Source: a virus. Taken from it: DNA of 25,586 bases. How positions within the stretch are numbered: position 1 is the first letter of the stretch; every line of letters starts with the position of its first letter. The notes under the pieces were generated by a model. That model did not search any database. It worked only from the letters and a program-made list of their open reading frames with translations, and was not told the DNA's origin. This document shows, piece after piece, positions 1 through 25,586 of the stretch. The DNA is taken from UHGV virus genome UHGV-0108017. The stretch is one strand, 5' to 3'. Position numbers and translations under genes: made by a program.

Positions 1-54
1 CATATTGGTCATAGCGCTATCCTTCACGGCTGCATTATATAAAGAGGTAAATCA

Positions 55-67
55 TTTGATACTGCTG
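55..67 (+). repeat. left-end repeat copy 1 (TTTGATACTGCTG), candidate transposase-binding site L1
   Basis: 13-bp motif recurs at 159-171 and 201-213 in direct orientation; followed by AAAAATCCGGG, reminiscent of the Mu L1 region as recalled. Confidence 0.5.
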
Positions 68-158
68 AAAAATCCGGGAGGAAAGTGGATCAAACGGGAT
101 TTGATGGGATAAAACAAACAGTTATGACGTAAAACAGTGTTATGCGCACAACATGTGA

Positions 159-171
159 TTTGATACTACTG
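159..171 (+). repeat. left-end repeat copy 2 (TTTGATACTACTG), candidate transposase-binding site L2
   Basis: Exact 13-mer shared with 201-213; 104 bp from copy 1, close to the Mu L1-L2 spacing as recalled. Confidence 0.5.
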
Positions 172-200
172 TCGCAAAGAAAGCTAAAAACGAAAAAATA

Positions 201-213
201 TTTGATACTACTG
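201..213 (+). repeat. left-end repeat copy 3 (TTTGATACTACTG), candidate transposase-binding site L3
   Basis: Exact 13-mer identical to copy 2; 42 bp downstream of it, close to the Mu L2-L3 spacing as recalled. Confidence 0.5.
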
Positions 214-239
214 ATTTCTGCGATTTTAACGTTTTAAAC

Positions 240-281
240 AGGTTAAAAAACCAGCCGCGGGCTATTGGAATTAGCCCGCCT
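240..281 (-). terminator. putative rho-independent terminator of the repressor transcript
   Basis: 8-bp stem GCGGGCTA (257-264) / TAGCCCGC (272-279) with 7-nt loop; on the minus-strand RNA the hairpin is followed by a UUUUUU run (plus-strand A-run 245-250). Stem overlaps the stop codon at 271-273. Confidence 0.45.
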
Positions 282-855
282 TCGATTCTAAACTACTTGA
301 GAGTTTATCGCTTTCAATTTCTGCCAAAATCTCTCTAACTCTTTCATCCGATAAATGATCTAAAAGTAGAGCTGCTGCACGTTTTCGTCCTTCAAGTTGG
401 ATTAGTTCTTGATTCTCTGGTTCAAGTAACCGTGACAAGTACTTAGCTCCATTTAGCGCGAGGATTTTTGATAATCGCTCTGCCTCTGATGCTTCTAAAG
501 CACTTAGTATAGCAAGAAGGCGCTGTAGCGTTATATCTAGGGGCAATTGGACGTTTTCATCTATTTTAGGTGATATTGGTTCTATATCCTCCTTGCCAAA
601 AACAAGCCAATCAATGCTCACCCCTTCTGCAAAAGCAATCTGACCAGCTACTTGTAGAGATGGTGTCGCATCTTTCTCAAAGTAGTTGTTAAGTGTTGAG
701 AACGGTAGCCCCCACGCCTTCGCCACGGCAGTCTTGGAGCGCCCGCGCATTAACATGGCTAGGCGCTCTTTAATGCTTTCTTTTTGAAACACAGGAAAAG
801 AAAAATCACTTTCTTTTTCAGTGCTTCTTTCTTTTCTGTTAACTATATGATTCAT
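271..855 (-). CDS. prophage repressor (Mu c-like by position), HTH DNA-binding protein
   Basis: Only leftward gene, divergent from ner at the left end. Start taken at ATG 853-855 (MNHIVNRKER...); the ORF-track start at 906 is a GTG. HTH-like segment SKTAVAKAWGLPFSTLNNYF. GC much lower than the rest of the window. Confidence 0.6.
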   Translation of the reverse strand: MNHIVNRKERSTEKESDFSFPVFQKESIKERLAMLMRGRSKTAVAKAWGLPFSTLNNYFEKDATPSLQVAGQIAFAEGVSIDWLVFGKEDIEPISPKIDENVQLPLDITLQRLLAILSALEASEAERLSKILALNGAKYLSRLLEPENQELIQLEGRKRAAALLLDHLSDERVREILAEIESDKLSSSLESKAG

Positions 856-995
856 AAAGAAATATCCTTTTGTAGATAAAAACCACCAAAGAAAGAGATA
901 AAACACCTTTACTTTTCTTTTGTAGTGATCAAATATTTATATGTAGAGATTATCCGGCGGTGTTATCCGCGCAGATAACTTTTAAGGATAAACGA
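856..995. promoter_or_regulatory. divergent early promoter / operator region between repressor and ner
   Basis: Repeated TGTAG(A/T)GAT motifs (871-879, 921-929, 942-950), 18-bp near-palindrome GTTATCCGCGCAGATAAC (962-979), IHF-like GATCAAATATTTA (927-939). Confidence 0.55.
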
Positions 996-1232
996 ATGAT
1001 GTCTATAAATGAAGTTGTTAAACAGGACTGGCACCCCGCGCATGTTGTCGCGGCGGTGCATGTAAAAGGTTTTACTTTACGCTCTCTGTCCATTGAAGCC
1101 GGTTTAAACCAGGATTCTTTAAAGAATGCCCTGTACCGCAAATGCCCAAAATATGAGCGCATTATTGCTGATGCTATTGGTGTTGCTCCGGAGGAGATCT
1201 GGCCCAGCCGTTACGCTCGTAAGGTGGTATAA
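996..1232 (+). CDS. ner: Ner-like DNA-binding early regulator
   Basis: ATG 996 with AAGGA 8 nt upstream. Recognisable Ner/Nlp signature (DWHPAHVVAA...GFTLRSLS...IIADAIGVAPEEIWPSRY). Stop overlaps the RBS of A. Confidence 0.8.
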   Translation: MMSINEVVKQDWHPAHVVAAVHVKGFTLRSLSIEAGLNQDSLKNALYRKCPKYERIIADAIGVAPEEIWPSRYARKVV

Positions 1233-1234
1233 AA

Positions 1235-3322
1235 ATGTTTGTATCAGTTAATGAGCTTGTAGGGCTACCAGGTATGCCGGGAACTGCGCAAGGGGTGCGG
1301 TATTCCATAAGGAAACTGGCCTCATCTGAGCATTTCAGGCGCAAACGTGCGGGTTCAAAAACCATTGAATACAGCATCGACTGCCTCCCTCCGATTACAC
1401 AACGGGCGTTACGTGAGCGACATGTAGCTCAACTGATGGCAAGCGCCCCGCAGGAGATAACTACCCAGCCTCCTGTAAAGCGTGAACGCAAACAAAATGT
1501 TGTACAGCCTGTTGAGGCATATCGCGGTTCGCCACAATTGGTAGAAGAGCGTCTGAATGCGCTTACGGAAAATCAACGTAAAGTTGCAGAAGCGCGCATT
1601 GCTCTTGTCTGTGAAGTTCTACGAATTAGCCAGGAGCCGGGATTCAGTTGTGCCAGCGCTATACGTTTTATTGTGTCGCGGTTAGCACAGGGTAACCTGG
1701 AAGAACGCCTGGAATCTTTGGTCATTACTGCTAATGCCCGTAAAGGAAAAGAGCGAACTCTGAGCGCAATTACGCTCAAACGTTGGATAGCTGCGTTTAA
1801 CAAAGCACAGAATGCCGCAGAACGACTGCTGTTACTGGCACCAGGAAAGCGCGACGAAATAAAACCGGAAGAAATTAGCTGGCTGCCTGAATTTCTGGCG
1901 CAGTATCGTCAGGCTAACGGCAGGCCTATGTCTGAAGCCTATGAGGATTTTGTCGCTGATTGGCAGCGTCGCCATGCGGACGAACCATACATGCTGGAGG
2001 TGATGCCTTCCTATGATGTTGTCCGGTATGCCATGAAAAAACTGCCGGAAGTGGTGAAACAAAAAGGGCGCGTTACCGGCAGTGAATACCGTCAGCTTGA
2101 AGGATTCACCCGCCGCGACTGGACAGCTATGCCGGTGAATTATGTCTGGATTGGTGACGGTCACGGTATGAAGCTGAAATGTGCGCATCCGGTTCACGGG
2201 CGTCCATTTTCACCGGAAGTTACGTTTGTGATCGACGGTGGAACCCGGTTTGTGGTTGGCTGGAGTCTTGATCTTGCGGAGAACGTGTTCGCTGTTGCCG
2301 GGGCGATACAACACGGCATTCGCAATCATGGAAAACCATTCCTGTATTACTCGGATAATGGTTCCGGTGAAACGGCAGATATGCTGGATAAAGAGATCGT
2401 CGGGATTCTGCCCCGTCTGGGGATTAACCACCCCACCGGTATTGCGGGAAATCCGCAGGGACGCGGCATTATTGAACGCCTGAACCGAACATTACCGATG
2501 CGTATAGCCAGGAGGTATCGCACCTATTTCGGCAAGGGTGCTGACCGGGAATCGTTGCGAGTACTTAATCGTGATCTGCGTTCAGCGTTTAATGCCCTGC
2601 AACAGGACAAGCCACTGAGCGCCCGTCAGAAAGCCGCAATGCGCGAGCTGCCGTCCTGGTCAGAACTGATTGAGGCTATCCGTGAGGGGGTGGAGTGGTA
2701 CAACAACCGCCCACATTCTGAATTGCCGATGAAACCAAACGGAAAGCATTACAGCCCGGCAGAGTTCAGAAAAAAACGCTTAGCGGAAGAAGACACTGAA
2801 ATTGAGTGGCTGAGTGATCTTGAGCTGCGCGACATGTTCCGCCCGATGGTGGAGCGTCCGGTAAGACGCTGCGAAATCCAGTGGCTGAACAATATTTACT
2901 ACGCGCCAGAGCTGCGTGATGAACATGGTCGCAAAGTACTTATCAGCTATGACATTCACGATGCCGAGCGAATTACGGTACGCCGTAAGGACGGTAGCTT
3001 TATCTGTGAGGCGATATGGAACGGCAATAAACGCGCAGCCTTTCCTGTCACGGCTGAATATCACAAACAACAGCAGCGTATTAAAGGCATGCGCAAGCGT
3101 GCTGAGGAAAAAATTCGTGATGCAGAGGATGAAGGTATTCAGATTCTGGAACACAAACAGGCTGAACCCTGGCTGGATAATGTTTATCGCCCGGTTGGTA
3201 ATACGGTAACCATCCGGCAACAGGATTATGAGGAAGATTACGACGAAGATTATGAACGCGATTTCAGGCTGGGTTTGCAAAAACTTGCAGCCATACAGGA
3301 ACAGGATGATCCGCTGGCCTGA
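1235..3322 (+). CDS. A: DDE transposase (MuA-like)
   Basis: 695 aa immediately after ner. N-terminal winged-helix-like region resembling MuA; candidate catalytic residues D308 (WIGDGH), D375 (YYSDNGSGE), E414 (IIERLNR) by inspection. Confidence 0.85.
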   Translation: MFVSVNELVGLPGMPGTAQGVRYSIRKLASSEHFRRKRAGSKTIEYSIDCLPPITQRALRERHVAQLMASAPQEITTQPPVKRERKQNVVQPVEAYRGSPQLVEERLNALTENQRKVAEARIALVCEVLRISQEPGFSCASAIRFIVSRLAQGNLEERLESLVITANARKGKERTLSAITLKRWIAAFNKAQNAAERLLLLAPGKRDEIKPEEISWLPEFLAQYRQANGRPMSEAYEDFVADWQRRHADEPYMLEVMPSYDVVRYAMKKLPEVVKQKGRVTGSEYRQLEGFTRRDWTAMPVNYVWIGDGHGMKLKCAHPVHGRPFSPEVTFVIDGGTRFVVGWSLDLAENVFAVAGAIQHGIRNHGKPFLYYSDNGSGETADMLDKEIVGILPRLGINHPTGIAGNPQGRGIIERLNRTLPMRIARRYRTYFGKGADRESLRVLNRDLRSAFNALQQDKPLSARQKAAMRELPSWSELIEAIREGVEWYNNRPHSELPMKPNGKHYSPAEFRKKRLAEEDTEIEWLSDLELRDMFRPMVERPVRRCEIQWLNNIYYAPELRDEHGRKVLISYDIHDAERITVRRKDGSFICEAIWNGNKRAAFPVTAEYHKQQQRIKGMRKRAEEKIRDAEDEGIQILEHKQAEPWLDNVYRPVGNTVTIRQQDYEEDYDEDYERDFRLGLQKLAAIQEQDDPLA

Positions 3323-3323
3323 A

Positions 3324-3360
3324 TAAAAAACAGTCCGCGGGAACGGACTGTTAAGTAAAG
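3324..3360 (-). terminator. hairpin between A and B; intrinsic-terminator geometry on the minus strand only
   Basis: Perfect 8-bp stem ACAGTCCG (3330-3337) / CGGACTGT (3344-3351), 6-nt loop; preceded on + by AAAAAA, so the minus-strand RNA has hairpin then U-run. No U-tract on the + strand. Confidence 0.4.
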
Positions 3361-3394
3361 GAAACAAAGCTGATTTGAATAAACGGAGAATAAT

Positions 3395-4327
3395 ATGACC
3401 GATATTAATGATGTTTTCAACACAATTAATGCGCTGATTACTGACGGTGTAAAAACACAAAGCGCTATCGCCAAAGAAGCTGGCGTGTCGGAGGCCACTC
3501 TTTCTGAACTTCGCAAAGGCCGTTACAAAGGCGATACCGAAGGGATGCACAACAAATTACTGATGTGGCATCAGGGCTGGCAGAAAAGTCTGGAGTTGCC
3601 CGGCACCCCACAACTTGTGGAAACACAGACCCTGCGTGATTTGCGTGAACTTTTTCAGACAGTGCGTGTTATGGGGTGTATCAGCGTTCTGGTGGGTGTG
3701 CCGGGGGTAGGAAAAACCGTTGCGGCCCGTGAATACAGTAACCGCGTATCTAATACCTGGATGGTAACCCTTTCCCCTGCACACTCAACGGTGACGGAAT
3801 GTCTGCTGGAACTGGCAGACGCGCTGGGAATTGATAACCCGCAAAGGAATAAAGGCGCGCTGACCCGTGCCATTCGCAAAAAACTGAACGGTACACGCGG
3901 TCTGGTGATTGTGGATGAAGCTGACCACCTGAGCATTGACGGGCTGGAACAATTACGTGCCATTCAGGATGCCACCGGAGTCGGGATGGTATTGATTGGT
4001 AACCCCAGTCAGTTAGCCAAAGCCACACATCGGGGAACGGATGACCTTGCACGTTTGTTCAGTCGTTTCGCCAGGACAAAGCAACTACGTAAAGCCAAAA
4101 AGGCTGACGTGGTGGCAATTGCGAAAGCCTGGGGCATTGAGGGCGAAGATGAATTATCACTCATGCAGAGCATCGCGGAAAAGCCAGGCGCATTGCGTGT
4201 ATTAACTCACACGCTGAATCAGGCGTGGCTGGCAGCCAGCGGGAAAGGCGTTCCTCTGTCCAAAGGCTACATAAAAGCGGCTTTTAAAGAGGTTTACAGC
4301 AACCCGAAATTACTGAACTGGTGGTAA
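3395..4327 (+). CDS. B: transposition ATPase / target DNA activator (MuB-like, AAA+)
   Basis: 310 aa; Walker A GVPGVGKT (K107) and Walker B LVIVDEADHL seen in translation; N-terminal HTH-like region; sits directly after A as in Mu. Confidence 0.85.
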   Translation: MTDINDVFNTINALITDGVKTQSAIAKEAGVSEATLSELRKGRYKGDTEGMHNKLLMWHQGWQKSLELPGTPQLVETQTLRDLRELFQTVRVMGCISVLVGVPGVGKTVAAREYSNRVSNTWMVTLSPAHSTVTECLLELADALGIDNPQRNKGALTRAIRKKLNGTRGLVIVDEADHLSIDGLEQLRAIQDATGVGMVLIGNPSQLAKATHRGTDDLARLFSRFARTKQLRKAKKADVVAIAKAWGIEGEDELSLMQSIAEKPGALRVLTHTLNQAWLAASGKGVPLSKGYIKAAFKEVYSNPKLLNWW

Positions 4328-4341
4328 GGGGATAATAAATA

Positions 4342-4569
4342 ATGATGTCACGAAATATAAAAATGGCAACGGATGCGCAGAACTGGTTACAGGCGCGCGG
4401 GAGTCATGTAAATGAATCATATCTCGGCGTGGCGCGTCCGATTCTTGAAATCACTTACCCACCGGTGGAACTGGTAAAAAACGCGGTCAGAATTATGGAG
4501 CATAAGTCCGGGGTGGCCCGTTCTGTATGGACGGCCCGTTTTAATGGTTGCCAGATAATCTGGAGATAG
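4342..4569 (+). CDS. hypothetical early protein (at the position of kil in Mu)
   Basis: 75-aa ORF with AAGGGG RBS, immediately after B; AT-rich relative to flanking genes. No recognisable motif. Confidence 0.5.
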
Positions 4570-4576
4570 CATTTAA

Positions 4577-4789
4577 ATGATGGTGATAAATATTCACGAT
4601 AATCTGGGAATCAGTAAGTTAATCAACCTTGATAATGTCAGTGTAATGGAAACGACTGTTGAGGGCGGTATTGCTTTTGAATTTATTGATGGTCACCGGC
4701 TGGTCGTTCATGTCGGCAACCATCATCACGCAGAAGATGTGTTTTGGGAACTTAACAAAATCACAAATGCAACACCCGTTAATCAATAA
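4577..4789 (+). CDS. hypothetical early protein
   Basis: 70-aa ORF, tandem ATG start, tightly packed in the early operon; AT-rich; His-rich patch HVGNHHHAED. Confidence 0.45.
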   Translation: MMVINIHDNLGISKLINLDNVSVMETTVEGGIAFEFIDGHRLVVHVGNHHHAEDVFWELNKITNATPVNQ

Positions 4790-4796
4790 GCAGGTA

Positions 4797-5072
4797 ATGA
4801 AAATGGCAAAAGTAATCTTTGAATTTAACAATACAAGAAATATTGAGTTTCAGGATAATGGAGGTTTTGCCGTAAATATGAATGTGCGACTGGAAGAATC
4901 CTCACCTGAGGACCAGACCGGGCCACATGATGTAATGGCAGGCATCATCAAGAGCATGGCTCCTGAAATCATTAAAAAAGCGACCGAGGAGTTGTTGAAA
5001 TCAGCCAGGGAGCTTGGGCTGGAAGCCGAGGGGGAATTATTCAGCTATAACCCGAATGCAGCCAGACATTAA
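4797..5072 (+). CDS. hypothetical early protein
   Basis: Start chosen at ATG 4797 (or 4803) after the stop of the previous gene; the ORF-track entry 4659 overlaps the previous gene. Acidic C-terminal half. Confidence 0.45.
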   Translation: MKMAKVIFEFNNTRNIEFQDNGGFAVNMNVRLEESSPEDQTGPHDVMAGIIKSMAPEIIKKATEELLKSARELGLEAEGELFSYNPNAARH

Positions 5073-5092
5073 TTCACAAAGGAACGCTGACA

Positions 5093-5512
5093 ATGAACGT
5101 CAAAATCCGAAATGAAATTCAGGCATTAATCCGAATTCAGGAACGCAATAACAACGGTGGTGAATTACGCGAGTTTATTTGCGCCCGAAAAGTTGATGAT
5201 TGTGGTGAAAAGACTTACCTGATTGCTTTCGACCATTACAGCATCTGTGCGCGTTATTGCGGCGAAAGCATATCCCGCGCCATTGCATTTGGCGGTGCGT
5301 TCAACGTGGATTTATGGGAGTACGTCATGGACCGGGAATACATCTGCGCATCAGACCCTGAAGCCCGTGAAATGTGGCAGCGTATCTGGCGCGATTACCG
5401 GTTAATGGCAAAAGGCTGGGCGCGCTGCTGTTATTCCTCGCTTGCCCTGAAAGCGGTTCAGTTATCGCTGCGGCATATTCCGGCATCACTGCGCGAGCCT
5501 CTGCTGTACTGA
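5093..5512 (+). CDS. hypothetical cysteine-rich early protein
   Basis: 139 aa, AAAGGA RBS; multiple Cys (CARK, DDCGEK, SICARYCGE, YICASD, ARCC); stop overlaps the next start (TGAATG). Confidence 0.5.
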   Translation: MNVKIRNEIQALIRIQERNNNGGELREFICARKVDDCGEKTYLIAFDHYSICARYCGESISRAIAFGGAFNVDLWEYVMDREYICASDPEAREMWQRIWRDYRLMAKGWARCCYSSLALKAVQLSLRHIPASLREPLLY

Positions 5513-5812
5513 ATGGTGGCTGACATGAAGTGTAATCGTAAGCGCTGGTCACGCGAAGACCGGGAATTTATCGAAGCCAACGTCGGGAAAATGACCGTTG
5601 AAGAAATGGCGGAAAAACTGAAAGTCGCCACAACCGCCCTCCGGGCACATGCCAGAAGGCACGGAATATCATTGTGTGTATACCGAATCAGTGAACACGA
5701 CAAATATTTATGTCGTGAACTTTATAAAGAAGGGCTGGATATTCATGTCATTGCCCGAAAGATGGAATTAAGCAATCGAGCTGTATCCAGCATTGTATAC
5801 AGCGGATATTAA
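5513..5812 (+). CDS. hypothetical early protein with putative HTH-like segment
   Basis: 99 aa (alternative ATG at 5525); segment WSREDREFIEANVGKMTVEEMAEKLKVATTALRAHARRHGIS looks like a small helical DNA-binding fold; translationally coupled to the upstream gene. Confidence 0.45.
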   Translation: MVADMKCNRKRWSREDREFIEANVGKMTVEEMAEKLKVATTALRAHARRHGISLCVYRISEHDKYLCRELYKEGLDIHVIARKMELSNRAVSSIVYSGY

Positions 5813-5831
5813 TTAACAGGAGCTTTAATTT

Positions 5832-6356
5832 ATGGCTAAACCAGCAAAACGCATCAAAAGTGCCGCAGCGGCTTATGTGCCACAAAACCGCGATGCGGTG
5901 ATTACCGATATTAAACGCATCGGGGATTTACAGCGCGAAGCATCACGTCTGGAAACGGAAATGAATGATGCCATCGCGGAAATTACGGAGAAATTTGCAG
6001 CCCGGATTGCACCGATTAAAACCGATATTGAAACCCTTTCAAAAGGCGTTCAGGGATGGTGTGAAGCGAACCGCGACGAACTGACGAACGGCGGCAAAGT
6101 GAAGACGGCGAATCTTGTCACCGGTGATGTATCGTGGCGGGTCCGTCCACCATCAGTAAGTATTCGTGGTATGGATGCAGTGATGGAAACGCTGGAGCGT
6201 CTTGGCCTGCAACGCTTTATTCGCACGAAGCAGGAAATCAACAAGGAGGCGATTTTACTGGAGCCAAAAGCGGTCGCAGGTGTTGCCGGAATTACGGTTA
6301 AATCGGGAATTGAAGATTTTTCCATTATTCCGTTTGAACAGGAAGCCGGTATTTAA
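5832..6356 (+). CDS. gam: Gam, host-nuclease inhibitor (Ku-like DNA end-binding protein)
   Basis: 174 aa; translation (MAKPAKRIKSAAAAYVPQNRDAVITDIKRIG...) matches Mu Gam as I recall it, essentially end to end; AGGAG RBS 9 nt upstream. Confidence 0.85.
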   Translation: MAKPAKRIKSAAAAYVPQNRDAVITDIKRIGDLQREASRLETEMNDAIAEITEKFAARIAPIKTDIETLSKGVQGWCEANRDELTNGGKVKTANLVTGDVSWRVRPPSVSIRGMDAVMETLERLGLQRFIRTKQEINKEAILLEPKAVAGVAGITVKSGIEDFSIIPFEQEAGI

Positions 6357-6398
6357 TACCACCATTAATATTTAATTAATTCACATTCTTTTAATTAT

Positions 6399-6428
6399 GG
6401 CGCGATGCGTCAGGGGATTGCTCGCGCC
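6399..6428 (+). other. GC-rich stem-loop in an AT-rich intergenic region (no U-tract)
   Basis: 7-bp stem GGCGCGA (6399-6405) / TCGCGCC (6422-6428), 16-nt loop, within the 98-bp gap between gam and the next ORF; TTAATTAA palindrome just upstream. Confidence 0.3.
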
Positions 6429-6454
6429 TGAAACATATTACAGAGGAATAAAAC

Positions 6455-6994
6455 ATGGTTGATGCAAAAATTCTGAATGGTGTCAGCACATTATTACGGG
6501 CTTACGGACGCCTGACCTGTGGAGTTCTGGCTGAAAAAATGAATATGCTGCCCTCGTCAATGGTGTATTTCCTGCGTGATGCGGTTGATGCCGGAGTGCT
6601 CACCGAATGCAACGGATTTTATGACGTACCGCGTCCCCGTACAGAGCAGCCTGTAAGACGAAACGCAACTGAGCAGCCTGCTGTTGATGATGCGGTGTGG
6701 TGCAACTGGCGTCGCTCATTACCCTGGGTGGAAGGTAATACCATCCCTGCGCTGGCAAAAGAGTTTGCGACGGGCGTGCTGACCTGTGAGTCAGTCCACA
6801 TTGTTGCTGAGGTGGATAACAGAATGTGCGAACAGGGAATGCCCCGTTTTGTGATGGCTTATATCGATATCCGGCTGGGGCGTTTTATTTGCAGTTCAAG
6901 CGCCTGGAATATCACCGACCATGTACTGCGTTATCTCATCATTGATTTTTCATCAGCACCGGGTGTGGTGCAGGAGGCTGGTTGTGAAATTTGA
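6455..6994 (+). CDS. hypothetical early protein, possible winged-helix N-terminus
   Basis: 179 aa; AGAGGA RBS 7 nt upstream; N-terminal LLRAYGRLTCGVLAEKMNMLPSSMVYFLRDAVDAGVLTE is wHTH-like by eye. Confidence 0.5.
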   Translation: MVDAKILNGVSTLLRAYGRLTCGVLAEKMNMLPSSMVYFLRDAVDAGVLTECNGFYDVPRPRTEQPVRRNATEQPAVDDAVWCNWRRSLPWVEGNTIPALAKEFATGVLTCESVHIVAEVDNRMCEQGMPRFVMAYIDIRLGRFICSSSAWNITDHVLRYLIIDFSSAPGVVQEAGCEI

Positions 6995-7688
6995 AGACTG
7001 GGGTATTGATAAAAGTTGTGGCCGGGACGTCCTGGTGTACAAAAGCTGTAGCGTGATTGAAGGAGAAGATGCCTGGCAGGTTCTGGATATACTTCGTTCT
7101 GCTTTATGCAGAGCTGGCTATGTTACGCCAGCGTCAGTTAATGGCGGAACTGCCACTACCTGTATCAGAAAGCAACTTTATAGTTTTTATACAGCCTACA
7201 ACCGATGGTTAAAGAATGGGGCAATGGAGACGGGCGATGATGTATTTACCCGGGCTGCCGGATTATGTGCCAATGCTTACGATTATTTTGAATCAACCGG
7301 TGCAGACAGTGAAGCCGCATTAGAACAATTACATGCGGACTTTATCTCAGCAGGGCTGAATGAGAAATTGCCATTTAACCGGGACAGCAAACATTACAGA
7401 AACGAAAGCAAATTGGCCAGATGCCACCAGAATTCAGCACGTGTGGCATGGGTTGAAAAACACTGTATTAGTTCTGATTCAGAAATAACGGGGAAAAAGA
7501 CAGTCGGTGAAACATCGTATTCGTGGCTGGGGAAATTTACCACGGTGAAACAGGAATGCCCGACCTGCGGTAATGAATCCCCTGAATATCTGAAAGAGTG
7601 TCCCCATTGTGGCGGGCAGAAATGCAACCACTGTGATATGGGCGATGACACGGCGTGCATGAATTGTGAAGGTGAACAGAATGAATAA
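6984..7688 (+). CDS. hypothetical protein with C-terminal 4x CxxC zinc-ribbon cluster
   Basis: Start proposed at GTG 6984, 6 nt after AGGAGG (6972-6977); the ORF track extends to 6921 inside the upstream gene. C-terminus CPTCGN...CPHCGGQKCNHCD...CMNCEGE. Confidence 0.5.
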   Translation: MKFEDWGIDKSCGRDVLVYKSCSVIEGEDAWQVLDILRSALCRAGYVTPASVNGGTATTCIRKQLYSFYTAYNRWLKNGAMETGDDVFTRAAGLCANAYDYFESTGADSEAALEQLHADFISAGLNEKLPFNRDSKHYRNESKLARCHQNSARVAWVEKHCISSDSEITGKKTVGETSYSWLGKFTTVKQECPTCGNESPEYLKECPHCGGQKCNHCDMGDDTACMNCEGEQNE

Positions 7689-7989
7689 TGGCGTATTTAC
7701 AAAATCCGAGGAACTGACAGCGTTGTTGACGGCGGCTGGTTTTCCTGAAGATGTGATCGGTAACTTTGTGGCGGCGGTATATGCCCCGTCTTATAACCGT
7801 GCAATTGATGAGGTCATGGCGTACCGACTCGGCATTGTTGCTGAGTCACTGAGTCCTCACTGGATTATTGAAAATCTCCGCGCTATTGCTGATGGCAACG
7901 ATAAATCAGCAGCCGTTGCTGCACTGGATGTGTTACGGCAAATGAGTCTGAAATTTTATCCTGAATTTATTCTGAGGGCCGCAAAATGA
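7681..7989 (+). CDS. hypothetical early protein
   Basis: ATG 7681 overlaps the upstream stop; the ORF-track start 7666 is a GTG. 102 aa, no recognisable motif. Confidence 0.45.
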   Translation: MNNGVFTKSEELTALLTAAGFPEDVIGNFVAAVYAPSYNRAIDEVMAYRLGIVAESLSPHWIIENLRAIADGNDKSAAVAALDVLRQMSLKFYPEFILRAAK

Positions 7990-8288
7990 ACAATGAAGAT
8001 AAATTTACTCCCCTTAATATTGATAACGTCATGGCTGAAAAAAGGATGCTGGAACGTGTTCGCGCTATCGTTGAATATGGTATTAAGCATGAACTCACCG
8101 CCAGAGAAGTTCGTGACATTATCAACCGCGAAATGAATCGTCTGGAAACATTAGTGGCACTGCAAAATGAAACAGCCCGCGAGGAGTACATCCGCCGCAG
8201 GCTGGGGTTATCAGACCAGGATATTGTTACTGACGCTCATGTGTTTGAGGCTTTTGAGATCCGTCAGCATCTGGGCCTTACGAACTGA
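7986..8288 (+). CDS. hypothetical early protein (predicted helical / coiled-coil)
   Basis: 100 aa, ATGA overlap with the upstream gene; charged helical composition. Confidence 0.45.
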   Translation: MNNEDKFTPLNIDNVMAEKRMLERVRAIVEYGIKHELTAREVRDIINREMNRLETLVALQNETAREEYIRRRLGLSDQDIVTDAHVFEAFEIRQHLGLTN

Positions 8289-8300
8289 TGTGTAAATTCA

Positions 8301-8327
8301 GGCGGTGTTGCAGCACCGCCTCTTTCC
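8301..8327 (+). terminator. terminator-like hairpin (possible attenuator) upstream of gemA
   Basis: 7-bp GC-rich stem GGCGGTG (8301-8307) / CACCGCC (8314-8320), 6-nt loop, followed by TCTTTCC. Confidence 0.3.
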
Positions 8328-8339
8328 GGAGGTACGATC

Positions 8340-8891
8340 ATGAGTCGCACATCCCTGATTAAATTAATCCATGTTGCCCGTCGGGAGCTACAACTCGACG
8401 ACGACACTTACCGCGCTTTTCTGATGCAGAAAACGGGCAAAATCAGTTGCCGCGAGCTTACGGTTACGCAACTGGAACAGGTGCTCGATGCCATGAAAGA
8501 ACGCGGCTTTAAGAAGCTGAATAAATACCCCCGTCGCCGCTTTAAGGGACATGTCACACCCCGCGAGAAGGTGTATAAAATCTGGCAGCAGATGGCAGAA
8601 GACGGTTTTATTACCGATGGCGGTGATGTGGCGCTGGACAGATATGTTCAACGCCTGACCGCGAAACGCAACGGCGGACAGGGTGTTTCCACACTGGCGT
8701 GGTGTCATGGCGACACGCTGCTGACAGTCCTCGAAACACTCAAGCAGTGGCACATCCGCTGTATTCGTGAAGCCTTTTCCCGTCACGGGCTTCCGTTGCC
8801 GGTCAGTCCGTCCGGTCGTGAACTGCGCGGCTATGATGCCATGACGGCGGCTTATGCCCATGCCAGAAAGACACGGAGGATGGCACAATGA
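8340..8891 (+). CDS. gemA: GemA-like protein (Mu gp16 family)
   Basis: 183 aa directly upstream of and overlapping mor, as in Mu; N-terminus MSRTSLIKLIHVARRELQLDDDTYRAFL resembles the GemA family as recalled; GGAGG RBS. Confidence 0.65.
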   Translation: MSRTSLIKLIHVARRELQLDDDTYRAFLMQKTGKISCRELTVTQLEQVLDAMKERGFKKLNKYPRRRFKGHVTPREKVYKIWQQMAEDGFITDGGDVALDRYVQRLTAKRNGGQGVSTLAWCHGDTLLTVLETLKQWHIRCIREAFSRHGLPLPVSPSGRELRGYDAMTAAYAHARKTRRMAQ

Positions 8892-9277
8892 CGGAAGATT
8901 TATTTGGTGATTTGCAGGATGACACCATCCTGGCACATCTTGACAATCCCGCAGAGGATACGTCACGCTTTCCGGCACTGCTGGCGGAGCTGAACGATTT
9001 ACTACGCGGGGAATTGTCCCGGCTGGGTGTTGATCCTGCCCATTCACTGGAGATTGTTGTGGCTATCTGTAAGCATCTGGGCGGCGGTCAGGTCTACATT
9101 CCACGCGGTCAGGTTCTGGACTCGCTGATTCGGGATTTGCGTATCTGGAATGATTTTAACGGTCGCAACGTCAGCGAACTGACCACCCGTTATGGTGTCA
9201 CTTTCAATACGGTTTACAAGGCCATTCGCCGGATGCGACGGCTGAAATACCGCCAGTACCAGCCCTCACTTCTGTAA
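8888..9277 (+). CDS. mor: Mor-like middle-operon transcriptional activator
   Basis: 129 aa; C-terminal region is clearly paralogous to the C-like protein at 10070-10492 (GG-Q-YIP-G...RD...FNGRN..EL); ATGA-coupled to gemA. Confidence 0.8.
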   Translation: MTEDLFGDLQDDTILAHLDNPAEDTSRFPALLAELNDLLRGELSRLGVDPAHSLEIVVAICKHLGGGQVYIPRGQVLDSLIRDLRIWNDFNGRNVSELTTRYGVTFNTVYKAIRRMRRLKYRQYQPSLL

Positions 9278-9282
9278 ACAGT

Positions 9283-9308
9283 AAAGCCGGTTAATCCGGC
9301 TTTTTTTA
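9283..9308 (+). terminator. rho-independent terminator after mor (end of early operon)
   Basis: Stem AGCCGG (9285-9290) / CCGGCT (9296-9301), loop TTAAT, followed by a 7-T run. Confidence 0.7.
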
Positions 9309-9354
9309 CGCCCTCAATATCCTGTGATGAATAACCGTACCGGGGGAAATCATC

Positions 9355-9573
9355 ATGGGTAAAGGCTGGAATGCATCCTTTCATCTTGGCAGACGTGAGC
9401 GGCTGCGTCAGGAGGTTTTGCACCGTGTCGCCGGTGGGCCACGGCCTGCGCCCCGCGACTATACCGGTCATGATGGCACCCACGGCAGTTATTACATGAA
9501 AGGCTGGCAGTCAGTTGATATGCCGGAAATTCTTCATCATTGCCTGCTTTACAGGGAGAAACATGATGTCTGA
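9355..9573 (+). CDS. questionable small ORF at the start of the middle region
   Basis: 72-aa ORF with an odd composition; may be non-coding if the middle promoter lies here. Confidence 0.25.
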   Translation: MGKGWNASFHLGRRERLRQEVLHRVAGGPRPAPRDYTGHDGTHGSYYMKGWQSVDMPEILHHCLLYREKHDV

Positions 9574-9928
9574 GCGTTCTGCTCGTCAGTGGCCTGATTT
9601 TTTATCGGTGGTGTTACTGGCGCTGTTATTGTGGATAAGTCTGTTTTGTGGCTGGCGCGCGCTGATGTTTTGCTGTGCCTCGGTTTTCAGTGTTGCTTTA
9701 TGTGTTGCCGGTGATTGTCTGGATGCGCTGATAATGAGCTGCCGGGTGCCTGAACATTTTGCCCGGTTCGTCTGGCCTCTGACCTGGCTGGGGAGTCTGT
9801 CCGGGCTGGGATTAGCCGTGATGGCAACGTCTCAACTGAAAACGGGTCCTGAGCATGTCATCTGGGCGCTGGCCGGATTGCTGACGTTCTGGCTCTCCTT
9901 TCGTTTTCGCGCTCGTCTGTTCGGGTAA
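9563..9928 (+). CDS. predicted multi-pass membrane protein (middle operon)
   Basis: ATG 9563 with GGGAG RBS; hydrophobic segments LSVVLLALLLWISLFCGW, VFSVALCVAG, LGLAVMATS, VIWALAGLLTFWL; Cys-rich. Confidence 0.5.
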   Translation: MMSERSARQWPDFLSVVLLALLLWISLFCGWRALMFCCASVFSVALCVAGDCLDALIMSCRVPEHFARFVWPLTWLGSLSGLGLAVMATSQLKTGPEHVIWALAGLLTFWLSFRFRARLFG

Positions 9929-9937
9929 AGGGGCACC

Positions 9938-10057
9938 ATGTACAGAAAATTCAGTGATGAATGTTTCGGGCCGTCCACGCTGATTAGTGCGATAAAAGTG
10001 ATTGCCCTTGTGGTTCTGATAACCATCAGTGCCGTGGTGTATCTTTCTGTCTGTTAA
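9938..10057 (+). CDS. small single-pass membrane peptide (39 aa)
   Basis: ATG 9938 with AAGGGG 6 nt upstream; MYRKFSDECFGPSTLISAIKVIALVVLITISAVVYLSVC; not in the ORF track (below its length cutoff). Confidence 0.4.
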   Translation: MYRKFSDECFGPSTLISAIKVIALVVLITISAVVYLSVC

Positions 10058-10069
10058 CCGGGGGAAAAT

Positions 10070-10492
10070 ATGCAGCATGATTTATTTGAACACGATCCGG
10101 CAATTCGCCAGTTAATCGGACATATTGATAACATCCCGGCCCCGGAACTGGAATCACGCTGGCCCCGTTCGGTGGTTGATCTGATTGATGTTCTGGAAAA
10201 CGAACTGAAACGCCAGAACGTCAGCAATCCCCGTGAGCTTGCCCGTAAACAGGCCGTTGCCCTGTCCTGTTTTCTGGGCGGACGGCAGTTTTACATCCCC
10301 TGCGGCGATACGATCCTGACCGCGTTACGCGACGATTTGCTTTACTGCCAGTTCAATGGTCGTAACATGGAAGAACTGCGTCGCCAGTATCGCCTGTCCC
10401 AGCCGCAGATCTACCAGATTATTGCCCGCCAGAGAAAGCTGCATACACGACGTCATCAGCCTGATCTGTTCTCACCTGAAAGCCAGAAATAA
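10070..10492 (+). CDS. C: C-like late-gene transcriptional activator (Mor/C family)
   Basis: 140 aa; paralogous to the Mor-like protein; sits immediately upstream of the lysis/late region as in Mu. Confidence 0.8.
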   Translation: MQHDLFEHDPAIRQLIGHIDNIPAPELESRWPRSVVDLIDVLENELKRQNVSNPRELARKQAVALSCFLGGRQFYIPCGDTILTALRDDLLYCQFNGRNMEELRRQYRLSQPQIYQIIARQRKLHTRRHQPDLFSPESQK

Positions 10493-10513
10493 CCGGCATC
10501 CTGCCGGTTATTT
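10491..10513 (+). terminator. terminator-like hairpin after C
   Basis: Stem AACCGGCA (10491-10498) / TGCCGGTT (10502-10509), 3-nt loop, followed by ATTTCC (weak U-tract). Confidence 0.4.
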
Positions 10514-10516
10514 CCT

Positions 10517-10583
10517 GTCACCATAATCCCGCACCTGCCATCTGATTTTTTAGACTGCCATCAGAGCATTTTTTCAGGGAAGC
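10517..10583 (+). promoter_or_regulatory. candidate C-dependent late promoter upstream of lys
   Basis: Contains ATAATCCC and TCCCGCACCT (10527-10536), a 10-mer repeated upstream of gene I (18111-18120). Confidence 0.4.
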
Positions 10584-11102
10584 ATGATGGCGGGGATACC
10601 AAAAAAACTGAAAGCCGCACTGCTGGCGGCAACGATTGCCGGTGGCAGTGTGGGTGGTTATCAGGAAATGACCCGTCAGTCTCTGATCCATCTGGAAAAT
10701 ATCGCTTATATGCCTTACCGCGATATTGCCGGTGTGCTTACGGTCTGTGTGGGACATACCGGGCCGGATATCGAAATGCGCCGTTACAGCCATGCGGAGT
10801 GTATGGCTCTTCTCGACAGTGATTTAAAACCGGTTTATGCGGCAATCGATCGTCTTGTCAGGGTGCCGCTGACGCCATATCAGAAAACGGCGCTGGCAAC
10901 GTTTATTTTCAACACCGGTGTTACCGCATTCAGTAAATCAACGCTGCTGAAAAAACTCAATGCCGGTGATTACGCCGGAGCGCGTGACCAGATGGCCCGC
11001 TGGGTGTTTGCCGCAGGCCATAAATGGAAAGGACTGATGAACCGTCGCGAAGTGGAAATGGCTATCTGGAATATCAGGGGGGCGGATGACCTTCGCCAGT
11101 AA
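10584..11102 (+). CDS. lys: endolysin, phage lysozyme (GH24-like) with SAR-type N-terminus
   Basis: E-x8-D-x5-T catalytic spacing (ENIAYMPYRDIAGVLT); weakly hydrophobic Gly/Ala-rich N-terminus LKAALLAATIAGGSVGG. Confidence 0.8.
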   Translation: MMAGIPKKLKAALLAATIAGGSVGGYQEMTRQSLIHLENIAYMPYRDIAGVLTVCVGHTGPDIEMRRYSHAECMALLDSDLKPVYAAIDRLVRVPLTPYQKTALATFIFNTGVTAFSKSTLLKKLNAGDYAGARDQMARWVFAAGHKWKGLMNRREVEMAIWNIRGADDLRQ

Positions 11103-11472
11103 AAGTTTACTGCTGGCAGCCGTGTTTGCCGCCGTTCTGTCCGGGGTGTTGTGGCACAGGCTGGACAGCACCCGCCACGATAACCAGACGCTGCGCCGTG
11201 AATTACAGACGGAGCAACAGGCCCGCCACACTGCTGAATGGTTGTTACACGGTCAGGAACAGACGATGCAGGTATTTTCCGCTATCCGTGCCGCAAATCG
11301 TGCCGCACGGCTGGCAGATGAGACAGAACATCATGATGCAAAAGAAAAAATTACAACCGCCATTACCGGTGACAATTGCAGCACTCGTCCTGTGCCTGCC
11401 GTTGCTGCTGACAGGTTGCGGGAACTCGAAAAACGCACCCGTGCCATCGGTGGTGATCCTGCCCGAAACTGA
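11086..11472 (+). CDS. i-spanin (Rz-like)
   Basis: N-terminal TM (LLLAAVFAAVLSGVLW) followed by a charged coiled-coil region; start overlaps the end of lys. Confidence 0.65.
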   Translation: MTFASKSLLLAAVFAAVLSGVLWHRLDSTRHDNQTLRRELQTEQQARHTAEWLLHGQEQTMQVFSAIRAANRAARLADETEHHDAKEKITTAITGDNCSTRPVPAVAADRLRELEKRTRAIGGDPARN

Positions 11473-11674
11473 TGCAGAACTGACGGAAGCCACGCCCGTT
11501 CCGCCCATGCCACAGCCCCTGACGTGGGGTGCATCCCTTCTCTGGAATGCTGACCTGTTGATGGCGCTCGGGCAGTGCAACCGCGACAAGGCATCAGTCC
11601 GGGAACAGGAGACCCGAAGGAAAGAAATTTATGAACGAAGACCAGAACCGGGCGGTGGCGCTGCTGCTCGCTGA
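11318..11674 (+). CDS. o-spanin (Rz1-like outer-membrane lipoprotein), overlapped with the i-spanin gene
   Basis: In the +1 frame of the i-spanin; signal peptide with lipobox LLTGC; proline-rich mature region; start among ATG 11318/11333/11336. Confidence 0.6.
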   Translation: MRQNIMMQKKKLQPPLPVTIAALVLCLPLLLTGCGNSKNAPVPSVVILPETDAELTEATPVPPMPQPLTWGASLLWNADLLMALGQCNRDKASVREQETRRKEIYERRPEPGGGAAAR

Positions 11675-11825
11675 ACTCTGGCAGGGGGATACCCGTGATA
11701 TTCCCCGCCCGGCGGCGTATGACCCGCCTGTATTGTGTGCCGGTTGCGGTCGTGAGCTGCGGCCTGATGTGCTGAGACAGCAGCCGATGGCGAACTACTG
11801 CCACTGGTGCCGTGGAGCAGAATAA
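11631..11825 (+). CDS. TraR/DksA-like C4 zinc-finger protein
   Basis: 64 aa; CAGCGRELRPDVLRQQPMANYCHWC = CxxC-x17-CxxC; AAGGAAAG RBS. Confidence 0.6.
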   Translation: MNEDQNRAVALLLAELWQGDTRDIPRPAAYDPPVLCAGCGRELRPDVLRQQPMANYCHWCRGAE

Positions 11826-12124
11826 TGGATTTGATTTCAGTTTTAGCGTTATGGCCTTACCTGTTGCCTGTTGTGGCCGGTGGGGCCGTCTGGGCGATGC
11901 GTCGTAGTTTTGCCAGCACCGAGCGTGTGGAGCGTCTTGAAAACCGGATGACCGAAATGGAAACCCGCTACGCCAGCATCCCTGGCACAGAAGATGTACA
12001 CGAAATGCGCCTGCGAATTGCAGAGCTGTCCGGCGATATCCGGGTGCTGTCCCAGCGGGTGCAGTCATTTTCCCATCAACTGGAGCTGCTGCTTGAAAAC
12101 GCAGTAAACCGGAGTAATTCATGA
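11825..12124 (+). CDS. membrane-anchored coiled-coil protein (Mu gp25-like position)
   Basis: ATG 11825 overlaps the upstream stop; the ORF-track start 11807 is a GTG. N-terminal TM (LISVLALWPYLLPVVAGGAVWA) then helical region. Confidence 0.55.
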   Translation: MDLISVLALWPYLLPVVAGGAVWAMRRSFASTERVERLENRMTEMETRYASIPGTEDVHEMRLRIAELSGDIRVLSQRVQSFSHQLELLLENAVNRSNS

Positions 12125-12411
12125 TTAACGATATTCTGACCGAAGACCGTCGTCTGGTCATCCTGCGTTCCCTGATGGACTGCAATAACGAAGCCAACGA
12201 ATCCATCCTTCAGGACTGTCTGGATGCATACGGACACAACGTTTCCCGTGATGTGGTTCGCGGCCAGATTGACTGGCTGGCAGAGCAGCAACTGGTCACC
12301 GTGGAAAACCTGCGCGGCTTTTATGTCGTAACGCTGACCTCCCGTGGTCAGGATGTGGCGGAAGGCCGTGCCCGCATTGCCGGTGTCAAGCGTCCGCGTC
12401 CCCGTGCATGA
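12121..12411 (+). CDS. hypothetical protein (Mu gp26-like position)
   Basis: 96 aa, ATGA-coupled to the upstream gene; conserved late-operon position. Confidence 0.5.
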   Translation: MINDILTEDRRLVILRSLMDCNNEANESILQDCLDAYGHNVSRDVVRGQIDWLAEQQLVTVENLRGFYVVTLTSRGQDVAEGRARIAGVKRPRPRA

Positions 12412-12998
12412 CAGGAGGCGTGATGGACAGGAAAACACGGGGACGGGCTTCAAAAGTGGATTTACTGCCGGAAAATGTACGTAAAACGCTGCATGAAATG
12501 CTGCGTGATAAGGCGATCCCACAGGCCCGCATTCTTGAAGAAATTAACGCACTGATTGAAGACGCTGGCCTGCCGGATGAGATGAAACTCTCCCGTTCAG
12601 GTCTGAACCGTTACGCGACGAACGTCGAGCAGGTAGGCCATAACCTGCGGCAGATGCGTGAAATGACGTCAGCACTGACCGCAGAACTTGGCGACAAGCC
12701 AATGGGTGAAACCACAAAGCTGATTCTGGAAATGGCCCGCAGCCAGCTTTTTAAGGCCATGATGCGGCAAATCGAAAACCCGGAATCTGACGTGGATATT
12801 GACCTGCTGAAAAATGCCATGCTGGCGGCACAGCGTCTGGAATCCACGGCAATGTCCAGCCACCGGCGCGAGAAAGAAATCCGCCAGGCATTCGCAGAAG
12901 AAGCGGCAAACGCCGTCAGTGAAGAACTGCGCGGGCAGGATGGCATCAGCGAAGAGCTGGAGCAGCGTATCCGTGATGTGCTGCTGGGTAAGGCATGA
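12408..12998 (+). CDS. putative small terminase subunit (Mu gp27-like)
   Basis: 196 aa immediately upstream of the large terminase; AGGAGG at 12413-12418 suggests the true start may be ATG 12423. Confidence 0.5.
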   Translation: MTGGVMDRKTRGRASKVDLLPENVRKTLHEMLRDKAIPQARILEEINALIEDAGLPDEMKLSRSGLNRYATNVEQVGHNLRQMREMTSALTAELGDKPMGETTKLILEMARSQLFKAMMRQIENPESDVDIDLLKNAMLAAQRLESTAMSSHRREKEIRQAFAEEAANAVSEELRGQDGISEELEQRIRDVLLGKA

Positions 12999-13005
12999 GA
13001 GGGTT

Positions 13006-14661
13006 ATGAACACCAGAGAAAACAATCTTAAAGCCCTTCATGCCCCCCGAAAAATCGACCTGCGTAAGGAAGCCGAACTGCTGGGCGTGAATATCGTTAC
13101 CGATATCGGGGAAGCACAGCCTCGCAATGAACCGGTTTTTCTGGGTTATCAGCGCCGCTGGTTTGAGGATGAAAGCCAGATTTGTATTGCTGAAAAATCC
13201 CGTCGTACCGGTCTGACATGGGCCGAAGCGGGCCGCAATGTCATGACGGCAGCAAAGCCGCGTCGCCGTGGCGGTCGCAACGTTTTTTATGTGGGTTCCC
13301 GTCAGGAAATGGCGCTGGAATACATTGCCGCCTGTGCCCTGTTTGCCCGCGCCTTTAACCAACTGGCAAAGGCTGACGTATGGGAGCAGACCTTCTGGGA
13401 CAGCGACAAAAAAGAAGAAATCCTCACTTATATGATCCGTTTCCCTAACAGCGGATTTAAGGTGCAGGCGCTGTCAAGCCGTCCGTCTAACCTGCGTGGT
13501 TTGCAGGGAGACGTGGTGATTGATGAGGCGGCATTTCATGAAGCCCTGGACGAACTCCTGAAAGCGGCTTTTGCTCTCACCATGTGGGGTGCCCGCGTGC
13601 GGATCATATCGACACATAACGGCGTCGATAACCTGTTTAACCAGTACATTCAGGATGCGCGCGAGGGGCGCAAGGATTACAGCGTTCACCGCATCACGCT
13701 GGATGATGCCATCGCTGACGGGTTGTACCGACGTATCTGTTACGTCACGAATCAGCCGTGGTCGCCGGAAGCGGAAAAAGCCTGGCGTGATGGCCTGTAC
13801 CGGAATGCGCCGAATAAAGAGAGTGCCGACGAGGAATACGGCTGCATTCCCAAAAAATCCGGGGGCGCTTATCTGTCACGCGTGCTGATTGAAGCCGCCA
13901 TGACGCCAGTGCGGGATATCCCGATTCTGCGTTTTGAAGCCCCGGACGATTTTGAATCGCTGACACCACAAATGCGCCACGGCATCGTTCAGGACTGGTG
14001 TGAACAGGAGCTGCTCCCGTTGCTCGATGCGCTGTCGCCGCTCAATAAACACGTACTGGGCGAAGACTTTGCACGCCGTGGCGACCTGACGGTGTTTGTG
14101 CCGCTTGCCATCACTCCTGACTTACGCAAACGCGAATGTTTCCGCGTGGAGCTGCGTAATGTGACCTATGACCAGCAGCGACAAATCCTTTTATTCATTC
14201 TGTCCCGTTTGCCCCGTTTTACCGGCGCTGCATTTGATGCCACCGGTAACGGCGGTTATCTGGCAGAAGCCGCCCGTCTGATTTATGGCCCGGAGATGAT
14301 CGACTGCATCAGTCTGACCGCCGCCTGGTATCAGGAGTGGATGCCGAAACTGAAAGGCGAGTTTGAAGCGCAGAACATCACGATTGCCCGGCATCAGACC
14401 ACACTCGATGACCTGCTTCATATCAAGGTGGACAAAGGTATTCCGCAGATTGATAAGGGGCGCACAAAAGATGAAAGCGGTAAAGGCCGACGACATGGTG
14501 ACTTTGCCGTGGCGCTCTGTATGGCTGTCAGGGCGTCTTATATGAATGGTTTTGTTATCGACGAGGACAGCATACAGGCGCTGCCACCACGCCACCGTGG
14601 TGATGATGTTGATAACGATGATTTTGATGATTATCACCAGTTTGAACGAGGGGGCTGGTAA
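13006..14661 (+). CDS. terminase large subunit (Mu gp28-like)
   Basis: Start at ATG 13006 just after the small-subunit stop; the ORF-track start 12814 lies inside the upstream gene. Deviant Walker A (AEKSRRTGLT), Walker B (VVIDEAAF); 551 aa. Confidence 0.8.
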   Translation: MNTRENNLKALHAPRKIDLRKEAELLGVNIVTDIGEAQPRNEPVFLGYQRRWFEDESQICIAEKSRRTGLTWAEAGRNVMTAAKPRRRGGRNVFYVGSRQEMALEYIAACALFARAFNQLAKADVWEQTFWDSDKKEEILTYMIRFPNSGFKVQALSSRPSNLRGLQGDVVIDEAAFHEALDELLKAAFALTMWGARVRIISTHNGVDNLFNQYIQDAREGRKDYSVHRITLDDAIADGLYRRICYVTNQPWSPEAEKAWRDGLYRNAPNKESADEEYGCIPKKSGGAYLSRVLIEAAMTPVRDIPILRFEAPDDFESLTPQMRHGIVQDWCEQELLPLLDALSPLNKHVLGEDFARRGDLTVFVPLAITPDLRKRECFRVELRNVTYDQQRQILLFILSRLPRFTGAAFDATGNGGYLAEAARLIYGPEMIDCISLTAAWYQEWMPKLKGEFEAQNITIARHQTTLDDLLHIKVDKGIPQIDKGRTKDESGKGRRHGDFAVALCMAVRASYMNGFVIDEDSIQALPPRHRGDDVDNDDFDDYHQFERGGW

Positions 14662-16199
14662 TGGGCCGTATTCTGGATATTTCCGGGCAGCCGTTTGATT
14701 TTGACGATGAAATGCAGACCCGCAGCGATGAGCTGGCAATGGTCATGAAGCGCACGCAGGAGCATCCTTCCAGTGGTGTGACGCCGAACCGGGCCGCGCA
14801 GATGCTGCGTGATGCCGAACGCGGTGATCTGACCGCACAGGCTGACCTGGCCTTTGATATGGAAGAAAAGGACACCCACCTTTTTTCCGAACTGAGCAAG
14901 CGCCGCCTTGCCATTCAGGCGCTGGAATGGCGCATCGCTCCGGCACGTGATGCCAGCGCACAGGAGAAAAAAGACGCCGACATGCTGAATGAATATCTGC
15001 ATGATGCGGCGTGGTTTGAAGATGCCCTGTTTGATGCCGGTGATGCCATTCTCAAGGGTTATTCCATGCAGGAGATTGAATGGGGCTGGCTGGGCAAAAT
15101 GCGCGTGCCGGTGGCGCTGCATCATCGCGATCCGGCGCTGTTCTGCGCGAACCCCGATAATCTGAACGAATTACGTCTGCGTGATACGTCTTATCACGGG
15201 CTGGAGCTGCAACCGTTCGGCTGGTTTATGCACCGGGCCAAATCCCGCACCGGGTATGTTGGCACCAATGGCCTTGTGCGCACGCTTATCTGGCCTTTTA
15301 TTTTTAAAAACTATTCCGTGCGTGATTTTGCAGAGTTTCTGGAAATTTACGGACTCCCCATGCGCGTCGGTAAATATCCGACCGGCTCCACAAACCGTGA
15401 GAAAGCCACGCTGATGCAGGCCGTGATGGATATCGGGCGACGTGCCGGTGGCATTATTCCGATGGGGATGACGCTGGATTTTCAGAGCGCCGCAGATGGT
15501 CAGTCAGACCCCTTTATGGCGATGATTGGCTGGGCAGAAAAAGCGATTTCAAAAGCCATTCTTGGCGGCACCCTGACCACAGAGGCTGGCGATAAAGGTG
15601 CACGGTCGCTGGGTGAAGTGCATGATGAGGTTCGCCGGGAAATCCGTAACGCGGATGTGGGCCAGCTTGCCCGCAGTATTAACCGTGACCTGATTTATCC
15701 CCTGCTGGCACTGAACAGTGACAGCACCATTGATATTAACCGCCTGCCGGGCATTGTATTTGATACCAGTGAAGCGGGTGATATTACGGCACTGTCTGAC
15801 GCCATTCCGAAACTGGCGGCGGGAATGCGTATTCCGGTCTCCTGGATACAGGAAAAACTTCATATTCCACAGCCGGTCGGTGATGAAGCCGTGTTTACTG
15901 CTCAACCGGTTGTCCCGGATAACGGTCCGCAGAAAGAGGCCGCATTATCCGCTGAAGATATCCCGCAGGAGGATGATATCGACCGGATGGGCGTCTCACC
16001 GGAAGACTGGCAGCGTTCGGTTGATCCCCTGCTGAAACCCGTCATTTTTTCTGTGCTGAAAGATGGCCCGGAAGCCGCCATGAACAAAGCCGCTTCATTA
16101 TATCCGCAGATGGATGATGCAGAACTTATCGACATGCTGACCCGTGCCATTTTTGTTGCCGATATATGGGGGCGTCTGGATGCCGCAGCAGACCATTGA
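14661..16199 (+). CDS. portal protein (Mu gp29-like)
   Basis: 512 aa directly after the terminase with TAATG overlap; conserved position and size. Confidence 0.75.
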   Translation: MGRILDISGQPFDFDDEMQTRSDELAMVMKRTQEHPSSGVTPNRAAQMLRDAERGDLTAQADLAFDMEEKDTHLFSELSKRRLAIQALEWRIAPARDASAQEKKDADMLNEYLHDAAWFEDALFDAGDAILKGYSMQEIEWGWLGKMRVPVALHHRDPALFCANPDNLNELRLRDTSYHGLELQPFGWFMHRAKSRTGYVGTNGLVRTLIWPFIFKNYSVRDFAEFLEIYGLPMRVGKYPTGSTNREKATLMQAVMDIGRRAGGIIPMGMTLDFQSAADGQSDPFMAMIGWAEKAISKAILGGTLTTEAGDKGARSLGEVHDEVRREIRNADVGQLARSINRDLIYPLLALNSDSTIDINRLPGIVFDTSEAGDITALSDAIPKLAAGMRIPVSWIQEKLHIPQPVGDEAVFTAQPVVPDNGPQKEAALSAEDIPQEDDIDRMGVSPEDWQRSVDPLLKPVIFSVLKDGPEAAMNKAASLYPQMDDAELIDMLTRAIFVADIWGRLDAAADH

Positions 16200-17499
16200 T
16201 CTGGCGTATGCCGCACGCCTCCCGCCAAAGGAGGCTGTCGCGTATTTCCGCGCCAAAGGCTACAACATCACCTGGAACTGGTACGAACAACTGGCAGACG
16301 CGCACGCCCGCGCCTTTACCGTTGCCAAAGCCACCCGGATGGATGTCCTGACCACAATCCGTGAGGAAGTGGAGCGGGCTGTCAGTGAAGGCATCACCCG
16401 TGAGGAATTTACCCGCACACTGGCCCCCCGGCTGCAAAAACTCGGATGGTGGGGAAAACAAATCATCGTGGATGCAGAGGGAAACGCAAAGGTAATCGAG
16501 CTGGGCAGTCCGCGTCGTCTGGCAACCATTTATAACGTCAATACCCGTACGGCGTATGGGGCAGGACGTTATGCGCAGATGATGAATACCGCAGATTTGT
16601 ATCCGTACTGGCAGTATGTTGCCGTTATGGATGGCAGAACACGCCCGGAACATGCGCGGCTGCACAATATGGTTTTCAGGTATGACGACATTTTCTGGCA
16701 GACGCATTACCCGCCCAATGGCTGGAACTGCCGCTGTCGCGTCCGGGCGGTGTCTGCGGCCCGCATGAAAGAACTGGGGCTACAGGTCAGTTATGGTGCG
16801 TCATTCATGAACACCCGCGAAGTGGATGCCGGTACGGATGAAAGCACCGGAGAGATTTTCCGCACATCGTCAACCACATTTGACAACGGTCGGGTAAAAA
16901 TGACGCCGGATGTAGGCTGGTCATATAACCCTGGTTCGGCGGCATTTGGTACGGATCAGGCACTGATTCGAAAACTGGTGGAAATTCACGACGCGCAGCT
17001 GCGTGAGCAGGTTGTGCAGACACTGAATAACAGCCGGGAGCGTCAGCTTGCTTTTTCCCTCTGGCTTAAACGCCTGGCAGGATCACGTCAGGCCGGTCAT
17101 GAAATCCGGGCGCTGGGTTTTATGACGGGATCCGTGGCTGAAGCCGTATATCAGCGCACCGGGAATATGCCAGCCCGTTTGCTTGTAATGAACGGGAAAA
17201 GTCTGGCGACCACTGCTGATGCCGCCCTGAAACCGGAAGATTTACAGCGTCTGCCGTCGCTGATGGCAAAACCACAGGCGGTATTGTGGGACAGGGAGAA
17301 CCACCAGTTGCTGTATGTTGTGGCAACCCGCGACGGCACTGCAAAAGTTGTGGTCAGAACATCGCAGGCTGTCAGCAAACAGAATGACCGGGCGGATGTG
17401 CTGGTCAGTATCAGCCGCGTATCTGCACTGTCGCTTGAAGCCGCGATTGCTGACGGGATGATTGACATACTGGAGGGGCATGTGGAGGTGAATAAGTGA
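16180..17499 (+). CDS. F: head morphogenesis protein (Mu F / gp30-like)
   Basis: Motifs resembling the Mu F family (RTRPEHARLHNMVFRYDD...PPNGWNCRCR); ATG 16180 preferred over the GTG at 16144. Confidence 0.75.
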   Translation: MPQQTIDLAYAARLPPKEAVAYFRAKGYNITWNWYEQLADAHARAFTVAKATRMDVLTTIREEVERAVSEGITREEFTRTLAPRLQKLGWWGKQIIVDAEGNAKVIELGSPRRLATIYNVNTRTAYGAGRYAQMMNTADLYPYWQYVAVMDGRTRPEHARLHNMVFRYDDIFWQTHYPPNGWNCRCRVRAVSAARMKELGLQVSYGASFMNTREVDAGTDESTGEIFRTSSTTFDNGRVKMTPDVGWSYNPGSAAFGTDQALIRKLVEIHDAQLREQVVQTLNNSRERQLAFSLWLKRLAGSRQAGHEIRALGFMTGSVAEAVYQRTGNMPARLLVMNGKSLATTADAALKPEDLQRLPSLMAKPQAVLWDRENHQLLYVVATRDGTAKVVVRTSQAVSKQNDRADVLVSISRVSALSLEAAIADGMIDILEGHVEVNK

Positions 17500-17966
17500 G
17501 TCTTGATATGAACGTTGCCGTGGATGTGCGACGTATTCAGCTTGCACTGGATGAACTGGGAACCGTTACACGTGACCGCGCCATTCCCCGTGTGATGGCT
17601 GCGGCGCTGCTGTCATCCACGGAACAGGCATTTGAACGGCAGGCAGACCCGGATACAGGGAAAGGCTGGGAAGCGTGGAGCGATTCGTGGCTGGCATGGC
17701 GTCAGGATCATGGTTTTGTTCCGGGCAGTATCCTTACCCTGCATGGCGATCTGGCACGCAGCATTACCACCGATTATGGACAGGATTATGCCCTGATTGG
17801 TTCGCCAAAAATTTATGCTGCCATTCATCAGTGGGGCGGTACACCCGATATGGCACCCCGCCCGGCAGGCGTTCCTGCGCGTCCTTATATGGGGCTGGAT
17901 AAGACCGGGGAACAGGAAATTTTTGATGCCATCAGAAAACGCGTCAGCACCGCTCTGAGGCAATAA
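17496..17966 (+). CDS. G: virion morphogenesis protein (Mu G-like)
   Basis: GTG start 5 nt after GGAGGTG; 156 aa; position between F and I. Confidence 0.65.
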   Translation: MSLDMNVAVDVRRIQLALDELGTVTRDRAIPRVMAAALLSSTEQAFERQADPDTGKGWEAWSDSWLAWRQDHGFVPGSILTLHGDLARSITTDYGQDYALIGSPKIYAAIHQWGGTPDMAPRPAGVPARPYMGLDKTGEQEIFDAIRKRVSTALRQ

Positions 17967-18162
17967 ACAGAATCAGGCATAAAATCAGCCGCACAGATTT
18001 TTTAAAACGCGCCACGGGATTTTTAAACCGGTATTTAACGGTGTATGAATCCCGTTTTATCTTCCTTCCACTTTCTTTCTCCAGTACTCAAATAGCATAA
18101 CCCCAGATTTTCCCGCACCTCCCGCAAACTGACTGCTCATAAACCATGATGAGCAGCAGGAC
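17967..18162. promoter_or_regulatory. G-I intergenic region: candidate late promoter (P_I) and candidate strong gyrase site
   Basis: 196-bp non-coding gap, unusually long for this genome. Inverted repeat ACGGGATT (18015-18022) / AATCCCGT (18049-18056); direct repeats GATTTTT(T)AAA; ATAACCCC and TCCCGCACCT (18111-18120). Confidence 0.45.
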
Positions 18163-19248
18163 ATGAAAAAACACGCGATTGGCATTGCCGCACTGAGTGC
18201 GCTGTCCATTGACGATGACGGCTGGTGCCAGCTATTGCCTGCCGGTCATTTCAGTGCCCGTGATGGTCGTCCGTTTGATGTGACAGGCGGTCAGGGGTGG
18301 TTCATCGACGGTGAGATTGCCGGGCGTCTGGTTGAAGGCGTTCGCGCGCTCAACCAGGACGTGCTGATTGATTACGAGCATAACCAGCTACGTAAGGACA
18401 AAGGATTACCCCCGGAACAACTCGTCGCGGCTGGCTGGTTTAACGCCGATGAAATGCAGTGGCGTGAAGGTGAAGGATTATTTATCCACCCACGCTGGAC
18501 GGCGGCGGCCCAGCAGCGCATCGATGACGGCGAATTTGGTTATCTCTCTGCGGTTTTTCCGTATGACACCGACACCGGTGCAGTGCTGCAAATCCGCCTT
18601 GCTGCGCTGACCAATGACCCCGGTGCCACCGGCATGAAAAAGCTGACCGCACTGGCGGCAGACCTTCCCGACATCCTTCAACAGGAGAACAAACCCATGA
18701 ATGAAACGCTGCGCAAGCTGCTTGCGCGTCTTGGGGTGACGGTCCCCGAAAATGCAGACATCACCGATGAACAGGCCAGCGCGGCCCTGAGTGCGCTTGA
18801 TGCGCTCGAAACAGATGCCGGAAAAGTGGCGTCGTTATCCGCCGAACTGGAAAAGGCACAGAAAGCCGCCGTTGACCTGACGAAATACGTCCCGGTGGAA
18901 AGCTACAACGCCCTGCGTGATGAACTGGCACAGGCGACTGCACAAAGCGCCACAGCCAGCCTGAGCGCCGTTCTGGACAAGGCGGAACAGGAAGGCCGCA
19001 TTTTCAAAAGCGAACGCACTTACTTGGAACAGCTTGGCGGTCAGATTGGCGTGGCGGCACTGTCGGCACAGCTTGAGAAAAAACAGCCCATCGCTGCGTT
19101 ATCTGCCATGCAGACCACCACAGCGAAAATCCCGTCGCAGGAAAAACCGGCGGTGGCGGTGCTGTCTGCTGATGAACAGGCAGCAGTGAAGGCGCTCGGC
19201 ATTACTGAGGCTGAGTATCTGAAAATGAAACAGGAACAAGAAAAATGA
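18163..19248 (+). CDS. I: prohead protease / scaffold (Mu I-like)
   Basis: 361 aa; N-terminal region resembling the Mu I protease family; Ala/Glu/Gln-rich helical C-terminal half consistent with a nested scaffold domain. Confidence 0.75.
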   Translation: MKKHAIGIAALSALSIDDDGWCQLLPAGHFSARDGRPFDVTGGQGWFIDGEIAGRLVEGVRALNQDVLIDYEHNQLRKDKGLPPEQLVAAGWFNADEMQWREGEGLFIHPRWTAAAQQRIDDGEFGYLSAVFPYDTDTGAVLQIRLAALTNDPGATGMKKLTALAADLPDILQQENKPMNETLRKLLARLGVTVPENADITDEQASAALSALDALETDAGKVASLSAELEKAQKAAVDLTKYVPVESYNALRDELAQATAQSATASLSAVLDKAEQEGRIFKSERTYLEQLGGQIGVAALSAQLEKKQPIAALSAMQTTTAKIPSQEKPAVAVLSADEQAAVKALGITEAEYLKMKQEQEK

Positions 19249-20162
19249 TTGTCACCCCGGCATCCATTAAAGCCCTGATGACCTCCTGGCGTAAGGATTT
19301 TCAGGGCGGTCTTGAAGACGCCCCGTCGCAGTACAGCAAAATTGCAATGGTGGTGAACTCTTCCACCCGCAGTAATACCTATGGCTGGCTGGGTAAATTC
19401 CCGACCCTGAAAGAATGGGTGGGTAAGCGAACCATTCAGCAAATGGAAGCGCATGGCTACTCCATCGCCAATAAAACGTTTGAAGGCACCGTGGGTATTT
19501 CCCGTGATGACTTCGAGGATGACAATCTGGGTATTTATGCGCCGATTTTTCAGGAGATGGGCCGTTCTGCGGCAGTTCAGCCGGATGAGCTGATTTTTAA
19601 ACTTCTGAAAGATGGCTTTACCCAGCCCTGCTATGACGGTCAGAACTTCTTCGACAAGGAGCATCCGGTATATCCGAATGTGGATGGCACGGGCAGCGCG
19701 GTTAATACCTCCAACATCGTTGAGCAGGACAGCTTCAGCGGTCTGCCATTCTATCTGCTGGACTGCTCCCGCGCAGTCAAACCGCTGATTTTCCAGGAGC
19801 GCCGCAAACCGGAACTGGTCGCACGAACCCGTATCGATGACGACCACGTTTTTATGGATAACGAGTTCCTGTTTGGTGCCAGCGCCCGCCGTGCTGCCGG
19901 TTACGGCTTCTGGCAGATGGCTGTCGCGGTAAAAGGCGATCTGACGCTGGATAACCTCTGGAAGGGCTGGCAACTGATGCGCTCTTTTGAAGGTGATGGC
20001 GGTAAGAAGCTGGGCCTGAAGCCGACACATATCGTTGTACCGGTCGGGCTGGAAAAAGCCGCAGAGCAACTGCTTAACCGTGAACTGTTCGCGGATGGCA
20101 ATACCACCGTCTCCAACGAGATGAAGGGCAAGCTGCAACTGGTTGTCGCTGACTACCTGTAA
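19245..20162 (+). CDS. T: major head subunit (Mu T-like)
   Basis: 305 aa; ATGA-coupled to I; N-terminus MIVTPASIKALMTSWRKDFQGGLEDAPSQY matches the Mu T family as recalled. Confidence 0.8.
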   Translation: MIVTPASIKALMTSWRKDFQGGLEDAPSQYSKIAMVVNSSTRSNTYGWLGKFPTLKEWVGKRTIQQMEAHGYSIANKTFEGTVGISRDDFEDDNLGIYAPIFQEMGRSAAVQPDELIFKLLKDGFTQPCYDGQNFFDKEHPVYPNVDGTGSAVNTSNIVEQDSFSGLPFYLLDCSRAVKPLIFQERRKPELVARTRIDDDHVFMDNEFLFGASARRAAGYGFWQMAVAVKGDLTLDNLWKGWQLMRSFEGDGGKKLGLKPTHIVVPVGLEKAAEQLLNRELFADGNTTVSNEMKGKLQLVVADYL

Positions 20163-20170
20163 CCGTCATT

Positions 20171-20196
20171 AAAAGGCGGTTCAGACCGCCTTTTAA
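20171..20196 (+). terminator. rho-independent terminator / attenuator after the major head gene
   Basis: Stem AAAGGCGGT (20172-20180) / ACCGCCTTT (20185-20193), loop TCAG, followed by TTTTAACC. Confidence 0.6.
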
Positions 20197-20228
20197 CCTG
20201 ATTTAAAGGAAAAGGAGGAGCATGTGTT

Positions 20229-20639
20229 ATGTCAGGCACTTCGCTTAATTCACAACGGCTGGACACTTCTCGCATCACTTGCACGGCGATTATTAAATGC
20301 CTTCGTCCGGTCTACCGCCGCGCCGGAATCGCCTTTACGCGTGGCGAAAACACCGTGGAAGTCACCGAAGAACAACTGGCGATCATTCGTGCCGACAGCG
20401 TGCTGTCTGTGGTATCTGCATCGTCAGCAGAAACGCTCGCTGAGGCTGGGGGGCTGGACGTTCTGGGTGTGGGCGATCTGAATACCCGTATCCGTGCGAC
20501 CGTTGCCGGTCTGGATAAGGCAAACCCGGAGCACTTTACCGCAGGGGGAGAACCCAAAGTGAAAGCCGTCAGTGCGGCGCTGGGGGAACCGGTGAGCAGT
20601 GCGCAAATCAAAGCGGCGCTGGTTGAGGCGGATGCATGA
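20229..20639 (+). CDS. hypothetical head/tail structural protein (Mu gp35-like position)
   Basis: 136 aa, AGGAGG upstream; conserved position after the major head gene. Confidence 0.5.
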   Translation: MSGTSLNSQRLDTSRITCTAIIKCLRPVYRRAGIAFTRGENTVEVTEEQLAIIRADSVLSVVSASSAETLAEAGGLDVLGVGDLNTRIRATVAGLDKANPEHFTAGGEPKVKAVSAALGEPVSSAQIKAALVEADA

Positions 20640-21061
20640 ATTACGCGACGGTAAATGACCTGTGCGCCCGCTATACACGTACGCGGCTGGATATTCTCAC
20701 CCGCCCTAAAACAGCGGACGGGCAGCCGGATGATGCCGTGGCAGAACAGGCACTGGCAGATGCTTCGGCCTTTATTGATGGTTATCTCGCCGCACGCTTT
20801 GTTCTGCCGCTTACAGTCGTCCCCTCACTGCTGAAACGGCAGTGTTGCGTGGTGGCCTGGTTTTATCTGAATGAATCACAACCCACCGAGCAGATCACCG
20901 CTGCCTACAGGGACACAGTGCGCTGGCTGGAACAGGTGCGCGATGGCAAAACAGATCCCGGCGTGGAAAGCAGGACGGCAGCCTCGCCGGATGGTGAAAA
21001 CCTTGTGCAGGTGCAGTCTGACGCGCCGGTCTTCTCACGAAAACAGAAGGGGTTTATCTGA
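20636..21061 (+). CDS. hypothetical head-tail joining protein (Mu gp36-like position)
   Basis: 141 aa, ATGA-coupled. Confidence 0.5.
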   Translation: MNYATVNDLCARYTRTRLDILTRPKTADGQPDDAVAEQALADASAFIDGYLAARFVLPLTVVPSLLKRQCCVVAWFYLNESQPTEQITAAYRDTVRWLEQVRDGKTDPGVESRTAASPDGENLVQVQSDAPVFSRKQKGFI

Positions 21062-21609
21062 TGCTGGAAGAAACCGAAGCCGCACTGCTGGCGCGCGTTC
21101 GTGAGTTGTTTGGGGCAACCCTGCGGCAGGTGGAACCCCTTACCGGCACATGGACTAACGAGGATGTGCACCGTCTCTTTCTGGCCCCGCCATCGGTATT
21201 TCTGGCATGGATGGGCTGTGGTGAGGGGCGTACGCGTCGGGAAGTTGAAAGTCGCTGGGCATTTTTTGTCGTGGCGGAGTTGCTGAACGGGGAACCGGTA
21301 AACCGGCCCGGTATTTATCAGATTGTGGAGCGACTGATTGCCGGTGTTAACGGTCAGACGTTTGGCCCGACCACCGGGATGAGGCTGACGCAGGTCAGAA
21401 ATCTTTGTGACGACAACCGTATCAATGCCGGTGTGGTGCTTTACGGCGTTCTGTTCAGTGGCACAACCCCGCTGCCGTCCGTGGTGGACCTGGATTCGCT
21501 GGATGATTACGAGCGTCACTGGCAGACCTGGAAATTCCCGGACGAAACCCCGGAATTTGCCGCACATATCAATGTGAATCAGGAAAAGGATCATGATGCT
21601 GAAAATTAA
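21061..21609 (+). CDS. hypothetical tail-completion protein (Mu gp37-like position)
   Basis: 182 aa, translationally coupled on both sides. Confidence 0.5.
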   Translation: MLEETEAALLARVRELFGATLRQVEPLTGTWTNEDVHRLFLAPPSVFLAWMGCGEGRTRREVESRWAFFVVAELLNGEPVNRPGIYQIVERLIAGVNGQTFGPTTGMRLTQVRNLCDDNRINAGVVLYGVLFSGTTPLPSVVDLDSLDDYERHWQTWKFPDETPEFAAHINVNQEKDHDAEN

Positions 21610-21799
21610 ACCCGCAGCGGGAAAAGCCATCCGTGACCCGCTCACGATGAAATTACTGGCTCCGGAGGGAGAAGAAAAGCCCCGTAACAGTTTCTGGATA
21701 CGTCGCCTTGCAGCCGGTGATGTGGTTGAAGTCGGGAGCACCGAAAACACGGCGGATGATACCGACGCTGCGCCGAAAAAACGGAGTAAATCGAAATGA
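21593..21799 (+). CDS. small hypothetical protein (Mu gp38-like position)
   Basis: 68 aa, basic C-terminus, immediately upstream of the sheath gene; alternative start ATG 21596. Confidence 0.45.
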
Positions 21800-23283
21800 G
21801 CGATATTTCATTTAACGCGATCCCGTCAGATGTTCGCGTTCCTCTGACGTATATCGAATTTGATAACAGCAATGCCGTCAGCGGAACACCGGCTCCCCGC
21901 CAGCGCGTGCTGATGTTCGGGCAAAGCGGAAGTAAAGCCAGTGCCGCACCGAACGTGCCTGTCCGTATCCGTTCCGGCTCACAGGCCAGTGCGGCATTTG
22001 GTCAGGGTTCCATGCTGGCACTGATGGCAGATGCATTCCTGAACGCTAACCGCGTGGCGGAGCTGTGGTGTATCCCGCAGGGAAACGGCACCGGTAATGC
22101 TGCTGTCGGTGAAATCTCACTGTCAGGAACTGCAGGCGAAAACGGCTCGCTTGTGACCTATATTGCCGGTCAGCGACTGGCGATATCCGTCGCAGCAGGT
22201 ACAAAAGGGGCTGCGCTGGCTGACCTACTGGTTGCCCGAATCAAAGGCCAGCCGGATTTACCGGTGACGGCAGAAGTTCGCGCAGACAGCGGAGATGATG
22301 ATACCCATGCGGACGTGGTTCTGAGTGCAAAATTTACGGGTGCATTATCTGCCGTGGATGTGCGCTGGAACTATTACGCGGGTGAAACCACCCCTTACGG
22401 GATTATCACGGCATTCAAAGCCGCCTCCGGGAAAAATGGCAACCCGGATATCAGCGCAAGTATCGCGGGAATGGGCGATCTGCAATACAAATATATTGTG
22501 ATGCCCTATACCGATGAACCGAACCTGAATCTGTTACGCACTGAATTGCAGGAACGCTGGGGACCGGTCAATCAGGCTGATGGCTTTGCTGTGACAGTGC
22601 TGTCCGGCACGTATGGGGACATTTCCACGTTTGGTGTCAGCCGTAATGACCATCTGATTTCCTGTATGGGGATTGCCGGTGCACCGGAACCGTCATATCT
22701 GTACGCCGCCACACTGTGTGCCGTTGCCAGCCAGGCGCTTTCCATCGACCCGGCGCGTCCACTCCAGACGCTGACGTTGCCCGGAAGAATGCCGCCTGCG
22801 GTGGGGGATCGTTTCACCTGGTCAGAACGTAATGCGCTGCTGTTTGACGGCATCTCCACGTTTAACGTGAATGATGGTGGTGAAATGCAGATTGAACGCA
22901 TGATCACGATGTACCGCACAAACAAGTACGGTGACAGCGATCCGTCTTATCTGAACGTGAATACCATCGCCACGCTGAGTTATCTGCGTTATTCGCTGCG
23001 AACCCGCATCACGCAGAAATTCCCGAACTACAAGCTGGCAAGTGATGGCACCCGCTTTGCCACCGGTCAGGCCGTGGTGACGCCATCCGTGATCAAAACG
23101 GAGCTGCTGGCACTGTTTGAAGAATGGGAAAACGCCGGACTGGTCGAGGATTTCGACACGTTCAAAGAGGAGCTGTATGTGGCACGTAACAAGGACGACA
23201 AAGACCGTCTTGATGTGCTGTGTGGCCCGAATCTGATTAACCAGTTCCGCATTTTCGCGGCACAAGTTCAGTTCATTCTGTAA
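21796..23283 (+). CDS. L: contractile tail sheath protein (Mu L-like)
   Basis: 495 aa with GGAG RBS, followed directly by a ~118-aa tube-sized gene; classic sheath-tube pair. Confidence 0.8.
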
Positions 23284-23292
23284 GGAGCATTT

Positions 23293-23649
23293 ATGGCTGG
23301 AAATCAGCGTCAGGGGGTGGCGTTCATCCGTGTCAATGGCATGGAGCTTGAAACGATGGAAGGTGCCTCCTTCACACCTTCCGGCATCACCCGTGAAGAA
23401 GTGACCGGCTCGCGGGTTTATGGCTGGAAAGGTAAACCACGTGCCGCAAAGCTGGAATGCAAAATTCCGGGCGGTGGTGATATCGGTCTGGATGAAATCA
23501 TCGGCTGGGAAAACATCACGGCAGAGTTTCAGGCAGACACCGGTGAAACCTGGATGATGGCGAATGCCTGGCAGGCAGATGAACCGAAAAACGACGGCGG
23601 CGAAATTTCGCTGGTACTGATGGCAAAACAAAGCAAACGCATTGCATAA
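23293..23649 (+). CDS. M: tail tube protein (Mu M-like)
   Basis: 118 aa, AAGGAG RBS 5 nt upstream, directly after the sheath gene. Confidence 0.75.
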   Translation: MAGNQRQGVAFIRVNGMELETMEGASFTPSGITREEVTGSRVYGWKGKPRAAKLECKIPGGGDIGLDEIIGWENITAEFQADTGETWMMANAWQADEPKNDGGEISLVLMAKQSKRIA

Positions 23650-23658
23650 GGGGAAACA

Positions 23659-24093
23659 ATGGACGAAATGAATTTAGGTCCTGAAGCACAGGAACTGCAT
23701 GACAGCATTGTGGCAGAAATTCAGTCCGGCGTGCTGAAACTGAAAGACGGCCTGCCGTTCGGCACCGGTGACGAGACTGAAATGCAGTATGACGTGACAC
23801 TGCGTGAACTGACCGCAGGCGATCTGATTGATGCCCAGGCGGCTGCTGAAAAGCTGGTAATGAGCAAGGAAGGCCCGGTGCTGGTCAGTTCCCCGTCCCG
23901 GATGGGACTGGAAATGCTGCGCCGACAGATTGCCAGCGTGGGTTGCATCAAAGGCCCGTTATCGCTGGCGCTGATGCGCAAGCTGTCTGTTGATGACTTC
24001 CAGCGTCTGTCGCTGGCTACAGAGATGCACGACATGGCTGTGGCGGCATCGCTGACGCAAGAACGGGGGCGAGTGGCTGCGGTGCCGGAATGA
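23659..24093 (+). CDS. tail assembly chaperone-like protein (Mu gp41-like position)
   Basis: 144 aa between the tube and tape-measure genes; AAGGGG RBS. Confidence 0.5.
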   Translation: MDEMNLGPEAQELHDSIVAEIQSGVLKLKDGLPFGTGDETEMQYDVTLRELTAGDLIDAQAAAEKLVMSKEGPVLVSSPSRMGLEMLRRQIASVGCIKGPLSLALMRKLSVDDFQRLSLATEMHDMAVAASLTQERGRVAAVPE

Positions 24094-24237
24094 TATTGAG
24101 AAAGCGGCGACAGCGATTGGCGTTATTCTGAAAAGTGGCCCGGAATGGGCCTTGTCTCTCCCGCTGTCCCGCTTTTTCCGGCACTGCCAGCAGGCTAAAA
24201 CCCTCTCTCAATATCACCGTTAAATCAGGAAATCTCT

Positions 24238-25586
24238 ATGACCGGGAAACGCTTAAAGGCGTCTGTCATTATTGACCTTAATGGCAATCTTTCCCGGCGT
24301 TCCCGCCAGTATTCGAACCAGATAAACGCCCTGTCCCGTAGCGGGCAAAGTTCCCTGCGTGCCCTGCGTATGGAGGTTGTGCGCGTTTCTGGTGCCATTG
24401 ACAGAATGGGTTCACTGTCAACCCGTACATTCCGAATGCTGTCAGCCGGGGCGCTGGGTATCGCTGGTGTGGGTTACACCGCCAATAAACTGTTTATTGG
24501 TGCAGCCGCCCAGCGTGAGCAGCAAATTATCGCCATGAACTCGCTGTATCACGGCGATAAGGTCAGAGCGCAGGCCATGATGGCCTGGGCGAAGCAGAAC
24601 GCGAAGGACACCACGTGGGGGCTGAGTGGTGTTCTGGATGAGATCCGTTCGTCGAAAGGCTTCGGCATGACGGATGAACAGACGAAACAGTTCATCACCA
24701 TGTTGCAGGATCAGGGGGCCATGCACGGCTGGGATTTACCCACTGCACAGGGTGCCTCACTGCAACTGAAACAGATGTTTGCCCGCCAGCAAATCACGGC
24801 GGCGGATGCCAACCTGCTGACCGGTTACGGTATCAACGTTTATCAGGCGCTGGCGGATGCAACGGGAACGGACGTTAAAAAAATCCGTGATCTGGGTACA
24901 AAGGGCAAGCTGGGCATGAAATCCATTCTGACGGTATTCAGAACGCTGTCAGAACAGTCAAAAGGTGCACAGGCCAGTGCGATGAACTCCTGGGACGGGA
25001 TGTTCGCCCAGATGGAAGCTAACCTGCTTGAATTTCGCATAAAGGTGGCAAACAGCGGCCCCTTTGAAGAAATCAAGAACGAGATGCGCCGGGTGCTTAA
25101 CTGGCACGACATGGCGGATAAATCCGGGGAACTTGACGCACTGGCAGAAAACATTGGTCAGAAATTTCTGACCACGTTCAGAACGGTAAAAATCGCGGCG
25201 CAGGAATTATGGCGCTGGCTGAAACCGGGTAAAGATGCGCTGGCATGGGTTGACCAGAATATTGTCAGCCTGAAAAAACTGGCTGCTGTTCTGGTGTCTG
25301 TCTGGCTTGCCAATAAAGCCCTGAGAGCAGGCTGGGCTGTGGCAAAACCCTCATGGCAGGTTGCCAGTTATCCGTTTAAAACCGGACGTCGTATGTGGCG
25401 CTGGATGCGGAACCGCAAACGTGGGCAGGCAGGTCTGCCGGTCCCGGATGCCATGACGTCTGAGACGCTGTTGCAGGGTATCGGCATTCAGCGTGTGTTT
25501 GTCATCAACTGGCCCCGTGGATTTGGTGGCTACGGGAGTGGCGGCGGTCGTCGCGGACGGAGCGGCAGAAGAATGGCCCCGCTGTT
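24238..25586 (+). CDS. N: tail tape-measure protein, 5' partial (continues past window end)
   Basis: ATG 24238; open frame with no stop to the window end (about 449 codons); helical Ala/Gln/Leu-rich composition, internal hydrophobic segment, Gly/Arg-rich stretch at the end. Not in the ORF track because it has no stop. Confidence 0.75.
   Translation, partial: MTGKRLKASVIIDLNGNLSRRSRQYSNQINALSRSGQSSLRALRMEVVRVSGAIDRMGSLSTRTFRMLSAGALGIAGVGYTANKLFIGAAAQREQQIIAMNSLYHGDKVRAQAMMAWAKQNAKDTTWGLSGVLDEIRSSKGFGMTDEQTKQFITMLQDQGAMHGWDLPTAQGASLQLKQMFARQQITAADANLLTGYGINVYQALADATGTDVKKIRDLGTKGKLGMKSILTVFRTLSEQSKGAQASAMNSWDGMFAQMEANLLEFRIKVANSGPFEEIKNEMRRVLNWHDMADKSGELDALAENIGQKFLTTFRTVKIAAQELWRWLKPGKDALAWVDQNIVSLKKLAAVLVSVWLANKALRAGWAVAKPSWQVASYPFKTGRRMWRWMRNRKRGQAGLPVPDAMTSETLLQGIGIQRVFVINWPRGFGGYGSGGGRRGRSGRRMAPL

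Follow-up and report, generated by a model that had tools for sequence, protein, structure and literature searches.

The window, meaning the whole stretch of 25,586 bases of virus genome UHGV-0108017 that was analysed, contains at its left end a short piece of host DNA and a set of direct repeats, beyond which lie genes for an immunity repressor, a Ner-like regulator, a transposase with a Mu-transpos_C domain and a target-capture ATPase with a MuB_C domain (Table 1). Mu-like late genes are found downstream of the MuB-type ATPase. The repressor gene, as annotated in relatives, starts at the equivalent of window position 855. The terminator-like hairpin that overlaps the end of the repressor gene consists of GCGGGCTAATTCCAATAGCCCGC and a T-run. 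Where relatives of the element have to be told apart, they are denoted by locus number (L003, L019 and so on).

Table 1. Features of the left end of the window and the adjoining early genes.
Feature	Position	Strand	Basis
Host DNA from within the E. coli paaY gene into which the prophage is inserted	1..37		paaY identity; empty site in L005
Predicted left copy of the 4-bp duplication, ATTA	34..37		4-bp rule and empty paaY site; right copy beyond the window
Left terminus, 5'-TA (TATAAAGAGG...)	38..39	+	Independent insertions; matches of vB_YpM_5/6 begin here as well
L1, putative terminal transposase site	49..68	+	Repeat family D1; R1 of intact relatives is equidistant from the terminus, with the same core
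Conserved spacer block AAAAATCCGGGAGGAAAGTGGATCAAACGGGATTTGATGGGAT, 43 bp	68..110	+	Aligns to Mu bp 24-73; kept in L019 (TTCAAGATA type)
L2, putative transposase site	153..172, core 158-167	+	Repeat family D1; exact motif
L3, putative transposase site	195..214, core 200-209	+	Repeat family D1; exact motif
Terminator-like hairpin and T-run at the end of the repressor gene, directed to the left end	247..279	-	Stem 279-257, 8 pairs, then GGCTGGTTTT
Immunity repressor, CI-type HTH	271..906	-	ORF list; Pfam Phage_CI_repr and HTH_3; annotation of relatives
Ner-like early regulator	996..1232	+	Pfam HTH_35, E 4e-25; annotated homologues
Transposase A, 695 aa	1235..3322	+	Pfam Mu-transpos_C, weak HTH_Tnp_Mu_1
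MuB-like AAA+ target-capture ATPase	3395..4327	+	Pfam Phage-MuB_C, E 5e-24; AAA_22

Host junction, termini and target-site duplication

The paaY gene of about 2,460 complete E. coli genomes matches window positions 1-38 with 100% identity, and an uninterrupted paaY allele (L005) reads ...GGCTGCATTA|TCCGCC... where the window reads ...GGCTGCATTA-TATAAAGAGG..., from which it follows that a prophage is inserted in paaY and that the window covers its left 25.5 kb. Host DNA meets phage DNA at window 37/38, with base 38 (T) ambiguous between the two. Near-identical prophages (98-99.5%) are present in other E. coli at ydcO, glpT, the ydcV-patD region, rlmB, an epimerase gene, mscM, tyrR and ycjO, with matches that start between window positions 36 and 43; in all, the boundary is supported by at least eight insertions of near-identical prophages in different E. 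coli genes. In ydcO, glpT, ydcV-patD, rlmB, the epimerase gene, mscM and an alanine racemase gene, the element starts with TAT(A/G)(A/G/C)... right after unrelated host DNA. Both junctions were read in five near-identical prophages, as flank|TAT(A/G)(A/G)AGAGGTAAATCATTTGATAC ... GTATCAAATGATTTTGCGCGCTTTA|flank, and these delimit the same element each time. The Yersinia phages vB_YpM_5 and vB_YpM_6 (98% identical; Muvirus), which are infectious (PMC10434027), have right and left ends like those of the E. coli prophages. The independent insertions and the two Yersinia phages therefore place the left end at base 38, with TA as the terminal dinucleotide. TA is also found 17 nt before L1 in L028, L029 and L030. 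The right end finishes in TA as well, and every copy reads TAT...TTTA.

The sequence-only reading had assumed a TG terminus and had for that reason proposed a junction near position 52, or at the TG dinucleotides at 31-32 and 57-58; the paaY identity, the uninterrupted paaY allele and the independent insertions agree on 37/38 and on none of these positions. A canonical Mu end, with a TG terminus at one of the three places and a 5-bp duplication, would be in keeping with the overall synteny with Mu and with the loose alignment of L1 and the block after it to Mu bp 6-73. However, identity to paaY extends to base 37/38, every independent insertion starts with TAT and finishes with TTTA, no CA is found near the right terminus (GCGCGCTTTA), and the flanks of the empty ydcO and rlmB sites overlap by exactly 4 bp. 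Such an end is refuted by these observations, and its probability is minute.

A 4-bp target duplication accompanies all seven informative insertions, those with both flanks contiguous. The duplicated bases are GTGA in ydcO, AGCC in glpT, TTAA in ydcV-patD, GATA in rlmB, CGAA in the epimerase gene, ATTC in the alanine racemase gene of STEC346, and TAAG in mscM, where the duplication was predicted from the left flank and then found to agree with the right flank when that was read. The uninterrupted alleles of ydcO and rlmB, in which left and right flanks overlap by the same 4 bp, were usable as empty sites; the glpT site gave no exact-string match owing to a polymorphism in its flank. The duplication of 5 bp that had been expected from the sequence is thus replaced by one of 4 bp. 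Duplications of 5 or 6 bp with shifted boundaries fail in most insertions and are incompatible with L003, L004, L006 and L008, and TA as a duplicated target dinucleotide was rejected on the evidence of the empty sites, whose junctions contain no TA. From the regularity of the seven insertions and from the empty paaY site, ATTA is predicted to be the duplication of the window's prophage, the right end of which is predicted to read ...TATCAAATGATTTTGCGCGCTTTA|ATTA|TCCGCCGCAATGC, about 36-37 kb downstream of window position 38.

In FDAARGOS_1059 (L016/L027, NZ_CP066032.1) the flanks of the prophage come from two different genes, ycjO and that of an SDR oxidoreductase, with no duplication; this copy is therefore considered rearranged and was set aside from the tally. 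In strain 12A (NZ_CP077479.1) matching left and right ends are about 400 kb apart. Both cases look like chromosomal rearrangements through multiple prophage copies or replicative transposition. The copy in STEC388 (L018:9808-12423) is cut after approximately 9.8 kb by an IS66-family element and adjoins a different prophage of lambdoid type; as this truncated and fused prophage has no right end, STEC346 was used for the right end instead.

Repeats at the two ends and the spacer block

A search of both strands of the 25,586 bases found exactly three matches to TTTGATACTRCTG, all on the plus strand, at 55-67 (TTTGATACTGCTG) and at 159-171 and 201-213 (both TTTGATACTACTG), with start-to-start spacings of 104 and 42 bp. 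These coordinates and spacings are just as the sequence-only reading gave them, and the Mu spacing that it gave was also right (105 and 40 bp, measured on AF083977). The 9-nt core ATTTGATAC occurs four times in the window against 0.23 expected; three copies belong to the repeats, and the fourth, at 15758-15766 within the portal (DUF935) gene, is probably due to chance. Only ATTTGATAC(T/C) is conserved among relatives, and the CTRCTG tail is variable (TTTGATACTGGTG, TTTGATACTACCA and TTTGATACTACGC in L015-L017). The region is AT-rich, as would suit chance or low-complexity repetition of AT-rich intergenic DNA, but there were no exact matches to the 13-mer in 100 dinucleotide-preserving shuffles, and the positions of the repeats are kept among relatives despite the divergence of the surrounding sequence; the likelihood of this explanation is next to nil.

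The L1 core ATTTGATACT at 54-63 occupies positions 17-26 of the element, so that the repeats begin 17 nt inside the left end. In relatives the sites of the left end are spaced 106/40, 94/52 and 71/52, and left-end spacing is therefore not fixed in the lineage: the Mu-like spacing noted from the sequence holds for the element in the window but not as a property of its lineage.

The right end of intact relatives reads ...TAGTATCAAA-N25-T(A/G)GTATCAAA-N15-TATCAAATGATTTTGCGCGCTTTA, and contains three TTTGATAC cores in one orientation at 18-25, 40-47 and 75-82, counted inward from the terminus. The distance of R1 from the right terminus is that of L1 in the window, at element positions 18-25, and over their terminal 25 nt the two ends are imperfect inverted repeats of each other (TATAGAGAGGTAAATCATTTGATAC and TAAAGCGCGCAAAATCATTTGATAC). 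All intact relatives examined, and vB_YpM_5/6, have three inverted cores at their right end, approximately 36 kb from the left end and adjoining mom; the right end of the window's own copy lies outside the window. The element thus has a six-site architecture. The inverted copies of the motif that had been anticipated at the other end exist, and the recognition of this region as the left end (attL) of a Mu-like prophage is borne out by the junction, by these copies and by the gene context.

Between L1 and L2, the block at 68-110 aligns to Mu bp 24-73 with the shared letters AAAAA.CCGGGAGGA.A.TGGAT....CGGGAT.TGATGGGAT, whereas the flanking transposase sites of Mu do not align; the block is also retained in L019, the transposase sites of which are of the TTCAAGATA type. 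The degenerate fourth copy of the repeat that was reported at 100-108 is present as a sequence, TTTGATGGG, but is not a site copy, because it is part of a block common to Mu and L019 despite their different transposase sites. The Mu pac signal, which we take to be at roughly bp 32-54 of the left end, makes the block a candidate for pac. The block is probably either pac or a site for a host bending protein (host factor), with the assignment to pac tentative. It shows no covariation with the terminase module: L007 retains the block, but its DUF3486 and terminase proteins are only 47-49% identical to those of the window. The sequence GATCTGA occurs in Mu's block too. Two Salmonella relatives (L029:1230-1275 and L030:1100-1165) are without the CCGGGAGG...GATGGGAT block; in its place, their L1-L2 spacer contains a pair of GTGATCTG(A/G) repeats.

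Motif classes and the transposase

A sister lineage (L019, L024, L029), with members in STEC388, STEC346, Shigella SFBU1023 and a Salmonella contig, agrees with the window type in its TAT...TTTA termini, its 4-bp duplication and its R spacing (35 and 22 bp). At all six positions, however, it has TTCAAGATA in place of TTTGATAC. A scan of species-representative genomes yielded two loci, both of the TTCAAGATA type. The transposase of STEC388 is 88% identical to that of the window over residues 1-50, about 50% over residues 50-200, and 92-100% over residues 200-650. Six transposases were compared after grouping by end motif and not by overall similarity: those of the TTTGATAC group (window, L028, L030) possess AIR(F/E) at approximately 142-145 and RxLSxIxLKRWxA at approximately 174-187, and those of the TTCAAGATA group (STEC346, L029, L024) possess KAIN(Y/F)..NRTISRDPLYQWVLK. 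L028 has the signatures of the TTTGATAC group although its N-terminal region is only approximately 50% identical to that of the window. Motif type tracks transposase residues 131-190 or thereabouts (nt 1625-1804), which agrees with the earlier suggestion that a motif unlike that of Mu goes with divergence in the end-binding region of the protein (the transposase is 22% identical to MuA).

In contrast, motif type is independent of the repressor, Ner and packaging genes. The repressors of the window and L019 are 83% identical across motif types, and those of the window and L015 (TTTGATAC type) only 56% identical within one type. The Ner proteins of L028 (TTTGATAC) and L029 (TTCAAGATA) are 77% identical. 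L004 and L015 share one transposase (WP_000498156.1) and one motif, yet their repressors differ, and L007 has repeats of the window type although its terminase and DUF3486 proteins are as divergent as stated above.

These comparisons bear on two other functions for the repeats. Operators or iterons of the repressor or Ner, for immunity or for left-end readout transcription, would suit the position of the repeats just downstream of the repressor gene's terminator, and short direct repeats are often bound by phage regulatory proteins; but three inverted cores are found some 36 kb away beside mom, and neither repressor nor Ner identity follows the motif, even where transposase and motif are shared as in L004 and L015, which makes this function very unlikely. 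Recognition repeats for terminase, at a pac site where headful packaging begins, would be consistent with the initiation of Mu-type packaging at the left end (PMC5977238), near which the repeats are located. This too is highly improbable: inverted copies at the right end serve no role in packaging from the left, L007 has the same repeats alongside divergent packaging proteins, the motif covaries with a segment of the transposase, and the block at 68-110 is a better candidate for pac. The copies at the right end and the covariation with the transposase, and not with repressor, Ner or packaging genes, therefore identify the repeats as the attL sites L1-L3. Window positions 38-214 are very probably the attL of a Mu-like prophage in E. 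coli paaY, with L1-L3 as sites for the phage transposase; the repeats are best read as being bound by an Ibeta-like subdomain of that protein.

The transposase comprises an Ialpha-like domain (residues 1-69), an Ibeta-like region (approximately residues 92-200; nt 1508-1834), a DDE core of the rve type, Mu-transpos_C and a variable C-terminal tail. Sequence comparison matches residues 2-61 to MuA Ialpha (1TNS) and shows a resemblance of the catalytic core to retroviral integrases; Pfam searches with the transposase gave no match to DDE_2, Igamma or HTH_Tnp_Mu_2, and weak matches to rve. Its structure was modelled from an alignment, as single-sequence AlphaFold was confident for residues 1-70 only. 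In a Foldseek search with this model the first five matches were all Mu DNA-binding domains, with weak E-values. In the model, residues 92-200 or so fold like the Ibeta end-binding subdomain of MuA, and the variable helix at 178-190 is likely to be the recognition helix.

The phage transposase probably binds L1-L3 at the core ATTTGATACY, which would be recognized through the helix-turn-helix of the Ibeta-like subdomain (residues ~92-200), with 178-190 as the predicted recognition helix. L1-L3 and the inverted R1-R3 (cores 18, 40 and 75 nt from the terminus) would then assemble a Mu-type transpososome, of presumed stoichiometry, in which cleavage, by a presumed chemistry, would take place at either end directly behind the 3'-terminal A of ...TA. 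The ends would be joined to target phosphates 4 bp apart, on target DNA that may be delivered by the MuB-like ATPase.

An alignment contains many further N-terminal variants of the transposase, 41-73% identical, from E. coli, Salmonella, Shigella, Yersinia and Leminorella. Their variability is centred on residues 21-40, 71-90 and 131-190, which suggests that there are more than two classes of end specificity and enhancer specificity. At the other end of the protein, the C-terminal 50 or so amino acids (3170-3322) vary together with the MuB-like protein (3395-4327). The window, L003 and L019 have a common transposase tail, ...FRLGLQKLAAIQEQDDPLA, and their B proteins show 97-98% identity, whereas L004 has the tail ...EYLNHSLDILEQNRRKKAI and a B protein that is only 44% identical; the tail of the vB_YpM_6 transposase is also diverged (36% identity over the last ~45 residues). 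This covariation suggests that the A tail and B may be exchanged as one module.

Comparison with other transposable phages

The element resembles Mu in having three sites per end with L1 and R1 equidistant from the termini, in the spacing of its sites (L spacing 104/42 versus 105/40; R1-R2 22 bp in both), in the conservation of the block after L1 with Mu bp 24-73, and in its gene order of repressor, ner, A and B with Mu-like late genes; relatives are classified in Muvirus. It differs from Mu in its site, which is ATTTGATACY and not the Mu consensus (L2 and L3 do not align with those of Mu), in its termini (TA...TA versus TG...CA), in its duplication (4 bp versus 5 bp), in the direct orientation of R3, which gives all three R sites one orientation, and in a transposase that is 22% identical to MuA and has the Ibeta-like fold without the DDE_2 and HTH_Tnp_Mu_2 matches. 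In Mu itself (AF083977) the CGAAAR cores of the left end are at 22, 127 and 167, and at the right end 22 bp separate R1 from R2, with R3 in inverted orientation. Thus the junction, the inverted copies, the short duplication and the repressor, ner, transposase and MuB genes are those of a Mu-type attachment end, whereas the termini, the 5-bp duplication, the 22-bp MuA consensus sites with inverted R3 and the MuA-type transposase of the Mu/D108/SfMu module are lacking. SfMu is essentially Mu/D108 (PMC4406740).

The nearest phage transposases are those of Pseudomonas VW-6B (48% identity), Klebsiella Kp4852-3 (42%) and the D3112 group (approximately 31%). The D3112 group also has three putative sites per end (PMC4378225). 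Homology between these phages and the element extends over the right-terminal ~14 bp, T(G/A)xAG(C)GCG(G)CG with an A/T run after it. In contrast, their termini are 5'-TGT...ACA-3' (PMC4378225, PMC5977238) and their site motifs are TTTGCA(C/T) and TTCTGGAC; their insertion orientations are offset by 5 bp (PMC5977238), and they are siphoviruses with unrelated late genes. VW-6B was compared at its right end only, since its record is left-trimmed (the repressor gene starts at nt 54). The TGT termini of relatives, TGTAGAGCGGCG... and TGTAGCGCGGCG..., are homologous to TAAAGCGCGCAAAA of this element and TGAAGCGGCGCACG of Mu. With such TGT-ended homologous relatives, the TA terminus looks as if G had been replaced by A at position 2 of either end in one lineage.

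A 2021 survey (PMC8705779) found TG-CA to be conserved in all Mu-like and B3-like phages described, except for TA-TA prophages of Leptospira. In Mu-like phages the 5'-TG(T) is regarded as both conserved and important for function (PMC4378225), and Mu termini mutated at terminal positions assemble poorly according to Lee & Harshey, as cited in that paper. Published duplication lengths are 5 bp for Mu and 6 bp for B3. The Leptospira prophages (WETA type) are the sole group previously reported with TA at both ends, as found here, but they belong to spirochaetes and have 6-bp duplications and a B3/Tn552-family transposase (PMC8705779), neither of which is found here; their transposase is set apart by its description, the nearest phage transposases to that of the window being of the D3112-group and VW-6B types with Mu-transpos_C. 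Whether TA-TA prophages occur in bacteria other than Leptospira was a question that the survey left open (PMC8705779). Burkholderia phage KS10 is reported to be without TG...CA termini and to have binding repeats unlike those of Mu, and its transposase is approximately 30% identical to that of D3112; it differs in having only four 15-nt sites and no flanking direct repeats, and its ends were not set by multiple insertions (PMC2628397). The ends of vB_YpM_5/6 were not analysed in their description (PMC10434027).

A full-text search, with incomplete coverage of the literature that leaves absence unproven, found no report of a 4-bp duplication for any transposable phage, and within the same limits the combination of TA...TA termini with a 4-bp duplication is undescribed for these phages. 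Terminal CA/TG and a 5-bp stagger are treated as near-invariant in Mu-type and retroviral-type DDE transposition. It is probable that an enterobacterial Mu-like lineage, comprising phages of E. coli, Shigella, Salmonella and Yersinia, possesses a transposase that uses TA...TA with a 4-bp stagger, and that its end recognition has been retargeted naturally, ATTTGATAC versus TTCAAGATA, by exchange of an Ibeta-like segment of approximately 60-150 residues. TA-TA prophages thus exist outside Leptospira, in the best-studied bacterial hosts, and a duplication of 4 bp lies outside the published range of 5-6 bp. The two natural specificity classes would be a ready swap system in which a defined protein segment corresponds to a defined DNA motif, and because vB_YpM_5/6 grow on laboratory hosts, the role of the 'universal' CA and of the 5-bp stagger would, if this account is true, become tractable.

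Tools that delimit Mu-like prophages by searching for TG...CA with a 5-bp repeat will put the ends of TA elements in the wrong place. The GenBank records of vB_YpM_6 and vB_YpM_5 are annotated as circular and contain non-phage DNA between the true ends, 125 bp (L001:3233-3357) and 76 bp (L002:4658-4733), respectively, which is an assembly artefact of host-flanked linear genomes of the Mu type.

Follow-up and report, generated by a model that had tools for sequence, protein, structure and literature searches.

The region considered here, positions 271-995, lies near one end of a 25,586-nt stretch of viral DNA (UHGV virus genome UHGV-0108017), hereafter the window. A repressor gene, c, runs leftward and ner, A and B run rightward from a control region that separates them, about 0.9 kb in from the left end of a prophage, as in the Mu-type immunity regions of Mu, D108 and SfMu. 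The larger features, assigned from open reading frames, Pfam matches and alignment, are as follows:

38-270, plus strand: attL, the prophage left end; the paaY host flank stops at about 37-38, and relatives at other loci align from 36-38
49-68, 153-172 and 195-214, plus strand: three transposase-end-site-like repeats of the form ATTTGATACT(G/A)CTG, the attL repeat family
252-279, minus strand: terminator-like GC-rich hairpin and T-run, directly after the c stop codon
271-855, minus strand: c repressor gene, 194 amino acids and stop (open reading frame and Pfam)
996-1232, plus strand: ner gene, 78 amino acids (PF13693, 88 bits)
1235-3322, plus strand: transposase A, 695 amino acids, with an N-terminal MuA I-alpha-like domain of the enhancer-binding type (PF02316 at residues 7-94; PF09299; N-terminus aligned with MuA)

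The attL repeats are spaced by 104 and 42 bp, B is identified by PF09077, and in an alignment the terminator-like hairpin is kept, with altered bases, in relatives L001, L003 and L006. With its intergenic gap 819-958 bp from the left end, this layout agrees with the initial annotation, which had placed here the immunity and early-control region of a Mu-like prophage. Taking together all the evidence discussed below, 271-995 is probably the switch between lysogeny and lysis in a transposable, Mu-like prophage that is integrated in E. coli paaY and belongs to the type of Yersinia phage vB_YpM_5/6. The plaque-forming phages vB_YpM_5/6 are 99.4-99.5% identical to the left 1.3 kb, and other E. coli carry the same element at differing chromosomal sites. 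The published description names 'C-repressor and Ner' only generically (PMC10434027), and the deposited phage genomes mis-annotate the region as 'hypothetical'. The relatives used for comparison were taken from E. coli genomes, IMG/VR and the protein database; a scan of genome contigs with the repressor protein gave no confirmed relative.

Is base composition a sign of exchange in this region? It had been proposed that c is far more AT-rich than the remainder of the window, as expected of a swapped immunity module. A sliding-window calculation found that composition is indeed not uniform and that the left end is AT-rich: GC is 0.417 in c (271-855), 0.314 in the c-ner gap (856-995) and 0.397 across 271-995, compared with 0.524 in the prophage portion of the window (sliding-window sd about 0.04). 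Windows of 585 nt as AT-rich as c make up 3% of the total, nearly all overlapping the left end. The gene is therefore among the AT-richest stretches but is not unique, since attL has a GC of 0.356 and the lowest window away from the left end, near 4553, has 0.407 (4328-8300 as a whole, 0.467). Moreover, the same gradient from c through the gap and ner to A is found in Mu (c 0.408, gap 0.266), in D108, and in relatives of the same and of different immunity, and the C-terminal half of c, which has not been swapped, is as AT-rich as the swapped half (0.400 versus 0.427). AT-richness was therefore rejected as evidence of horizontal replacement; it is a common property of the left end in this phage group and no mark of exchange.

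The repressor and its exchangeable half

What type of repressor is encoded by c? Pfam reports PF07022 (26.5 bits, cut-off 22) and PF01381 (25.1 bits, cut-off 23) and nothing else; both exceed the curated cut-offs and, together with a five-helix fold, place the N-terminal domain in the HTH_3/Phage_CI_repr group. Foldseek searches with an AF2 model of this domain retrieved 434 Cro, 434 repressor and P22 c2 (TM 0.74-0.82; rmsd 1.7-2.2 A across about 63 residues). The model of the protein is poor overall (pLDDT 60.5, pTM 0.29) and reaches a pLDDT of 72-77 in the N-terminal domain; the fold was assigned for that domain only, the modelled C-terminal domain being too uncertain for interpretation. For the C-terminal part, hhalign of the c family profile matched Mu c (probability 85%, E 6e-6, 80 columns) and D108 c (probability 76%, E 2e-5), in both cases across the C-terminal ~80 residues. 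With single sequences as targets, these matches suggest at moderate strength that the domain is distantly homologous to the C-terminal domain of Mu and D108 c, which mediates oligomerisation in Mu. The protein is thus predicted to join a 434/XRE-type HTH domain (residues ~28-86) to a Mu-c-like helical C-terminal domain.

This differs from the Mu-type repressor that the initial annotation had implied. The c proteins of Mu and D108 match PF02316, the winged-helix repressor domain homologous to transposase I-alpha, at E 5e-54 and 4e-51, while the c of the window does not; BLASTP against Mu c gave no N-terminal match, and a comparison of the sequence with the PDB gave none at all. An S24 peptidase domain of the lambda CI/LexA type is absent, Pfam giving the HTH only and the modelled C-terminal domain being all-helical, and a 186-CI C-terminal domain is not detectable with Pfam.

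Which part of the region has been exchanged? Compared with the E. coli relatives L001 and L002, the window shows 82% identity over 38-480, no blastn match over 480-927 and 98% identity from 927, with position-by-position differences running to about 945. This comparison delimits one further feature:

481-945: exchangeable immunity cassette, comprising the N-terminal DNA-binding half of c and the left and middle parts of the gap

The idea of a swapped immunity module therefore stands in that an exchangeable segment exists (480-945), although not on the grounds of AT-richness. Its extent does not follow the Mu/D108 analogy. The block that diverges between those phages (Mu 360-1519) takes in ner and the initial ~64 codons of A; a heteroimmune module of that extent, from c and operators through ner to the 5' part of A, was not found here. 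Judged by sequence comparison, the cassette consists of the N-terminal half of c and its presumed operators only, without ner or the A 5' end: between the window and L001/L002, Ner is 99% identical and the N-terminal domain of A nearly unchanged, and the DNA-binding domain of c is 58% identical.

Sites at the proposed early promoter and upstream of ner

The sites proposed within and around the gap are the following:

654-661, plus strand: intragenic operator core GTAGAGAT at codons Pro65-Gln68 of c, a candidate distal operator conserved in 8 lineages
777-921, both strands: five TTTCTTTT octamers (777+, 796-, 810+, 828+, 914+), spanning the 5' end of c and the gap
871-879, plus strand: S1, a weak operator copy TGTAGATAA; family form (T/A)GTAG(A/T)TAA
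894-899, plus strand: Sm, an AGAGAT core copy within AAAGAAAGAGAT; AAG(A/T)GAT is kept in 8 of 9 same-HTH lineages
908-936, plus strand: Pe, the inferred early promoter, with -35 TTTACT (908-913), a 17-bp spacer and -10 AAATAT (931-936)
921-929, plus strand: S2, an exact operator copy TGTAGTGAT in the Pe spacer
927-939, plus strand: IHF-like GATCAAATATTTA, overlapping the end of S2 and the Pe -10
942-950, plus strand: S3, an exact operator copy TGTAGAGAT at about +1 of Pe
949-991, plus strand: candidate Ner operator array, with TTATCCG at 950-956 and 963-969, the palindrome at 962-979, and GGATAA at 986-991
984-988, plus strand: AAGGA, the ner ribosome-binding site

A sigma-70 scan of 1-1300 found no site at a threshold of 9/12, below which Pe falls; its position was taken from alignments to relatives and to the Pe annotated in Mu. 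The CTTTACTTTT of this promoter is unchanged in 9 lineages, L001 carries TTTACA-17-AATACT in register with it, and the CTTTAC context of the -35 aligns with the Mu Pe annotated in AF083977 (GCTTTACA-17-TATCTT). Transcription would start at about 943. No convincing Pc was placed; a candidate on the minus strand (TTATCT-18-GATAAT, 978-949) was rejected, as it is not conserved in the Salmonella clade.

Three TGTAG(A/T)GAT repeats had been reported in the gap. Those at 921-929 and 942-950 are exact, but the one at 871-879 is TGTAGATAA, which agrees at 7 of 9 positions; in addition, an exact copy of TGTAGAGAT inside c, at 653-661, had been overlooked. In the 9 aligned same-HTH lineages GTAG-W-TA of S1 is invariant, while its leading T varies (AGTAG in the near-identical L005; A in L012, L016 and L020 of the Salmonella clade). 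S2 reads TGT(A/G)GTGAT in the same-HTH lineages, with TTTGGTGAT in L020, and CCACATGTGGATC occupies the position in L001. At S3, GTAGAGAT is invariant in the 9 same-HTH lineages and is replaced by GCAGAGAT in L001 and GCATAGAT in L014. The intragenic core is kept as GTAG(A/T)GAT, with a rare Leu codon CTA, in 8 lineages; 654-661 is the most conserved six-codon window of the domain, but this is not significant (scan P = 0.14-0.27, column shuffles).

GTAGWGAT occurs three times in the whole window, always on the plus strand and within 654-950, against 0.61 expected, and the AGWGAT core occurs three times on one strand of the gap (894, 924 and 945; P = 0.00025, gap shuffles). When one mismatch is allowed, TGTAGWGAT is not enriched (4 found window-wide, 5.9 expected). 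The core copies are all on the plus strand and a search for dyad-symmetric operators found no inverted partner; a near copy on the minus strand at 882-894 was rejected in this role because the bases equivalent to TAG are exactly those that change in L003 and L004. For 434-type HTH dimers, operators made of direct instead of inverted repeats would be unusual, and both this and the weak, variable S1 count against the explanation favoured here.

Upstream of ner, the near-palindrome GTTATCCGCGCAGATAAC at 962-979 (GTTATC-CGCGCA-GATAAC) is confirmed as symmetric at 16 of 18 positions, or 8 of 9 pairs, although such 18-mers are not rare (6 in the window, 2.8 expected). Two TTATCCG direct repeats accompany it, and GGATAA at 986-991 overlaps the ner ribosome-binding site. 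The closest solved structures to Ner are EnrR (7f9h, E 4e-17) and Mu Ner (1neq, E 6e-13). It belongs to the small HTH_35 proteins and its gene is the first of the early operon, the candidate operator lying between Pe and ner. For EnrR, a relative, two monomers packed closely together on a palindrome have been described (PMC9023278), and GTTATC-N6-GATAAC is compatible with this mode of binding; the candidate site differs from the AT-rich EnrR consensus in being GC-centred (CCGCGC) and in having an extra upstream direct half-site. D108 has an inverted repeat, CCGTGAGCTAC...GTAGCTCACGG, at the same position just upstream of the ner ribosome-binding site, which we take to be its Ner operator. The TTATCCG direct repeats together with GTTATC-N6-GATAAC are probably the Ner operator of this phage. 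Elsewhere in the window TTATCCG is found 8 times (2.9 expected), among them a pair at 15916/15945; these copies lie in coding sequence. A 12-nt match, TATCCTTTTGTA, between the plus strand of the window and the minus strand of L001 is partly explained by a shared RBS-like AAGGATA.

Which protein does each set of repeats belong to? The relatives point to two separate answers. In L001/L002, S1-S3 are replaced by another repeat (ATGTGGATCA / CCACATGTGG, the latter a 10-bp palindrome in the L001 type) at the same Pe-spacer position, and the TTATCCG/palindrome array is kept with one base changed. In Salmonella lineages L012, L016 and L018-L020, the c DNA-binding domain is 79% identical, its C-terminal domain 33% and Ner 65%; GT(A/G)GWGAT (S2), GTAGAGAT (S3) and AAGWGAT (Sm) are retained and the Ner array changes. 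The array is altered at discrete positions in L010, L012, L014 and L009, where Ner diverges; in L009, a fifth type, the Pe spacer again contains a repeat of a different kind and the array is made up of two ATATCCG and TAAC. There is thus a double dissociation in the alignments: GT(A/G)GWGAT repeats follow the HTH domain of c, as expected of repressor operators, and the TTATCCG repeats and palindrome follow Ner, as expected of a Ner operator, so that the operator cluster proposed earlier gains support. The putatively hetero-immune types share the same recognition-helix segment, (F/Y)STLNNY, which counts against the favoured explanation, and the difference in specificity is consequently deduced from the operators only. 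Among E. coli lineages, 906-1018 is invariant save for position 941 even where c genes are ~80% identical; this could in part reflect recent recombination rather than selection.

How might the switch operate? Four candidate half-sites of the type (G)TAG-W-GAT/AGWGAT lie on the same strand (871, 894, 921 and 942), and their phasing of 20, 30 and 21 bp would place them on one face of the helix. With S2 between the -35 and -10 of Pe and S3 where transcription would start, repressor bound there cooperatively would exclude RNA polymerase from Pe, and the fifth copy in c (654-661) may permit looping. Ner bound at its array would throttle early transcription and, probably, transcription of c. The genes and their domain families, the boundary of the mosaic, the enrichment of motifs and their co-variation with the proteins are established by the sequence comparisons; the place of the promoter, the pairing of motif with protein, and cooperativity or looping are proposals. 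In other respects this is an ordinary phage control region.

Operator and enhancer

Does the gap also contain a transposition enhancer? A candidate, judged from motif counts and alignment, is the TTTCTTTT cluster. Five of the six matches in the window fall within 777-921 (145 bp; 1.44 expected), and 5000 dinucleotide-preserving shuffles of 760-930 gave a mean of 0.28 and a maximum of 3, never reaching five. A near copy lies on the minus strand at ~886-894. The positions are conserved in L001 and L014, which have different immunity, and one copy (d) is non-coding there.

One tentative reading, to which we give a rather low probability, is that operator and enhancer are separate but interleaved: the I-alpha domain of A would bind TTTCTTTT, GTAGWGAT would serve the repressor only, and the repressor would block the enhancer by occupancy. 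The clustering and conservation just described favour it, as does the invariance of synonymous sites at c codons 24-27 (CAA AAA GAA AGC) in 8 lineages; unlike that of Mu/D108, the immunity cassette leaves out the I-alpha domain of A. In Mu, O1 with its CTTTT-type motifs presumably also runs into the first codons of c, by our reading of the Mu sequence rather than from a tested consensus. Against this, three of the TTTCTTTT copies fall in coding sequence rich in Lys and Glu codons, in L001 and L014 one copy is also the ribosome-binding region of c, and the Pe-spacer copy is absent from L001; the array could be due in large part to coding, to translation signals or to the curvature of A-tracts. 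A fuller version, in which a Mu-type c exchanged its MuA-like winged helix for a 434-type HTH and kept its C-terminal domain, with A I-alpha using a separate, immunity-independent TTTCTTTT array at 777-921 interleaved with repressor sites, is likewise speculative and on balance doubtful. If it were true, domain exchange would naturally uncouple operator from enhancer recognition, immunity cassettes could be swapped with the transposase untouched, and the repressor would silence transposition by occupancy or looping and not by competition for identical sequences.

It is improbable that the Mu arrangement applies as such, with TGTAG operators doubling as the enhancer, repressor and transposase competing for them, and IHF at 927-939 bending the DNA between operator clusters. 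The Mu enhancer does overlap O1-O3, with an IHF site between two clusters of MuA sites (PMC3145075). The gap of the window lies as far from the left end as in Mu, A keeps its I-alpha-like domain, and the core of the IHF-like site, ATCAANNNNTTR, has its sole match in the 25.6-kb window here, at 928-939 (2.2 expected). However, c (HTH_3/PF07022) is not homologous to the N-terminal domain of A (PF02316), so that the equation of operators with enhancer does not carry over automatically. L001, furthermore, lacks the TGTAG repeats although the first ~80 residues of its A differ by two conservative changes, so that, short of the enhancer being dispensable, the repeats cannot be where I-alpha binds. 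The IHF-like GATCAAATATTTA is present as the initial annotation stated, but its first base is G where the consensus has W and it coincides with the inferred Pe -10. Nor is its core conserved: the E. coli clade, L010 and L001 still have it, and it is lost in 6 of the 11 relatives examined, namely five Salmonella-clade lineages (L012, L016, L018, L019 and L020) and L014. The case for IHF at 927-939 is weak. Regulation by Dam through the GATC at 927-930 was rejected, the GATC being lost in L016 and L018.

That the repeats bind no protein, and were inherited from a common ancestor as sequence that goes with the promoter or arose by chance in AT-rich DNA, is very unlikely: the frequency of 18-bp palindromes and the unenriched one-mismatch motif fit such a view, but the exact cores are enriched and clustered on one strand, the repeats are conserved between lineages whose c genes have a DNA identity of only 55-60%, and they co-vary cleanly with the HTH domain on one side and Ner on the other.

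Relation to known switches

The favoured explanation, a Mu-like switch with a 434/XRE-type repressor, can be set against several known systems. The region resembles Mu and D108 in gene order, orientation and distance of the gap from the left end, in the L1-L2-L3-like spacing of its end repeats, in its GC gradient, in its homologous repressor C-terminal domain and in the I-alpha-like N-terminal domain of A; it further shares the -35 context and 17-bp spacer of Pe with Mu, and its candidate Ner site is placed like the inverted repeat of D108. It differs from both in that their c binds DNA through a PF02316 winged helix shared with MuA, in having no DNA similarity in the first 1.3 kb, in a cassette without ner and A I-alpha, and in an IHF-like site that is not conserved; A is only ~22% identical to MuA. 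With the 434/P22/XRE repressors (Phage_CI_repr, as in coliphage 186 CI) it has in common a five-helix HTH and several operators overlapping the early promoter. It differs from them in its Mu-c-like C-terminal domain, which replaces S24 autocleavage or 186-CI domains, and in operators that are same-strand repeats and not dyads. P2, a phage that does not transpose, has a C repressor of ~99 aa with a single domain, whose operator consists of two direct repeats ~22 bp apart flanking the Pe -10; the S2/S3 direct repeats, 21 bp apart and bracketing the inferred Pe -10, resemble this arrangement, as a lead only and not as a sign of membership.

Mu is the textbook case of a repressor and a transposase that share a DNA-binding fold and compete for one operator/enhancer. 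Here, a relative from E. coli, Salmonella and Edwardsiella has the Mu layout, a Mu-like repressor C-terminal domain and an I-alpha-type transposase domain, but a different DNA-binding fold in its repressor and a smaller immunity cassette that spares the transposase. Because a 434/XRE-type domain replaces the Mu-type DNA-binding domain in the repressor, the shared operator/enhancer logic of Mu cannot simply be assumed for this switch. The proposed sites are directly testable, and the relatives offer several natural operator/repressor pairs in an otherwise near-identical background. The family thus provides a natural test of whether the coupling of immunity and transposition in Mu requires shared recognition.

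The control region and its repressor

Bases 1-37 belong to E. coli paaY, and a Mu-like prophage begins at about base 38. Two plaque-forming Yersinia phages, vB_YpM_5 and vB_YpM_6, match the first 1.3 kb of the window at 99.4-99.5% identity. Their published description names a 'C-repressor and Ner' only generically (PMC10434027), and the deposited records label the genes hypothetical. In other E. coli strains the same element is inserted in different chromosomal genes, as expected of a transposable phage; among 5426 complete E. coli genomes, only 12 carry its ner-A segment. The finding at 271-995 is real, and it is the control region that a temperate transposable phage would be expected to have.

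Features of the prophage left end (genes from open reading frames and Pfam)
49-68, 153-172 and 195-214: three left-end repeats, ATTTGATACT(G/A)CTG, spaced by 104 and 42 bp
271-855, minus strand: c, repressor gene
996-1232, plus strand: ner
1235-3322, plus strand: A, transposase gene
3395-4327, plus strand: B

A terminator-like hairpin is situated after c. The spacing of the left-end repeats resembles that of the L1-L2-L3 transposase end sites of Mu, and the first repeat begins about 12 bp inside the prophage. The left end itself (38-60), located by comparing copies inserted at different host loci, starts TATAAAGAGG and lacks the TG dinucleotide found at the end of Mu.

What kind of repressor does c encode? 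The initial annotation had implied a Mu-type protein, a view that does not hold for the DNA-binding end: c matches Phage_CI_repr and HTH_3, both above cut-off, whereas the Mu and D108 repressors match PF02316 (E 5e-54 and 4e-51). An AlphaFold model of c (mean pLDDT 60.5) scores 72-77 in the N-domain, and over ~63 residues this domain fits 434 Cro, 434 repressor and P22 c2 with a deviation of 1.7-2.2 A (TM 0.74-0.82). A profile of the c family, across its last ~80 residues (window 274-600), matches the C-terminal domains of the Mu (probability 85%, E 6e-6) and D108 (probability 76%, E 2e-5) repressors. The C-terminal domains are thus distantly homologous, while the N-terminal DNA-binding domains are unrelated, and therefore c looks like a Mu-type repressor with a 434-type HTH substituted for the winged-helix domain. 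In the A protein, residues 7-94 still form an I-alpha-like domain (PF02316) and align with MuA, I-alpha being the enhancer-binding N-terminal domain type of that transposase.

Candidate operators and the proteins they follow

Three TGTAG(A/T)GAT repeats had been reported in the c-ner gap (856-995). Those at 921-929 (S2) and 942-950 (S3) are exact; the one at 871-879 (S1) reads TGTAGATAA. Together with a further candidate copy, Sm (894-899), they form a same-strand series phased at 20, 30 and 21 bp. The 25.6 kb contain three GTAGWGAT sites where 0.61 would be expected, all on one strand and within 300 bp, and the AGWGAT core has three copies on one strand of the gap (P = 0.00025). An exact TGTAGAGAT, the fourth of the set, lies inside the c coding sequence (653-661), and among diverged relatives this copy changes only between A and T at the W position. 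In every same-HTH lineage (relatives with a c DNA-binding domain of the window type) its GTAGAGAT (654-661) reads GTAG(A/T)GAT and uses the rare Leu codon CTA; no other six-codon window of that domain is as well conserved. Since 14-27% of column shuffles match this degree of conservation, 654-661 is only a candidate for a distal operator, ~270-290 bp from the promoter sites.

The near-palindrome noted before the ner ribosome-binding site is present, with 8 of 9 pairs symmetric; 18-bp palindromes of this class are not rare (6 in the window, 2.8 expected). TTATCCG is over-represented in the window (8 against 2.9 expected) and also forms an inverted pair, 29 bp apart, in late-region coding sequence (15916-15951).

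Which protein does each motif follow? Relatives were drawn from E. coli genomes, IMG/VR and the protein database. In the E. coli prophages L001 and L002, Ner is 99% identical, the A N-domain is almost the same and the HTH domain is different; the TGTAG repeats are absent, their position in the promoter spacer is taken by a different repeat, ATGTGGATCA, with the 10-bp palindrome CCACATGTGG inside it, and the downstream array AGATTATCCGGCGGTGTTATCCGC(G/A)CAGATAAC is retained. The Salmonella loci L012, L016 and L018-L020 show the opposite pattern. Their c genes have 55-60% DNA identity to that of the window, with 79% identity in the DNA-binding domain, only 33% in the C-domain and 65% in Ner; they retain AAG(A/T)GAT at Sm, TGT(A/G)GTGAT at S2 and GTAGAGAT at S3, and the downstream array is altered to AGATAACACGACGGGATAATCCGAACGGTTAAC. 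L014 and L009 (a prophage in Stx phage LC727881) differ again: the spacer repeats, and the variant of the two-direct-repeats-plus-TAAC array, are peculiar to each of the two. The relatives together amount to a double dissociation, in which the GT(A/G)GWGAT sites track the repressor HTH domain and the TTATCCG/palindrome array tracks Ner. This covariation supports the earlier proposals of the TGTAG-type repeats as repressor operators and of the palindrome as a Ner site. In D108, an inverted repeat, CCGTGAGCTAC...GTAGCTCACGG, lies upstream of ner in the position of the window array, and we take it to be the D108 Ner operator. On palindromic DNA, EnrR, a relative of Ner, sits as two monomers packed closely together (PMC9023278).

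Because a consensus promoter scan found nothing at its threshold, we infer the position of the early promoter Pe from other evidence: nine same-HTH lineages share an unchanged CTTTACTTTT, TTTACA-17-AATACT stands in matching register in L001, and Mu Pe is annotated as GCTTTACA-17-TATCTT. Pe would then consist of TTTACT (908-913), a 17-bp spacer and AAATAT (931-936). On this placement S2 would lie in the spacer, S3 at about +1, and the candidate Ner array would cover roughly +6 to +48. Among lineages with c genes ~80% identical, 906-1018 is invariant except at 941, between the putative -10 and S3. Here the window alone has A, and all other relatives aligned across 941 with TGTAG-type operators have C (TATATGTAG versus TATCTGTAG; TACCCGTAG in L019).

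The exchangeable cassette and base composition

Rightwards from about 927-946, through ner and A, L001 and L002 share 98% identity with the window; over 38-480 they share 82%, and over 480 to ~945 DNA homology is not detectable. The L001 repressor is 55% identical overall (~58% in the DNA-binding domain, 63% in the C-domain). A swapped cassette thus exists, comprising the DNA-binding half of c and the left and middle of the gap. The proposed analogy with the swapped immunity module of Mu and D108 is true in kind but not in extent: their divergent block (Mu 360-1519) extends over ner and the initial ~64 codons of A (the I-alpha domain), whereas the smaller window block excludes ner and the 5' end of A. 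A 12-mer, TATCCTTTTGTA, adjoins the c start (863-874) and is inverted in the gap of L001 (L001 2300-2320), a relative of different immunity, in which it does not serve as the c ribosome-binding site.

Sliding-window GC bears out the claimed AT-richness: the prophage portion of the window has 0.524, c only 0.417, the gap 0.314 and 271-995 as a whole 0.397. Some 3% of windows the size of c reach its AT content, and almost all of these overlap the left end. A second AT-rich patch, with small early genes (4500-5000; GC ~0.41 over 585 nt near 4553), nearly matches c.

GC of c, gap, ner and A in four other phages
Mu: c 0.41, gap 0.27, ner 0.46, A 0.51
D108: c 0.43, gap 0.31, ner 0.41, A 0.50
L003 (same immunity type): c 0.43, gap 0.32, ner 0.48, A 0.53
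L001 (different immunity type): c 0.42, gap 0.35, ner 0.48, A 0.52

As a mark of the swap, AT-richness fails: the gradient is common to the window and these four phages, and within c the C-terminal half, which was not swapped, has a GC of 0.400, no higher than the 0.427 of the swapped half. Low GC is a property common to the left ends of these phages.

The IHF-like site and a possible enhancer

The IHF-like GATCAAATATTTA is present as described, holds the only ATCAANNNNTTR of the window and falls on both the end of S2 and the putative -10. Its core is kept in the E. coli clade, L010 and L001, and lost in five Salmonella-clade lineages and L014. In Mu the IHF site lies between two operator clusters (PMC3145075), an arrangement not evident around the site in the window.

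In Mu, MuA I-alpha binds an enhancer that overlaps the operators (PMC3145075; PMC3362531). Unlike in Mu, the repressor and I-alpha of the window are not homologous, and L001 shares I-alpha with the window and not the operator repeats; for these reasons the TGTAG repeats are unlikely to be I-alpha sites. Another motif, TTTCTTTT, occurs six times in the window against 1.44 expected, and five of the six fall within 777-921 (777, 810, 828 and 914 on the plus strand, 796 on the minus strand). Local dinucleotide-preserving shuffles give a mean of 0.28 and never more than 3. The positions are conserved in L001 and L014, which differ in immunity type and in which one copy is non-coding, and codons 24-27 of c, which encode one copy, have invariant synonymous sites in 8 lineages. 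The array could be a by-product of Lys/Glu-rich coding sequence, of ribosome-binding sequences or of DNA curvature; on that account an immunity-independent enhancer, possibly made up of transposase I-alpha sites, is a candidate but rather doubtful reading of it. The analysis adds a repressor that looks domain-replaced, a mapped boundary for the cassette, a motif-to-protein double dissociation and the TTTCTTTT array.

Follow-up and report, generated by a model that had tools for sequence, protein, structure and literature searches.

The analysed stretch of DNA (25,586 nt in full; hereafter the window) is very probably the left two thirds of a transposable Mu-like E. coli prophage that is a recombinant of two lineages, as its sequence indicates. 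Nearly all of its length is close to Mu, and the left end, carrying the attachment site, the repressor, ner and both transposition genes, is of another type.

Identity to Mu changes in a single step

To place the window relative to Mu (NC_000929) and D108 (NC_013594), we compared their DNA by blastn. Identity to both was 97-98% across 4330-25586, broken by a few small patches, and no match with 11-nt words was obtained for 1-4329. Set against a species-level Mu backbone (Muvirus mu), coverage amounts to ~77% of the first 25 kb and is nil over 38-4329. Mu similarity sets in at 4330, 3 nt past the B stop codon; the profile is a step and not a gradient, and chance is no issue. The window shares with Mu the gene order c (minus strand), ner, A, B, kil ... 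gam. The parts framing the exchanged region are:

1-37, no strand assigned: E. coli host flank; relatives inserted at other chromosomal sites begin aligning at window 36-38
4342-4569, plus strand: kil, the first Mu-type gene; 97% identical to Kil of Mu and D108
5832-6356, plus strand: gam, 174 aa; protein identical at 174/174 residues to Gam of Mu, D108 and Yersinia phage vB_YpM_6

The last 4 nt of the left flank are ATTA, presumably the left copy of the target duplication. Approximately 2,400 E. coli genomes match the window at 99% identity or more, a match that probably covers the 36-nt flank only.

Pairwise BLASTP against Mu revealed the same step at the protein level. Identity was 22.0% for A (717 columns), 44.1% for B (299), 46.9% for Ner and 27.5% for c, the last over 69 residues only; it was 97.3% for Kil, 95.7% for gp8, 99.0% for gp9, 100% for Gam (174/174), 98.4% for GemA and 99.2% for Mor. 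The initial annotation, whose positions for A, B and gam agree with the open reading frames found here, had described A and B as clearly different from their Mu counterparts and Gam as matching residue for residue; both descriptions were borne out, and identity to Mu is anything but uniform across the three genes. Full sequence identity places the window protein with Mu Gam, the host-nuclease inhibitor. Part of the window is nearer D108 than Mu, with gp7 at 98% versus 22% and gp8 at 100%.

Such a profile might in principle arise without recombination, if A, B, c and attL had evolved away from Mu in place, at an accelerated rate, with the remainder of the genome conserved. The full-length collinearity of B (44%) and Ner (47%) with their Mu counterparts and the Mu gene order fit that account. 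Against it, identity falls from 97% to undetectable within a few nucleotides, and a backbone with only 64-86% likeness to Mu carries this cassette at 89% identity. Moreover, A is nearer to the transposases of Haemophilus SuMu (43%), a Klebsiella phage (42%) and Pseudomonas D3112-like phages (31%) than to MuA (22%), and silent-site saturation in 4 kb beside 98% identity in 21 kb is incompatible with a single history. We therefore regard divergence in place as extremely improbable.

The crossover lies at the start of kil

The recombination between Mu-like lineages that had been proposed, with a breakpoint between B and gam, is supported, and its position can be refined to the 5′ end of kil. Three-way comparison of informative sites among Mu, the window and the prophage of E. 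coli TD225-C4 showed that kil codon 3 (4348-4350) is still non-Mu and that informative sites from 4397 on are of Mu type. Between these sites lies one block:

4351-4396, plus strand: crossover interval; 46 nt without a difference between Mu, the window and the TD225-C4 prophage; kil codons 4-18

Since the flanking informative sites switch type across this identical block, the crossover falls within it. The exchanged unit is larger than A and B and also takes in 38-1232, with attL, c and ner. A matching non-Mu attR is present in all relatives whose prophage is complete, which implies a second exchange, at the mom stop codon and outside the window; in these relatives, divergence from Mu at the right end begins exactly past that codon. 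The window's own attR and right-hand target duplication lie beyond its end (25586), and we infer the second exchange from relatives that are 96-98% identical. The attL-c-ner-A-B module forms a coherent unit.

A junction of this kind could also come from the assembly of two prophages present in one sample, and the exact A protein is indeed on record from metagenome-type sources (P0001: jgi, ena), where chimeras occur. The same junction, with own-type B followed by Mu-type kil, nevertheless recurs in two finished chromosomes, those of strains 1290 and S6, and lineage-specific bases stand on both sides of it within one gene. The identical A protein is recorded on contigs of up to 279 kb, the longest being an NCBI E. 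coli contig, and therefore is not an assembly artefact. The chance that the junction is chimeric is accordingly very slight.

Relatives and origin of the cassette

Among complete E. coli genomes (n = 5,426), we found the window-type cassette in 246 and Mu's own left-end module in 94. Close relatives over most of the cassette include Yersinia phages vB_YpM_5 and vB_YpM_6 (MT374853/4) and the prophage of E. coli RM8082, which are 98% identical to the window over attL, c, ner and A residues 1 to ~660 and share the same attR sites and the Mu backbone; they differ in that their A ends in the last 28 residues of MuA and their B is of Mu type. Both Yersinia phages form plaques and lysogenise, and their published description makes no mention of a transposase replacement (PMC10434027).

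The TD225-C4 prophage resembles the window at 89% DNA identity over 36-4563, with amino acid identities of 95% for A and 70% for B, and the rest of its backbone shares only 64-86% DNA identity. A prophage type of O157:H7 (Sp18-like) is more distant, at 79% for A and 70% for B, and its left end starts with TG instead of TA. Both have the same end type, c/ner and ...DPLA tail as the window, and a 4-bp target duplication was seen for each. Their structural and late genes set them apart, being only remotely similar to those of Mu (64-86% DNA identity or less). The two have the appearance of home lineages for the cassette.

On this evidence, the cassette (38 to ~4350) would derive from another enterobacterial Mu-like lineage, represented by the TD225-C4 prophage and more distantly by the Sp18-like prophages of O157:H7. 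The left junction would have formed by homologous recombination in the short stretch at the start of kil that is common to both lineages, and the second exchange at the mom end would have been needed for both ends to carry sites that the new transposase can bind. For the A tail and B (3212-4329), the most similar complete genome reaches 93.4%, compared with 89% for TD225-C4, so that the donor is known by type only, with no exact parent among the genomes compared. The exchange could have run either way, a Mu interior entering a foreign chassis or a foreign cassette entering Mu.

Rather than one double crossover swapping the 32-kb interior, two separate events may have taken place, attL-c-ner-A being acquired first and the A tail with B, plus attR, later. 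Relative identity is uneven (96-98% for 38-3211 versus 93.4% at best for 3212-4329), hybrids with the first part only exist in vB_YpM_5/6 and RM8082, and A and B of TD225-C4 differ in identity as given above. This scenario, to which we give slightly less than an even chance, refines recombination between two lineages and does not oppose it.

Left-end mosaicism in the Mu group has its classical precedent in D108, which is not known to differ from Mu outside c, ner and the N-terminal portion of A. According to its annotation, D108 retains a MuA core, MuB and end sites of Mu type, whereas the window replaces the whole of A, B and the end sites.

Transposase A is a distant MuA relative with an integrase-like spacing

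The following features were assigned to A:

1235-3322, plus strand: transposase A, 695 aa; intact open reading frame
A residues 1-61: Mu I-alpha-like helix-turn-helix (HTH)
A residues D308 (2156-2158), D374 (2354-2356) and E414 (2474-2476), plus strand: DDE triad
A residues 532-592: Mu-transpos_C beta-barrel
A residues 634-669: disordered acidic linker
A residues 671-689: C-terminal helix, followed by the end ...DDPLA

This domain order, in which an I-alpha HTH, a DDE core and a beta-barrel precede a flexible tail closed by a helix, is that of MuA. Domain analysis identified Mu-transpos_C (Pfam; 66.8 bits, cut-off 21.7), HTH_Tnp_Mu_1 in the I-alpha domain (29.1 bits, cut-off 23.3) and phrog_310 (E 6e-201); MuA and the window A both belong to phrog_310, as both B proteins belong to phrog_296. 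Against the MuA-specific core and I-gamma models, DDE_2 (PF02914) and HTH_Tnp_Mu_2 (PF09039), on which MuA scores 453 and 163 bits, A had no match at E ≤ 0.01.

The AlphaFold2 model of A (mean pLDDT 87.5) had the Mu transpososome as its best Foldseek match (4fcy, MuA transpososome; 4fcy_A E 3e-19), and 1bco gave a target-normalised TM-score of 0.63. The I-alpha domain matched PDB 1tns, at E 7e-5 when the A sequence alone was the query and at 1.8e-12 when a profile was used. Searching solved structures with the single A sequence matched only I-alpha and integrases and did not reach the MuA core; the A-family profile recovered MuA 4fcy (E 1.4e-24) and TnsB (2.5e-16), its alignment to MuA breaking between the second Asp and the Glu.

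Across 78 aligned, diverse members of the family, D308, D374 and E414 never vary, and the first two correspond to MuA D269 and D336. The alignment was drawn from an exhaustive search of representatives, since the 120 matches listed by a word-indexed protein search with A were all at least 94% identical. D374 and E414 stand within DNGS and ER.NR motifs aligned to the corresponding motifs of RSV integrase, where we take the catalytic Asp and Glu of that enzyme to lie. The DDE candidates of the initial annotation are thus present, with the second Asp misplaced by one residue, at D375 instead of D374 (YYSDNGSG). Its claim of a shorter Asp-to-Glu spacing than in MuA holds: D374 and E414 are 40 positions apart, with 39 residues between them, versus 56 in MuA. 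A distance of 40 occurs in 74 of the 78 members and is the norm for this large transposase family, with MuA (56) the outlier.

In this spacing the window A family is integrase-like, and between the second Asp and the Glu (YsDnGsG...GvIEr) its profile can be aligned without a break to ShCAST TnsB, from the Tn7/CAST group, and to RSV/ASV integrase. TnsB and the retroviral integrases differ in their N-terminal DNA-binding domains, lack both an I-alpha enhancer-type domain and a partner of MuB_C type, and are not phage replication enzymes. Taken together, these comparisons and the structural model assign A to the transposable-phage DDE transposases (MuA/TnsB superfamily; PHROG 310), with a presumed catalytic function. 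Measured against MuA proper, A has the I-alpha domain and departs in DDE_2 and HTH_Tnp_Mu_2, the spacing of 56, the end consensus, the ...RRKKAI tail and, judging by its relatives, the 5-bp duplication.

B travels with the tail of A

The B gene and its adjoining segment comprise:

3395-4327, plus strand: B, MuB-type AAA+ ATPase, 310 aa; MuB_C domain at residues 223-299
3695-3718, plus strand: Walker A of B, GVPGVGKT (residues 101-108); aligns with GNPGVGKT of MuB
3902-3931, plus strand: Walker B of B, LVIVDEADHL (residues 170-179); aligns with LVIIDEADHL of MuB
3212-3322, plus strand: C-terminal tail of A (~residues 660-695), presumed B-interaction segment; a separate mosaic unit with B

B is 44% identical to MuB over 299 of its 310 residues and matched Pfam Phage-MuB_C (84 bits, cut-off 25), AAA_22 and phrog_296. 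The alignment of both Walker motifs with MuB confirms the shared motifs noted initially; together with the MuB C-terminal DNA-binding domain and the location of the gene directly downstream of A, they identify B as a MuB-type activator.

At its C-terminus A reads ...QEQDDPLA in the window and ...RRKKAI in MuA. The ...RRKKAI of MuA is its ClpX/MuB-interaction tail. Comparison of relatives revealed two consistent combinations. The ...DPLA tail is accompanied by an own-type B of 310-316 aa in the window, 1290, S6, TD225-C4 and the Sp18-like prophages, whereas a Mu-type tail (...RRKKAI or ...RRKKVI) is accompanied by a B of Mu length (312 aa) in vB_YpM_6, RM8082 and Tongde. In vB_YpM_6 and RM8082, 98% identity to the window extends up to 3211 and is followed by a tail whose last 28 residues are those of MuA and then by a Mu-type B, which in vB_YpM_6 relates to the window B exactly as MuB does (44%). 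In Tongde, too, a Mu A tail is paired with a Mu-type B (99.7% identical to MuB), and the A of Tongde is 56% identical to the window's. These combinations indicate that B is co-inherited with the final ~30 residues of A.

End sites and target duplications differ from those of Mu

The left attachment site is made up as follows:

38-270, plus strand: attL, non-Mu type; terminus 5′-TATAAAGAGG; three direct repeats with core TTTGATACYRCTG
49-68, 153-172 and 195-214, plus strand: L1, L2 and L3, presumed A-binding sites; direct repeat family, spacing 104 and 42

The attL motif occurs there in three copies with 0 mismatches, and the whole window holds five matches (≤1 mismatch) versus 0.21 expected by chance. 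With three transposase sites per end, the geometry is nearly equal to Mu's (in the window at attL, in the relatives at attR): the cores lie 18, 122 and 164 nt from the end in the window attL and 16, 121 and 161 nt for the Mu consensus cores. The sites themselves differ, the end-site core being TTTGATAC in the window and its relatives versus CGAAA in Mu and D108. Instead of the Mu end-site consensus (...RAARYRCGAAAR) and TG...CA termini, the window attL has its TTTGATACYRCTG sites and starts with TA, and the right ends of the relatives finish ...CTTTA. Sites of the TTTGATAC type were present at both ends in all six sequences with window-type A whose two ends were read (vB_YpM_6, strains 1290, S6, RM8082 and TD225-C4, and O157 Show KS 470-1). 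By extension, the right end of the source prophage would bear TTTGATAC-type R1-R3, the terminus ...GCGCGCTTTA and a flank starting with ATTA.

Six insertions of prophages with window-type A had a target duplication of 4 bp; four were unambiguous, and one was checked against an empty ydcO site, where the insertion had duplicated exactly GTGA. A control insertion of Mu gave a 5-bp duplication. No alternative reading of the junctions that would yield 5 bp fits four of the six insertions, and 5 bp conflicts with the 4 bp (GTGA) at the empty ydcO site. Inverted repeated transposase sites at both ends and a short target duplication, both characteristic of the superfamily, are therefore in place, the attL sites in the window and the attR sites and duplications in relatives only. 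Compared with Mu, the relatives have 3′-TA termini (the window starts with TA) in place of CA and 4-bp in place of 5-bp duplications, and DNA cutting by the replacement transposase seems to differ from that by MuA. The literature that we searched contained no description of this 4-bp/TA behaviour.

Prophages with intact open reading frames were located at ydcO, ydcV/patD, an epimerase gene next to ybjT, rlmB, glpT, tyrR and betT, every checked insertion being flanked by a target duplication; a scan of viral contigs with the attR sequence gave four loci only. This distribution bears on the idea that the cassette is a dead remnant of an inactive prophage and the mosaic has no functional meaning. 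Activity of the window copy is indeed a deduction, and its right end lies beyond the window. We nonetheless consider a remnant very improbable: the four genes are all full-length and undamaged, database copies of A match it at 100%, the catalytic residues and Walker motifs are preserved, and different strains carry near-identical prophages at different loci, flanked by clean duplications. Phages with the same A core are, moreover, plaque-forming (PMC10434027).

Proposed mechanism and implications

We propose that A would bind three TTTGATAC-type sites at each end in a Mu-like arrangement, with L1, a 104-nt step, L2, a 42-nt step and L3 on the left and R1-R3 close together on the right. It would then assemble a Mu-like transpososome in which D308, D374 and E414 carry out cleavage and strand transfer, and its C-terminal tail helix would engage the MuB-like ATPase B for target capture. 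DNA binding at the repeats, contact between the A tail and B, and catalysis by A are predicted from homology and insertion footprints. The cassette itself is modular, and natural hybrids show a window-type A core working with the Mu tail and MuB.

The mosaic as such is ordinary phage mosaicism and changes little: left-end modular exchange is expected in Mu-like phages, and the sequences are already public, including those of isolated phages. It can be read as a natural domain swap, in which the A core is tied to the end sites on both sides, the A tail is tied to B, and everything from kil to mom is freely exchangeable.

A further reading, for which we see somewhat less than an even case, is that the cassette is an undescribed functional variant of the Mu machine. 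It is commoner than Mu's left module in complete E. coli genomes and keeps the Mu geometry, the I-alpha domain and a MuB-type partner, with other end sites, 3′-TA instead of the near-universal CA and a 4-bp instead of a 5-bp stagger. As part of this same tentative reading, the vB_YpM_5/6 and Tongde hybrids suggest that ~28 C-terminal MuA residues are enough to couple a foreign core to MuB. If experiments confirmed the 4-bp/TA behaviour, a second handy E. coli system would become available for studying target stagger and terminal-nucleotide preference of a Mu-type transpososome; if true, it might also yield an orthogonal mini-transposon tool free of cross-reaction with Mu ends.

Repressor, ner and minor elements of the left end

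The remaining elements of the left end are:

68-112, plus strand: Mu-homology island between L1 and L2 of attL; 37/45 positions shared with Mu 25-69
257-279: terminator-like hairpin by c
271-855, minus strand: repressor c, 194 aa; CI/HTH_3-type DNA-binding domain and Mu-c-like C-terminal part
996-1232, plus strand: ner homologue, 78 aa; Pfam HTH_35, E 3e-25
3329-3352, plus strand: stable hairpin in the A-B spacer

Repressor c matched Pfam Phage_CI_repr and HTH_3 as well as phrog_3037, plus phrog_7148 on residues 109-184. It is 99% identical to the vB_YpM_6 protein, and its alignment to Mu c is confined to residues 113-179 (28%). Its DNA-binding domain is unlike the A N-terminus, whereas in Mu the repressor and the A N-terminus are 42% identical. 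Ner is 47% identical to Mu Ner and 100% identical to that of vB_YpM_6.

The attL island stands well above background, with 24/45 on the next-best diagonal and at most 28 in 200 shuffles. We considered that it might be a pac site, presumably located here according to older literature, kept because the terminase is Mu's. This reading is unsupported across the relatives, since presence of the island does not follow the closeness of the small terminase to Mu's: the Sp18-like prophage has the nearer small terminase (57%) yet lacks the island, and TD225-C4 has the more distant one (47%) yet carries it.

The hairpin in the A-B spacer has a predicted RNA folding energy of -15.8 kcal/mol (z -3.3; 0/200 shuffles fold as well) and is terminator-like only on the minus strand.

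Genome organization and the identity step against Mu

The window begins with 37 nt of E. coli DNA, after which comes the left end of a Mu-like prophage. Its gene order is that of Mu (c, ner, A, B, kil, small early genes, gam, gemA, mor, late genes), and the late genes extend as far as the tail region, where the window stops.

Features of the left part of the window
1-37, E. coli DNA flank, followed by the left end of the prophage
271-855, minus strand, c
996-1232, ner
1235-3322, A, 695 aa
3395-4327, B, 310 aa
4342-4569, kil
5832-6356, gam

Comparison of the window with a phage collection plus Mu, D108 and Yersinia phage vB_YpM_6 (megablast and blastn) revealed a DNA identity profile in the form of a step function. 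Positions 1-4329 gave zero blastn matches in Mu or D108, even with 11-nt words, and 4330-25586 is 97-98% identical to Mu, small patches excepted. Protein identities to the Mu counterparts are 27.5% for c (69 residues), 46.9% for Ner, 22.0% for A, 44.1% for B, 97.3% for Kil and 100% for Gam (174/174). The initial annotation had described A and B as clearly different from Mu and Gam as matching it, and had quoted Walker motifs for B; since the measured identities agree and the motifs are present and alignable with those of MuB, its comparison with Mu was correct.

Small mosaic patches lie inside the Mu-type region (4569-5077, 6978-7509, 7691-7982 and about 9326-9934). The gp6 homologue (4577-4789) is without a match in Mu, D108 or vB_YpM_6, and gp7 (4803-5072) is of D108 type (98%), not Mu type (22%). 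DNA similarity to Mu is absent from 6978-7509; a 255-aa ORF at 6921-7688 stands in place of Mu gp12/gp13, and its C-terminus, with many CxxC pairs (CPTCG...CPHCGGQKCNHC...CMNCEG), looks zinc ribbon-like. An extra ORF (7666-7989) is common to the window and vB_YpM_6.

Recombination at kil and a probable second exchange at the right end

To map the left breakpoint, we aligned the window with Mu and with the Mu-like prophage of strain TD225-C4. The window has bases of the non-Mu kind up to and including kil codon 3 (TCA, 4348-4350) and Mu bases from 4397 on, and the intervening 46 nt are identical in all three. Such a block is the trace left by homologous recombination over a short conserved sequence. 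The exchange between Mu-like lineages originally proposed to lie between B and gam is supported and placed at the start of kil.

The attL contains three direct repeats with core TTTGATACYRCTG (49-68, 153-172, 195-214). The distance of the cores from the terminus is 18, 122 and 164 nt (16, 121 and 161 nt for the Mu attL consensus cores), so the geometry is alike but the site sequence differs. The right end lies beyond the window and was read in vB_YpM_6, strains 1290, S6, RM8082 and TD225-C4, and an O157:H7 strain with an Sp18-like prophage. In all six, inverted copies of this motif occur at 18, 40 and 75 nt (Mu right-end sites, 16 and 38 nt), and divergence from Mu starts directly after the mom stop codon. 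Given this foreign attR in the relatives, one crossover in the B-gam interval would not suffice; a Mu interior from kil to mom appears to be flanked by two foreign ends. The finding of the initial annotation is real and its interpretation right, once four points are added: where exactly the crossover falls, that attL, c and ner belong to the exchanged part, that a second exchange at attR is needed, and that the A tail and B form a modular unit.

Between L1 and L2, attL holds a 45-nt island (68-112) that is 82% identical to Mu 25-69; the remainder of attL allows no alignment to Mu. The island is present in Yersinia phage Tongde and TD225-C4 and absent from the Sp18-like prophage; its identification as a pac site was not supported by comparison of terminases.

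Termini and target duplications

Footprints were read from prophages with window-type ends at different chromosomal sites. The element runs from 5'-TAT(A/G)(A/G)AGAGGTAAATCATTTGATAC to GTATCAAATGATTTTGCGCGCTTTA-3', with 11 nt between terminus and AAATCATTTGATAC site on both sides.

Target duplications flanking prophages with window-type ends
Strain 1290, ydcO: GTGA
Strain S6, ydcV/patD: TTAA
RM8082: CGAA
vB_YpM_6 record: ATTC
TD225-C4, rlmB: GATA
Sp18-like prophage, betT: CAAC

The window's own left junction lies at 34-40. A 5-bp reading is impossible for four of the six insertions; in strain S6, where ydcO carries no insertion, the site reads cagactGTGAgcaaacg, making the duplication exactly 4 bp. 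As a control, the Mu prophage of E. coli W was read in the same way and showed the expected 5 bp (GCCGC). Prophages with window-type A have 3'-TA termini (TAT...CTTTA; TGT...CTATA in the Sp18-like prophage). On these genome footprints, the window-type transposase clade appears to leave 4-bp duplications and TA termini, in contrast to the 5-bp duplications and CA termini of Mu.

A survey of transposable prophages published in 2021 gives 5 bp for the duplications of Mu and 6 bp for those of B3; it adds that every Mu- and B3-like phage described had conserved TG...CA ends before the discovery of TA-TA ends in Leptospira (PMC8705779). In a limited literature search, neither 4-bp duplications nor TA termini were seen to be described for enterobacterial Mu-like phages. 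The window is an ordinary phage mosaic of parts of known kinds, with public sequences; only these two features, based on footprints and not experiments, might surprise a Mu specialist.

Catalytic core and fold of the transposase

BLASTP pairs window D308 (WIGDGH) with MuA D269 and D374 (YYSDNGSG) with MuA D336. With phmmer, DNGS (D374) and ERLNR (E414) pair with DNGS and ERANR of RSV integrase, which we take to be the sites of its second catalytic Asp and its Glu. An exhaustive HMMER search yielded 1,606 clusters (50% identity) related to A. When A was aligned with 77 diverse representatives, none of the 78 sequences departed from D308, D374 and E414, and the distance from second Asp to Glu is 40 in 74 of them. 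The spacing noted initially as shorter than in MuA is indeed so (40 versus 56), with the Asp corrected from D375 to D374. The family profile matched the MuA transpososome chain 4fcy (E 1.4e-24) with an interruption exactly between second Asp and Glu, and ran unbroken through that segment in ShCAST TnsB. The short spacing is a trait of the family, and the insertion is MuA's own.

The structure prediction called for initially was made with AlphaFold2 from the family alignment (mean pLDDT 87.5); in the model, residues 634-669 form a disordered acidic linker and residues 671-689 a C-terminal helix. Foldseek placed the Mu transpososome first (E 3e-19), then Tn7 and CAST TnsB. In a Pfam scan, A exceeded the threshold for the Mu I-alpha HTH and the Mu-transpos_C barrel, and the MuA-specific DDE_2 and HTH_Tnp_Mu_2 (453 and 163 bits in MuA itself) were not found. 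PHROGs assigns A and MuA to phrog_310, and B and MuB to phrog_296.

Co-inheritance of the A tail and B

As far as nt 3211, near residue 660 of A, the window shares 98% identity with vB_YpM_6 and RM8082. Past that point the A proteins of these two terminate in DDEYETERDEYLNHSLDILEQNRRKKAI, matching the final 28 residues of MuA, and their B (312 aa) is of Mu type, related to the window's B as MuB is. Tongde, whose A is only 56% identical to that of the window, likewise combines a Mu-kind tail (...RRKKVI) and a B that matches MuB at 99.7% identity. A DPLA tail and a non-Mu B occur together in the window, 1290, S6, TD225-C4 and the Sp18-like prophage. This co-inheritance fits the contact of the MuA C-terminal domain with MuB; that domain also contacts ClpX. 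Since vB_YpM_5/6 are viable, plaque-forming, lysogenising phages (PMC10434027), the pattern suggests that the tail alone may be enough to couple a foreign A core to MuB.

The non-Mu tails of the window (3299-3319), TD225-C4 and the Sp18-like prophage all end in D-P-L-A-COOH where MuA has RRKKAI; speculatively, an unfoldase may recognise this end as an alternative signal similar to ssrA. The A-B spacer measures 72 nt against 38 nt in Mu and contains a hairpin with a 9-bp stem (3329-3352; -15.8 kcal/mol, z -3.3), terminator-like only on the minus strand, which may tune the A:B expression ratio.

Repressor domain and regulation

In Mu, repressor and transposase compete for the operator/enhancer via a common domain, and the Mu repressor is 42% identical to the MuA N-terminus over 52 residues (E 7e-14). 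The window repressor has a DNA-binding domain of lambda-CI/HTH_3 type, its likeness to Mu c being limited to the C-terminal part. As this domain shows no similarity to the N-terminus of window A (1235-1420), the competition logic of Mu is not valid in that form here.

Relatives and frequency

By tblastn, A is 98% identical to its vB_YpM_5 counterpart (residues 1-661), about 56-57% to that of Tongde (57% in this search), 43% to that of Haemophilus SuMu, 42% to that of a Klebsiella phage and about 31% to Pseudomonas D3112/DMS3-like transposases. For B, the closest phage match (70%, against 44% for Mu) is a Mu-like element that sits within Stx phages. Strains 1290 and S6, both finished E. coli chromosomes, harbor the same kind of hybrid (96% over 37-4568, 98% over the late region). 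TD225-C4 carries the non-Mu cassette (attL to B) at 89% (A 95%, B 70% at the amino acid level) inside a 34-kb Mu-like prophage, the remainder of which is only 64-86% like the window; in the Sp18-like prophage, A is 79% and B 70% identical. These two prophages look like home lineages of the cassette.

In a set of 5,426 complete E. coli genomes, 246 have a detectable A core of this type, 232 at 80-90% identity, and 94 have Mu's own left 4.3 kb. An identical A protein is already recorded, for example on a 279-kb NCBI E. coli contig. Variation within the cassette is greatest in the A-tail plus B segment (3212-4329): the window's allele occurs in only nine of these genomes, at best at 93.4%. Together with the 95% and 70% identities of A and B in TD225-C4, this suggests that B with its tail may have been exchanged, or may be evolving faster than the A core.

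Follow-up and report, generated by a model that had tools for sequence, protein, structure and literature searches.

Genetic context of the A-B junction

The window, as the whole stretch of 25,586 nucleotides analyzed here is termed (UHGV virus genome UHGV-0108017), belongs to a Mu-like transposable phage, with c, a ner-like gene, A and B following one another at its left end (Table 1). Mu and D108 share this gene order (c, ner, A, B, kil), and from position 4330 on, a portion that comprises the late region, the window exhibits ~98% identity to both. Up to ~3211, the match is to the Yersinia phages vB_YpM_5 and vB_YpM_6. Between these two portions lies a block (3212-4329) of an origin unlike either neighbour, which consists of the last ~37 codons of A, the A-B spacer and all of B. 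The early region is thus a mosaic with junctions near 3211 and 4330. The hairpin that forms the subject of this study is located inside the central block and is therefore part of its "B module." The C-terminal tail of MuA contacts B as well as ClpX, and because the exchanged block holds the C-terminal end of A together with B, the A tail travels with its own B partner. The A protein of the window module ends in ...DDPLA and that of Mu in ...RRKKAI (window 3310-3322). ClpX recognises the C-terminal tag of MuA, and given these two endings, the ClpX-recognised tag therefore differs in the window module.

Close E. coli relatives of A are annotated as "Mu transposase C-terminal domain-containing protein" and have the same stop position, and the RefSeq relatives of B in close E. 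coli prophages are annotated as "AAA family ATPase" with an identical start. The AAA and MuB C-terminal Pfam domains (PF13401 and PF09077) are both present in B homologues. A long minus-strand ORF (2780..3550) was considered as a gene that the hairpin might close and was rejected, as the hairpin is internal to this ORF and not behind it.

Table 1. Position and strand of the genes and sequence features discussed in the text.
Feature	Position	Strand	Basis
Repressor gene c	271-906	-	ORF list
Gene A, Mu-type transposase, 695 aa, stop TGA 3320-3322	1235..3322	+	ORF list; E. coli relatives
A-run on the plus strand, corresponding to the U-run UUUUUAU of the predicted leftward terminator; abuts the A stop codon	3323..3329	-	sequence
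Predicted terminator hairpin (arms 3329-3337 / 3344-3352, loop 3338-3343)	3329..3352	-	folding; scans
A/U-rich spacer, poorly conserved; would be the unpaired 5' portion of the predicted antisense RNA	3353..3384	-	alignment; fold
Shine-Dalgarno sequence GGAG of B, at the predicted leftward start point (as placed from the putative -10)	3385..3388	+	sequence
Predicted -10 CATATT, in which CAT is the complement of the B ATG	3392..3397	-	tool scan; PWM scan
Gene B, MuB-type AAA+ ATPase, 310 aa	3395..4327	+	ORF list; homologues
Predicted -35 TTGAAA, within B codons 7-9	3415..3420	-	tool scan; PWM scan

A hairpin with terminator features on the antisense strand

Directly after the A stop codon, the plus strand reads ATAAAAA (3323-3329), ACAGTCCG (3330-3337), CGGGAA (3338-3343) and CGGACTGT (3344-3351). 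When this strand is folded with RNAfold, an additional A3329-U3352 pair yields a 9-bp stem that begins 7 nt past the stop and encloses a 6-nt loop (dG -13.8 kcal/mol; z = -5.4; equally good folds in 0/200 shuffles). The minus strand folds into 10 bp, including one G.U pair, around the 4-nt loop UCCC (dG -14.6 kcal/mol; z = -4.8). Only on the minus strand is the stem followed by UUUUUAUU: the tail there is UUUUUAUUC, with 7 U among the next 9 nt, and the tail after the plus-strand stem is UAAGUAAAGG, which contains no U-run. Thus, a G+C-rich stem of at least 5-8 bp, a loop of 3-8 nt, a clearly negative dG and a 3' U-run, structural features expected of an intrinsic terminator, are all found on the minus strand, and with the tail UAAGUAAAGG the sense U-run of a plus-strand or bidirectional terminator is absent. 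The sequence-only reading had described a hairpin just after the A stop with the shape of a terminator on the antisense strand only, a description upheld by the sequence itself, by RNAfold and by a consensus scan. It had given the antisense tail as "UUUUUUAUU," in which the U-run is correct and the count is off by a single U shared with the last stem pair, a trivial discrepancy.

With its G+C-rich stem of 9-10 bp, loop of 4-6 nt, dG of ~-14 kcal/mol and 7 U in 9 nt on the minus strand, the hairpin is comparable to canonical enterobacterial intrinsic terminators. It differs from them in its location, as it sits inside a rightward operon in the opposite orientation and no annotated gene is found upstream on its own strand. 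It is also distinct from the bidirectional terminators that are common between convergent genes, since it is strictly unidirectional.

Within the first 12 kb, the consensus scan ranked the hairpin as the second-best terminator-like site, behind one located after repressor gene c. A more stringent scan, applied to both strands of the whole window, returned the hairpin and only one other site, at 25174..25155; it required a perfect stem of 7 bp or more containing four or more G/C, a loop of 3-8 nt and a minimum of 6 T within the 9 nt that follow. The same scan is expected to yield 0.165 matches per simulated window, and at least one match occurred in 13% of the simulations. The single-window case for the hairpin is consequently only moderately above chance, and the strong evidence is comparative. 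That a hairpin plus T-run of this quality arises in ~13% of random windows is also a point in favor of assigning it no function at all, either as a chance palindrome or, considering the two mosaic junctions, as a recombination relic of the early region.

The other site from the strict scan, on the minus strand, has the arms and loop TGGTCAGA / AATT / TCTGACCA and the tail ATGTTTTCT. The site after repressor gene c (279..257, minus strand) is a terminator-like hairpin, GCGGGCTA...TAGCCCGC with the tail GGCTGGTTTT, that overlaps the stop of this gene; presumably, it is the c terminator and shields the left end.

Conservation of the hairpin among Mu-like phages

For the comparison, every A-B junction was extracted from 160 loci with B homologues, drawn from genomes and viral contigs. 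Among these junctions, a hairpin starting 0-17 nt past the A stop recurs with unrelated stem sequences. The window represents type I, with the stem AACAGTCCG; type II has the stem AAATAACCCGAG, with variants in Citrobacter, Edwardsiella, L144 and L148; the stem of the Sodalis/Symbiopectobacterium type is AAGCCATTCGG and that of L151 is ATACCTCCGG; and G+C-rich stems are found in Thiotrichaceae, Geobacter and several alphaproteobacterial elements. Of 5426 complete E. coli genomes, 233 contain type II, with many O157:H7 genomes among them, and Sp18 of O157:H7 Sakai carries it. Type I occurs in 10 of the 5426, each time at the end of a Mu transposase gene, and is no dispersed repeat of the kind that defines the REP family.

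The polarity of the element is as consistent as its location. In all hairpin-bearing lineages, 4-7 of the 8 nt that precede the stem are A and 0-3 of the 8 nt that follow it are T, in agreement with the earlier remark that the sense strand has no U-tract. Every enterobacterial lineage, along with several distant lineages, has an A-run of 6-8 immediately 5' of the stem, and in E. coli prophages whose A/B module is 80-93% identical, the A-run and the two arms are both unchanged. When nine type I sequences are aligned, the arms are invariant and variation in the hairpin is confined to the loop (CGGGAA, CGGTAA, CTGTAA or C--GAA), in contrast to the many differences found in the terminal part of A and elsewhere in the spacer. 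In a neighbour-joining tree of B proteins, the entire enterobacterial clade, including the window, has a hairpin with a T-rich antisense tail, and a hairpin occurs in most members of a second, environmental clade as well, in many cases followed by a tail of this kind. The clade of Mu, D108 and the Klebsiella, Xenorhabdus, Vibrio and Pasteurellaceae elements yielded no hairpin, save for one match in L033 produced by an A/T-rich TTTAAAC repeat. A weak consensus structure from MAFFT and RNAalifold for 14 antisense hairpins (8 pairs, 7 with compensatory changes) was set aside, as the alignment was out of structural register between types.

Based upon these features, it is very probable that the hairpin is under selection. 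The absence of any function is correspondingly a highly improbable scenario: the hairpin lies away from the mosaic junctions, it occupies the same place with different stems in two large clades, and the type I arms remain constant between divergent flanks. Another scenario places the selection on the DNA, where the perfect inverted repeat, with arms of 8-9 bp set 6 bp apart, would suit a dimeric protein, such as a transposition cofactor or a regulator encoded by phage or host. However, lineages with homologous A and B have unrelated arms in which the pairing alone is kept, and the A-run and the G.U asymmetry described below are features of RNA, which leaves such a protein-binding site as the least credible of the explanations considered here.

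Mu, D108 and vB_YpM_6 differ from the window in that their A-B spacer, which is A/T-rich and 38 nt in length, has no hairpin; the hairpin belongs to a different A-C-terminus/B module. The hairpin-bearing enterobacterial spacers measure 62-83 nt versus the 38 nt of Mu. The hairpin-less spacers of the Mu clade (L008, corresponding to Mu 3320-3357, as well as L033, L036, L040, L014, L019, L023, L043 and L057) contain 1-5 TTTAAAC-like words, which in all of these loci other than L008 lie upstream of position 1501. Mu has ttaacgTTTAAACaaaaTTTAAttacgagg, and the Pasteurellaceae elements have 3-5 copies of ATTTAAAC. These words may constitute a different regulatory device at the same junction.

The strand under selection

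A G.U pair in one RNA corresponds to a C.A mismatch in the complementary RNA, and imperfect stems therefore reveal which of the two strands is functional. In type II, a C.A mismatch on the sense strand is a U.G pair on the antisense strand, where 13 pairs are continuous, and the predicted stabilities are -9.8 to -11.1 kcal/mol (sense) versus -15.7 to -16.4 kcal/mol (antisense). The L125/L126 variant has a second such position, with values of -7.4 versus -13 to -14 and an intact antisense stem. Over 60 unique junctions, 54 are more stable on the antisense strand, the mean difference being -3.3 kcal/mol, and G.U pairs number 127 on the antisense and 32 on the sense strand. The antisense strand is also favored by 67% of composition-matched shuffles, as compared with 46% of coding windows from the same loci, and counted by hand per independent lineage, ~23/28 favor antisense versus the expected 67%, which is a modest excess. 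Hence, part of the strand asymmetry is due to composition, and the excess beyond it is clear per sequence and modest per independent lineage.

Selection has apparently acted upon the leftward RNA, because the sense mismatches are antisense G.U pairs and because the A-run is conserved. Structure, polarity, conservation and strand asymmetry, as read from the sequence and its comparison between loci, make a good but not conclusive case that the element has been selected as a leftward terminator, and we regard leftward termination as its probable selected function. The hairpin is accordingly best read as a predicted intrinsic terminator that would act unidirectionally, in the leftward direction. 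An effect upon leftward antisense transcription had been among the suggestions made earlier for this locus, and it is the one favored by the conserved A-run together with the stability and the G.U bias of the antisense stems.

The same reading had raised roles on the sense strand, namely a processed 3' end of A and the coupling of A to B. Several observations are compatible with such an mRNA element, which might shield the A cistron from 3'-to-5' exonucleases following cleavage in the spacer or uncouple B translation from that of A and in this way set the A:B ratio. The hairpin is certain to form in the sense RNA, given its dG of -13.8; its location 7 nt after the stop is where terminating ribosomes would melt it; the A/U-rich stretch behind it is typical of RNase E targets; and sense U-runs are absent everywhere, as read-through into B requires. 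Furthermore, intercistronic hairpins such as the REP element of malE-malF stabilise upstream cistrons, and the A-B hairpin resembles that element in being a stable structure right behind the upstream stop with no sense U-run. It differs from the REP element in that it is not dispersed, and neither a conserved A-run nor antisense-biased pairing would be expected of stabilising hairpins of this kind. A sense-strand function likewise leaves unexplained why the A-run is conserved and why sense mismatches coincide with antisense wobble pairs; the type II sense hairpin is weak, and that of L125/L126 is weaker still with its antisense counterpart kept. Hence, of the earlier proposals for the sense strand, hairpin formation itself stands and the functions attached to it are disfavored; we consider them rather improbable. 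A switch in which the hairpin arms would act as anti-SD and anti-anti-SD elements toward the B Shine-Dalgarno sequence was also rejected, as the complementarity amounts to 4-5 nt and is inconsistent between types.

A promoter-like site at the start of B

A tool scan identified a minus-strand sigma-70-like site, TTGAAA-17-CATATT (3420..3392), ~40 nt to the right of the hairpin. Scored with a simple position-weight matrix made for this analysis, it attains the top sigma-70-like score for both strands of the window (9.7 bits, or 10.5 bits with the alternative -10 TATTAT) and ranks first among 32 gene starts, followed by the kil start (4332; 9.7 bits). In the enterobacterial clade, 14 of 15 unique 29-mers (69 loci), including those of the distant L012, L025 and L151, score 7.8-9.7 bits at the same position. 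At a comparable location, the Geobacter elements carry TTGCAA-17-TATTCT or TTGCAA-17-TACCCT, and GC-rich environmental and alphaproteobacterial elements exhibit weak promoter-like matches of 3-5.5 bits. In the Mu clade, the junctions score lower and the positions of the matches are scattered, with no fixed-position site at the B start. The promoter-like element and the hairpin occur together in 14/15 unique enterobacterial variants, which provide few independent contrasts.

Among 35 unique B 5' ends, C24-A25-A26, which correspond to the TTG of the -35, are invariant, with residue 8 varying between F, I and S and residue 9 between N and K, and among the first 40 B codons, codon 8 is one of just two in which the third position never varies. 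Nevertheless, conservation of the -35 is confounded with protein constraint, because it sits in conserved codons. The -10 CATATT lacks the first T and is partly forced by the ATG and by the A-rich translation start region, and as the 9.7 bits of the kil start indicate, A/T-rich gene starts can score high unaided. Taking these sequence features together, the site at the B start, which the sequence-only reading had overlooked, would be a likely source of a leftward transcript.

At the B/kil junction, two minus-strand promoter-like sites also face leftward (4361..4332 and 4369..4342). The TTTATA-18-TATTAT found there is, at 9.7 bits, the second-best site of the window, and the promoter-like sequence at this junction is common to hairpin-less Mu. 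A transcript initiated there would cover the whole of B in antisense before ending at the hairpin.

A predicted antisense RNA in the A-B spacer

Several inferences can be made from this arrangement. The putative sigma-70-type promoter over the B start codon is predicted to drive weak, constitutive leftward transcription. The resulting RNA would start at ~3384-3386, at the B Shine-Dalgarno sequence, traverse the A-B spacer and terminate at the U-run abutting the A stop (~3322), yielding an antisense RNA of ~60 nt (~3384 to ~3322) confined to the spacer. The hairpin and its A-run would stop only leftward RNA polymerase, which travels against the early operon. Being fully complementary to the early-mRNA spacer up to the edge of the B Shine-Dalgarno sequence, the RNA could pair with the mRNA, and such pairing might either impede access of the 30S subunit to B or form a duplex that RNase III would cut, separating A from B. 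The anticipated outcome is that expression of B, and perhaps of A, would be damped under conditions of weak early transcription, such as lysogeny or leakage from Pe; after induction, strong rightward transcription should override the weak convergent promoter.

Some properties of the spacer are in keeping with this prediction. In a minus-strand fold of 3385..3323, the 5' body is unstructured and the hairpin is located at the end, and the predicted RNA fits the spacer exactly, bounded by the A stop and the B start. It reaches the base next to the Shine-Dalgarno sequence (3385-3388), such that coverage of the latter depends upon the exact start point and its direct occlusion is not assured. The fast divergence of the spacer body is as expected of a cis-acting antisense RNA, as opposed to a trans-acting RNA with a conserved seed. 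Overall, the best explanation for the element would be a selected leftward terminator that ends a ~60-nt antisense RNA arising from the promoter at the B start, to which we assign a probability of roughly 0.45. For the specific step in which the hairpin ends a dedicated ~60-nt RNA, the promoter, the RNA and its effect are all predicted features, and we put its chances at somewhat under even.

The leftward terminator could also act as an insulator that has no small RNA of its own. In this scenario, it would stop stray antisense transcription entering from B or from further right (e.g. from sites at 3761 or 4332), which if unstopped would cross A, ner, the operator/enhancer and the left end or collide with early transcription. 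The structure, polarity, conservation and strand asymmetry of the hairpin accord with an insulator just as they do with a terminator for a dedicated RNA; further minus-strand promoter-like sites do exist to the right, and a single, non-significant read in Sakai, an RNase E CLASH chimera, includes an antisense-B fragment. However, insulation does not account for the placement of the terminator exactly at the A stop in so many lineages, nor for the presence of the window's best promoter-like site 40 nt upstream in a conserved position. Moreover, the kil-start site is present also in Mu, which has no hairpin, and untranslated antisense RNA is normally dealt with by Rho. Insulation alone is therefore an unlikely explanation in our estimation.

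Relation to known systems

Should the hairpin indeed end a dedicated antisense RNA, its closest parallels would be found among short cis-antisense RNAs of other mobile elements. The sar RNA of phage P22 is ~69 nt in length and is transcribed within an intercistronic spacer from a promoter that faces the operon; it is complementary to the region ahead of the downstream gene, its intrinsic terminator adjoins the upstream gene, and it should come into play while the strong operon promoter is inactive. This antisense RNA of the arc-ant intercistronic region is named in a review (PMC5415839). The predicted A-B RNA would share with sar its size class, its spacer location, a facing promoter and a terminator beside the upstream gene. 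The two exhibit no sequence similarity, and the A-B RNA, predicted from sequence alone, would have its 5' end only at the edge of the B Shine-Dalgarno sequence; its putative target is a transposition ATPase, whereas that of sar is an antirepressor.

The OOP RNA of phage lambda is 77 nt in length and promotes RNase III cleavage of the cII mRNA (PMC5415839). As is predicted for the A-B RNA, it is short and leftward, has a promoter and an intrinsic terminator of its own, and lies inside a rightward early operon, and the long perfect duplex that the A-B RNA would form with the mRNA would similarly serve as a substrate for RNase III. Whereas the predicted A-B RNA would lie within a non-coding spacer, OOP extends over the 3' end of a coding region.

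Uncontrolled transposition is harmful, and in IS10/Tn10 the ~70-nt cis-antisense RNA-OUT limits the transposition protein; it starts inside the transposase gene and pairs with the 5' end of the transposase mRNA. The predicted A-B RNA would likewise be a short cis-antisense brake on a transposition protein in a mobile element, but it is located between A and B and would act upon B and/or the A-B junction. It is conceivable, although we offer this tentatively, that a large branch of Mu-like phages carries a previously undescribed antisense RNA gene in the A-B spacer that serves as an RNA-OUT-like, post-transcriptional brake on the transposition proteins and is absent in Mu. Such a branch would include the Sp18-type prophages in hundreds of genomes of E. 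coli O157 and other STEC as well as elements in Salmonella, Citrobacter, Edwardsiella, insect symbionts, Geobacter and alphaproteobacteria.

Work on how Mu transposition is controlled has concentrated almost wholly on Mu and D108, in which the repressor, Ner and protein stability are thought to govern A and B. The A-C-terminus/B module of the window and of most enterobacterial Mu-like prophages differs from that of Mu by a conserved, orientation-specific RNA element. If the hairpin ends an antisense RNA, the use of cis-antisense RNA, known from IS10, P22 and lambda, would extend to transposable phages, and a synonymous mutation of the promoter would offer a handle on prophage-driven mutagenesis in pathogenic E. 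coli. If it is solely an insulator, it would represent a clean natural case of a unidirectional terminator that is kept within an operon against antisense transcription.

RNA families, literature and Sakai data sets

A search of Rfam 15, with the E-value relaxed to 10, returned no family at its gathering threshold. A MicF-like match (minus strand, 3419..3323; 29.5 bits versus a threshold of 79) was rejected as a chance result driven by the terminator and the A/U-rich body. A literature search for an antisense RNA, a terminator or RNA data at the A-B junction of Mu-like phages found nothing relevant: the A/B junction is not discussed in an RNA-seq paper on Pseudomonas phage Fc02, and the HnrS paper concerns lambdoid prophages and was dismissed as not relevant.

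Sakai encodes a type II junction, and its Hfq-CRAC list includes no candidate in the spacer, although the filter of that screen may exclude a spacer of this size. The Sakai RNase E CLASH supplements contain sense fragments of A and B along with the aforementioned antisense-B chimera, and nothing in the spacer. These data are weak negative evidence against an abundant Hfq-bound RNA in uninduced Sakai. The Hfq-CRAC list does contain one candidate from Sp18, EcOnc37 (NC_002695.2 5,077,340-5,077,410, minus strand; locus L171). It was rejected as an A/B element, as its position is close to the right-hand end of the Mu-like prophage, where it runs antisense to the 3'-terminal part of ECs_4993. Its presence in the list shows that Mu-like prophages do express antisense RNAs.

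Follow-up and report, generated by a model that had tools for sequence, protein, structure and literature searches.

Three small genes lie directly downstream of B in the viral genome UHGV-0108017. They probably represent early genes of the Mu semi-essential (SE) region, namely kil, an optional slot filled here by a swappable cassette (ORF2), and a slot-7 allele of the D108 type (ORF3) whose role would resemble that of Gnarl2 of Mu. Much of the region is ordinary, as Kil is a known protein and ORF3 is an allele already sequenced in D108. Recognizing the "unknown" first ORF as the classic kil removes a false lead, and the finding that the Mu counterpart of ORF3 is Gnarl2 adds to the interest of ORF3 (PMC12373910). 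The accessory region of Mu can now be described as one optional slot (gp6, ORF2 or empty) and one obligatory slot whose three alleles have diverged. The features discussed below are listed in Table 1.

Table 1. Features of the three-gene region, in window coordinates
Feature	Position	Strand	Description
ORF1, kil (Mu gp5)	4342..4569	+	75 aa, pI 10.2
Left slot-6 junction	4567..4576	+	kil stop codon and the spacer after it; ORF2-type, gp6-type and empty loci align up to the kil stop, then diverge
ORF2, alternative slot-6 cassette	4577..4789	+	70 aa, acidic, pI 5.25
Right slot-6 junction, AATCAATAAG	4781..4790	+	last two codons (Asn-Gln), stop and one further base; decamer common to ORF2 and gp6 cassettes
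ORF3, D108-type (class A) slot-7 allele	4803..5072	+	89 aa, acidic, pI 4.8
G5 tract inside ORF3	5030..5034	+	G6 (+1 frameshift) in three related prophages

The three genes adjoin a module boundary in a mosaic Muvirus

The window, by which we mean the whole stretch of 25,586 nucleotides that was analysed, spans the left end of a Muvirus and a large part of the late region. Starting at position 4330, its nucleotide sequence is 96-98% identical to Mu, D108, SfMu and related phages. The first 4.3 kb (window 1-4329), which carry c, ner, A and B, gave no similarity to Mu or D108 by blastn. The B protein is 44% identical to B of Mu and 97-98% identical to B of four IMG/VR loci (L004, L006, L044 and L052). 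The junction between the two modules is the 2 nt that separate the B stop (4327) from the start of Mu homology (4330), and the three-ORF region adjoins the right side of this c-ner-A-B boundary. Similarity to the Yersinia phages vB_YpM_5 and vB_YpM_6 extends over 89% of the window.

Mu-like prophages with the region 3395-5900 were found in 92 of 5426 complete E. coli genomes. The B type of the window, ORF2 and a class A slot 7 did not occur together as one near-identical stretch in any of the 5426, which makes the window a mosaic of its own. Three E. coli records cover at least 80% of 3395-5900, each in two pieces that are 87-94% identical.

Variation was also seen farther to the right. The gp12 of Mu and D108 is replaced between 6978 and 7507 of the window. 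An ORF at 6921-7688 matches phrog_6418 (231 aa) from its residue 22, and over the last 56 residues, at the C-terminus, it resembles the Mu gp13 family (phrog_5584). The ORF has the look of an alternative gp12 to which a Cys-rich, gp13-like tail has been joined. An extra ORF of 107 aa at 7666-7989 belongs to phrog_1988. The segment around it (7691-7982) is missing in Mu, and D108 has no similarity across 7691-8300. The stretch 7666-7989 is a further variable slot of the SE region.

Gene layout, base composition and transcription

The initial annotation reported three small ORFs of 75, 70 and 91 aa immediately after B, and all three are present. The third runs from 4797 to 5072 as the longest frame (91 aa), and its conserved start is the ATG at 4803, which gives 89 aa; every allele opens with MAKVI from this codon. 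The in-frame ATG at 4797 is lineage-specific and reads ATA in a close relative. The region is tightly packed, with spacers of 7, 13 and 20 nt. The ORF2 and ORF3 products each carry a charge of about -6 at pH 7.

All three ORFs had been called markedly more AT-rich than the flanking B and gam genes. That description fits ORF2 (39.0% GC, in the lowest 2.4% of windows of the same size) and ORF3 (44.1%), but not ORF1, which at 49.1% does not differ from B (51.2%) or gam (49.3%). Taken together, the 731 nt of the region have a GC content of 43.8%, at the 5th percentile of same-size windows, compared to 52.4% for the whole window. The slot-6 and slot-7 alleles of Mu, D108 and their relatives all fall between 37 and 47% GC, so that low GC is a genus-wide property of these two slots.

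A scan of positions 3300-6500 found no promoter-like or terminator-like sites on the + strand. This fits the single long transcript that runs in Mu from Pe through ner into the SE region; Pe gives one long early transcript across the SE region and is expressed at a low level in lysogens (PMC3820752). The earlier placement of these ORFs in the semi-essential early region of Mu was borne out, as they are the first three genes of this accessory region. By analogy with Mu, they would be carried on a Pe-driven ner-A-B...C transcript, made early in infection and at a low level in lysogens. No Rfam matches were found anywhere in the window. Two antisense ORFs, 4417-4572(-) and 4619-4831(-), had no promoter-like site upstream in the scan. 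The second (70 codons) overlaps ORF2 and is open for 62-73 codons in all of the ORF2-type alleles examined. Both were treated as shadows of the + strand genes.

ORF1 encodes Kil

ORF1 is Kil, a conserved basic protein. Its DNA is 97% identical to kil of Mu, D108 and SfMu, 73 of the 75 residues are identical to Kil of Mu and D108, and the product matches phrog_2743 over positions 1-75 of 75 (E 4e-43). PF26843 (Kil_protein) is assigned to the equivalent genes of related loci. The initial annotation had placed the three ORFs at the kil position, and the first of them turned out to be kil itself; its statement that none of the three carries a recognizable motif was wrong for this ORF. Mu, D108 and all 50 IMG/VR loci share the B-kil order (B stop at 4327, kil start at 4342), and kil was found in 50 of 50 of these loci, which were retrieved with kil as the query. 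In the Mu annotation kil starts at the second ATG, equivalent to window position 4345. The dN/dS of 0.08-0.12 indicates strong purifying selection. The kil gene does not fit the suggestion that the low-GC genes are separately acquired cargo, as it is in every related locus and has normal GC and a dN/dS of about 0.1.

Expression of Mu kil was reported to kill the host without phage replication and to produce spherical cells (Waggoner 1989, as cited in PMC3961180), and deletion of the SE region restores the viability of infected cells (PMC3325207). Spherical cells point to a block in elongation, contrary to the label "Kil protein for bacterial septation inhibition" that RefSeq and PHROGs attach to Mu Kil. 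The same source describes Mu Kil as having no similarity to Kil of lambda or Rac (PMC3961180), and the label looks as if it was carried over from unrelated proteins that are also named Kil. The Kil of the window would disrupt the maintenance of cell shape. One 68-aa member of the 90% cluster of Kil bears the source name "Protein cim".

An optional slot and an obligatory slot follow kil

We surveyed the two positions after kil in 50 Kil-anchored IMG/VR loci. Slot 6, between kil and gp7, holds a gp6-type gene in 27 loci and an ORF2-type gene in 5, and is empty in the remaining 18. The number of empty loci implies that nothing essential resides there. The occupant in Mu and D108 is gp6 (E5, Mup06; phrog_3786), a Cys-rich, zinc-ribbon-like protein of 73-76 aa. 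Relatives with an empty slot have a 35-nt spacer in place of the cassette. Slot 7 was filled in each of the 49 loci that could be read, the contig of the remaining one breaking off there. Its occupants fall into class A (the ORF3/D108 type, 89 aa; 20 loci), class B (Mu gp7/Gnarl2, 87 aa; 19 loci) and class C (89 aa; 10 loci), the last being about 40% identical to class A and clearly homologous to it (E 1e-23).

ORF2 and gp6 are not alleles of one gene by any comparison that we made. BLASTP of ORF2 against gp6 of Mu and D108 gave no alignment at E <= 100, and ORF2 did not fall in phrog_3786; its PHROG match is phrog_3375 (E 5.3e-33, residues 1-69 on positions 1-73 of 73). Nucleotide similarity to Mu and D108 is regained from 4781, at the right junction (Table 1). 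ORF2 was found with class A and with class B and in combination with several types of B and kil, which shows that it assorts as an independent module. The idea of separately acquired cargo thus applies well to ORF2, which replaces an unrelated gp6 between two conserved junctions, and more loosely to ORF3, whose slot harbors three diverged classes of alleles. The alleles of slot 7 all open with AAAATGGCAAA(A/G)GT, after AATCAATAAG (window 4781-4802). Judged from their sequence, the two boundaries, AATCAATAAG and AAAATGGCAAA(A/G)GT, look like recombination joints for the exchange of modules.

ORF2 is very probably a coding gene of a family that was never annotated

An open frame in an AT-rich stretch might be fortuitous, and we considered whether ORF2 is a non-functional frame in filler DNA between kil and gp7. 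The substitution pattern leaves room for this reading. Based on 28 differences only, dN/dS was 0.44 in frame and 0.29-1.1 in the other five frames, and the differences fell 10, 7 and 11 at the three codon positions. The ratio does not discriminate between frames, and dN/dS was dropped as proof of coding. The filler reading is also favored by the 18 of 50 loci with an empty slot, by the lack of homologues outside a narrow family and by the antisense frame, which is likewise open in ORF2 alleles. Against it, the chance of a 70-codon open frame, estimated from base composition, is about 0.6% per frame, and ORF2 alleles with as little as 77% identity all keep an intact frame of exactly 70 codons with no indels. 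The ORF2 start, preceded by a GGAG, lies 7 nt past the kil stop, 13 nt separate the end of ORF2 from ORF3, and the gene is kept on more than 1000 contigs. AlphaFold2 (AF2) moreover gave a compact fold of five beta strands and a C-terminal helix (pLDDT 75) from an alignment of five near-identical sequences. Filler DNA is thus a very unlikely explanation. We regard ORF2 as a real coding gene because its frame is intact, because it fits the gap between kil and ORF3 exactly and because a confident AF2 fold was obtained on a shallow alignment.

The ORF2 family is narrow in range and common within it. It forms 7 clusters among 5.8 billion proteins, and an exhaustive HMMER search of 1.84 billion cluster representatives yielded no homologue outside the family that we could accept. 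The one match outside the family was P0044 (1363 aa, E 9.5e-4, five matched stretches), which we attribute to chance because tandem repeats of a long protein sum to a marginal score. Neither Pcc2 (PDB, E 0.24) nor FosA (NCBIfam, E 0.086) reached significance as a relative. A tblastn search of 50,697 phage records gave no match to ORF2. ORF2 is present in 10 of 5426 complete E. coli genomes, its exact sequence occurs in 82 blocks of the sequence collection, and its 90% cluster comprises more than 1000 contigs of E. coli and Salmonella, on which the product is always called "hypothetical protein". The family is confined to enterobacterial Mu-like prophages; it is catalogued (phrog_3375), yet has never been annotated.

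Profile and structure searches had been suggested as the way to place the three ORFs. The profile searches did so, assigning ORF1, ORF2 and ORF3 to phrog_2743, phrog_3375 and phrog_2230, respectively. Foldseek, with the model of ORF2 as the query, returned nothing at E <= 0.001 from viral and PDB libraries.

ORF3 and the three classes of slot-7 alleles

ORF3 is 98% identical to gp7 of D108 (YP_003335755.1, 89 aa) and matches phrog_2230 with an E value of 1.9e-39. Its dN/dS of 0.12-0.42 indicates purifying but relaxed selection. The AF2 model was poor (pLDDT 53.7). A match to RraB (PF06877) at 16.5 bits (E 0.012) lies below the Pfam gathering score of 23.3 and was rejected.

The relation of ORF3 to Mu gp7 decides how far the work on Mu can be carried over. 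In global mode, hhalign aligned the two with an E value of 1.9e-4 and 23% identity. In local mode the alignment was limited to the first 13 residues, with a probability of 35%. No intermediates between ORF3 and Mu gp7 turned up when 5.8 billion proteins were searched with a mixed profile, and the classes remain three discrete groups. Together, the local match of 13 residues and the lack of intermediates raise the question of whether the N-terminus marks a recombination junction and not shared ancestry. If so, ORF3 would share only its 5' end with Mu gp7 and would otherwise be an unrelated cassette with another function, and the analogy with Gnarl2 would fail. In keeping with such a junction, significance was nearly lost once the first 10 residues were removed (HMM scores then beat shuffled decoys at p of about 0.01-0.07), and unrelated cassettes do swap at conserved junctions in the adjoining slot 6. 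Other comparisons favor a likeness past the N-terminus. Classes A, B and C align with only two one-residue gaps, are all 87-89 aa long and all end in His. Mu gp7 matches phrog_2230, the family of ORF3, with an E value of 0.009, and residues 1-78, or about 90% of its length, take part in the match. Hydropathy profiles of classes A and B correlate over columns 11-89 with r = 0.53, a value that none of 78 circular shifts and none of 5000 permutations reached. Finally, the slot is filled in all 49 readable loci, which fits one gene with diverging alleles. From these sequence comparisons, ORF3 and Mu gp7 probably share a common ancestor, and a match restricted to the 5' end seems rather unlikely.

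All six prophages with the exact ORF2 sequence that were examined (L058-L063; locus positions 6227-6500) carry a frameshift in ORF3. Three of them (L058, L060 and L063) have G6 at the equivalent of 5030-5034 and a truncated product of 82 aa. In the other three (L059, L061 and L062) AGGGAG has become AGGGGGG about 20 nt upstream (about 5007-5012), giving a product of 75 aa. These are two independent homopolymer events. The frameshifts could reflect an inactivation in lysogens that resembles phase variation, or they could be assembly errors.

Proposed roles of ORF2 and ORF3

The initial annotation proposed functions in host takeover or anti-defence. For ORF3 the first of these gains indirect support from its Mu counterpart, gp7/E6 (NP_050611.1), which was named gnarl2 by Silas et al. 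(Nat Commun 2025; PMC12373910) and alters O-antigen. In that work, heterologous expression of Gnarl2 shifted O-antigen bands down and, in certain wild strains of E. coli, raised infection by T5 10^5-10^6-fold (PMC12373910). ORF3 may do the same kind of job, a modification of the envelope or of LPS. Gnarl2 removes an O-antigen barrier in a strain-specific manner, and slot 7, wherever it could be read, is filled by an allele from one of three same-sized classes. The benefit to a resident or replicating phage might be the exclusion of superinfecting phages, or progeny might be kept from re-adsorbing to cell debris. The host-strain specificity of ORF3 may differ from that of Gnarl2. LPS is the receptor of Mu, and the O-antigen question at slot 7 therefore bears directly on the biology of Mu. 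If ORF3 and class C also act on LPS, in different strains, the three classes would constitute a natural panel for enzyme-free O-antigen change by a protein of about 90 aa.

ORF2 would be a dispensable, cytoplasmic accessory protein. It may bind a host or defence protein rather than act as a catalyst.

We also considered whether ORF2, ORF3 or both inhibit an intracellular defence (restriction-modification, abortive infection or a nuclease) rather than modify the envelope or act as general takeover factors. Both proteins are small, acidic and fast-evolving and are encoded in variable slots, a typical signature of anti-defence accessory genes; the neighboring gam encodes a nuclease inhibitor, and Gnarl2 itself emerged from a counter-defence screen (PMC12373910). 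The effect of Gnarl2, however, did not correlate with any defence system in that screen and is reproduced by disruption of O-antigen or capsule genes (PMC12373910). Neither ORF2 nor ORF3 had a match above cut-off among the PADLOC, Pfam and NCBIfam models. With the PADLOC defence-system models in particular, ORF2 and ORF3 gave no match and ORF1 reached only E 0.047, so that the proposed anti-defence role found no support from these models for any of the three ORFs. We consider inhibition of an intracellular defence unlikely.

A more elaborate joint reading would make ORF2 a new, minimal PH-like effector with a His cluster that binds and neutralizes a host or defence factor and is interchangeable with gp6, and would at the same time make the slot-7 classes specificity variants for LPS or O-antigen. 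Slot 7 would then be an enzyme-free seroconversion module under diversifying selection, which G-tract frameshifts switch off in some lysogens. This combination strikes us as improbable. The reading that we favor remains that of Kil, a swappable slot-6 cassette and a slot-7 allele with a role like that of Gnarl2.

Comparison with known systems

ORF1 differs from Mu Kil (gp5, Mup05) by two substitutions only, A3S and L67F; the two proteins are equal in length and their genes have the same position directly after B. The D108 counterpart of ORF3, gp7, occupies the same position, differs in nothing material and is annotated only as a hypothetical protein.

The likeness of ORF2 to gp6 is one of place rather than of sequence. 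Both lie between kil and gp7, within the same junctions, are similar in size and are uncharacterized. The paired Cys motifs of gp6 (CPGC...CCPWC) have no equivalent in ORF2, which has no Cys in the window and one in its relatives, so that a CxxC motif is lacking; a His cluster, HVGNHHHAE (residues 45-53), is found in ORF2 where gp6 is Cys-rich. The ORF2 model is a beta-sandwich with a helix, in contrast to the zinc ribbon of gp6, and GC content is 39% for ORF2 compared to 45% for gp6. In outline, the predicted fold of ORF2 resembles a small beta-sandwich of the PH-like type followed by a helix at the C-terminus. Proteins of the PH-like superfold (PH, PTB, FERM-F3, FACT and TFIIH p62) have seven strands compared to five in the model, and their sequence identity to ORF2 is 2-17%. 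The likeness, as far as the model goes, would be one of topology only and is not evidence of homology or function.

ORF3 and Gnarl2 are about 23% identical, their homology past the N-terminus is probable but falls short of statistical certainty, and ORF3 has a motif, SPxxxTGPHD, that is absent from Gnarl2. Otherwise the two have much in common. They occupy the same slot between slot 6 and gp8, have 89 and 87 aa, share the first eight residues, MAKVI(F/I)E(F/I), and the C-terminal His, and are both small and acidic; their size makes an enzymatic function improbable for either. By this analogy we propose, tentatively, that ORF3 could be functionally equivalent to Gnarl2 in its effect on the envelope or LPS.

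What the first reader, a model, noticed from the sequence alone, without database searches (positions are those of the whole stretch)
5093..5512. Cysteine-rich 139-aa early protein of unknown function
Nine cysteines in scattered pairs (CxxxxxxC, CxxxC, CC) with no obvious zinc-ribbon register, encoded just upstream of a small HTH-like protein and gam. Possibly a metal-binding inhibitor or small enzyme domain.
Basis: seen in the sequence. Interest (0 to 1): 0.4.

Follow-up and report, generated by a model that had tools for sequence, protein, structure and literature searches.

The report
Phage Mu gp8 (E7) orphan gene
This is the long-catalogued but still uncharacterised early gene gp8 (E7) of a Mu/D108-type transposable phage; its cysteines are mostly not conserved in relatives, so the metal-binding idea has no support and the finding is ordinary.

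Summary
The ORF at 5093..5512 (+) is real and 139 aa long. It has 7 cysteines, not 9. It is 100% identical in protein to gp08 of phage D108 and 133/139 identical to gp8 (old name E7) of phage Mu. It lies in the semi-essential early region, in the order kil-gp6-gp7-gp8-gp9(HTH)-gam.

It is under purifying selection (dN/dS 0.11-0.38), so it is a functional gene. The family (PHROG 3690, unknown function) is tiny. An exhaustive profile search of 1.84 billion representative proteins found only Mu-type orthologs, plus a short form (105-113 aa, about 32% identity) in related Mu-like enterobacterial prophages.

Cysteine counts range from 1 to 8 across the aligned homologs. Only C52 and C56 are invariant in the Mu-type clade, and no cysteine is conserved across the family.

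There is no Pfam, NCBIfam, PADLOC or PDB match. AlphaFold confidence is low (pLDDT 47-54) and Foldseek found nothing.

Most likely this is a facultative accessory early protein that acts by binding a host or phage partner, without a cofactor. That mechanism is inferred, not shown. The gene is already known and of low interest.

The parts
5093..5512 (+). CDS of the gp8 (E7) ortholog, 139 aa plus stop
   Evidence: ORF list and translation. 139/139 aa identical to D108 gp08 with 3 synonymous differences, and 133/139 identical to Mu gp8. Annotated Mup08 / 'gp8; previously called E7' in NC_000929. Full-length PHROG 3690 match, E 3.7e-97. dN/dS 0.11-0.38.
5079..5083 (+). Shine-Dalgarno-like AAGGA, 9 nt before the ATG
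   Evidence: Read directly from the sequence.
5216..5263 (+). Codons 42-57 (YLIAFDHYSICARYCG): the most constrained segment, holding H48 and the only invariant cysteines, C52 (5246-5248) and C56 (5258-5260)
   Evidence: Aggregated pN/pS 0.04. Invariant columns in A2. Predicted end of strand 2 plus helix 48-56. D47, Y49 and A53 are conserved family-wide; H48, C52 and C56 are not.
5180..5215 (+). Codons 30-41: fast-evolving tip of the predicted beta-hairpin, containing the non-conserved C30 and C37
   Evidence: Aggregated pN/pS 0.61. Substitutions C30F and C37H/Y among orthologs.
5133..5138 (+). EcoRI site inside gp8 codons 14-16; it corresponds to Mu coordinate 5102
   Evidence: Pattern search in the window and in NC_000929. 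That this is the classical '5.1 kb' left-end EcoRI site of Mu is my own recollection, not a tool result.
5513..5812 (+). gp9 (E8) ortholog, a 99-aa HTH-like protein; its ATG directly abuts the gp8 TGA
   Evidence: PHROG 323 'transcriptional regulator, D5-like', E 6.9e-29. Only sub-threshold HTH Pfam hits.
5832..6356 (+). gam (host nuclease inhibitor), 174 aa
   Evidence: Annotation of the matching D108 and Mu genes.
4342..4569 (+). kil, first gene of the semi-essential early region after B
   Evidence: Annotation of the matching D108 and Mu genes.
4577..4789 (+). gp6 (E5) ortholog, 70 aa, unknown function
   Evidence: PHROG 3375. D108/Mu annotation.
4803..5072 (+). gp7, D108-type allele, 89 aa; it occupies a variable slot immediately upstream of gp8
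   Evidence: PHROG 2230. D108 gp07 coordinates. The Mu record covers less of 4300-6400 (74%) than D108 does (88%), and I infer that the shortfall lies in the gp6/gp7 stretch.

Best explanation
The ORF is the ortholog of bacteriophage Mu gp8 (Mup08, formerly E7; D108 gp08). It is a facultative accessory gene of the semi-essential early region. It is co-transcribed with A, B, kil, gp9 and gam on the long early transcript and translated from its own Shine-Dalgarno. The product is a soluble protein of about 16 kDa, mildly basic (pI about 8.2). Its predicted secondary structure is an N-terminal amphipathic helix, a beta-hairpin and five to six further helices. It shows no enzyme, metal-binding or DNA-binding signature. 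The family-wide conserved residues are hydrophobic, aromatic and charged (E8, I9, A11, L12, R14, N19, G23, F28, I29, G38, I44, D47, Y49, A53, F70, D73, W75, R92, W95, R103), not cysteines. The high cysteine count is therefore an allele-specific accident of single-base changes tolerated in the reducing cytoplasm. The most likely mode of action is inferred, not shown: like its neighbours Kil, Gam and gp7/Gnarl2, it probably works stoichiometrically early in lytic growth by binding a host (or phage transposition/replication) macromolecule. The invariant 42-57 segment would be the core or interface, and the fast-evolving hairpin tip (30-41) and residues 58-68 would be adaptable surface. Rough confidence by step: identity as Mu gp8 about 0.99; real selected gene about 0.97; cysteines not the defining functional feature about 0.85; cofactor-free binding effector about 0.45.
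For: Identity: megablast matches D108 and Mu at 97-99%. The D108, Mu and M64097 records annotate the matching gene as gp8/E7. The protein is 139/139 identical to D108 gp08 and 133/139 to Mu gp8. The PHROG 3690 match is full-length.

Real gene: pairwise dN/dS is 0.11-0.38 at dS 0.13-0.72. The gene is retained in 54 of 5426 complete E. coli genomes, always chromosomal.

Operon: no + strand promoter-like or terminator-like site lies between kil and gam. The literature states that the SE region is part of the long early transcript with A and B (PMC3325207).

Cysteines not conserved: alignments A1, A2, A3 and A5 and per-sequence counts of 1-8.

Narrow accessory family: the exhaustive HMMER search gave 11 hits in 1.84e9 representatives. 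No GTDB species-representative genome carries the gene. The short-form homologs sit between B and kil in Mu-like prophages. A phage about 85% identical in DNA over the matched 67%, Klebsiella Kp4866-3, goes straight from B to kil without it.

No enzymatic or metal signature: Pfam, NCBIfam, PADLOC and PDB sequence searches gave nothing.

Precedent for binding-type effectors next door: Mu E6/Mup07 is gnarl2 (PMC12373910). Deleting the whole SE region abolishes killing of infected cells (PMC3325207).
Against: No direct evidence for any partner or phenotype. No paper in the searchable library assigns a function to gp8/E7. The structure models are low-confidence (pLDDT 47 and 54), so neither 'no catalytic pocket' nor 'no metal site' can be argued from structure. 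C52, C56 and H48 are strictly invariant in the Mu-type clade within the most constrained segment, which leaves room for a clade-specific metal or redox role. The invariant acidic residues E8, D47 and D73 could in principle be catalytic.
Confidence: 0.6

Rival explanations
1. Clade-specific metal- or redox-active protein. In the Mu-type (139-aa) proteins, H48, C52 and C56, perhaps with C30 or across a dimer, bind Zn or form a redox-sensitive disulfide that is needed for folding or regulation. This is the surviving core of the first reader's idea.
For: H48, C52 and C56 are invariant in all 13 full-length Mu-type sequences. They lie in the most constrained segment, pN/pS 0.04. Their i/i+4/i+8 spacing puts them on one face of the predicted helix 48-56. 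C30 is present in 10 of the 13.
Against: The short-form homologs have W/R, Y/S/Q and G/E/M at these three positions and still keep the rest of the core, so the fold does not need them. C30 is F in three otherwise intact orthologs. Three ligands at i, i+4 and i+8 of one helix cannot close a single tetrahedral site (geometric inference). There is no CxxC/CxxH knuckle and no zinc-finger Pfam hit. The other four cysteines vary freely.
Confidence: 0.12
2. Accessory factor of transposition or replication: for example, the molecular identity of a classical but never ORF-assigned SE-region phenotype such as arm (amplified replication of Mu) or cim. It would act on MuB, MuA or DNA rather than on a host defence or physiology target.
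For: In the short-form lineage the gene directly follows B and overlaps kil. Conserved Arg and aromatic residues (R14, R92, R103, W75, W95, Y49) are compatible with nucleic-acid contact. The EcoRI site at Mu 5102 lies inside gp8, so left-end EcoRI constructs would lack intact gp8. The link to the classical constructs is from my memory. arm, cim and sot are listed for this region without ORF assignment (PMC4553209).
Against: No HTH or other DNA-binding domain was detected. The gene is missing from a close relative, Kp4866-3, that keeps A, B, kil and gp9. It has no detectable homolog outside enterobacterial Mu-type (pro)phages: the exhaustive search found no homolog in any other context. That search would have included other transposable phages, though I did not examine them individually. 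The mapping of arm and cim relative to gp8 could not be checked in the available literature.
Confidence: 0.2
3. Small enzyme that uses the invariant acidic residues (E8, D47, D73), for example a nuclease or a modifying activity.
For: Three acidic residues are invariant over about 30% identity, including a conserved F-[ND]-x-D-[LR]-W motif.
Against: The conserved core is only about 105 residues and is predicted to be mostly helical. There is no similarity to any enzyme family by sequence. Foldseek gave no match at E <= 0.001, but the query model was low-confidence.
Confidence: 0.05
4. Non-functional or decaying ORF with no selected function.
For: Several database entries are frameshifted or truncated copies: P0024 and P0007 read into the alternative frames listed, and P0025-P0027 are truncated. 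The region is called 'semi-essential'.
Against: dN/dS is 0.11-0.38 across nine alleles with dS up to 0.72. Length is preserved at 138-141 aa in 13 lineages. The core is recognisably conserved at about 32% identity in a second lineage.
Confidence: 0.02

Closest known systems
Bacteriophage Mu gp8 (Mup08, NP_050612; old name E7) / D108 gp08 (YP_003335756); PHROG 3690
   Same: Same gene: 139/139 aa identity to D108 and 133/139 to Mu. Same length, same position between gp7 and gp9/gam, same early operon.
   Different: Nothing material. This copy differs from D108 by 3 synonymous substitutions. It sits in a mosaic phage whose left end (c/ner/A/B) resembles Yersinia phages vB_YpM_5/6.
Short-form gp8-like proteins of Mu-like enterobacterial prophages (P0029, P0030, P0032; 105-113 aa)
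   Same: Homologous over residues 1-108 at about 30-33% identity (profile E 2.6e-6 and 3.6e-4 in the exhaustive search; E 1e-8 to 1e-10 against PHROG 3690). Also early-region genes in a B/kil/HTH/gam neighbourhood.
   Different: They lack the C-terminal 30 residues and lack every one of the seven cysteines. They sit between B and kil, overlapping the kil start, rather than after gp7.
Other small semi-essential-region effectors of Mu: Kil, Gam, and gp7/E6 (= Gnarl2 of Silas et al.)
   Same: Same operon, timing, size class and dispensability. The neighbouring gp6/gp7 slot is similarly patchy in content. This is an analogy of lifestyle ('works like'), not homology.
   Different: No sequence similarity to any of them and no paralog in the window. 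No target or phenotype is known for gp8.
Zinc-ribbon / treble-clef small phage proteins, such as the Cys-rich Mu gp13 (E14) tail of the ORF at 6921..7688
   Same: Small, Cys-containing early-region proteins of the same phage.
   Different: gp13 has regular CxxC pairs (CPTC...CPHC...CNHC...CMNC). gp8 has no CxxC/CxxH knuckles, and its cysteines are not conserved.

Membership tests
Mu gp8/E7 family (PHROG 3690) | Full-length, significant match to the family profile | tested here: met
   PHROG 3690, E 3.7e-97, residues 1-139 on profile positions 1-139 of 139.
Mu gp8/E7 family (PHROG 3690) | Near-identity to the reference proteins of Mu and D108 | tested here: met
   139/139 identical to D108 gp08 and 133/139 to Mu gp8. 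DNA identity 97.6-98.7%.
Mu gp8/E7 family (PHROG 3690) | Syntenic position in the early operon, between gp7 and gp9/gam | tested here: met
   Gene order kil-gp6-gp7-gp8-gp9-gam in the window, as in D108, Mu, SfMu and the E. coli E300082 prophage.
Structural zinc-binding domains (zinc ribbon, treble clef, zinc finger) | Two pairs of closely spaced ligands (CxxC/CxxH knuckles) | tested here: not met
   The spacings are Cx6C, Cx3C, CC and a lone C. There is no CxxC or CxxH.
Structural zinc-binding domains (zinc ribbon, treble clef, zinc finger) | Four metal ligands conserved across homologs | tested here: not met
   Only C52 and C56 (plus H48) are invariant in the Mu-type clade. No Cys or His is conserved family-wide.
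Structural zinc-binding domains (zinc ribbon, treble clef, zinc finger) | Match to a curated metal-binding domain model or solved structure | tested here: not met
   No Pfam or NCBIfam hit, even at E up to 10 across 16 family members. No PDB sequence or profile hit.
Structural zinc-binding domains (zinc ribbon, treble clef, zinc finger) | Bound metal in the purified protein | not testable with these tools
   Requires ICP-MS, PAR assay or a structure.
HTH / winged-helix DNA-binding proteins | Recognisable HTH domain | tested here: not met
   gp8 has no HTH family hit. The neighbour gp9 has several weak ones. The predicted secondary-structure order helix-hairpin-helices is not the winged-helix order, though the models are low-confidence.
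Known anti-defence or defence-associated proteins (PADLOC models; Silas et al. accessory-gene set) | Match to a catalogued model or inclusion in a functional screen | tested here: not met
   No PADLOC hit. Neither the gp8 sequence motif nor its accession is found in the held supplementary files of PMC12373910, which do list the neighbour Mup07 as gnarl2.

The most novel reading that the evidence does not exclude
gp8 could be a host-takeover or counter-defence effector with a fold not yet represented in structure databases. Alternatively, it could be the missing ORF behind a classical unassigned Mu early phenotype (arm or cim). In the Mu-type clade the invariant His48/Cys52/Cys56 helix face would then serve as the interaction surface or as a dimer-bridging metal or redox site. 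The fast-evolving hairpin and the presence/absence polymorphism between near-identical phages are compatible with an arms-race gene.
Probability: 0.25. Interest if true: 0.45.

Novelty: already known. Interest (0 to 1): 0.15.

Why it matters
Mu is a model phage, yet most of the roughly 14 ORFs in its semi-essential early region still have no assigned function (PMC3325207, PMC3820752). Assigning gp8 a partner or phenotype would fill one of those gaps, and it might explain part of the host killing or replication enhancement attributed to the region. As it stands, the finding adds little. The gene has been catalogued for decades, and the feature that drew attention, the cysteines, is not conserved.
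- a short-form sister lineage of the family, in which the gene sits between B and kil;
- a map of constrained against fast-evolving segments of the protein;
- the observation that the EcoRI site at Mu 5102 cuts inside the gene.

Tried and rejected
1. Domain and structure-by-sequence searches. Pfam, NCBIfam and PADLOC on gp8 gave no hits. Pfam at E up to 10 on all 16 family members gave one stray VHS hit. PDB phmmer and profile hmmsearch gave only noise.

2. Structure prediction. Two AlphaFold2 runs, with 13-sequence and 16-sequence alignments, reached pLDDT 47.2 and 53.9. That is too low for fold inference. Foldseek against PDB and BFVD gave no hit at E <= 0.001; the best was 0.045 to an unnamed viral protein at TM 0.34. 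I treat these as uninformative, not as evidence for a new fold.

3. Homolog searches. The word-indexed search and the exhaustive profile search together show the family is tiny. P0024, at an apparent 45% identity, was rejected as a distant homolog. It is a frameshifted copy whose middle matches the alternative frames at 5223..5405 and 5374..5523.

4. GTDB species-representative genomes. Two scans found no relative.

5. Literature. Six of the eight full-text searches used were aimed at gp8/E7/Mup08 or at semi-essential-region functions, and none found an assigned function for gp8. One search was a poorly chosen query and returned immunology papers. PMC13243611 and PMC12236752 turned out to be irrelevant.

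6. Paralogs. phmmer of gp8 against all six-frame ORFs of the window found none.

7. The antisense ORF at 5325..5552 ('D-75' in M64097) was considered and dismissed. It is a mechanical ORF opposite a gene that is under purifying selection in the + frame.

Full report
**1. Observation.**
The + strand ORF runs from ATG 5093 to TGA 5510-5512 and encodes 139 aa. An AAGGA lies 9 nt upstream of the ATG. The protein has seven cysteines (30, 37, 52, 56, 85, 112, 113), not nine, and two histidines (48, 128). The quoted spacings Cx6C, Cx3C and CC are present, and there is no CxxC knuckle. At 5.0% Cys it is the most Cys-rich of 29 + strand ORFs in the window. The background is 0.98%, giving binomial P about 5e-4 uncorrected. 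The stated context is right: a 99-aa HTH-like protein starts at 5513 and gam is at 5832..6356.

**2. Identity.**
The 4300-6400 region matches Escherichia phages D108 and Mu at 97-99% DNA identity. In those records the matching gene is gp8 (EP-D108_gp08; Mup08, 'gp8; previously called E7'; E7 in M64097), annotated as a hypothetical protein. The window protein is 139/139 identical to D108 gp08, with three synonymous differences, and 133/139 identical to Mu gp8. It matches PHROG 3690 ('unknown function') end to end at E 3.7e-97.

The window as a whole is a Muvirus genome segment running from the left end to the tail genes. It is a mosaic: 1-4330 resembles Yersinia phages vB_YpM_5/6, and the rest resembles D108 and Mu.

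**3. Is it a real gene?**
Yes. Across nine alleles, pairwise Nei-Gojobori dN/dS is 0.11-0.38 at dS 0.13-0.72. Length is preserved at 138-141 aa in 13 sequence clusters. There is no + strand promoter-like or terminator-like site between kil and gam. This fits the published statement that the semi-essential region is part of the long early transcript with A and B (PMC3325207).

**4. The cysteines.**
Among the 13 full-length Mu-type sequences (71-99% identity to the window protein), only C52 and C56 are invariant. C30 is F in three of them. C37 is H or Y in most. C85 is S in most. C112 is G and C113 is T or I in many. Per-protein counts in this group run from 2 to 8.

The exhaustive HMMER profile search of 1.84 billion representatives returned only 11 proteins. 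Two of them (P0029, P0030), plus P0032 from a second indexed search, are genuine distant homologs of 105-113 aa at 30-33% identity. They also match PHROG 3690 at E 1e-8 to 1e-10. None has a cysteine at any of the seven positions.

The family-invariant residues are E8, I9, A11, L12, R14, N19, G23, F28, I29, G38, I44, D47, Y49, A53, F70, D73, W75, R92, W95 and R103.

What remains is a clade-specific pattern. H48, C52 and C56 are spaced i/i+4/i+8 on the predicted helix 48-56. They lie in the most constrained segment, residues 42-57, with aggregated pN/pS 0.04. By contrast the hairpin 30-41 scores 0.61 and residues 58-68 score 0.53.

**5. Distribution and context.**
The gene is present in 54 of 5426 complete E. 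coli genomes, always chromosomal and always annotated 'hypothetical protein'. It also occurs in Mu-type phages of Shigella and Yersinia and in Salmonella records. No GTDB species-representative genome carries it.

In Mu-type genomes the order is B-kil-[variable gp6/gp7 slot]-gp8-gp9(HTH)-gam. In the short-form lineage the order is B-gp8like-kil-HTH-gam, with gp8like overlapping the start of kil. Klebsiella phage Kp4866-3 matches one of those short-form loci at about 85% DNA identity over 67% of the query. It goes directly from B to kil and has no gp8-like gene. gp8 is therefore a facultative accessory gene confined to enterobacterial Mu-like phages.

Several database entries are frameshifted or truncated copies in prophages.

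**6. Function.**
Nothing was detected with Pfam, NCBIfam, PADLOC or PDB sequence and profile searches. AlphaFold2 gave low-confidence models (pLDDT 47 and 54). Both models agree on the secondary structure:
- helix 3-18;
- hairpin about 29-36 / 39-46;
- helices 48-56, 58-66, 72-81, 89-110 and 116-126.

Foldseek found nothing significant. No paper in the searchable library assigns a function to gp8.

The literature does say three relevant things. The SE region holds about 14 ORFs of largely unknown function. Deleting the whole region restores viability of cells infected by a replication-defective Mu (PMC3325207 and PMC3820752). The adjacent Mu gene E6/Mup07 is gnarl2, a small non-enzymatic effector linked to O-antigen/LPS modification (PMC12373910).

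By analogy and by exclusion, I judge a cofactor-free, stoichiometric binding effector acting early in lytic growth to be the most likely mechanism (about 0.45). The rivals are:
- an arm/cim-type transposition or replication accessory role (about 0.2);
- a clade-specific metal or redox site (about 0.12);
- a small enzyme (about 0.05);
- a non-functional ORF (about 0.02).

All mechanistic steps are inferred. Only identity, selection, conservation pattern and context are shown.

**7. A practical detail.**
The EcoRI site at window 5133 (Mu coordinate 5102) lies in codons 14-16 of gp8. From my own knowledge, not a tool result, this is the classical 5.1-kb left-end EcoRI site of Mu. Left-end EcoRI clones and some mini-Mu derivatives would therefore carry a truncated gp8. 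This matters when re-reading the old mapping of SE-region phenotypes.

**8. Verdict.**
This is a known, catalogued, still uncharacterised Mu early gene. The metal-binding interpretation is not supported as a family property. Novelty: already known. Interest: low (0.15).

Noticed in passing
window 6921..7688 (+): A 255-aa ORF whose last ~59 residues are Mu gp13/E14 (regular CPTC...CPHC...CNHC...CMNC pattern, 96-100% identical). Its N-terminal ~196 residues are not Mu/D108 gp12. Residues 22-252 match PHROG 6418 (231 aa, unknown function) end to end. The gp12 slot therefore carries a different module, read in frame with the Cys-rich gp13 part.
   Followed up: partly
window 4803..5072 (+) and loci L002, L016: The slot just upstream of gp8 is variable. 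The window has the D108-type gp7 (PHROG 2230). Mu has E6/Mup07, which Silas et al. named gnarl2. The E. coli E300082 prophage has a single 82-aa gene in place of gp6+gp7.
   Followed up: partly
window 1..4330: The left end (repressor, ner, A, B) matches Yersinia phages vB_YpM_5/6 at ~98% but is not covered by the D108 or Mu megablast matches, which start at 4330. The phage is a mosaic with a recombination junction at about the B/kil boundary.
   Followed up: no
window 5133..5138 (Mu 5102): One of only two EcoRI sites in the window lies inside gp8 codons 14-16. From memory, this corresponds to Mu's classical 5.1-kb left-end EcoRI site, so classical left-end clones would truncate gp8.
   Followed up: partly
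proteins P0024, P0007, P0025-P0027, P0003: Database copies of gp8 include frameshifted and truncated forms whose out-of-frame parts match the window's alternative frames at 5223..5405 and 5374..5523. There is also one 231-aa product that reads a gp7-like N-terminal part into gp8 on a 1.2-kb contig. These look like prophage decay or assembly errors.
   Followed up: partly
L018 (Klebsiella phage Kp4866-3) 4525..5687: This relative of the short-form locus L004 lacks the gp8-like gene (B is followed directly by kil). After the gp9-like HTH gene it carries a 206-aa ORF where L004 has the 174-aa Gam. That ORF was not analysed further.
   Followed up: no
window 6455..6994 (+): gp11 (Pfam Gp11_C, E 1.5e-39) also has 7 cysteines (3.9%). 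Several early-region proteins of this phage are moderately Cys-rich, so gp8 is not a lone outlier.
   Followed up: no

What the first reader, a model, noticed from the sequence alone, without database searches (positions are those of the whole stretch)
5513..5812. Small HTH-like protein embedded in the early operon upstream of gam
The segment EDREFIEANVGKMTVEEMAEKLKVATTALRAHARRHGIS looks like a short helix-turn-helix. A regulator inside the early accessory region, next to accessory genes, could act as their dedicated autoregulator (compare Aca-type regulators next to anti-defence genes) or as an anti-repressor.
Basis: inference. Interest (0 to 1): 0.4.

Follow-up and report, generated by a model that had tools for sequence, protein, structure and literature searches.

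The report
Phage Mu gene 9: double-HTH protein
The ORF is the long-annotated but unstudied gene 9 (E8) of a Mu-type transposable phage: a small, probably DNA-binding protein with two helix-turn-helix modules that is conserved across Mu-like phages, and nothing in the sequence supports the idea that it regulates its neighbouring genes.

Summary
Window 5513-5812 (+) is a 99-codon ORF, and its residues 5-99 are 100% identical to gp9/E8/Mup09 of phages Mu and D108. RefSeq already calls it "transcriptional regulator, D5-like". The conserved start is probably ATG 5525, giving 95 aa.

AlphaFold2 gives two three-helix bundles. The N-terminal module is Myb-like with a basic arm. The C-terminal module is resolvase/IS21/LuxR-like and is the more conserved one. 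The family is a remote relative of the C-terminal modules of phage T5 protein D5, a DNA-binding protein that affects replication and late expression.

The gene is under purifying selection (dN/dS about 0.15-0.25). It belongs to the conserved early core (ner, A, B, kil, gp9, gemA, mor) of diverged enterobacterial Mu-like prophages and sits between variable accessory slots.

The Aca-like and anti-repressor readings are not supported:
- There is no promoter or operator-like repeat nearby.
- The gene is tightly packed inside the long early operon.
- The two HTH modules are unlike each other, which fits an asymmetric site.
- The protein is identical in phages whose repressor, Ner and transposase modules are very diverged (repressor not detectably related).

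This is an ordinary feature that is already annotated, and its precise function remains untested.

The parts
5525..5812 (+). Most likely gp9 (E8/Mup09) coding sequence, 95 aa plus stop. The annotated alternative start is ATG 5513 (99 aa).
   Evidence: ORF list. Most homologues are 95 aa and align from Met5. The upstream ATG is absent or replaced in L050 and L051. Residues 5-99 are 100% identical to Mu and D108. dN/dS is 0.15-0.25.
5515..5519 (+). GGTGG, a Shine-Dalgarno-like element 5 nt upstream of ATG 5525.
   Evidence: Read directly from the sequence. L051 has AGGA at the equivalent place. This is an inference, not tested.
5528..5545 (+). N-terminal basic arm KCNRKR (residues 6-11), just before the invariant Trp12.
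   Evidence: Alignments A1 and A3: an R/K-rich stretch, R9 nearly invariant, W12 invariant. It is disordered or low-confidence in the model. A minor-groove role is inferred by analogy with homeodomain, Myb and Tc3 arms.
5546..5671 (+). HTH module 1 (residues 12-53): a Myb/SANT-like three-helix bundle with helices 14-23, 29-36 and 40-49.
   Evidence: AF2 model. Profile hits to c-Myb R2R3, SNAPC4 Myb repeats and Cbp2. The same module occurs in up to 12 tandem copies in other proteins. Mean column conservation is 0.67.
5690..5806 (+). HTH module 2 (residues 60-98): a resolvase/IS21/LuxR-like three-helix bundle with helices 61-72, 77-83 and 88-97. Signature: HD..LCRELYKEGL.I.VIA.KMELS.RAV. This is the most conserved part.
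   Evidence: AF2 model. Foldseek gives sub-2 A local fits over 38-42 residues to the IstA HTH, plus a full-length alignment to the Tc3 bipartite domain; which gp9 module the short fits cover is not stated. Profile positions 110-144 (module 2) match IS5376/IstA, DevR, resolvase and Sleeping Beauty. Conservation is 0.82 overall and 0.92 for helix 61-72.
5093..5512 (+). Context: gp8/E7, the variable accessory gene immediately upstream; its stop abuts ATG 5513.
   Evidence: (phrog_3690, unknown function). It was seen in 46 of the 86 loci that hold gp9.
5832..6356 (+). Context: gam (host nuclease inhibitor, Ku-like), 19 nt downstream.
   Evidence: Pfam PF07352 E=4e-42. It is replaced by a DUF3164 gene in 30 of 86 loci.
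4342..4569 (+). Context: kil. In diverged relatives it is the gene directly upstream of gp9, with a gap of 2-13 nt or an overlap.

Best explanation
This is gene 9 (E8, Mup09) of a Mu-type transposable phage. It is a real early gene, transcribed as part of the long early operon. It encodes a basic protein of about 95 aa (pI about 9.3 for the 99-aa form). The protein has a short basic arm followed by two different three-helix HTH modules: Myb-like, then resolvase/IS21/LuxR-like.

The most likely mechanism (inferred) is that one molecule binds double-stranded DNA with its two recognition helices in neighbouring major grooves. This is how c-Myb R2R3, Tc3 transposase and the archaeal Cbp proteins bind, so the target would be an asymmetric bipartite site or DNA in general, not a palindrome.

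The gene belongs to the conserved core of the early operon, and its closest characterised relative is T5 protein D5, a multi-HTH DNA-binding protein needed for replication and late expression. My best guess for its role is therefore a D5-like accessory factor that acts on phage DNA, either stimulating replicative transposition or tuning the early-to-late programme. I do not think it is a local autoregulator of the neighbouring accessory genes.

What is shown: the gene's identity, that it is a conserved, selected coding sequence, the two-HTH fold, the remote D5 relationship, and the conservation pattern. What is inferred: DNA binding, the binding mode and the biological role.

The confidence of 0.45 is for the whole statement. 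By part: identity about 0.99, DNA-binding fold about 0.85, D5-like role about 0.25-0.3.
For: Identity:
- 99.4% and 97.6% nt identity to D108 and Mu over 5093-6356.
- Annotated in Mu as Mup09 / E8, 'transcriptional regulator, D5-like'.
- Residues 5-99 are 100% identical to Mu and D108.

Fold:
- AF2 gives two three-helix bundles at pLDDT 79.
- Foldseek top hits are all HTH DNA binders: the Tc3 bipartite domain, Cbp2, IstA, ArdK, resolvase and Mos1.
- BFVD hits are small phage HTH proteins and the DNA-binding modules of homing endonucleases.
- Profile against PDB: Cbp2 2e-5, Myb about 6e-4.

Modularity:
- P0024 and L069 carry an extra copy of module 1.
- Relatives of about 150 aa have the order module 1, module 1, C module.
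- Other proteins carry 5-12 tandem copies.

D5 relationship:
- PHROG 323 matches gp9 at E=7e-29 (profile positions 142-244), while T5 D5 covers positions 3-270.
- hhalign of the family against T5 D5 gives probability 96% and E=4.7e-9 over 139 columns, including the C module. The c-Myb control gives 87% and 3.8e-6 over 84 columns.
- D5's function is taken from the RefSeq note and from McCorquodale 1979, cited in PMC12630848.

Core status:
- In prophages with A about 57% and B about 43% identical to the window's, the only early genes still detectable are ner, A, B, kil, gp9, gemA and mor, with or without gam.
- 82 of 86 loci hold kil next to or near gp9.
- Purifying selection acts on both modules.

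Association with replication genes:
- In two P2/186-like Vibrio phages a gp9-like gene sits immediately upstream of replication gene A.
- In T5, D5 lies between the ligase and the helicase-primase-polymerase genes.
Against: - There is no experimental datum on gp9. The literature I could search treats the semi-essential-region genes as largely uncharacterised.
- gp9 alone passes no Pfam or NCBIfam gathering threshold.
- No Foldseek hit in the PDB reaches E<=1e-3, and whole-chain TM scores are low (0.3-0.4). This is as expected for two flexibly linked domains (pTM 0.49), but it is still weak.
- The D5 similarity is remote, covers only part of D5, and could reflect a shared HTH module type rather than a shared function.
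- No conserved non-coding motif that could serve as a binding site was found in the early region of relatives. The only conserved 11-mers lie in coding DNA, at the putative terminator after mor (9293-9307), or at one unplaced site (9859-9869).
- The most conserved surface is helix 1 and helix 2 of module 2, not the recognition helix. This could point to a protein partner instead of DNA.
Confidence: 0.45

Rival explanations
1. Aca-like dedicated autoregulator: gp9 represses a local promoter that drives the adjacent accessory or anti-defence genes (gp6-gp8, gam).
For: - It is an HTH protein flanked by variable accessory genes.
- In phage Mu (not in this window), E6/Mup07, two genes upstream of gene 9, is the counter-defence gene gnarl2.
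- gam, directly downstream, inhibits host nuclease.
- A conserved regulator next to variable cargo is the Aca pattern.
- ArdK, a plasmid HTH protein, appears among the Foldseek hits (37-38% identity over about 40 residues).
Against: - No sigma-70-like promoter on the + strand in 4300-7200.
- No operator-like repeats near the gene.
- The gaps flanking gp8 and gp9 are only 20 nt (5073-5092), 0 nt and 19 nt.
- The whole region is one early transcript in Mu (PMC3325207 and PMC3820752).
- Two unlike HTH modules in one chain, rather than a single-HTH dimer.
- No hit to Aca-type Pfam families.
- In relatives gp9 directly follows kil, with no accessory gene between them.
Confidence: 0.1
2. Anti-repressor or immunity-control function (for example the genetically defined 'cim'): gp9 inactivates or counteracts the phage repressor or acts at the operators.
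For: - It is an early-operon HTH protein.
- An immunity-control function (cim) is listed among the functions of the semi-essential early region (PMC4553209). To my knowledge it has not been tied to an ORF.
Against: - gp9 is 100% identical in the window, Mu and D108. Meanwhile the window's repressor is not detectably related to Mu c (Mu c finds no repressor gene in the window; the 271-906 minus-strand ORF reads by inspection like a Cro/CI-type HTH protein) and Ner is only 46% identical. A specific partner or operator would be expected to co-vary.
- No similarity to the ANT, KilAC or Bro families.
Confidence: 0.05
3. Sequence-specific transcription factor for targets elsewhere: host promoters, or the phage Pe/Pm/late promoters. 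In this reading it reprogrammes expression rather than acting on replication.
For: - The RefSeq and PHROG label is 'transcriptional regulator'.
- It resembles sigma region 4, LuxR, GcrA and Myb modules.
- The recognition helix of module 2 is well conserved (0.82). This is compatible with a conserved target, for example in the host.
Against: - The Mu cascade as described in the papers read here needs only Mor and C for the middle and late genes (annotations; PMC12867686). That it is regarded as complete without gp9 is my own knowledge.
- No conserved candidate site was found in the phage early region.
- Nothing distinguishes this reading from the best explanation without experiments.
Confidence: 0.2
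4. Protein-binding adaptor: the HTH folds serve as a protein-interaction surface, for example with Kil, Gam/DUF3164, RNA polymerase or a host factor, rather than binding DNA.
For: - The most conserved elements are helix 1 and helix 2 of module 2 (0.92 and 0.83), more than any helix of module 1.
- Tight kil-gp9 juxtaposition in relatives (gap of 2-13 nt or overlap) suggests co-expression.
- gp9 is always followed by gam or DUF3164.
Against: - Net basic charge and a basic N-terminal arm.
- All structural neighbours are DNA binders.
- Helix 1-2 conservation can be explained by the fold core.
- In P2-like phages the neighbours are different.
Confidence: 0.12

Closest known systems
Phage Mu / D108 gp9 (E8, Mup09; NP_050613), annotated 'transcriptional regulator, D5-like'
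   Same: It is the same protein: residues 5-99 are 100% identical, with the same position between gp8/E7 and gam.
   Different: Only the surroundings differ. The window's repressor/ner/A/B module is of the Yersinia phage vB_YpM_5/6 type, and its gp6/gp7 are of D108 type, not Mu type.
Phage T5 protein D5 (T5.118, 255 aa), a DNA-binding protein required for DNA replication and late transcription
   Same: Same PHROG (323). hhalign gives probability 96% and E=4.7e-9, with the same module order (Myb-like module(s), then a C module with an IAEK motif). It is an early gene.
   Different: By my reading of its sequence, D5 has about four HTH modules, plus N- and C-terminal extensions. gp9 corresponds only to profile positions 142-244. 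Identity is about 27% by BLASTP (E=0.002 for the pair). No functional data exist for gp9.
Bipartite or tandem HTH DNA-binding domains: c-Myb R2R3, Tc3 transposase N-terminal domain (1U78), archaeal CRISPR-repeat-binding Cbp2 (2LVS)
   Same: Two three-helix HTH modules on a short linker, with a basic N-terminal arm. These are the best sequence and structure matches.
   Different: The matches are weak (E from 2e-5 to 1e-2; TM 0.3-0.4). gp9's two modules are of different types. No DNA target is known.
Aca (anti-CRISPR-associated) regulators
   Same: A small phage HTH protein located next to variable accessory genes.
   Different: No promoter or operator of its own, not a single-HTH dimer architecture, and no family match.

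Membership tests
Mu gp9/E8 orthologue group | Near-identical sequence and the same position (after gp8 or kil, before gam or DUF3164) in a Mu-type early operon | tested here: met
   100% identity over residues 5-99. Synteny.
T5 D5-like (PHROG 323) | Significant match to the PHROG 323 profile | tested here: met
   E=6.9e-29, profile positions 142-244 of 319. Caveat: Mu gp9 is probably itself a member from which the profile was built.
T5 D5-like (PHROG 323) | Direct similarity to T5 D5 itself with the same module order | tested here: met
   hhalign probability 96%, E=4.7e-9, 139 columns. The control with c-Myb is weaker. BLASTP for the pair gives E=0.002.
T5 D5-like (PHROG 323) | Full D5 architecture (about 255 aa, about four modules) | tested here: not met
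   gp9 has two modules and 95-99 aa.
T5 D5-like (PHROG 323) | Binds dsDNA; needed for replication and late gene expression | not testable with these tools
   Known for D5 only from the RefSeq note and from McCorquodale 1979, cited in PMC12630848.
Aca-type autoregulator | HTH DNA-binding fold | tested here: met
Aca-type autoregulator | Own promoter in front of a short anti-defence/aca operon | tested here: not met
   No + strand sigma-70-like site in 4300-7200. The gene is packed inside the early operon. This was a consensus scan only, so weak promoters could be missed.
Aca-type autoregulator | Inverted-repeat operator overlapping that promoter | tested here: not met
   Only chance-level repeats. 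The hairpin at 6399-6428 lies after gam and is not in a promoter.
Aca-type autoregulator | Membership in a described Aca family (Aca1-13) | tested here: inconclusive
   No Pfam hit to Aca-related families such as DUF1870. No dedicated Aca library is available.
Phage anti-repressor | Homology to the ANT, KilAC, Bro-N or other anti-repressor families | tested here: not met
   No such Pfam or PHROG hits.
Phage anti-repressor | Specificity that tracks the immunity type | tested here: not met
   The protein is identical in phages whose repressors are not detectably related.
Myb/SANT-like HTH repeat | Three-helix bundle with a conserved Trp and hydrophobic core; passes the Pfam Myb threshold | tested here: inconclusive
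   W12 is invariant and module 1 is a three-helix bundle. A family profile hits c-Myb at about 6e-4. gp9 alone has no Myb Pfam hit. Multi-repeat relatives P0033 and P0048 exceed the whole-protein cut-off.

The most novel reading that the evidence does not exclude
gp9 could be the product of one of the genetically defined functions of the semi-essential region, which to my knowledge have never been assigned to an ORF. The most attractive candidate is 'arm' (amplification of Mu replication). In this reading gp9 is a miniature D5-like DNA-binding factor that boosts replicative transposition or couples it to later gene expression. The same module family would do the same job next to the replication genes of P2/186-like and T5-like phages.
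Probability: 0.12. Interest if true: 0.45.

Novelty: already known. Interest (0 to 1): 0.18.

Why it matters
As it stands this matters little. The ORF is a reference-genome gene that already carries an HTH or 'regulator' label.

The modest added value is in four points:
- The protein has two unlike HTH modules, not one.
- It is one of the few semi-essential-region genes conserved across diverged enterobacterial Mu-like phages, and it is independent of the immunity and transposase module.
- Its closest characterised relative is T5 D5.
- Relatives sit beside replication genes in other phage types.

Together these make gene 9 a sensible first candidate when someone tries to assign the old 'arm' or 'cim' phenotypes of Mu to genes. 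They also argue against using it as an Aca-style marker for anti-defence genes.

Tried and rejected
- **Pfam, NCBIfam and PADLOC on gp9 alone.** Only sub-threshold generic HTH hits came back (RWP-RK, HTH_Tnp_1, Sigma70_r4_2, Cbp1, ECF sigma). None is usable for family assignment.
- **phmmer against the PDB.** Only Cbp2 at E=0.04. The family profile was needed to get significant hits.
- **Promoter and terminator scan, and repeat search around the gene.** Nothing above chance.
- **Rfam on the whole window.** No hit.
- **Search for conserved non-coding 11-mers shared by the window and 11 diverged loci.** The hits lie in coding DNA (A, gp9), in the putative terminator after mor (9293-9307), or at one unplaced site (9859-9869). 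No candidate gp9 site emerged.
- **Internal repeat test between the two halves of gp9.** Not significant (score 21 against shuffles of 19 +/- 3.7). The two modules are therefore not a recent duplication.
- **Apparent positive selection on module 1 in L050 (dN/dS 1.4).** This turned out to be a +1/-1 indel pair, that is, a frameshifted stretch.
- **Genome-contig scan.** It failed with the broad alignment A2 and found only 6 loci with A3.
- **Literature searches.** Searches for gp9, E8, Mup09, arm and cim found no functional study of this gene. Several ids were not held.
- **Clamp-binding motif idea, prompted by PMC12867686.** gp9 contains no glutamine, so it has no QL[SD]LF-type motif (by inspection of the sequence).

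Full report
**What is there**

Window 5513-5812 (+) is an ATG-initiated ORF of 99 codons. The stretch 5093-6356 is 99.4% identical to phage D108 and 97.6% identical to phage Mu. In the Mu reference genome the same ORF is Mup09 = gp9 = 'E8'. It lies between gp8/E7 and gam (Mup10) and is labelled 'transcriptional regulator, D5-like' in RefSeq. Residues 5-99 are 100% identical in the window, Mu and D108.

gam is confirmed by Pfam (PF07352, E=4e-42). The gene after gam is gp11 (PF25754).

The start codon needs a correction. Most homologues are 95 aa and begin at the second Met. Diverged relatives lack the upstream ATG. ATG 5525, preceded by GGTGG at 5515-5519, is therefore the likely start, although Mu's annotation uses 5513.

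**Is it a real gene?**

Yes. Homologues were recovered in 80 IMG/VR loci and 6 species-representative genomes. Pairwise dN/dS against the window is about 0.15-0.25 in both halves of the protein, at dS from 0.2 to 1.7. The one outlier, L050, is explained by a compensating +1/-1 indel pair.

**Fold and family**

AlphaFold2 with a 13-sequence alignment gives mean pLDDT 79. It predicts two three-helix bundles: helices 14-23, 29-36 and 40-49, then helices 61-72, 77-83 and 88-97.

The low pTM (0.49) and low whole-chain TM scores fit two flexibly linked domains. Foldseek hits in the PDB are all HTH DNA binders:
- the Tc3 transposase bipartite domain (E=0.012);
- the CRISPR-repeat-binding protein Cbp2 (2LVS);
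- the IstA HTH (rmsd 0.6-1.8 A over about 40 residues);
- ArdK, resolvases and Mos1.

None of these reaches E<=1e-3. In BFVD, 13 hits have E<=1e-3. Among the hits to E<=1e-2, those that carry a name are mostly uncharacterised small phage proteins, plus homing endonucleases and transposases.

gp9 alone passes no curated Pfam or NCBIfam threshold. A family profile does better. It finds Cbp2 (E=2e-5), c-Myb R2R3 and SNAPC4 Myb repeats (4.5e-4 to 1.8e-3) for module 1. For module 2 it finds only weak hits (E 0.03 to 0.8) to IS21-family, DevR, resolvase and Sleeping Beauty HTHs.

A full-database profile search found 4,806 proteins. Many carry 5-12 tandem copies of module 1. Relatives of about 150 aa have the order module 1, module 1, C module, and one has module 1 followed by two C modules. 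The family is therefore built from shuffled HTH modules, and gp9 is the minimal two-module member.

Module 2 is the more conserved part: mean column conservation is 0.82 against 0.67 for module 1. Its first helix (HD..LCRELYKE) is the most conserved element at 0.92. The two halves of gp9 are not detectably similar to each other.

**Relationship to T5 D5**

The RefSeq label comes from PHROG 323. gp9 matches that profile at E=7e-29 over positions 142-244, and T5 D5 itself covers positions 3-270.

A direct comparison of my family alignment with T5 D5 gives probability 96% and E=4.7e-9 over 139 columns. The alignment includes the C module (D5 '...MTVAEIAEKTGKSERGVKSML') in the same order. A control with c-Myb R2R3 is weaker and covers only module 1 (87%, 3.8e-6).

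gp9 is therefore a remote, truncated relative of D5, equivalent to its last two modules. D5 is described as a DNA-binding protein required for replication and late transcription (RefSeq note; McCorquodale 1979, cited in PMC12630848).

**Context and conservation**

The window is a mosaic. From kil rightwards it is Mu/D108-like. Its left-end module is different:
- The A/B module resembles Yersinia phage vB_YpM_5/6.
- Compared with Mu, A is 24% identical, B 44% and Ner 46%.
- Mu c detects no repressor gene in the window. The minus-strand ORF at 271-906 reads, by my inspection only, like a Cro/CI-type HTH protein.

gp9 is nevertheless identical across these phages. It does not co-vary with the immunity or transposition module.

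In diverged enterobacterial prophages (A about 57% and B about 43% identical to the window's) the only early genes still detectable are ner, A, B, kil, gp9, gemA and mor, sometimes with gam. gp6, gp7, gp11 and gp12 are absent there, and gp8 gives only one weak partial match (L059). In those prophages gp9 follows kil, with a gap of 2-13 nt or an overlap, or after one inserted small ORF.

Of 86 loci with gp9, 82 hold kil. The next recognisable gene downstream is gam in 52 loci and a DUF3164 gene in 30, never both. gp9 is thus a conserved core gene sitting between two variable accessory slots.

That the neighbourhood is truly 'accessory' is supported by the literature. Mu E6/Mup07 is gnarl2, an O-antigen-related counter-defence gene (bioRxiv 10.1101/2023.04.06.535777). 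The window itself carries D108-type gp6/gp7, not the Mu type.

Outside Mu-like phages, two P2/186-like Vibrio phages carry a gp9-like gene immediately upstream of replication gene A. In T5, D5 lies within the replication cluster.

For an Aca-like autoregulator one expects a promoter of its own with an inverted-repeat operator. The evidence runs against this:
- The consensus scan finds no + strand promoter in 4300-7200.
- The repeat search finds only chance-level matches.
- The region 5073-5092 is a 20-nt ribosome-binding gap.
- The region 6357-6454 lies after gam. It holds an AT-rich stretch and a GC hairpin without a U-tract. The hairpin is conserved as a structure at the left edge of a variable gene slot, but it is not a promoter operator.
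- The gene is tightly packed in an operon that published work treats as one long Pe transcript.

For an anti-repressor, specificity should track immunity type, and it does not. The HTH observation therefore stands, while the proposed roles are not supported. They are also not excluded by experiment.

**Most likely mechanism**

Shown:
- a conserved, selected early gene;
- two unlike HTH modules with a basic arm;
- net basic charge (pI 9.3);
- a remote relationship to D5;
- recurrent placement next to replication or transposition genes.

Inferred:
- One molecule binds dsDNA in the manner of Myb R2R3, Tc3 or Cbp, on an asymmetric site or with low specificity.
- It acts as a D5-like accessory factor on phage DNA metabolism or on the timing of expression.

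I put the DNA-binding fold at about 0.85 and the D5-like role at about 0.25-0.3. No candidate binding motif emerged from comparing relatives.

The strongest alternative hints are two. Helix 1-2 of module 2 is more conserved than any helix of module 1, which could mean a protein partner. gp9 is also tightly coupled to kil.

**Novelty**

The feature is already known as an annotated gene with an HTH or regulator label. No functional study was found in the searchable literature. The most novel reading left open is that gp9 accounts for the 'arm' replication-stimulating function, which to my knowledge is unassigned (PMC10052514). This is speculative (about 0.12).

Noticed in passing
window 6357-6454 (hairpin GGCGCGA...TCGCGCC at 6399-6428): The gap after gam holds an AT-rich stretch and a GC-rich hairpin with no U-tract. 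Its first 76 nt or so are 92-100% conserved in about 48 loci, even where the following gene differs (at least five different downstream ORF starts). In diverged lineages (L067, L075, L081) a different GC hairpin sits at the same place. This looks like a conserved RNA or DNA boundary element at the left edge of a variable gene slot. The folding z-score alone is not significant (-1.49).
   Followed up: partly
window 1-4330 versus 4330 onwards: The window is a mosaic Mu-type genome. The repressor, ner, A and B are of the Yersinia phage vB_YpM_5/6 type (A 24%, B 44% and Ner 46% identical to Mu; Mu c detects no repressor gene in the window). From kil rightwards the window is about 97% identical to Mu/D108. 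The junction lies in the B-kil gap near 4330.
   Followed up: partly
window 4577-5072: The two small genes between kil and gp8 are D108-type gp6/gp7 and have no detectable similarity to Mu gp6/gp7. The published counter-defence gene gnarl2 (Mu E6/Mup07) is therefore not present here. The kil-to-gp8 interval is a swap-prone accessory slot even among very close relatives.
   Followed up: partly
loci L055-L082 (e.g. L055:5590-6207): Directly downstream of gp9, gam (52 loci) and a DUF3164 gene (30 loci) are mutually exclusive alternatives. This suggests DUF3164 may be a functional substitute for Gam. A conserved 158-168 aa protein with no Pfam family often follows (e.g. L055:6288-6785).
   Followed up: partly
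proteins P0033, P0034, P0043, P0048, P0053 (metagenomic): Hundreds of unnamed proteins consist of 5-12 tandem copies of the same Myb-like HTH module as gp9 module 1 (W..EE..L....G....EIA..LGRS..SV..RA..LGL). They have no dedicated Pfam family and only summed generic HTH hits. This is a possible uncharacterised class of long tandem-HTH DNA-binding proteins.
   Followed up: no
L088:6539-7150 and L090:4857-5309 (Vibrio P2/186-like prophage and phage): gp9-like or D5-like proteins lie immediately upstream of the P2-type replication gene A. The one in L088 has, by inspection, a Cys-rich zinc-ribbon-like N-terminus.
   Followed up: partly
L050:4096-4395: This copy of gene 9 carries a +1 and a -1 indel about 60 nt apart, which frameshifts about 20 codons of HTH module 1. 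It is either a decaying copy or an assembly error.
   Followed up: yes
window 9293-9307: AATCCGGCTTTTTTT is the only non-coding 11-mer-plus stretch conserved in all 11 diverged loci compared. It lies just after mor (8888-9277) and looks like the 3' half and U-tract of an intrinsic terminator, possibly the end of the early transcript.
   Followed up: no

Follow-up and report, generated by a model that had tools for sequence, protein, structure and literature searches.

The window analysed here, the whole 25,586-nucleotide stretch of UHGV virus genome UHGV-0108017, carries at positions 6455-7688 two overlapping genes that raise the question of what they are and whether they form a functional pair. 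The sequence-only reading took them for a winged-helix-like protein tightly coupled to a protein with a C-terminal four-CxxC zinc ribbon, possibly a nucleic-acid-binding inhibitor or regulator, with no recognisable counterpart in Mu. The window represents the left end of a Muvirus genome, most of it being ~98% identical to Mu and D108, and the two genes fall in the semi-essential (SE) early region. In Mu, the SE region shares the long early transcript with A and B and comprises 14 ORFs, most of them without an assigned function; it is dispensable, and host viability is regained upon its deletion (PMC3325207). The Mu operon holding these genes is repressed in the lysogen and expressed from the early promoter (PMC3325207 and established Mu biology), and the SEE region shows little conservation, its products being small proteins that have not been characterised (PMC8705779). 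The two ORFs were found where they had been placed, as were the GTG start with its AGGAGG at a 6-nt spacing inside the upstream gene and the four CxxC motifs, and the following features were assigned:

6455..6994, + strand: gene 1, Mu gp11 homolog of 179 aa (BLASTP, Pfam PF25754, phrog_1949)
6972..6986, + strand: initiation signal of gene 2 (AGGAGG 6972-6977, 6-nt spacer, GTG 6984-6986)
about 6978..7507, + strand: mosaic cassette of 530 bp in place of the 537-bp Mu gp12 cassette (blastn breakpoints)
6984..7688, + strand: gene 2, chimera modA-modB-linker-gp13 ribbon of 234 aa (phrog_6418, full length)
6984..7154, + strand: modA, residues 1-57, N-terminal part of a small-protein family (P0181, P0187)
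7155..7493, + strand: modB, residues 58-170, predicted helical domain of ~100 aa
7470..7508, + strand: unique linker SSDSEITGKKTVGE, residues 163-176, occupying the place of the Mu gp12 end and of the gp13 ribosome-binding site, ATG and first four codons
7509..7676, + strand: Mu gp13 (E14) segment, residues 176-231, with four CxxC motifs whose Cys codons span 7557-7664
7681..7989, + strand: downstream coupled ORF of 102 aa (phrog_1988), starting at an ATG that overlaps the gene 2 stop

The pair does have counterparts in Mu, contrary to what had been supposed: gene 1 corresponds to gp11 (165/174 identical residues, 95%, BLASTP) and the ribbon of gene 2 to gp13/E14 (54/56, 96%), although these Mu proteins are not well characterised. 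Gene 1 starts at an ATG preceded at 8 nt by GAGG, stops at TGA 6992-6994, and follows gam immediately in an early operon of Mu type. The Gp11_C domain (PF25754) is matched at E 1.5e-39 (134.6 bits, cut-off 27) over residues 90-166, corresponding to profile positions 1-77 of 78, and phrog_1949 is matched at E 1.4e-105. Judged by these matches, gene 1 is the ortholog of Mu gp11 (Mup11, NP_050615.1, formerly E10-E12), which likewise comes right after gam and is likewise coupled through its 3' end to the next gene. The window protein has 179 residues versus 176 in Mu, its last ~five codons coming from the new cassette, and its linker contains RTEQP where Mu has RPTPP. All 221 gp11 homologs belong to Enterobacterales and contain PF25754, and a scan of genome contigs with the gp11 profile yielded a single locus, in Citrobacter; hhalign detected no relationship of gp11 to either gp12 or modB. 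The AF2 model of gp11, which is poor overall (mean pLDDT 62.6), suggests a three-helix domain (residues ~1-57), a Pro/Arg-rich low-confidence linker (58-89), and Gp11_C (90-166). As modelled, the N-terminal domain appears weakly winged-helix-like; all of its HTH/winged-helix matches, including those to Pfam HTH_10 and HTH_CodY, fall below threshold. The domain has net charge 0 and pI 6.0, and its presumed recognition helix PSSMVYFLRDAVDAG contains one Arg and two Asp. Papain-like and Tudor-like matches to the C-terminal domain were weak; gp11 lacks an invariant His that could complete a catalytic triad.

Gene 2 adjoins gene 1 with an 11-nt overlap, its GTG sitting within the gp11 3' end behind a strong ribosome-binding site that also lies within gp11, in line with the tight coupling that had been suggested; its stop codon is TAA 7686-7688. 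GTG 6984 was adopted in place of ATG 6921, which had been proposed by the ORF finder (255 aa). PGAP places the start at the same GTG in two E. coli genomes that share this architecture (WP_244588664.1); the cluster representative P0001, as delimited by a gene caller, begins with MKFEDWG in agreement with GTG 6984; and the separate modA-family proteins P0181 and P0187 start at the residue aligned with the start of gene 2, the former with an ATG preceded by GAGG. Moreover, the AGGAGG signal and GTG are identical in loci L003 and L004, and the GTG is retained in all six other alleles. The profile phrog_6418 matches gene 2 at E 2.3e-163 over residues 1-231 (profile positions 1-231 of 231), and P0001, which represents a cluster of 138 member sequences, is 97% identical across 99% of the length. 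The exact chimeric protein is already present in RefSeq and PHROGs, labelled 'hypothetical'. The E. coli Mu-like prophage version (WP_244588664.1/phrog_6418, 231 aa) has the same three modules, GTG start and neighbours, with identity of ~92-97%; however, it stops at CEGE, whereas the window copy continues through QNE and overlaps the next ATG, and the modB segments differ via an internal exchange. The ORF that begins there (phrog_1988) is missing from Mu and found in L002, L003, and L005; it lies outside the finding proper but is a member of the same coupled gene string. An AF2 model of the chimera, built from a 148-sequence alignment, is poor (mean pLDDT 58.7), with the ribbon and one helix as its confident parts. 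Foldseek returned no match in BFVD at E≤0.001, and PDB searches with gp11 and the chimera, as well as with the A2 and A4 profiles, gave nothing below E 0.2.

The origin of gene 2 was traced by blastn against Mu, L005, L002, and L029 and by a DNA alignment across the junction, which placed the cassette breakpoints. The flanks are ~95% identical to Mu, and only the middle 530 bp are foreign to it, having replaced gp12 between the last gp11 codons and gp13 codon 5. In Mu, the same slot between gp11 and gp13 is occupied by gp12 (Mup12, NP_050616.1, formerly E13; phrog_2314; PF26885 in newer Pfam) in a 537-bp cassette, and the two cassettes share no detectable similarity at the level of sequences or profiles: the chimera and Mu gp12 align at BLASTP E 14, the chimera does not match phrog_2314, and comparison of modB with a gp12 profile gives an hhalign probability of 0.8%. 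In the junction alignment, Mu GGAGGTAAACAATGGAAAACAAT is exchanged for GGGGAAAAAGACAGTCGGTG in the window. The cassette thereby removed the ribosome-binding site (GGAGG) and ATG of gp13 and put linker codons in their place, so that the ribbon would be made only as the C-terminal domain of the 234-aa protein. The linker region at residues 171-189 is basic (net +3). Based on these alignments, gene 2 is a three-part chimera, modA-modB-linker-gp13, and in other Mu-like prophages all three modules occur, each as a gene of its own, between gp11 and gemA. The locus is an ordinary case of phage mosaicism, with versions of gp11 and gp13 and with gp12 exchanged for an unrelated cassette fused in frame to the gp13 ribbon.

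The ribbon, chimera residues 176-231, corresponds to residues 5-60 of Mu gp13 and matches phrog_5584 at E 4.6e-41. The cysteine cluster that had been described is present with its four CxxC motifs; its first spacer, however, is 8 residues long rather than 9, giving CPTCGN-x8-CPHCGGQKCNHCD-x6-CMNCEGE. The four motifs read CPTCGN, CPHCGG, CNHCDM, and CMNCEG, with cysteines at C192, C195, C206, C209, C213, C216, C224, and C227. Conservation of these cysteines had been proposed as a check, and all eight, together with K, D, G, and D of a KCxxCDxGD core, are invariant in 13 aligned ribbons with 54-98% identity (alignment A5). Mu gp13 (Mup13, NP_050617.1, formerly E14) shares the eight cysteines, but it is a free-standing protein of 60 aa whose gene has a GGAGG and an ATG of its own and overlaps the end of gp12; the window version adds the three-residue C-terminal extension QNE. 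Unlike a typical gp13-family protein, which stands alone at ~45-70 aa with its own start and ribosome-binding site, the window ribbon is part of a longer ORF. Residues 190-220 are modelled by AF2 with pLDDT 81-91. The DnaJ cysteine-rich domain (PF00684) carries four CxxCxGxG motifs and binds two zinc ions. The ribbon resembles it, by analogy only, in having four closely spaced CxxC motifs within ~40 residues; the PF00684 match is weak (E 0.003-0.023; the chimera scores 15.4 bits and Mu gp13 18.2, where the cut-off is 32.7), and the ribbon is without the DnaJ GxG signature, its two CPxCG knuckles 8 residues apart being closer to a simple zinc ribbon. Other weak matches are to zinc-ribbon families and RPA12 (E 0.003-0.2). 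From its eight cysteines, the ribbon probably binds two zinc ions.

The suggested nucleic-acid-binding role gained no support. The ribbon is strongly acidic (net charge -8, pI 4.3), which argues against nucleic-acid binding; the other parts of the chimera could still bind RNA or DNA. Its 316 homolog clusters are mostly stand-alone proteins of 44-70 aa, and in the longer homologs examined the ribbon lies C-terminal to unrelated parts (phrog_18493, phrog_9662, Phage_ProQ_C_like, and the P0011 N-terminus). In P0011, from another Mu-like prophage, the same ribbon follows a different N-terminus in a second, independent fusion. A Thauera homolog sits in a non-Mu island, thus the ribbon module is not specific to phage early regions. 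That the ribbon is a portable C-terminal module is the one useful hint that the locus offers.

The two remaining modules are modA and modB. The modA family is represented by separate genes for P0181 (112 aa) and P0187 (64 aa), which match query residues 1-52 and 1-45, respectively; the P0181 gene adjoins a gp14-like gene on its upstream side in a Mu-like prophage. Most of the 549 representative matches to gene 2 at E≤1e-3 fall on modB, for which an alignment of 85 sequences (A4) reveals an invariant W, G-L-C, and P-F. One further protein, P0157 (697 aa, eight matching stretches), was rejected as a low-complexity artefact. The modB domain occurs in 234 phage records. Other Mu-like prophages have it as an independent gene (129 aa) at the same slot. 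It also maps to the first few kb in the genomes of N4-like and T7-like phages and is found in the early regions of strictly lytic rV5-like phages; a plasmid search revealed it in one record only. For instance, the phrog_2510 proteins of lambdoid and other phages, including modB-DUF551 fusions such as P0007, share the domain with its W, GLC, and PF(N), as do the stand-alone ~105-aa early proteins of N4-like, T7-like, and rV5-like phages. However, these proteins have other fusion partners or none, and the gp13 ribbon occurs in none of them. In the library copy searched, Pfam and NCBIfam contained nothing for modA, modB (no modB member matched Pfam), or Mu gp12, and the modB profile had no match in PDB.

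The synteny check that had been proposed across Mu-like prophages bears on whether the two genes are a dedicated pair. The window, Mu, and ~80 loci share the gene order gam, gp11, X, gp14, gemA, mor; however, the occupant of the slot X varies. Among 72 evaluable gp11 loci (IMG/VR), gp11 is followed by gp12 in 49 cases, by modB in 8, and by neither of them in 15; no locus has both gp12 and modB (0/72), gp13 is present in only 31, and the chimera in 4. At least 80% of the region 6400-8300, which spans the fusion, is present in 2 of 5,426 complete E. coli genomes, and the full-length chimera is encoded in none of 50,697 phage records. Thus, gp11 and the ribbon protein are not exclusive partners. 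With respect to expression, no internal promoter is indicated in 5800-8400, where sigma-70-like sites number 0 versus 4.4 expected; Rfam has no match anywhere in the window, and no meaningful repeats occur in 6300-7800. By analogy with Mu biology, both genes would be transcribed within the long early transcript and translated as the coupled string gp11, chimera, orf102, gp14.

Taken as a whole, with anatomy, origin and mechanism blended, the explanation that we propose is reasonably probable. Its anatomical part, namely gp11 followed by a chimera in which the gp12 cassette was replaced, is close to certain. Its mechanistic part is tentative, slightly more doubtful than credible: the products may be early accessory proteins that the phage can dispense with and that target host proteins once infection or induction has taken place, with likely roles in host takeover or counter-defence rather than as DNA-binding regulators. 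The ribbon, acidic and portable, would then most likely act at the C-terminus in protein interaction or stabilisation, and its partners in cis or in trans would be swappable (gp12 in Mu, modA-modB here, others elsewhere). Literature searches for gp11/gp12/gp13 and Mup11-13 returned no relevant paper, the Mup matches concerning mouse Mup genes; those for DUF5420, Gp11_C, Phage_Mu_Gp12, and accessory-region screens found nothing, and the anti-defence search gave only false matches of the 'phage mutant' type.

The regulatory alternative holds that gp11 is a winged-helix DNA-binding regulator and the ribbon protein a nucleic-acid-binding inhibitor or regulator, the two forming a dedicated two-component pair. 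The predicted three helices followed by a possible hairpin at the gp11 N-terminus, the HTH_10 and HTH_CodY matches, the 11-nt overlap, and the weak ribbon matches to zinc-ribbon families and RPA12 are in line with it; yet every HTH match is below threshold, the charge of neither the presumed recognition helix with its domain nor the ribbon suits the role, the gene after gp11 varies among prophages with gp13 in fewer than half of the gp11 loci, and the ribbon has many other partners, also outside Mu-like elements, which together make this alternative improbable. A further proposal, that the genes serve the host of the prophage as a superinfection exclusion or defence moron and not phage lytic development, draws on the variable, mutually exclusive alleles in one slot, typical of conflict loci, and on the ribbon homolog in a non-phage island. 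It is highly unlikely, given that the genes lie inside an early operon with no promoter-like site nearby, that the Mu operon is kept repressed during lysogeny and relies on the early promoter for its transcription, and that modB occurs in the early regions of strictly lytic N4-, T7-, and rV5-like phages.

Two other alternatives concern the fusion itself. It could have arisen by illegitimate recombination in a hypervariable region and be neutral to selection, leaving a chimera that is functionless or decaying, as the rarity of the allele in the genome, phage-record and IMG/VR counts above and the dispensability of the SE region would allow. However, the fusion is present in seven loci (the window, L003, L004, L007, L008, L009, and L042), in all of which the GTG and ribosome-binding site are retained and the frame stays open over at least 231 codons; pN/pS over the fused alleles is ~0.3 overall (0.27-0.47) and 0.10-0.17 in the linker and ribbon; modB has been swapped between alleles, L003 resembling P0002 at residues 120-150, with the frame preserved; and the ribbon has been fused independently in P0011. 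These values indicate that the fused frame is maintained under purifying selection, in a test of limited power since the alleles are close (4-17% synonymous divergence, few substitutions, and in modA zero synonymous differences), and we judge neutrality to be quite unlikely. The ribbon might also still be made separately by internal initiation, yielding two polypeptides as in Mu, for example from the in-frame GTG 7545 (47-aa product) or from ATGs further downstream, and stand-alone ribbons of 44-50 aa do exist in other genomes; but the canonical GGAGG and ATG of gp13 are deleted, GTG 7545 is preceded by GGCTGGGGAAATTTACCACG with no good Shine-Dalgarno sequence, and no gene caller splits the ORF, so that separate synthesis is very improbable.

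Returning to the proposed accessory role, the locus demonstrates that gp12 is a replaceable cassette and that the gp13 ribbon tolerates, and repeatedly acquires, fusion to unrelated modules, which suggests that the ribbon works with the occupant of the neighbouring slot. In a more specific and rather unlikely version, the ribbon would be a C-terminal targeting or adaptor element bringing interchangeable effectors to one host machine (a defence system, protease or replication factor). If so, the effector role would fall to gp12 in Mu, acting in trans, and to modA-modB or other N-termini in the fused proteins, acting in cis, the gp11-to-gp14 interval would be a plug-and-play counter-defence locus of Mu-like phages, and the fusions would provide Rosetta-stone evidence for a partnership between the gp12 slot and gp13. 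Mu being a classic model phage, the allele yields a testable hypothesis for gp12 and gp13; beyond this hypothesis and the modB family, the locus represents typical phage mosaicism. As for modB, it is a widespread domain of ~100 aa, absent from Pfam, in the early regions of Mu-, N4-, T7-, and rV5-like phages, and given this distribution it could reasonably be included in screens for host takeover or anti-defence.

The window (25.6 kb) comes from a Muvirus and covers the left portion of its genome. Mu and D108 are ~98% identical to it from position 4330 on, and the Yersinia phages vB_YpM_5 and vB_YpM_6 match nearly its full length at 97.7% identity. The immunity/transposase end (1-4330; repressor, ner, A, and B) matches the same two Yersinia phages and has no match in Mu or D108 at megablast level, thus the left-end module of this phage differs from that of Mu. 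The two genes previously read as a coupled pair, gene 1 and gene 2, are flanked by Pfam-assigned Gam, GemA, and Mor, and therefore lie within the semi-essential (SE) early region.

Genes of the early region
5832-6356, Gam (Pfam)
6455-6994 (+), gene 1, 179 aa
6984-7688 (+), gene 2, 234 aa
7681-7989 (+), 102-aa ORF between the zinc-ribbon gene and gp14
8340-8891, GemA (Pfam)
8888-9277, Mor (Pfam)

In Mu, the SE region is co-transcribed with A and B on a long early transcript and comprises 14 ORFs, few of which have an assigned function, and host viability increases when it is deleted (PMC3325207); the region is reported to be poorly conserved and to consist of small uncharacterised genes (PMC8705779). 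Several local features accompany the two genes. The 98-nt gam-gp11 spacer (folding energy -19.7 kcal/mol, z -2.05) carries a GC-rich stem-loop GGCGCGA...TCGCGCC without a U-tract (6399-6428), and directly 3' of it lies a breakpoint (6435/6440) at which the related loci L002, L003, and L029 contain an inserted DUF5420 gene. The 102-aa ORF (phrog_1988, E 3.7e-42) is absent from Mu and D108, whereas Yersinia phage vB_YpM_3 and several E. coli prophages carry it; it starts at GTG 7666 in the ORF list and at ATG 7681 (MNNGVF...), which overlaps the gene 2 stop codon, in relatives. In the gp14-gemA gap, ~219 bp of Mu are missing (window 8289-8340 versus 3191-3409 of the Mu locus L001), which removes most of the minus-strand gene gp15, whose last 20 codons alone still match (tblastn, blastn); the remnant contains a GC-rich hairpin GGCGGTG-TTGCAG-CACCGCC, then TCTTTCC, just upstream of gemA.

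Both proteins fall into Mu families that are known but uncharacterised, although the sequence-only reading had recognised no counterpart in Mu. Gene 1, found where it had been placed and preceded by GAGG 8 nt upstream of its ATG, is identified by its sequence as Mu gp11 (165/174 residues identical by BLASTP; Pfam Gp11_C, 134.6 bits at a cut-off of 27; phrog_1949, E 1.4e-105). The 221 homologs at E<=1e-3 all contain PF25754 and all come from Enterobacterales, and a scan of one genome per species added a single further locus, in Citrobacter. The winged-helix-like N-terminus proposed for this protein is plausible but unproven, because the AF2 model is poor overall (mean pLDDT 62.6), with three N-terminal helices at pLDDT ~65, and all Pfam HTH matches fall below threshold (best E 0.046). 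These helices are followed by a disordered Pro/Arg-rich linker and a better defined C-terminal alpha+beta domain (pLDDT 78-92). A 13-nt direct repeat in the linker (ACAGAGCAGCCTG at 6641-6653 and ACTGAGCAGCCTG at 6668-6680, 27 nt apart) encodes TEQP twice, the first copy being PTPP in Mu, and may reflect a small conversion event.

Gene 2 ends at TAA 7686-7688 and starts inside gene 1 as had been anticipated, with AGGAGG (6972-6977), a 6-nt gap, and GTG 6984, 11 nt within gene 1. Three observations support this start: PGAP calls it for the same protein in two E. coli chromosomes (WP_244588664.1), P0001, the cluster representative, has MKFEDWG as its N-terminus, and two separate small proteins of the modA family, P0181 (ATG with upstream GAGG) and P0187, begin at the aligned residue. 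The product consists of three modules, two of them here called modA and modB.

Modules of the gene 2 protein
Residues 1-57, modA: matches the N-termini of P0181 (112 aa) and P0187 (64 aa)
About residues 58-170, modB: accounts for the majority of 549 matches among 50%-identity representatives (E<=1e-3)
Residues 176-231, zinc ribbon: Mu gp13 (E14), 54/56 identical; phrog_5584, E 4.6e-41

Residues 1-175 show no likeness to Mu gp12 (BLASTP E 14, hhalign probability 0.8%). By blastn against Mu and relatives, the breakpoints fall near 6977/6978 and 7507/7508, so that a foreign block of 530 bp stands in place of 537 bp in Mu (L001 2179-2715) between flanks ~95% identical to Mu. A unique 14-residue linker joins modB to the ribbon in frame, and similarity to the modB gene that stands alone in other Mu-like prophages is confined to 7166-7470 (68.6%, blastn). 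The same fusion occurs in six other loci, of which four are IMG/VR contigs and two are E. coli chromosomes; the GTG start and the 231-codon frame are intact in every one. P0001 represents a 90% cluster of 138 sequences. RefSeq and PHROGs already contain the exact chimera, labelled hypothetical.

The gp11 gene is a conserved anchor across Mu-like elements, and the genes that follow it vary.

Genes found after gp11 in 72 evaluable loci (IMG/VR)
Mu gp12 and gp13: 25/72
Mu gp12 without gp13: 24/72
Stand-alone modB without gp13: 4/72
modA-modB-gp13 fusion: 4/72
gp13 directly after gp11: 2/72
Neither gp12, modB, nor gp13: 13/72

Mu gp12 and modB never occur together (0/72), and gp13 is present in 31/72 loci. 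Given this variability, the suggested pair represents one state of a slot prone to recombination rather than a dedicated two-gene system. In other Mu-like prophages, each of the three modules is also found as a separate gene between gp11 and gemA, for example modB alone (P0002) and the modA-family gene P0181, directly upstream of a gp14-like gene. In a second, independent fusion (P0011), a different N-terminus is joined to the same ribbon downstream of an intact gp12.

Proteins matching modB are usually stand-alone, of ~100-110 aa, and sometimes duplicated or fused, as in P0007, where modB is joined to DUF551. In an alignment of 85 sequences, W, G-L-C, and P-F are invariant, and F, Y, E, N, R, W, and V nearly so. 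No member matches Pfam, no model was found in the Pfam and NCBIfam copies searched, and the profile has no match in PDB. The domain occurs in 234 phage records and in only one plasmid record. It lies in the first 2-4 kb of N4-like (Erwinia Frozen and Ea9-2; Achromobacter Axy10) and T7-like (Ralstonia RSB1) genomes, and rV5-like/phAPEC8-like phages carry two to four copies per genome (e.g., NC_052660.1 tuntematon, JX561091.1 phAPEC8).

The cysteine cluster noticed earlier is present as CPTCGN-x8-CPHCGGQKCNHCD-x6-CMNCEGE, the first spacer being 8 residues rather than 9. Its expected conservation is borne out: all eight Cys are invariant in 13 ribbons of 54-98% identity, as are K, D, G, and D of the core KCxxCDxGD. 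The ribbon, the best-modelled section of the chimera (AF2 pLDDT 81-91), gives only sub-threshold matches to DnaJ_CXXCXGXG and simple zinc-ribbon models. A profile search returned 316 clusters, most of them stand-alone proteins of 44-70 aa; in the longer proteins examined, the ribbon is C-terminal to unrelated parts, including phrog_18493, phrog_9662, Pfam Phage_ProQ_C_like, and others. A 50-aa homolog from Thauera sp. (AMXC01000004.1; locus L088, 5001-5153) belongs to a non-Mu island that also contains DUF3268, HTH_5, DUF1173, and H-NS-like genes; in this strain, an IS605-type OrfB/TnpB insertion lies immediately upstream of it.

Beyond the demonstrated gene order, cassette replacement, in-frame fusion, conservation, and modularity, Mu biology suggests that gene 1 and gene 2 would be transcribed with the early operon and that the string gp11, chimera, 102-aa ORF, gp14 would be translated in a coupled manner. 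With moderate-to-low confidence, we propose that gp11 and the chimera may be dispensable early accessory proteins acting on host proteins, that the ribbon, judged from its sequence, may be a two-zinc, acidic protein-interaction or stabilising module with interchangeable partner modules, and that the gp12 slot and gp13 could be functionally linked, as hinted by the fusions.

A DNA- or RNA-binding regulator pair of gp11 and the zinc-ribbon protein appears unlikely; the N-terminal domain of gp11 has net charge 0 and is not basic, and the ribbon is strongly acidic (net charge -8, pI 4.3). Similarly, we give a low probability to the fusion being a neutral by-product of recombination: relative to the window, the pN/pS of the fusion alleles is 0.27-0.47 over the full gene and 0.10-0.17 for linker and ribbon together. 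The fusion is nevertheless rare: of the 5,426 complete genomes of E. coli, 2 contain at least 80% of 6400-8300, which spans it, and the full-length protein is absent from all 50,697 phage records. Separate production of the ribbon by internal initiation is very unlikely: GGAGGTAAACAATGGAAAACAAT of Mu, which comprises the gp13 ribosome-binding site, ATG, and first codons, is replaced at the right junction by GGGGAAAAAGACAGTCGGTG in the window before homology restarts at the TSYSW codons, and therefore gp13's own start signals are gone. It is just as improbable that the genes are a lysogen-protecting moron. A simple consensus scan of 5800-8400 found no sigma-70-like promoter on either strand (4.4 +/- 2.0 expected from shuffles), which fits a long promoter-free early operon.

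The analysis adds an architecture in which gp12 is replaced, gp13 is fused, and the ribbon is a portable C-terminal module, and it identifies in modB a broad domain of phage early genes that has no curated family.

Follow-up and report, generated by a model that had tools for sequence, protein, structure and literature searches.

The window analysed here (the whole stretch of viral DNA, 25,586 nt in length) is, judged from its sequence, a phage of the Mu/D108 type that is about 99% identical to Mu in the region of interest: positions 8800–10650 are 98.8–99.0% identical to Mu, D108 and Mu_3F6, and each window coordinate equals the Mu coordinate plus 107. In the annotated Mu record the genes and signals run gemA, mor, 'middle promoter, activated by Mor', terminator, 18, 19, 20, C, second terminator, Plys and endolysin. 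The window has the same order, with the annotated middle promoter falling at 9270–9340, and it shares both the series mor-18-19-20-C-lys and the length of the middle transcript with Mu; in contrast, its left 4.3 kb is unlike Mu. As a whole the window is mosaic, in that 1–4330 matches the Yersinia phages vB_YpM_5 and vB_YpM_6 and has no match to Mu or D108 (as opposed to 4330–25000). Its middle operon with genes 18–20 is of the Mu/D108 type, as opposed to the endolysin-first type of vB_YpM_5. The features at and after the junction of the early and middle operons are given below, with signed numbers counted from the start of the middle transcript.

8888–9277, plus strand: mor (129 aa), closing the early operon (open reading frame list; Pfam Mor, E 4e-33; stop codon TAA at 9275–9277)
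9274–9279, plus strand: proximal UP-element subsite GTAAAC (-57 to -52), for the RNA polymerase alpha CTD; includes the mor stop codon (PMC4390567 Table 3)
9280–9295, plus strand: Mor binding site AGTAA-AGCCGG-TTAAT (AGTAAAGCCGGTTAAT), a 16-bp imperfect dyad at -51 to -36, identical to Mu (PMC4287176, PMC4390567)
9283–9307, plus strand: hairpin ending the early transcript as an intrinsic terminator; its stem is AAAGCCGG/CCGGCTTT, with TTAAT as the loop and a T-run that reaches 9307 (RNA fold; TransTermHP)
9318–9323, plus strand: -10 hexamer TATCCT (-13 to -8), inferred as the best TATAAT match at the right distance from +1
9321–9330, plus strand: 5′ arm of the inverted repeat, CCTGTGATGA (-10 to -1), which holds TGATGA and is not transcribed from the middle promoter, Pm
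9331, plus strand: putative start of the middle transcript (+1), an A, transferred from Mu via primers
9342–9346, plus strand: Shine–Dalgarno (SD) sequence of gene 18, GGGGG, in the loop of the candidate hairpin (a ribosome-binding site is annotated at the matching Mu position)
9350–9359, plus strand: 3′ arm of the inverted repeat, TCATCATGGG (+20 to +29), which holds TCATCA and the gene 18 ATG at 9355–9357
9355–9573, plus strand: gene 18 (72 aa), opening the middle operon (PF26867 Phage_Mu_gp18; phrog_2121; purifying selection)
9566–9928, plus strand: gene 19, membrane protein, overlapping the end of gene 18 (Mu annotation, +107; phrog_4975)
9938–10057, plus strand: gene 20, 39-aa membrane protein (Mu annotation; phrog_19823)
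10070–10492, plus strand: C, activator of the late genes and final gene on the middle transcript (open reading frame list; Pfam Mor, E 9e-34; Mu annotation)
10486–10516, plus strand: terminator after C, end of the middle transcript (fold -19.8 kcal/mol; annotated in Mu)

The early operon ends with mor, which lies immediately upstream of Pm and encodes a protein of the Pfam Mor family with 99% identity to Mu Mor (128 of 129 residues; residue 76 is V in the window and A in Mu). Its N-terminus, MTEDLFGD (8888–8911), retains the DLF motif. The N-terminal DLF of Mor has recently been reported to be a beta-clamp-binding motif, and in the same study Mor L5A could not activate Pm (PMC12867686). The original prediction held that an intrinsic terminator closes the early operon just after mor, which is borne out by both the fold of this RNA (-13.9 kcal/mol, z -3.6) and TransTermHP, which calls the same hairpin a terminator in the Mu record. 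The element is a G+C-rich stem-loop followed by a U-run, built from an 8-bp stem with five G-C pairs, a 5-nt loop and seven Ts. These Ts double as positions -30 to -24 of Pm, and the hairpin (9283–9307) shares its 5′ half with part of the Mor site. A simple terminator scan of the window did not call the early hairpin, probably because extension of the stem into A/T pairs shortens the T tail. An Rfam search returned only a sub-threshold sroD match, located on the terminator, and a literature search for the terminator name 't9.2' gave no match. A 21-nt form of the hairpin, GCCGGTTAATCCGGCTTTTTT, also turns up in unrelated genomes, among them those of Bacteroidota, Ignavibacteria and Marinobacter (L102–L170), where it is presumably an ordinary terminator of independent origin. 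As the 21-nt hairpins in the genome_contigs scan come mostly from such unrelated organisms, the motif alone is not specific for a Mor site.

The numbering of the promoter is anchored twice and independently on published Mu work. The wild-type bases at -57 to -52 are GTAAAC (PMC4390567 Table 3), corresponding to window 9274–9279, and primers MLK7 and JM1 from the Howe-laboratory papers can be placed directly: the reverse complement of MLK7 (+10 to -9), CTGTGATGAATAACCGTAC, is window 9322–9340, while JM1 (-87 onward) begins at 9244. Both anchors agree, which puts +1 at A9331. The Mor site has been described as a pair of 5-bp inverted repeats around a G/C-rich spacer of 6 bp, with its centre at -43.5 (PMC4390567). 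The Mor dyad spans -51 to -36, the Mor footprint -56 to -33 and the footprint of Mor with RNA polymerase -61 to +14 (PMC4287176). In the window, this 16-bp imperfect dyad is found around the same centre and with the same sequence as in Mu, next to a proximal UP subsite at -57 to -52. The -10 hexamer TATCCT is accompanied by neither a -35 hexamer nor an extended -10, as it is preceded by CAA and not by TGn; a consensus promoter scan of the region called no sigma-70 promoter. In published Howe-laboratory data, Mu Pm fragments spanning -62 to +10 and -98 to +10 give 990–1120 units, compared with 1000 for -98 to +46, and mutations upstream of -57 have no effect. The latter matches the limits of conservation in relatives with Mor proteins that are 88–100% identical, in which the conserved block spans exactly -56 to -5, with flanks diverging from -57 upstream and from -4 downstream. 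On the upstream side it is the 3′ end of mor that diverges; on the downstream side, a second class of relatives, type B, in which a GH108 endolysin gene comes first, carries unrelated sequence.

In all 14 distinct Mu-like lineages compared, the more distant contigs included, a -10-like hexamer keeps a constant distance of 32 nt from the Mor-site core, with A2 and T6 invariant. The T-run in these sequences is 7, 8 or 9 nt long (as seen in the 45 nt after GCCGGTTAATCCGGC, L036–L101), and the spacer that follows shortens equally. The spacer thereby compensates for T-run length, such that the hexamer always starts 32 nt downstream of the leading G in GCCGG. In one prophage (contig IMGVR_UViG_2531839192_000008, which appears both as L025 and as L079), a partial tandem duplication affects the Mor site and terminator at about 2410–2480 of L025, with GCCGGTTAATCCGGGAATCCGGCTTTTTTTACGCCCTCAAT followed by a second full copy, resulting in two candidate Mor sites ahead of a single -10 hexamer. 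[quoted passage not shown] They differ from Pm in activator and site sequence, and Plys, from its sequence, lacks an inverted repeat reaching the initiation region. Plys does carry a 6-bp inverted repeat of its own (TCTGAT 10541–10546 and ATCAGA 10560–10565) around the -10-like TAGACT at 10551–10556, but unlike the repeat at Pm, it stops short of the endolysin SD and start codon.

In the stretch that separates mor from gene 18, just two positions differ from Mu: 9311 (C for T, at -20) and 9346 (G for A, at +16). The interval -98 to +46 of Mu Pm is otherwise identical in the window. With two base differences in the promoter and a single residue in Mor, the published Mu experiments transfer directly to the window. 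The +1, the footprints and the activity data used here are all Mu values, and we assume that this phage would behave like Mu despite the C at -20 and the G at +16. The base at -20 is C in the window and in all type-B promoters, and T in the Mu-type sequences retrieved. The G at +16 makes the gene 18 SD GGGGG in the window, compared with GGGGA in Mu.

Taken together, the region is almost certainly the early–middle operon junction of phage Mu, containing the known terminator and the Mor-activated Pm. The early transcript would stop at the hairpin and U-run at 9283–9307. Mor, a product of this transcript, would then bind AGTAA-N6-TTAAT (9280–9295), centred at -43.5 in place of a -35 element, and bring in sigma-70 RNA polymerase, with the alpha CTD contacting GTAAAC (9274–9279) and sigma contacting TATCCT (9318–9323). 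Transcription would start at A9331 and proceed for about 1.18 kb, covering 18, 19, 20 and C and stopping at the terminator that follows C. Published Mu experiments supply the footprints of Mor and RNA polymerase, the +1 and the sufficiency of -62 to +10; the near-identity to Mu, the coordinate mapping, the conservation of -56 to -5 and the coding constraint on gene 18 come from the present analysis. That a Mor-dependent middle promoter lies here, as had been proposed, is thus well founded on the near-identity to Mu Pm and the mapped published coordinates, with the qualification that these coordinates are carried over from Mu. The early terminator and Pm are already known and belong to textbook Mu biology. 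The proposed distance of roughly 1.2 kb also holds: counted from 9331, the terminator that follows C (about 10513) is reached after approximately 1.18 kb, in agreement with a middle transcript of 1.2 kb in Mu.

A start at 9331 makes the open reading frame at 9355–9573 the first gene of the middle transcript, preceded by a 24-nt leader, and the Mu literature also treats gene 18 as the first gene of this transcript. The original prediction described some 250 bp of low coding quality here and considered the 72-aa frame probably untranslated, neither of which fits the sequence: the interval is gene 18, which has an SD and homologues with 64–68% identity in Klebsiella, Enterobacter, Citrobacter and Pluralibacter, with length kept at 72–75 aa and 34 invariant columns. 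Differences from the copy in a Klebsiella phage are distributed 13/15/44 over codon positions 1/2/3, with a pN of 0.20 against a (saturated) pS of 0.79, indicating purifying selection. In distant Mu-like prophages of Klebsiella, Enterobacter, Citrobacter, Pluralibacter and E. coli (L030–L035 and L004), a GH108 endolysin gene stands immediately ahead of the gene 18 homologue and is itself preceded by the core of the Mor site and terminator. Gene calling in the fetched stretches of these prophages gave no second Mor/C gene. From this arrangement, gp18 may be linked to lysis, and the separate middle operon of Mu may be a derived arrangement.

What the original prediction singled out as the Mor operator is a dyad of TGATGA (9325–9330, at -6 to -1) and TCATCA (9350–9355, at +20 to +25, on the gene 18 start codon), from which the promoter would fire downstream, leaving the frame at 9355–9573 as an untranslated leader. 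The dyad is present with exactly the coordinates and the 19-nt spacer given for it, and activators of the Mor/C family do bind dyads. However, both arms lie outside the Mor footprint (-56 to -33) of the mapped promoter, and their geometry is wrong, with 6-bp arms 19 bp apart compared with the 5-bp arms 6 bp apart of the Mor site. The dyad is also not required for activity: the published fragments ending at +10 lack TCATCA and are nevertheless fully Mor-dependent and fully active, which shows that it is not the Mor operator. Neither is it conserved along with the promoter, as type-B relatives keep the promoter yet lose the dyad, with TGATGA changed to TGTTGT and TCATCA to GCAACA. Nor is it above chance, because perfect 6-bp inverted repeats (spacer 3–30) occur about three times per 250 bp in the window and once in 9309–9562, while at least one is found in 70% of shuffles of the latter interval. 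Together with the purifying selection on gene 18, which argues against a leader role, these observations leave this model with next to no chance of being right. TGATGA/TCATCA has no part in Mor binding, and the fragment 9309–9400, which had been suggested for EMSA, lies wholly outside the Mor site.

As RNA, the dyad grows into a 10-bp stem in which CCUGUGAUGA (9321–9330) pairs with UCAUCAUGGG (9350–9359), two G-U pairs included. The 41-nt hairpin folds at -15.0 kcal/mol (z -2.6), whereas the leader of RNA initiated at Pm is unstructured (z +1.5). The 5′ arm ends at -1, and RNA started at Pm is consequently without it; only RNA that reads through the terminator would hold both arms. An arrangement with a 5′ arm upstream of the native start and a 3′ arm on the translation initiation region is what fold-back inhibition calls for. 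It recurs in all 14 distinct Mu-like lineages, chosen by their exact Mor-site core and thus blind to the sequence after it, each of which has an inverted repeat of its own, with the 5′ arm at or just after the -10 hexamer and the 3′ arm abutting or covering the SD or AUG. When arms are swapped between lineages, own pairs have a mean duplex energy of -9.1 kcal/mol compared with -6.4 kcal/mol for foreign pairs (0 of 20000 permutations as low), and opening the region from -13 to +6 around the start codon costs +6.4 kcal/mol with the own -23 to -1 segment compared with +2.7 kcal/mol with a foreign one (0 of 20000 as high), although the lineages are related and neither permutation count is a true probability. 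The opening cost ranks first among the 14 for the Mu type (+6.3 kcal/mol), while the type-B lineage shows only +1.9 kcal/mol.

The pairing also appears to be kept by compensatory change, of which the alignment-based part concerns endolysin-first lineages only. In an ungapped alignment of 19 endolysin-first sequences, anchored solely on the promoter offset and the SD and not including the Mu type, 83.7% of cells pair, compared with 25–53% when the partners are slid. In these lineages, five of the eight inner pairs show compensatory changes, and covariation is 0.321 compared with 0.153 after shuffling (0 of 500). In Mu-type sequences, the sole stem variant found is a change of G-C to G-U, with three other variants in the loop; the one new Mu-type variant that a metagenome scan contributed is a loop change. 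RNAalifold found no structure on a plain MAFFT alignment of the leaders, as variable loops misaligned the arms. A contiguous-stem statistic was dropped as too permissive (control mean 5.2 bp against 7.1 bp observed). The distant gene 18 homologues were unusable as a test of the Mu-type stem, because all of them lie behind the endolysin gene and not directly behind the promoter. Rfam holds no family matching the inverted repeat, and in the papers searched neither fold-back control in Mu-like phages nor a repeat across the start site was found described.

One way to read the repeat is that it has no function of its own, the dyad being a by-product of complementarity between the -10/discriminator and the start-codon context. 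We give this reading an even chance. It agrees with the chance frequency of the 6-bp repeat, with promoter activity being independent of the repeat in the constructs ending at +10, and with the lack of an Rfam family at the site. What it handles poorly is that every relative has complementary arms specific to its lineage at one shared position, along with compensatory changes, a pattern that is hard to obtain by chance. Alternatively, the stem may insulate gene 18 by folding back, burying its AUG on terminator read-through RNA and thereby silencing translation, while RNA from Pm remains translatable; we regard this as possible but somewhat doubtful. In its favour are the contrast between the hairpin and the Pm-initiated leader, the recurrence of an own repeat in the 14 lineages, and the agreement of the swap test, opening cost and covariation on own pairing; moreover, variation in the Mu-type stem is confined to a change that keeps its position paired. 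Against this, the effect in type B is small, +1 has been mapped in Mu only, the relatedness of the lineages weakens the permutation counts, and the covariation test is limited to endolysin-first lineages, with the Mu type outside it. The Mu arms are also constrained by their promoter and start-codon roles, and given this dual constraint, their invariance says little. The published Pm lacZ constructs carry upstream rrnB terminators. Their parent vector, pRS415, makes operon (transcriptional) fusions, and for both reasons these constructs would not have shown fold-back.

The repeat could instead act as DNA, either as a site for a dimeric protein or as a cruciform that modulates promoter opening. 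It does straddle the start site, and Mu middle transcription requires DNA replication (PMC2582627). Nevertheless, complementarity that is kept while the sequence changes, along with the two G-U pairs needed in Mu, fits RNA rather than DNA or protein recognition, and constructs ending at +10 are fully active, which makes a DNA-level role very improbable.

Returning to fold-back insulation of translation, a similar arrangement was reportedly described for insertion sequences such as IS10 and IS50 by Davis, Simons and Kleckner in 1985, under the names fold-back inhibition and 'protection from outside transcription'. There, as at Pm, the promoter is said to lie inside an inverted repeat, such that the native RNA is missing the 5′ arm, whereas transcripts entering from elsewhere fold up and mask the start of translation. 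The phage case would differ in that the gene concerned is the first of a middle or late operon and that the 'outside' RNA would be read-through from the phage's own early operon. Translational insulation is the simplest reading that the compared leaders suggest for the repeat; by it, RNA that runs on from the strong early promoter would be prevented from expressing the first middle or lysis gene. Put in general terms, and held tentatively, Mu-like phages may place their Mor-dependent promoter inside an inverted repeat, allowing leaked early RNA to fold over the start codon or SD of whichever middle or late gene comes first, with TGATGA/TCATCA as the Mu version.

The main value of this analysis is a corrected annotation, in which the Mor site overlaps the terminator, the middle transcript starts at 9331 and gene 18 is real. 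The element itself is a known one, for which the promoter had been placed roughly right, the operator misidentified and gene 18 wrongly dismissed. The inverted repeat is a modest new lead, with the comparison of related leaders suggesting a fold-back role. If true, fold-back would be a phage counterpart of the inhibition seen in insertion sequences, adding a translational layer to the early-to-middle switch of Mu, and it would explain how Mu-like phages avoid premature expression of middle or lysis genes when early transcription leaks through.
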